Positions 1 through 11,702 of a DNA stretch of 11,702 nucleotides are shown here, in pieces. Source of the stretch: Candidatus Wukongarchaeum yapensis (lineage in GTDB: Archaea; Asgardarchaeota; Wukongarchaeia; Wukongarchaeales; Wukongarchaeaceae); assembly GCA_016840425.1 (NCBI GenBank), contig JAEOSI010000051.1:1-11702 (forward strand), in the 5' to 3' direction. A program made the translations under genes and the position numbers. Under the pieces are notes generated by a model. That model did not search any database. It was not told where the DNA came from and saw only the letters and a program-made list of their open reading frames with translations. Within the stretch, counting starts at the first letter, position 1, and every line of letters starts with the position of its first letter.

Positions 1-100
1 CTTCCTCTTCCTCTATTTCTTCTTCCTCTTCCTCTATTTCTTCTTCCTCTTCCTCTATTTCTTCTTCCTCTTCCTCTATTTCTTCTTCCTCTTCCTCTAT
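1..100 (-). repeat. Perfect 21-bp coding tandem repeat (plus-strand unit ttcttcttcctcttcctctat; minus-strand ATAGAGGAAGAGGAAGAAGAA = IEEEEEE)
   Basis: Four identical full units at 17-37, 38-58, 59-79 and 80-100, plus the last 16 nt of a fifth at 1-16. In frame with the <1..1480 CDS and truncated by the window edge. Confidence 0.97.
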
Positions 101-1480
101 TGTTTTCTCTGTAAAGACTACCTCTGCTTCTAAGAGGCGATTAGCGGTTTCGTAAGCTTTTTCAACGGTGAGAATAAGTTCTCTTTTCAGTCGGTTGTTC
201 AGTTTTTCGGCGATTTTTTCCGCCTGTTTTAAGCCTTCCTCTTTATCTTCAGGCAAAGGAGACTCTTTCCATTGATCTTTTGGTGAACTAACCTCCGGGT
301 TTTTCTCGACAAGCCTTACTGAAAAATCTTCTTCTGAAACGTAACACGAAGCATAATTTGGTTGTATTAATGGGCATGCGCCAAACAAGCACTTGTTGCC
401 TGTAGAATACTCATGGTTACATACGAAATATTTTTTCCCTATCTTGGTACGGTAAACACATTGTTTTTTGAATCCTGTCCAAAGAGCTTTTTCCTTGATC
501 ACTTTCAGCGCCTCTTTACTTTCATTTTCAAGGGTAACATTTGCAAATAAATCTTTTTCAAAAATTTTTGCAAACTTTCTAACTTGGTCTGTTTCCATTT
601 CGAAAGGTGCACCAATAACGCACCAAACACCCGATTTAACCATCTCTCTAAACTTTTCAATAAGGGCTTCATTTTCTTGGCTGAGGGACATTTGCCTCAT
701 TTTTTTAGAAAGCAAAGTTTTTAGACTTTCTGGGAGAGTACTCCAAACGTTGAGTCCCATTAAAACTTGGCTCTCCAGTTTCTCAACCTCTACGTTATTT
801 CCCACAAGTTCACCAACAATATCTTTTAGCCGTATCATGTAAGGAAATATCCCGTTAAAAGCATATTCTAAAGGCACGTCTATAGCGAAAGGTGTATGAA
901 GCACGATAGGTTCTCCCTCATTAAATATAGATTCTGCCTGTTGTAAAACATCTTTATTTAAATACAGTAGAGGGGTTATATCGTACTCTAAAATAAGATC
1001 TCTTATCTTTTCTGGGATTTCTTCAGAACTTACAAAAAGTTCCGGATCACAGCGTTTTAAAATATATTCTAAAACTTTAACGATCTCTGTTTTAGGATCC
1101 TTTCCTTTCTCTTCTTCTTCAAGATACTCGGGAGTTCCTGCCTTTAAACGGAAGCCTATGGTTTTATAAGAGTTTGCATAATTTATCAATATATCCAGCC
1201 TGTTACGCCCTCCAGTAAAATCGATATCATAATAATTAGAACGTGCACAAACAGGTAAAACTAGCACAGGCTCTTTTTCAAAGCTTTCAGCCAAGTCCAA
1301 ATTGCTTTCAAGCTCATACGTTGGAATATTCCACCTGAGACCTTCCCAGTCAAAAAAACAATACTTGAGACCTGTCCGCGCAACAGTTTCAACAAGCTGA
1401 AGGGTGCGCAAACTCACATCTTCGCCCTTAAACTCAATAACCGAACGTTTTATCGATATTCCGCCTGCCAAAAAAACCAA
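1..1480 (-). CDS. Mak16-like 4-Cys domain protein with a large N-terminal domain (possible degenerate LLM/Mer-like barrel) and a Glu-rich repeat tail; 3' end runs off the window
   Basis: Manual translation shows a stop-free minus-strand frame from 1537 to 1 (upstream in-frame TGA at 1538-1540). The likely start is TTG at 1480, with GAGGGG 6 nt upstream; TTG at 1471 or 1501 are alternatives. 493 codons lie in the window. The segment W-TGFKKQ-C-VYRTKIGKKYFV-C-NHEYSTGNK-C-LFGA-CPL-IQPN-YA...KNPEVSSPKDQW-KESP-L-PEDKEEG-LKQ matches the Mak16 N-terminal domain as I recall it. Not in the ORF track. Confidence 0.85.
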   Translation of the reverse strand, partial: MVFLAGGISIKRSVIEFKGEDVSLRTLQLVETVARTGLKYCFFDWEGLRWNIPTYELESNLDLAESFEKEPVLVLPVCARSNYYDIDFTGGRNRLDILINYANSYKTIGFRLKAGTPEYLEEEEKGKDPKTEIVKVLEYILKRCDPELFVSSEEIPEKIRDLILEYDITPLLYLNKDVLQQAESIFNEGEPIVLHTPFAIDVPLEYAFNGIFPYMIRLKDIVGELVGNNVEVEKLESQVLMGLNVWSTLPESLKTLLSKKMRQMSLSQENEALIEKFREMVKSGVWCVIGAPFEMETDQVRKFAKIFEKDLFANVTLENESKEALKVIKEKALWTGFKKQCVYRTKIGKKYFVCNHEYSTGNKCLFGACPLIQPNYASCYVSEEDFSVRLVEKNPEVSSPKDQWKESPLPEDKEEGLKQAEKIAEKLNNRLKRELILTVEKAYETANRLLEAEVVFTEKTIEEEEEEIEEEEEEIEEEEEEIEEEEEEIEEEE

Positions 1481-1551
1481 AACTTTCCCCTCAATAATCA
1501 AAAAATAACAAATATTCAAAAACAATCTTTTTGATAATCATATACTCCTAG

Positions 1552-1562
1552 TTTTTAAAAAA
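1552..1562. promoter_or_regulatory. Candidate bidirectional TATA-like element between divergent genes
   Basis: TTTTTAAAAAA (1552-1561 is a perfect palindrome) lies near the middle of the 1481-1625 gap between the Mak16-like gene and cooT-thyA. The context is AT-rich, so support is weak. Confidence 0.35.
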
Positions 1563-1625
1563 TCTTTTTAGTGAGGTTAATAAACATGTTTTCTATTTCT
1601 AAAACTTGTGGTAGGTGTAACCAAA

Positions 1626-1856
1626 ATGTGTGAATTTAATGTTTTTTTAAAAAAGGGTGACGAAGAAGAAAAAATAGCTGAAAACATAGTGAAAGTTCAC
1701 ACGTATAACCAAGGAGTAGAGCTAAGAGATCCGCTCGGAGTGCCTCTCTTCATCAAAAATTCAATAATCGAAAATGTTGACGTTATGTCTGAAAAACTCG
1801 TTCTTATAGATGTATCAAATAACTCAAAAATCTCCGAAATATTCTCAGGAAAATAG
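1626..1856 (+). CDS. cooT: CooT family nickel-binding protein
   Basis: About 76 aa starting MCE (conserved Cys2), with the pattern MCEFNVFL...EE.I.ENIV.V....GVELRDPLG....I.NSIIENVDV..EKLVL typical of CooT. AGGTG lies 8 nt upstream of ATG 1626; the ORF track used GTG 1608. Confidence 0.8.
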   Translation: MCEFNVFLKKGDEEEKIAENIVKVHTYNQGVELRDPLGVPLFIKNSIIENVDVMSEKLVLIDVSNNSKISEIFSGK

Positions 1857-1868
1857 GGGTATAGAGAA

Positions 1869-2561
1869 GTGCTCATAGAAGCAGAAAGTATAGAGGAAGC
1901 GTATAGAAAGATTCAAACGGCCGTGTATAGCGAAGGTCAAGAAGTGACGGATGAACGGGGAGAAACCACCCTTGAAATAAGGAATTTAATGGTACGTTTA
2001 AGGAATCCTGAAGCACAAATTCCTGCAGATTATGAGCACATGACAACGAAAGAAGCAGAAGAATATGCCTCCGAGTTCCTAACCTTTGCAAAAACAGTTC
2101 CTGTTATCGACAAGGGAGACTTCTTAGGCTTTGAACCAAGGTTTGAATATGAGTATGGTGATCGCATACGCAATTTTGGCTATAAACATCACAAGATAGA
2201 CCAACTTGAAGCCATTATTAACAAGTTGAAAAAAAATCCTAACACTCGGAGAGCGGTAATAGTCTTATGGAACCCGTTAATAGACAACTTTGTAGAAGAA
2301 GTCCCTTGTCTCAATCTCCTATCCTTCCTCATCCGTGAAGGGAAACTCAACCTAACCGCAGTTTTTAGATCGAATGATATGGTGGGAGCATGGCCAGCTA
2401 ATGCCTACGCCTTAATACGCCTTCTAGAATACGTTTGCACGGAACTAAAAACAGAAAAGGGAGACGTAACAACTCTTTCAATCTCTGGACATTTTTACAA
2501 AAGAAAAAAGAGCGTAGAATCCCCATATTCTACAGTTAAAAAATCTTTAATAGAAAAATGA
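1869..2561 (+). CDS. thyA: Thymidylate synthase, archaeal/methanogen-type ThyA
   Basis: Motifs YEYGDRI, NPNTRRAVIVLWNP, catalytic VPCL, FRSND, WPANAY (Asn, dUMP-specific) and SGHFY. GGGGT lies 8 nt before the GTG start, 12 nt after the cooT stop. Confidence 0.92.
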   Translation: MLIEAESIEEAYRKIQTAVYSEGQEVTDERGETTLEIRNLMVRLRNPEAQIPADYEHMTTKEAEEYASEFLTFAKTVPVIDKGDFLGFEPRFEYEYGDRIRNFGYKHHKIDQLEAIINKLKKNPNTRRAVIVLWNPLIDNFVEEVPCLNLLSFLIREGKLNLTAVFRSNDMVGAWPANAYALIRLLEYVCTELKTEKGDVTTLSISGHFYKRKKSVESPYSTVKKSLIEK

Positions 2562-2630
2562 CATCTTCTTGCGAGTTGTTCAAATTTTATAATCTAAATA
2601 TTTATTTTTAATCACCTCTCCCTCTCAAAA

Positions 2631-2642
2631 TTTTTAAATAAA
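2631..2642 (+). promoter_or_regulatory. Candidate TATA box for the GNAT gene
   Basis: TTTTTAAATAAA preceded by CAAAA, about 60 nt upstream of ATG 2700; SD-like GAGGT at 2688-2692. Confidence 0.3.
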
Positions 2643-2699
2643 GATCAAAGATTGATGTGCAATTATGATTATTATGGATGATATTAAGAGGTAATCATA

Positions 2700-3455
2700 A
2701 TGAATGATATTAAAATAGTTACTGTAGATGAAAATAATATTTCTGAGTATGGCTTTTATTGTTCAAAAAATCCAAAATATGAAGGTTATCAACTGAAATT
2801 CGATTGGTTAAAGCAACGCTTTACTGAAGGTCTAAAAATAAAACTTTTACAGTCAAATACAGAAGGCACGATAGGCTTCATTGAATATATTCCAGGTGAA
2901 TATGCATGGAGAGCTGTTGATGCGAGTGGATATTTGGTGATTCATTGTATTTATATCTATAGTAAAAAAGATCGGAAAAAAGGATATGGTTCACTTTTAG
3001 TAAATGATTGTATTGAAGATGCAAAAAAAGAGAAAAAAAACGGTGTTGCAGTTGTTACAAGTGATGGTCCGATGATGGCTGAGAAGAGATTATTTTTGAA
3101 GAATGGATTTGAGGTTGTTGATAAAGCGGAACGTTTTGAATTATTAGTAAAACAGCTCAAGGAAGGCACTTTACCAAAGTTTAAAAATTGGGAAAAGGAA
3201 CTGAGTAAATATAAGGGCTTGAATTTAATTTATGCGAATCAATGCCCATATCATAAAAAAGCTGTGAGCGCAATTTGTGATACTGCGGAGGAGAAGGGGC
3301 TTCAGGTTAAAGTTTTTGAAATTAAAGATGCTAAAGATGCTCAGAATGCTCCTTCAATATATGGTGTATTTTGCTTAGTTCATGATGGAAAACTTCTTGC
3401 TGATCATTATATAAGTAAGACAAGATTTCTAAATATTTTTAACAAAGAATTGTAA
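2700..3455 (+). CDS. GNAT family N-acetyltransferase with C-terminal YoaP-like domain
   Basis: GFIEYIPGEYAWR, acetyl-CoA motif A RKKGYGSLL, FLKNGF, and a YoaP-type C-terminus (NQCPY...AQNAPSIYGVFCLVHDGKLL). Confidence 0.85.
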   Translation: MNDIKIVTVDENNISEYGFYCSKNPKYEGYQLKFDWLKQRFTEGLKIKLLQSNTEGTIGFIEYIPGEYAWRAVDASGYLVIHCIYIYSKKDRKKGYGSLLVNDCIEDAKKEKKNGVAVVTSDGPMMAEKRLFLKNGFEVVDKAERFELLVKQLKEGTLPKFKNWEKELSKYKGLNLIYANQCPYHKKAVSAICDTAEEKGLQVKVFEIKDAKDAQNAPSIYGVFCLVHDGKLLADHYISKTRFLNIFNKEL

Positions 3456-3482
3456 TAAAATCTTACATAATCTTGGTTTTAT

Positions 3483-4229
3483 TTAATCTTGGGAAGGGTT
3501 TAATATCTCTTTTAGAACGTCTTTTACTTTGAATGGTGTGTCTAATACGGAGATGCCTTCAATTTCTGAAAGTTTTTTAGCGTTTTCGACATCGATTTTT
3601 CTTGTCTTTATTTTAGCTTTTTCTCCCCATTTTATAGCATTGTAGGAGCATGCTTCTACGCACTTTTTACACCCGTTACATTTTAACAAATCTATTGAGA
3701 TCTTTCCCTCTCTGAGAAAAGCGGCTTCTTTTGGGCAAACTTCCACAACGGGACAGGGATCGCAACTCTCGCATAATAGAGGGTCTGTTGTGATGGCGAG
3801 GGTTGTTTCGATAAATCCTTCGTAAGGGTCTGTTGGCACTATTATAACAGGTACTTCTCCCTTCATAGCATGTGAAACACAGACGGTTACAAGCGTGTCA
3901 GCTATACCTTGAAGGATTTTAGCCACCGTGTTTGTGGTTGTAGGAGAAACTATAAGGGCATCATACTCTCCTATAGCTAGTCTTGCAGCCTTTGGGAAGC
4001 TTGCCCCTTGATCCTCCTCGAAAAAGCTTTCATTAAAATGACTGTCATCAGCCAACTCCAAAAGAGAGTCTGAAAGCCCGTACATACGGATGACTTCTCT
4101 CCCAGCCTTTGAAACAAAAATTGTCATATCAGTATTTAGCTCCTTTTTTAAAGAGCTCATCAATTCAAAGCTGTCTTGGAGGAAATGACCAGCACCCGTT
4201 ATACCCCAAGCTAACCTGACCTTTTTCAA
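3483..4229 (-). CDS. dmrX: Dihydromethanopterin reductase-like flavoprotein (DmrX/MJ0208 family) with 2x[4Fe-4S] ferredoxin domain
   Basis: Flavoprotein motifs AWGITGAGH and PTTTNTVAKILQGIADTLVT, plus CESCDPC...CP and CNGCKKCVEAC. Preferred start is TTG 4229 (GGTGA 8 nt upstream); the ORF track start GTG 4244 is an alternative. Confidence 0.8.
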   Translation of the reverse strand: MKKVRLAWGITGAGHFLQDSFELMSSLKKELNTDMTIFVSKAGREVIRMYGLSDSLLELADDSHFNESFFEEDQGASFPKAARLAIGEYDALIVSPTTTNTVAKILQGIADTLVTVCVSHAMKGEVPVIIVPTDPYEGFIETTLAITTDPLLCESCDPCPVVEVCPKEAAFLREGKISIDLLKCNGCKKCVEACSYNAIKWGEKAKIKTRKIDVENAKKLSEIEGISVLDTPFKVKDVLKEILNPSQD

Positions 4230-4314
4230 TCTTCTTATCACCACATTAAAAGAGGACTATCAAACCTTTATTTATCTTTTTAAAAGCTTATTAAAAAGGA
4301 GGTTGTAAGCGGTT

Positions 4315-5307
4315 TTAGGTCTCTTCTATGAAGGCGCCTTTGTTCCTTGTGGGCGTTATAAAGAACTTACCGCTTATTTTTCTCTCGTTTAGAAGGTCTG
4401 AAGCTGTTTTCATCAAGTCTTCTGCCCGTTTTTTCCCTTCAGTGATTGCGAAAGTTGTTGGTCCAAAAGAACTCATTCCAACGCCTTCCGCACCGTTTTC
4501 CAGTAAGGTGTTTAAAAGGTTCTTTATTATTGGGTGTTGTAACTCCACTTCAATCTTTTTAAATCCCAAACTAATTATCTTTGTAAGGCTTTGGCCGAAA
4601 ACCTCTAGGTCTCTCTCTACAATGGCAGGCAAAGTCACCATGAATATTAGCCTGCAAAGCTTCTCTACATCCTCTGAAGGAATAGGACAGTGTTTTTGAA
4701 ATATATTGAATTCTTCCTCTCCTGAGGCACCTCTTTTAACATTTGGAATAGTGACTACCCAATACCATTCTTCTGGTAGGTTATATTTCGCGAGAACAGG
4801 GGCGGGCTTAGCCTTAGAAGCCCTGCTTGGCAAGAACTCTTTTTTCTCCTTATCCGGGCCAAAAGAGTGACCTCCGTCCAGTATAAAACCGCCATCTTCA
4901 AAGGCAGCTACGCCTATCCCTGAGGTGCCTCCACGCCCCATTATGTGGGCAAGCTCCCTTGTGGTTGCTTTTATTCCGTGAAGCTTTGAGAGAATTGTAG
5001 CAGTTGCAAGGCTTAATTGGGTTTTTGAACCCAAACCCACATGCTCTGGAATCTTCTCATAGACCTTTAAATAATCTCCTTCCTCCAAACCGTAATGGTC
5101 AAGAAACCTTTTAGCAAGGGAAGTTACAAGATCTTTTTGAACACCTTCTACCACCAAATCCCCCCCCAGTTTTCCCTCCATCACAACTTGAGGCTTTTCT
5201 AATGAAACACCTATCCCGCCGTCAACCCTGCAAAGTTCGCCGTTTTCATCTATTAACGTTATGTGCATCCTACAAGGAGTTTCAATTTTTATATTACTTG
5301 GACACAA
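4315..5307 (-). CDS. mptG: Beta-ribofuranosylaminobenzene 5'-phosphate (RFA-P) synthase, GHMP kinase fold
   Basis: TPCRMHITLIDENGELCRVDGGIG, IPEHVGLGSKTQL, RGGTSGIGVAAFEDGGFILDGGH, FLPSRAS and GMSSFGPT. TTG 5307 lies 9 nt from GGAGGA; TTG 5316 is an alternative. Confidence 0.9.
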   Translation of the reverse strand: MCPSNIKIETPCRMHITLIDENGELCRVDGGIGVSLEKPQVVMEGKLGGDLVVEGVQKDLVTSLAKRFLDHYGLEEGDYLKVYEKIPEHVGLGSKTQLSLATATILSKLHGIKATTRELAHIMGRGGTSGIGVAAFEDGGFILDGGHSFGPDKEKKEFLPSRASKAKPAPVLAKYNLPEEWYWVVTIPNVKRGASGEEEFNIFQKHCPIPSEDVEKLCRLIFMVTLPAIVERDLEVFGQSLTKIISLGFKKIEVELQHPIIKNLLNTLLENGAEGVGMSSFGPTTFAITEGKKRAEDLMKTASDLLNERKISGKFFITPTRNKGAFIEET

Positions 5308-5326
5308 GGGAAACAATCCTCCTTTT

Positions 5327-5950
5327 TCAAATTTTACTCAAAACATAATTTATGATAGATTTTTCTTTAGATGAAGAGGATGTAACGCGGTTCACTAAAT
5401 TAGAATAATAATCTATTAATTTGCGAAGTTTTTGTGCTTCTTCAAAATTTTTGGTGACCTCTTCATGCACACGGACGCGTGTAGCGTGAATAATCGTTTC
5501 CAAGGTAGAGAAAAAACCGCGGTTAAGGGGTTTAAGAAAAGGATTTTTTATCCCTCCTGTCACGATTTTTCCCTCAAATTCCGCTCGTCCCTCCTTTTTT
5601 CCTACGTATTTTGTTTCAATTTCTAACCAAGCATCAGCCTTTTTTAAAACAGGGGCATCAACAATAAAACCTTCCCCGAACTCATCAGGCTCAAGCTCCA
5701 CGTTTTTTTCAAGGGCGGCTTTAGCAAACAGTAAAAGATCCTGGGTGAGGTTAACAACACAACAATTTTTCTGCCTGAGATTTTTATAAGTGTCTGTCTC
5801 CTCATAGGGGCGTATTATCAAAAGATCAAGATCGGGTGTAAAAACGCCCATAGGCGCAACGTTAGGAATCCCATTTTCGTGATAAGTAGTAATGAGGGTT
5901 TCATAAATAAAATCTTCCTGAAAATCTAAAACCTCTAATATTTTTTCCAT
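5327..5950 (-). CDS. DUF447 family protein (FMN-binding split-barrel-like)
   Basis: YETLITT...PNVAPMGV, IRPYEETDTYKNL, LNRGFFSTLETIIHATR and a helical C-terminus. The family is commonly found beside methanopterin genes. Confidence 0.8.
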   Translation of the reverse strand: MEKILEVLDFQEDFIYETLITTYHENGIPNVAPMGVFTPDLDLLIIRPYEETDTYKNLRQKNCCVVNLTQDLLLFAKAALEKNVELEPDEFGEGFIVDAPVLKKADAWLEIETKYVGKKEGRAEFEGKIVTGGIKNPFLKPLNRGFFSTLETIIHATRVRVHEEVTKNFEEAQKLRKLIDYYSNLVNRVTSSSSKEKSIINYVLSKI

Positions 5951-6027
5951 TTTTTCTATATGCCCCCTAAAAACAAGGAAAGAAATTATCGACTAACTAC
6001 CCATTTTTTTGGCGTGTTTATTTTTAT

Positions 6028-7443
6028 TCATTCTGAAAAGTTTTGTCGCTGTTTTATAAATTTAACAACTTTTTCTGCTTTTTCAACAGCTAGTCTTGCG
6101 GCTTCTCTTGCCCTCTCCATTAACTCTTCTTTATTTTCTGGAGGATTCTCACCAACAAGTTTTTTTACATCAGTATAGCCTGCCTCTCTAAACTTTGGAT
6201 GAAGGTCTTTTTCTTCACCGTTTTTATCAATCAAAATGCCCTTTTTTGGGTTGCTTATAACTTCTCCTATAACATCAATCTTTACGCCTATTCTTTTGAT
6301 ACAGTCAAGAACCGGGTCTACTACATTTTCTGGGCAAAATATTAAGAGGGCATCCATTGAAACCCCTAAATAATCGATGGAAAGTTCTTTTAACATCCTT
6401 AATACCTTTTCATTAAGAAGGGCTTCAATTTTCCTCTCATCGACCTTTATGCCTACTTTGGCTGTTTTACAGATCTCGCTTATGTCGCCACGAATACCGC
6501 CATTAGTCCAGTCAGCTAAAGCATGAATATTGCTGAAGAGTTCTTCTTTGTGTAAAGCTTCACAGGCCCTTATAAACTGGACGTTCAAAGTCTCAATAAT
6601 CGCGTCGTAATAGTCATTATATATGGCAGTAGTTGTTATAGTTCCGCCGCCAGCACCTTCGGTCATCAAAACCTTATCACTTGGTCTGATATTTTTCCTC
6701 GAAGCTAGGGTGGAATATTTTGGTATTACGCCTACAGTACCCACGCATGAAACCAACCTATTACCGATAACCATGTCACCTCCAACCCGTAGAGTAGAAC
6801 CTGCAACAAGAGGCACTTTTGAAAGTTCTGAAACAGCTCTTATACCTGCAGAAAAATCAAAAAGTTTTCCCACATCCCCATCGTCCGCAAGATGGACATC
6901 AGTCAACATGGCCACAGGGATAGCGCCCTTAACGTAAACATCCCTTAAAGATGCTCTTGCTACATGAAAACCTGCAATGAAAGGAAAATCGCTTAAACGT
7001 GAATGCATACCATCAACAGCTATAACTATTATATCATTCTCGCCATGAACGGCTCCAGCATCATCCTGATCTAAGGGACCCATAAGGATTTTACTACTTC
7101 CTACGCCCACACCGCCTTCTTCTTCACCTTCTAGAGAGCTTATTTCTGCTAGAAGGCAGTGGACGAAAAAGTCGCCTTCTCCCCTACAACCTACACCTAA
7201 ATCGTGCATTGAAGCGTTGGACTCGGGAACGGATAAAAGTTCTCCTAAAAATCCTCCAAGACTTTTGTTTGAAACTAAAACTTCGTTAAAAACAGCTTTT
7301 GCCATGTCTAAAGCTTGTTCACTGCTTATGTTTTTATATACTAAAAACTCGTCGCAAAGCCTTTGAATGATGGAATCATGTTGTTCGTTCTTTTTGAGTA
7401 AAGCGTTTACTAAACCTTCAATATCAGACAAGCGTAAAACCAC
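6028..7443 (-). CDS. Archaeal AIR synthase-related protein (PurM/HypE/ThiL/SelD superfamily), function unknown
   Basis: GVGCRGEGDFFVH, QDDAGAV, AVDGMHSRLSDFPF, GSTLRVGGDMV, MTEGAGGGTI and DWTNGGIRGD. Start is GTG 7443 or TTG 7431. Confidence 0.8.
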   Translation of the reverse strand: MVLRLSDIEGLVNALLKKNEQHDSIIQRLCDEFLVYKNISSEQALDMAKAVFNEVLVSNKSLGGFLGELLSVPESNASMHDLGVGCRGEGDFFVHCLLAEISSLEGEEEGGVGVGSSKILMGPLDQDDAGAVHGENDIIVIAVDGMHSRLSDFPFIAGFHVARASLRDVYVKGAIPVAMLTDVHLADDGDVGKLFDFSAGIRAVSELSKVPLVAGSTLRVGGDMVIGNRLVSCVGTVGVIPKYSTLASRKNIRPSDKVLMTEGAGGGTITTTAIYNDYYDAIIETLNVQFIRACEALHKEELFSNIHALADWTNGGIRGDISEICKTAKVGIKVDERKIEALLNEKVLRMLKELSIDYLGVSMDALLIFCPENVVDPVLDCIKRIGVKIDVIGEVISNPKKGILIDKNGEEKDLHPKFREAGYTDVKKLVGENPPENKEELMERAREAARLAVEKAEKVVKFIKQRQNFSE

Positions 7444-7507
7444 ACAAAATTGTTAGCTGTCAAAAAAGGTGGAACTTAATCACTCTTTTAACGTTTGCGG
7501 ATCTTTA

Positions 7508-8353
7508 TTATTGGATTATTTTTAAGGGTTTAAAGATGTAGTTTCTATCCATTCCAAGCTCTTTTATCGAATAACCTAAAGCATAACCTATTAACTGGGT
7601 AAAAAACAGCACAGGTAACTTTTTTGGGAGGTCTATCACGTTCTGATAAACATCAAACATGGAGGCACAATTTCCGCATCCAATAACCAAAAGGTCTGCT
7701 CCCACTTTCAAAGCCTCTTCAATCCTTCTCCTTCCAAGCTCCAAAGCAAGAGGTTTATTTAGAGGAAGTAGTGTGGATCCACAGCAACGAAATCCTCCCT
7801 CATAATCTACAACTTCTACTCCGCAAGCCTCTACCAATCTTACAAAATCATATGTTTCCATTTCTAAAGATTCTGAAGGGGGTCTTATGATCTGGCAAGG
7901 AGTTTGAACAGCCACTTTTAAAGAGGAAAGATCGCGAACAATATTTTCTTTAATCTTCTCCAGTCCTATATCGTTGAGGAGAAAGTCTGAGATATGCTTA
8001 ACCTTTGAAATACCAGAGAATTCTCTCCCAATAAGGGCAAGAATGTCGTTTATTTTCTGATTTTTTTCAAGATCTTTAAGTAAGAGGTTGCGGACGCTGT
8101 TCAAAGTCGCTGTACAAGAACCGCAAAGCGTCAAGATGGGGATTTTTAACTCATCAGCTACTGCTAAATTTCTACCGGCAATAGTTAAGAATAGTTCTTC
8201 ACTTGCTGATTCTGCCATTAACGAGCCACAACAGGTGAAACCGTCTACGTCAACTATTTCGACTCCAAAATGGTTTAAAATAACCCTTGCAGACTTCTCA
8301 TACTGATTAAAACGGTAAGGTATGATGCATCCTCTAAAAAGACCTACTTCCAA
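7508..8353 (-). CDS. hdrB: Heterodisulfide reductase subunit B-like protein (two CCG domains)
   Basis: FRGCIIP, TCCGS, LCGSC in domain 1; TPCQIIRP, RCCGS, GCGNC in domain 2; PVLFFTQLIGYALG at the C-terminus. Start placed at TTG 8353 (GGTGGA upstream) rather than 8407. Confidence 0.85.
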   Translation of the reverse strand: MEVGLFRGCIIPYRFNQYEKSARVILNHFGVEIVDVDGFTCCGSLMAESASEELFLTIAGRNLAVADELKIPILTLCGSCTATLNSVRNLLLKDLEKNQKINDILALIGREFSGISKVKHISDFLLNDIGLEKIKENIVRDLSSLKVAVQTPCQIIRPPSESLEMETYDFVRLVEACGVEVVDYEGGFRCCGSTLLPLNKPLALELGRRRIEEALKVGADLLVIGCGNCASMFDVYQNVIDLPKKLPVLFFTQLIGYALGYSIKELGMDRNYIFKPLKIIQ

Positions 8354-8467
8354 CGATTCCACCAAGAAGGAAAACCCCCAAAAATAATAAAAAATAATCC
8401 TTAACAATATGGTCTTATCTTATCTTTAATAAAAAGAATTTCTTTTAATTTTAATGGGGGTAAAATA

Positions 8468-9931
8468 ATGGAAGAAGAGACCCTTGATCCAATTGATTGG
8501 AATCAAATGAAGGATTTAGGTTGTCAAATGGTAGAAGATATGATGAAATATTTAGAAAGCGTTCGTGAGCGTTCTGTCTGGCAACCAATTCCAAAAACTG
8601 TTAAGGATTTCTTCAAGAAACCGTTACCGGAAGATCCAGAAGGTCTAAATAAAACGTATCAAGATTTTTTAGAAAATATTCTTCCCTATCCTTTGGGTAA
8701 TATTCATCCCAGATTCTGGGGTTGGGTGATCGGTACTGGAACTCCTCTCGGAATGCTAGCAGAGATGTTAGCGGCAGGAATGAATCCAAATTTGGCAGGA
8801 GGAGACCATATAGCATTTTATGTTGAAAGCCAAGTAATTGATTGGTTTAAGGAAATAATGGGTTTTCCAAGCACAGCTAGCGGGTTGTTAGTTAGTGGAG
8901 GATCAATGGCAAATCTGGTTGGTTTAACTGTTGCTCGCAATTCTAAGGCAGGGTTCGATATCAGAAAACATGGTTTACAAGCTGCATCCCAAAAAATGAC
9001 TATTTATGGTTCAGAAGAAACGCACAGTTCTAATCAAAAAGCAATTGAATTATTGGGACTAGGTAGCGATGCCTTCCGTAAAATACCCGTGAATGAAGAA
9101 TTTCAAATTGATATTGAGAGTCTAAAGGCACATATTTCAGAAGATCAAGAAAATGACTATCATCCAATTTGCATTATTGGTAATGCAGGAACTATAAATA
9201 CTGGTGCATTTGATGACCTAAATTCCTTAGCAAATATCTGCGAACAAGAAGATATGTGGTTTCACGTTGATGGAGCTTTTGGAGCGTGGGCAATATTATC
9301 TCCCAAACTAAAATCTTTGGTCTCCGGTATAAATAGAGCTGATTCTTTGGCTTTTGATCTCCACAAATGGATGTATATGCCTTACGAAGTAGGATGCACT
9401 TTAGTAAAAAAAGAAGAAGAACACCGACAAGCCTTTTCGTTGACCCCGGATTACCTTACTCATACTTTAAGAGGAATTGGGGGTGGGGAAAAATGGTTTA
9501 GTGACTATGGTGTCCAACTTTCTCGTGGATTTAGGGCATTGAAGGTCTGGATGGGGATTAAAGAACATGGTATTCGAAAATATGGAAGACTCATCCAGCA
9601 AAATGTTGAACAGGCACAATATTTGGTTAAATTAGTCCAGTCGTCTTCTGAGCTAGAACTATTAGCACCTGTACCATTAAACATCGTGTGTTTTAGATTT
9701 TTAGCTGATGGGCTTGATGATTCGTCGTTGAATGACCTAAACAAAGAATTATTATTAAGATTGCACGAAAGTGGGATTGCTGCTCCATCTTATACGATGA
9801 TTGGTGATAAATATGCCCTTCGTGTAGCAATTACAAATCATCGGAGCCGAAGAGAAGACTTTGATATTTTAGTAAAAACAGTGTTAAAATTTGGAAAAGA
9901 GTTGGTGGGCGGAAAATATGGATATGAGTGA
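8468..9931 (+). CDS. PLP-dependent group II decarboxylase, aromatic-L-amino-acid/glutamate decarboxylase-like
   Basis: HPRFWGWV, SGGSMANL, HSSNQKA, AGTINTGAFD, WFHVDGAFG, PLP-lysine motif DLHKW (9356-9370), QLSRGFRALK and LNIVCFR. Confidence 0.9.
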   Translation: MEEETLDPIDWNQMKDLGCQMVEDMMKYLESVRERSVWQPIPKTVKDFFKKPLPEDPEGLNKTYQDFLENILPYPLGNIHPRFWGWVIGTGTPLGMLAEMLAAGMNPNLAGGDHIAFYVESQVIDWFKEIMGFPSTASGLLVSGGSMANLVGLTVARNSKAGFDIRKHGLQAASQKMTIYGSEETHSSNQKAIELLGLGSDAFRKIPVNEEFQIDIESLKAHISEDQENDYHPICIIGNAGTINTGAFDDLNSLANICEQEDMWFHVDGAFGAWAILSPKLKSLVSGINRADSLAFDLHKWMYMPYEVGCTLVKKEEEHRQAFSLTPDYLTHTLRGIGGGEKWFSDYGVQLSRGFRALKVWMGIKEHGIRKYGRLIQQNVEQAQYLVKLVQSSSELELLAPVPLNIVCFRFLADGLDDSSLNDLNKELLLRLHESGIAAPSYTMIGDKYALRVAITNHRSRREDFDILVKTVLKFGKELVGGKYGYE

Positions 9932-10718
9932 GTGGCTATCATATTGGTATCCCTACATTTGTAACTATTTAGGAATAGGCCCTGAGGAAGATTTAGAATC
10001 TGCAAGACTGCTGAACGATATTATTACCAATTCTAGAGTTGATGTTCAAAAAAACAAGAAAGAGCTTAAGAAAATGGTCTTTGGAAAACCGGTGATAGTT
10101 TTTGGAGCAGGTCCTTCCTTAGACGGTGATATTCTAAACGTCCTTCATGAAAATTTCCTTGATAAATGCGTAATCATTGCGGCGGATGGAGCTACAAAAG
10201 CCCTTTTAAACAAGCAAATTATTCCAAAAGCTACTGCTACAGATCTTGACGGTGACCTAGAAAGTTTGATGTATGCATGTCAATCAGGTTCAATAATGGT
10301 GATACTTGCCCATGGAGACAATAAAGAAAAGATTTCAGGCATCGTTCCAGAGCTTATAAAAGAAGGGTGTAAAATCGTTGGAACTACTCAAACAAAACCG
10401 TTTGGCGTGCTGGAAAATTATGGGGGATTTACTGACGGAGATAGAGGCGCTTATATGGCCGTAGAAATGGGCGCGAAAATGATAATACTTGCAGGTTTCG
10501 ATTTGGGAGAAAAGATAGGGCGATATTCAAAAAAGGAAAGTCAATTAGGCGGTATAGGTCACGAAATGAAGCTAAAAAAACTCAAACTTGCAAAAGAACT
10601 TCTAACAAACCTAGGGAAAACAGGGAAAATACCAGTACTAAACATCACTAGTGGGGGGGAAGAGATTCCAAACGTCCCAAAAATAACGACAAAACAACTA
10701 AAAAATATGTTGAACTAA
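9918..10718 (+). CDS. mptE: 6-hydroxymethyl-7,8-dihydropterin pyrophosphokinase (MptE/DUF115)
   Basis: VFGAGPSL, IAADGAT, TDLDGD, LAHGDN, GTTQ, NYGGFTDGDRG and LAGFD. Start is ATG 9918 (or 9924), with GGTGGGCGG upstream; overlaps the decarboxylase 3' end by 14 nt. Confidence 0.9.
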   Translation: MDMSEWLSYWYPYICNYLGIGPEEDLESARLLNDIITNSRVDVQKNKKELKKMVFGKPVIVFGAGPSLDGDILNVLHENFLDKCVIIAADGATKALLNKQIIPKATATDLDGDLESLMYACQSGSIMVILAHGDNKEKISGIVPELIKEGCKIVGTTQTKPFGVLENYGGFTDGDRGAYMAVEMGAKMIILAGFDLGEKIGRYSKKESQLGGIGHEMKLKKLKLAKELLTNLGKTGKIPVLNITSGGEEIPNVPKITTKQLKNMLN

Positions 10719-10744
10719 AAAACGTTCAAGTTCTATTCAAAAAA

Positions 10745-11242
10745 TTATCGCATTTTGATGGTACAAGACGCTCGCTGGGTTTTCATTTCATAAACAATGC
10801 ACGTGATTTCATGGATGTTTTCTTTATCTGAAAGCTCTTCTACAAGTTTTTCACACAAAAGTCTAGAAAACTCTTCCACAGTAGTATTAGCAATAGGAAG
10901 CAACACTACCTCATCCTCAGGTATCTCGTAAACCTTTCCCTCCCTTAAAACCATCTTCACAAAGCCATCTTCTTTTGTTATTTTAAGATCTTTGCAATGA
11001 ACAGCAAGCAAAGTCTTATGATCCCACTCCTCAAGTATACTTCTAAGCAAAGGCTTTATGTCGAGGAAATCGATGACCATGAAATCCTCGTCCTGGTCTC
11101 CCTTAATAATAACCTCTAGCTCGTAGTTATGACCGTGTAATCGCTCACAATAGCGCGTACCGACCACAAAGTGAGCGCAAGCAAACTTAAATCCTTCTGG
11201 CCCCAAACGAACAGCAAAAGTTTTATCCATCTGGCTTTTCAA
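10745..11242 (-). CDS. PTPS/QueD (COG0720) family pterin enzyme with CExxHGH motif
   Basis: FACAHF, CERLHGHNY (motif at 11129-11149), IDFLDIK, WDHKTL, TTVEE and VYE. GGAGGG lies 7 nt upstream of TTG 11242; ATG 11230 is an alternative. Confidence 0.88.
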   Translation of the reverse strand: MKSQMDKTFAVRLGPEGFKFACAHFVVGTRYCERLHGHNYELEVIIKGDQDEDFMVIDFLDIKPLLRSILEEWDHKTLLAVHCKDLKITKEDGFVKMVLREGKVYEIPEDEVVLLPIANTTVEEFSRLLCEKLVEELSDKENIHEITCIVYEMKTQRASCTIKMR

Positions 11243-11257
11243 TCACTAACCCTCCGT

Positions 11258-11702
11258 TTAAATTTCTATACCAGCGCTTTTTACAGTTTTCTCTACTATG
11301 CTTTTAACGGCAGAATAGGCAGGAGAATCTTCAGGAATATCAAGCAAGTTTTCCCCGTCAAGACTGAACTCCATGACCTTTGAATCATAAGGCAAAGAAC
11401 CAGCATAAGATAGCTTATTCTCCTCAGCAAATTTTTTCAAAGAAACTTCAATTTTTTCAGAAACCTTATTTCCAACAATATAGACTTTTTTGAAATTAAC
11501 TTTCACCTTCTCAGCAATTTCCAGTATTCGTTTTATTGTTTTTAACCCGGTTTTTGTGCCATCAGTAATGAGGTAGAGTATATCGATGTCTCGCTGGGTT
11601 CTTCTGTTTACATGTTCAAGTCCTGCGGGCATATCAGCCAAACTTATGTCATAATTTTCTGATAAAGTGTCAAGAATTCGAGTCAAAAGAGAATTTAAGC
11701 TA
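11258..11702 (-). CDS. cooC: CooC/AcsF-type nickel-insertion ATPase (MinD/ParA-like), C-terminal part; 5' end outside the window
   Basis: The frame is open to the window edge (...SLNSLLTRILDTL). Motifs DMPAGLEHVNRRT, DILYLITD, GLKTIKRI, VGNK and LPYD match CooC. The P-loop is not visible. Confidence 0.8.
   Translation of the reverse strand, partial: SLNSLLTRILDTLSENYDISLADMPAGLEHVNRRTQRDIDILYLITDGTKTGLKTIKRILEIAEKVKVNFKKVYIVGNKVSEKIEVSLKKFAEENKLSYAGSLPYDSKVMEFSLDGENLLDIPEDSPAYSAVKSIVEKTVKSAGIEI

Follow-up and report, generated by a model that had tools for sequence, protein, structure and literature searches.

Mak16 and eL28 both sit on 25S/28S rRNA. Mak16 acts in pre-60S assembly as part of the Nsa1-Rpf1-Mak16-Rrp1 module, and a single Pfam family, PF01778 (Ribosomal_L28e; gathering cut-off 33.2 bits), covers both eL28 and the N-terminal domain of Mak16. 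The need of Mak16 for a [4Fe-4S] cluster in 60S assembly was first shown in 2025 (PMC12646323). According to that study, which does not mention archaea, CX11-13CX9CX4CP is the Mak16 signature and coordinates a low-potential [4Fe-4S] cluster, yeast depends on the cysteines and the cluster both to form the Mak16-Rpf1 complex and to keep up its 25S rRNA, and the Cys4 site, the stated hallmark of the protein, is described together with the acidic tail as a Mak16 feature (PMC12646323). The same study found that yeast lacking Mak16 is not rescued by Mak16 homologues taken from other eukaryotes, which makes complementation in yeast a poor test for an archaeal member (PMC12646323). For the archaea, the literature already lists L28e/Mak16 homologues among the Asgard eukaryotic signature proteins; Eme et al. 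(2023) found them restricted to Hodarchaeales and Njordarchaeales (PMC10307638), and a 2025 study has added Panguiarchaeaceae (Njordarchaeia) and Wukongarchaeia, with a phylogeny (PMC12411855). The presence of the Mak16 family in Asgard archaea, as proposed for our locus in an earlier reading of its letters alone (the sequence-only reading), is correct and already known: since homologues have been published for these lineages, the family-level claim is not new, and the caveat in that reading that members may already be catalogued in Asgard genomes is borne out by the same two papers (PMC10307638, PMC12411855).

The fusion gene and its locus

The locus lies in the window, by which we mean the whole stretch of DNA that was analysed (11,702 nucleotides), and the window is the start of a contig (C271) from a 2.16-Mb metagenome-assembled genome (MAG) that is 92% complete. 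The class of the window's host has only three species in our GTDB-based genome set. From the ORF list and the translation, we identified a fusion gene on the minus strand at 2..1525, where a 508-codon open reading frame (ORF) leaves the window at base 1 and the 3' end of the gene is missing at the contig start. The sequence-only reading had assigned its cysteine motif to a gene missed by the ORF track; however, there is no small separate gene, and the motif falls at residues about 349-395 of this long ORF running off base 1. The start codon is a non-ATG codon within 1480-1525 on the minus strand, its exact place being uncertain in the start-region alignment. The encoded fusion protein combines an N-terminal DUF7388 TIM barrel (about 310 aa), a Mak16-like core with a long helix, and a repetitive acidic tail. 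The tail, (IEEEEEE)n, is coded by a 21-bp tandem repeat at 1..101 (minus strand), for which TRF gives a period of 21, 4.8 copies and 100% matches, and it is because of this perfect repeat that C271 is broken within the gene. The identical 101 bases form the end of another contig (C135), where the fusion frame reaches its stop 67 codons in from the contig end, and the acidic tail terminates in ...EENKK both on C135 and in the orthologue P0002.

The whole gene is found on two independent intact metagenome contigs (from JGI and ENA), where it encodes 516 and 524 aa with shared synteny, flanked by a CooT-like/ThyA-like pair and by L35Ae/SAM synthetase. Since two intact contigs carry the whole gene, the join between C271 and C135 is confirmed and a chimera is ruled out; moreover, the ORF is uninterrupted in at least four independent assemblies, drawn from JGI, ENA and NCBI. 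The fusion is real and not an assembly artefact. Intact orthologues of the fusion protein (P0002-P0005) are 516-530 aa long. An orthologue 84% identical to it, which is also identical to the gene of a same-genus genome (G002), is recorded under "Candidatus Hodarchaeota archaeon" as a hypothetical protein, in agreement with the Asgard-type host that the sequence-only reading had proposed. Upstream, a conserved intergenic region (1526..1607), near-identical in four assemblies, separates the fusion gene from a divergent CooT-like gene on the plus strand (1608-1856), which we recognised by its CooT Pfam match. A methanopterin-biosynthesis cluster adjoins the fusion gene and the two are transcribed divergently, and the fusion gene and the L35Ae gene converge.

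The Mak16-type domain and its Asgard relatives

The motif W-x6-C-x12-C-x9-C-x4-CPL-x4-YA described in the sequence-only reading is present base for base in the minus-strand translation of 2-1525, with the Cys codons at 458-460, 419-421, 389-391 and 374-376 read directly from the sequence, and it is followed in the translation by the second stretch named there, K-x2-E-x3-P-x3-W-x4-L-x7-L-x-Q, inside which the HMMER alignment to yeast Mak16 has a one-residue gap. The four-Cys ligand motif C-x12-C-x9-C-x4-CP (374..460, minus strand; residues 341, 354, 364 and 369 of P0002) fits the Mak16 signature CX11-13CX9CX4CP exactly, so the ligands are intact as had been claimed, all four cysteines being in eukaryotic Mak16 spacing. 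Beta-defensin matches to the Cys region in a phmmer search of PDB were insignificant (E above 0.2) and were rejected as noise.

The surrounding domain, at 179..481 on the minus strand (residues about 335-450 of the fusion protein), was assigned to the eL28/Mak16 fold and to the type of the Mak16 N-terminal domain using PF01778, phmmer against PDB, a family profile, an AlphaFold2 (AF2) model and Foldseek. PF01778 matches ORF residues 349-449 over profile positions 3-104 of 115 (102/115) at E 5e-7, scoring 30.7 bits when the whole ORF is searched, 32.1 bits when the domain is cut out first and 31.5 bits when the genome is scanned (E 2e-7 to 5e-7). The Pfam assignment suggested earlier is thus backed by its E-value, but none of the scores of the fusion protein (30.7-32.1 bits) reaches the curated gathering cut-off of 33.2 bits. 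PF01778 is nevertheless listed for the orthologues P0002-P0005 in the database's precomputed annotation, and the fusion gene is its sole match in the host's 92%-complete genome. A single-sequence phmmer search against all PDB chains returned Mak16 of Chaetomium, human, budding yeast and fission yeast as its top four matches (best E 7e-4) and recovered no eL28 chain; among 1.8 billion representatives, a single-sequence search recovered no eukaryotic Mak16. When PDB was searched with a family profile (A2) built from 23 Asgard homologues, the fusion-protein domain included, the four eukaryotic Mak16 proteins were matched over their residues 4-129 at E 3.8e-18 to 6.7e-14 (55-69 bits), whereas the best eL28 chain was insignificant (E 0.46, 13.5 bits).

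The AF2 model of P0002 residues 322-478 has a pLDDT of 89.9. In PDB, Foldseek ranks 13 Mak16 chains from pre-60S particles ahead of all other matches to it, led by 8i9p_Ce with E 1e-8, TM 0.73, 21% identity and an rmsd of 2.1 A that spans about 130 residues, well past the Cys region. The eL28 chains rank after Mak16, with TM about 0.67 and about 12% identity (9-14%, as against 19-22% for Mak16), and the 49 Foldseek matches listed at E<=1e-3 are all Mak16 or ribosome entries in which we took the matched chain to be eL28. On the basis of the Pfam, phmmer, A2 profile and Foldseek results, the domain, by sequence and predicted structure, truly belongs to the eL28/Mak16 fold and is clearly nearer to Mak16 than to eL28. 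The Mak16 homology put forward in the sequence-only reading therefore holds in the profile search, in the superposition of the predicted structure on pre-60S Mak16 and in the exact cluster motif, and no unrelated Zn-finger family provides a better match, Mak16 being at the top of both the PDB phmmer and the Foldseek results.

Beyond the core, where the A2 profile alignment stops near Mak16 residue 129, we find only the acidic repeat and a long C-terminal alpha-helix (102..196, minus strand; helix 108-156 of the model according to the AF2 secondary structure). The Mak16 C-terminal region PF04874 gave no match in a Pfam scan of the fusion protein (E<=10). No counterpart of the region that binds Rpf1 in yeast Mak16 was found in the fusion protein, which is a point against a Mak16-like factor. 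A scan with PF04427 (Brix) gave no match in the host genome, nor in any control genome, so that it says nothing about an Rpf1 partner. The net charge of the Mak16-like core is about +1, and the core is therefore not strongly basic.

Scanning of 301 Asgard genomes yielded a PF01778 match in 33. The fusion-protein domain groups with these Asgard homologues in both profile searches and the tree, and has in common with them invariant W, C, C, C-P, K, W and L columns. In an alignment of 40 rows, comprising 30 extracted Asgard genes, 9 metagenomic representatives and the fusion-protein domain as the reference, ligand positions 1, 2 and 4 and the following Pro are invariant (40/40), and position 3 is occupied by either Cys (24 rows, CCCC) or His (16 rows, CCHC), with at least three switches between the two on the tree; no row among the 40 is without a ligand. 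The fusion-protein domain sits on a long branch (1.43 changes per site), which could mean an altered function after the fusion, and its PF01778 score is about 31 bits, compared with up to 66 bits for its relatives (65.6 bits for G014, of the same order). The stand-alone homologues are about 140 aa long, the size of eL28, and are located among ribosomal-protein genes, with neighbourhoods such as S8e-SRP19-Gar1, S6e-aIF2gamma-PIN...KsgA, and ThiI; several have been named "60S ribosomal protein L28" by NCBI. The retention of the ligand site throughout the family and its greater closeness to Mak16 than to eL28, as judged from the alignments and profiles, seem to be new observations.

The DUF7388 barrel and the distribution of the fusion

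The N-terminal part of the fusion protein (548..1471, minus strand) is assigned by phmmer, alignment A1, AF2 and Foldseek to a TIM barrel that is a divergent member of DUF7388 (PF24114). The phmmer search ties it to 16-17 stand-alone proteins (E 2e-15 to 5e-4), its identity to stand-alone DUF7388 proteins being 21-27%, and the named members come from Odinarchaeia, Baldrarchaeia and Bathyarchaeota. All of the ten N-terminal-region matches that were scanned pass the PF24114 cut-off, but the PF24114 model itself does not detect the fusion-protein barrel in either of two scans. In alignment A1, the barrel retains all eight invariant DUF7388 columns, and the DUF7388 consensus "LVAGNxAYLSE" is altered in it; the A1 profile also weakly matches the host genome's own luciferase-like (LLM) genes. 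The AF2 model of the barrel (pLDDT 86.6) is a (beta/alpha)8 TIM barrel whose closest predicted structures are MJ1239 and AF_2023 (Foldseek, AFDB) and whose closest solved structures are the F420-dependent methylene-H4MPT reductase Mer (1z69_A; E 9e-7, TM 0.64, 14% identity) and LLM enzymes, these two groups leading 139 PDB matches at E<=1e-3.

The host genome has a canonical Mer (459 bits), and DUF7388 as a stand-in for Mer was rejected on this ground. Some DUF7388 genes adjoin Mch/FwdC/FwdA or MptD, but only three metagenomic contexts, the fusion locus included, are suggestive in this respect; further DUF7388 contexts have no relation to C1 metabolism. A general gene linkage between DUF7388 and H4MPT is not supported: Mch and DUF7388 are on separate contigs in all nine Asgard genomes having both, the search for Mch drew a blank in nine f21 genomes that have DUF7388, and MptD turned up in just 1 of 19 genomes.

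Fusion of this barrel to the Mak16-like domain is confined to one genus (G000, G002, P0002-P0005 and P0063-P0065; 496-577 aa). All further copies found, in another 31 Asgard genomes and in 9 representatives from metagenomes, are stand-alone with open frames of 98-217 aa, and in the PF01778 scan of the 301 Asgard genomes open frames of 512-577 aa occur solely in G000 and G002. When the fusion protein was compared exhaustively by phmmer with 1.84 billion representatives, 26 matches emerged: one cluster (P0004) covers both halves, nine stand-alone proteins of 136-174 aa match residues about 322-470, and sixteen match within residues 3-308, of which one is a 139-aa fragment and the other fifteen are 266-316 aa long. 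Between orthologues, each half is 82-86% identical. No NCBIfam family covers the fusion protein, and an ESM Atlas feature search with the N-terminal domain returned no usable match. Two genes that are separate elsewhere have thus been joined in this genus alone, which seems to be new, and the sequence-only reading was right to expect the novelty in the architecture, the DUF7388-Mak16 fusion being found only in this genus.

A conserved DUF7388-Mak16 operon as the precursor of the fusion was also considered and rejected. G101, G282 and G258, the f21 genomes with both genes that were checked, have them on separate contigs or at a distance of 700 kb, and no operon, therefore, foreshadows the fusion. 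A co-folding of the barrel with the Mak16-like half (A2 residues 15-157) scored 0.15 against a mark of 0.32, a result that gives no verdict either way.

Possible function and comparison with known systems

In our view, the Mak16-type domain of this three-part Asgard protein probably binds a cluster or zinc as well as large-subunit rRNA. Judging from the conserved ligands, Cys341, Cys354, Cys364 and Cys369 would bind a [4Fe-4S] cluster, or Zn, and the domain would sit on large-subunit rRNA, as Mak16 and eL28 do, whether while the subunit is being assembled or once it is mature. We infer the metal binding, the association with rRNA or the ribosome, and any role of the fused barrel alike. A role at the ribosome is favoured because the domain is homologous to two proteins located on 25S/28S rRNA, because the stand-alone homologues adjoin S8e, S6e, SRP19, Gar1, aIF2gamma, KsgA and ThiI, because the fusion gene converges on L35Ae and is the genome's only copy of the family, and because the layout of the stand-alone proteins (core, long helix and acidic tail) is wholly retained. 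As to whether the protein would be a transient Mak16-like factor or a resident eL28-like one, its sequence and predicted cluster site lean towards the former, against which stands the failure to find a counterpart of the Rpf1-binding central region.

The resident form of this role, in which the family would be the archaeal eL28 orthologue, a stoichiometric part of the mature 50S and not a transient assembly factor, appears unlikely to us. The stand-alone homologues do resemble eL28 in their length of about 140 aa, their position amid ribosomal-protein genes and the name "60S ribosomal protein L28" given to them by NCBI; eL28 chains share the fold (TM 0.67); and the rest of the Nsa1/Rpf1/Rrp1 module is, to our knowledge, not known in archaea, which would suit a ribosomal protein. 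The family profile, however, scores 55-69 bits for Mak16 and only 13.5 bits (E 0.46) for eL28, the identities (19-22% to Mak16, 9-14% to eL28) point the same way, and one would hardly expect a core ribosomal protein to be joined to an enzyme-like barrel in a chain of 516 aa. In addition, the Cys4 site is the Mak16 hallmark and the acidic tail a Mak16 feature (PMC12646323).

We give still less credence to the idea that the Mak16-like module has been re-used in this genus as the Fe-S electron-transfer or redox-sensing domain of the Mer-like barrel, which would turn the protein into a metabolic oxidoreductase, perhaps related to pterins or H4MPT, that is no longer a ribosome factor. The C-terminal half still resembles a complete stand-alone member, with its core, helix and acidic tail, and the gene is the genome's only PF01778 copy, both of which speak for a retained role at the ribosome. 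The barrel is nearest to the F420-dependent Mer and luciferase-like oxidoreductases and has kept the eight invariant DUF7388 columns, yet a canonical Mer (459 bits) exists in the genome; the methanopterin-biosynthesis cluster adjoins the fusion gene, yet the two are divergent. Similarly, the DUF7388 genes beside Mch/FwdC/FwdA or MptD have to be weighed against nine Asgard genomes in which DUF7388 and Mch are never on one contig, nine f21 DUF7388 genomes in which no Mch was found, and remaining contexts unrelated to C1 metabolism. A redox function would also be in keeping with the long branch of the fusion-protein domain and with the low-potential [4Fe-4S] cluster of Mak16 (PMC12646323). Finally, a chance resemblance between Mak16 and an unrelated zinc finger, or an assembly chimera behind the long ORF, is hardly credible: a PF01778 score under the cut-off and a contig break inside the gene could be cited for it, but the profile matches Mak16 only (E 4e-18), the fold match has an rmsd of 2.1 A over about 130 residues, the beta-defensin matches are insignificant (E above 0.2), and the same continuous ORF and synteny recur in at least four independent assemblies.

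The ligand site present in every Asgard homologue examined, together with the far greater closeness of the family to Mak16, suggests that the cluster-bearing form is older than the eukaryotes and older than the eL28-type form. We would go further only as speculation, with a rather low probability of being right: in this small Asgard class, an ancestral Mak16-type Fe-S ribosome factor might be coupled to a Mer-like cofactor-binding barrel in one protein linking the redox or C1-cofactor state to large-subunit biogenesis, or the Mak16 fold might have begun as a redox module of metabolic enzymes, and more broadly the [4Fe-4S] site would predate the eukaryotes, with eL28 as a later, cluster-less derivative. 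In any case, the stand-alone Asgard homologues offer a small prokaryotic system in which the role of such a cluster could be explored, and the fusion is a natural "Rosetta stone" that proposes the DUF7388 and Mak16-like families as partners. The public labels, which are "60S ribosomal protein L28" for some of these proteins and "hypothetical" for others, both overlook the Mak16-type site.

Among the known systems, the fusion domain is most similar to the N-terminal domain of eukaryotic Mak16 (residues 1-128), with which it shares the same knot-like fold (TM 0.73, rmsd 2.1 A), the CX11-13CX9CX4CP motif, a W before Cys1, EY after Cys2, YA after CPL, and the P-x3-W stretch. A long helix past the core and an acidic low-complexity C-terminal tail are likewise common to Mak16 and the fusion protein. 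On the other hand, the central two-helix Rpf1-binding domain of Mak16 and its PF04874 region have no counterpart that we found in the fusion protein, and no Mak16 carries the N-terminal TIM barrel of about 310 aa. The hosts also differ, Mak16 being eukaryotic and the fusion protein, at 19-22% identity, belonging to an archaeon without a nucleolus; a bound cluster and an association with pre-ribosomes, as in Mak16, are predictions for the fusion protein. eL28 has the same overall fold (TM about 0.67), belongs to the same Pfam family and is similar in size to the stand-alone archaeal homologues, but its sequence similarity to the family is insignificant (E 0.46; 9-14% identity), and it is for Mak16 that a Cys4 site and an acidic tail have been described.

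On the side of the barrel, DUF7388 proteins such as MJ1239 and AF_2023 have the same TIM barrel and eight invariant columns as the fusion protein, although the latter is missed by the PF24114 model. Mer and the luciferase-like enzymes superpose on the barrel as well, though with a TM of only about 0.64 at 14% identity. The published Asgard L28e/Mak16 proteins (PF01778) belong to the same family as our fusion domain, which is stand-alone in those archaea, but fused and more divergent here.

Third ligand position of the Mak16-like domain

We found that His replaces Cys at the third ligand position of the Mak16-type motif (C-x12-C-x9-C-x4-CP) in 16 of the 40 aligned homologues, namely, those at loci L010 and L012 and in 14 other Asgard rows, and that the Cys/His change at this position amounts to at least three independent switches. 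The homologues with His may bind a different metal centre.

Start, flank and acidic tail of the fusion gene

The putative non-ATG start of the gene fusing DUF7388 to the Mak16-like domain is overlapped, in a different reading frame, by a 16-codon minus-strand frame running from a conserved ATG to a TGA (window ~1490-1541). The start calls in the orthologues of the fusion gene are TTG codons whose positions differ from one orthologue to another. A CooT-like gene (82 aa) and a ThyA-like gene are divergent from the fusion gene (window 1608-2561), and the spacer of ~80 bp between them and the fusion gene is almost identical across four assemblies. Similar GAA/GAG-rich repeats, with 69-77% identity to the 21-bp array encoding its acidic tail, are present at several other loci (L003-L008) on contigs C78, C20, C259, C157 and C207 of the same genome, G000. 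Such acidic repeat tails may be widespread in this organism, and contigs may often break because of them.

Methanopterin-type and C1 genes

The window also contains a methanopterin-type cofactor gene cluster (window 3483-11242), which comprises a DmrX-like flavoprotein+Fer4 gene, a GHMP-kinase-family gene, DUF447, an AIR-synthase-like gene, and genes for a CCG-domain protein, a PLP decarboxylase, an MptE-like protein and PTPS; two further assemblies keep the same gene order. Among the genes of G000 are those for a canonical F420-dependent Mer (459 bits) and for a pair of adjacent luciferase-like paralogues (G000:C20:630-1610 and C56:913-2764). We found no methenyl-H4MPT cyclohydrolase (Mch) in G000, but the same-genus genome carries one. 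Elsewhere, a stand-alone DUF7388 gene is flanked by Mch and FwdC/FwdA-like genes (L064:4894-9413), and another lies near MptD and SufBC on an Odinarchaeia contig (L052). Both contexts are a hint that DUF7388 may have a C1 or pterin connection, but this link failed to generalise.

Eukaryotic signature proteins on the syntenic contig

On L057, the contig syntenic with the window, genes for an Arf/Ras-family small GTPase and a ubiquitin-conjugating E2 (UQ_con) are located a few kb downstream (L057:12308-14360), and both are additional eukaryotic signature proteins.
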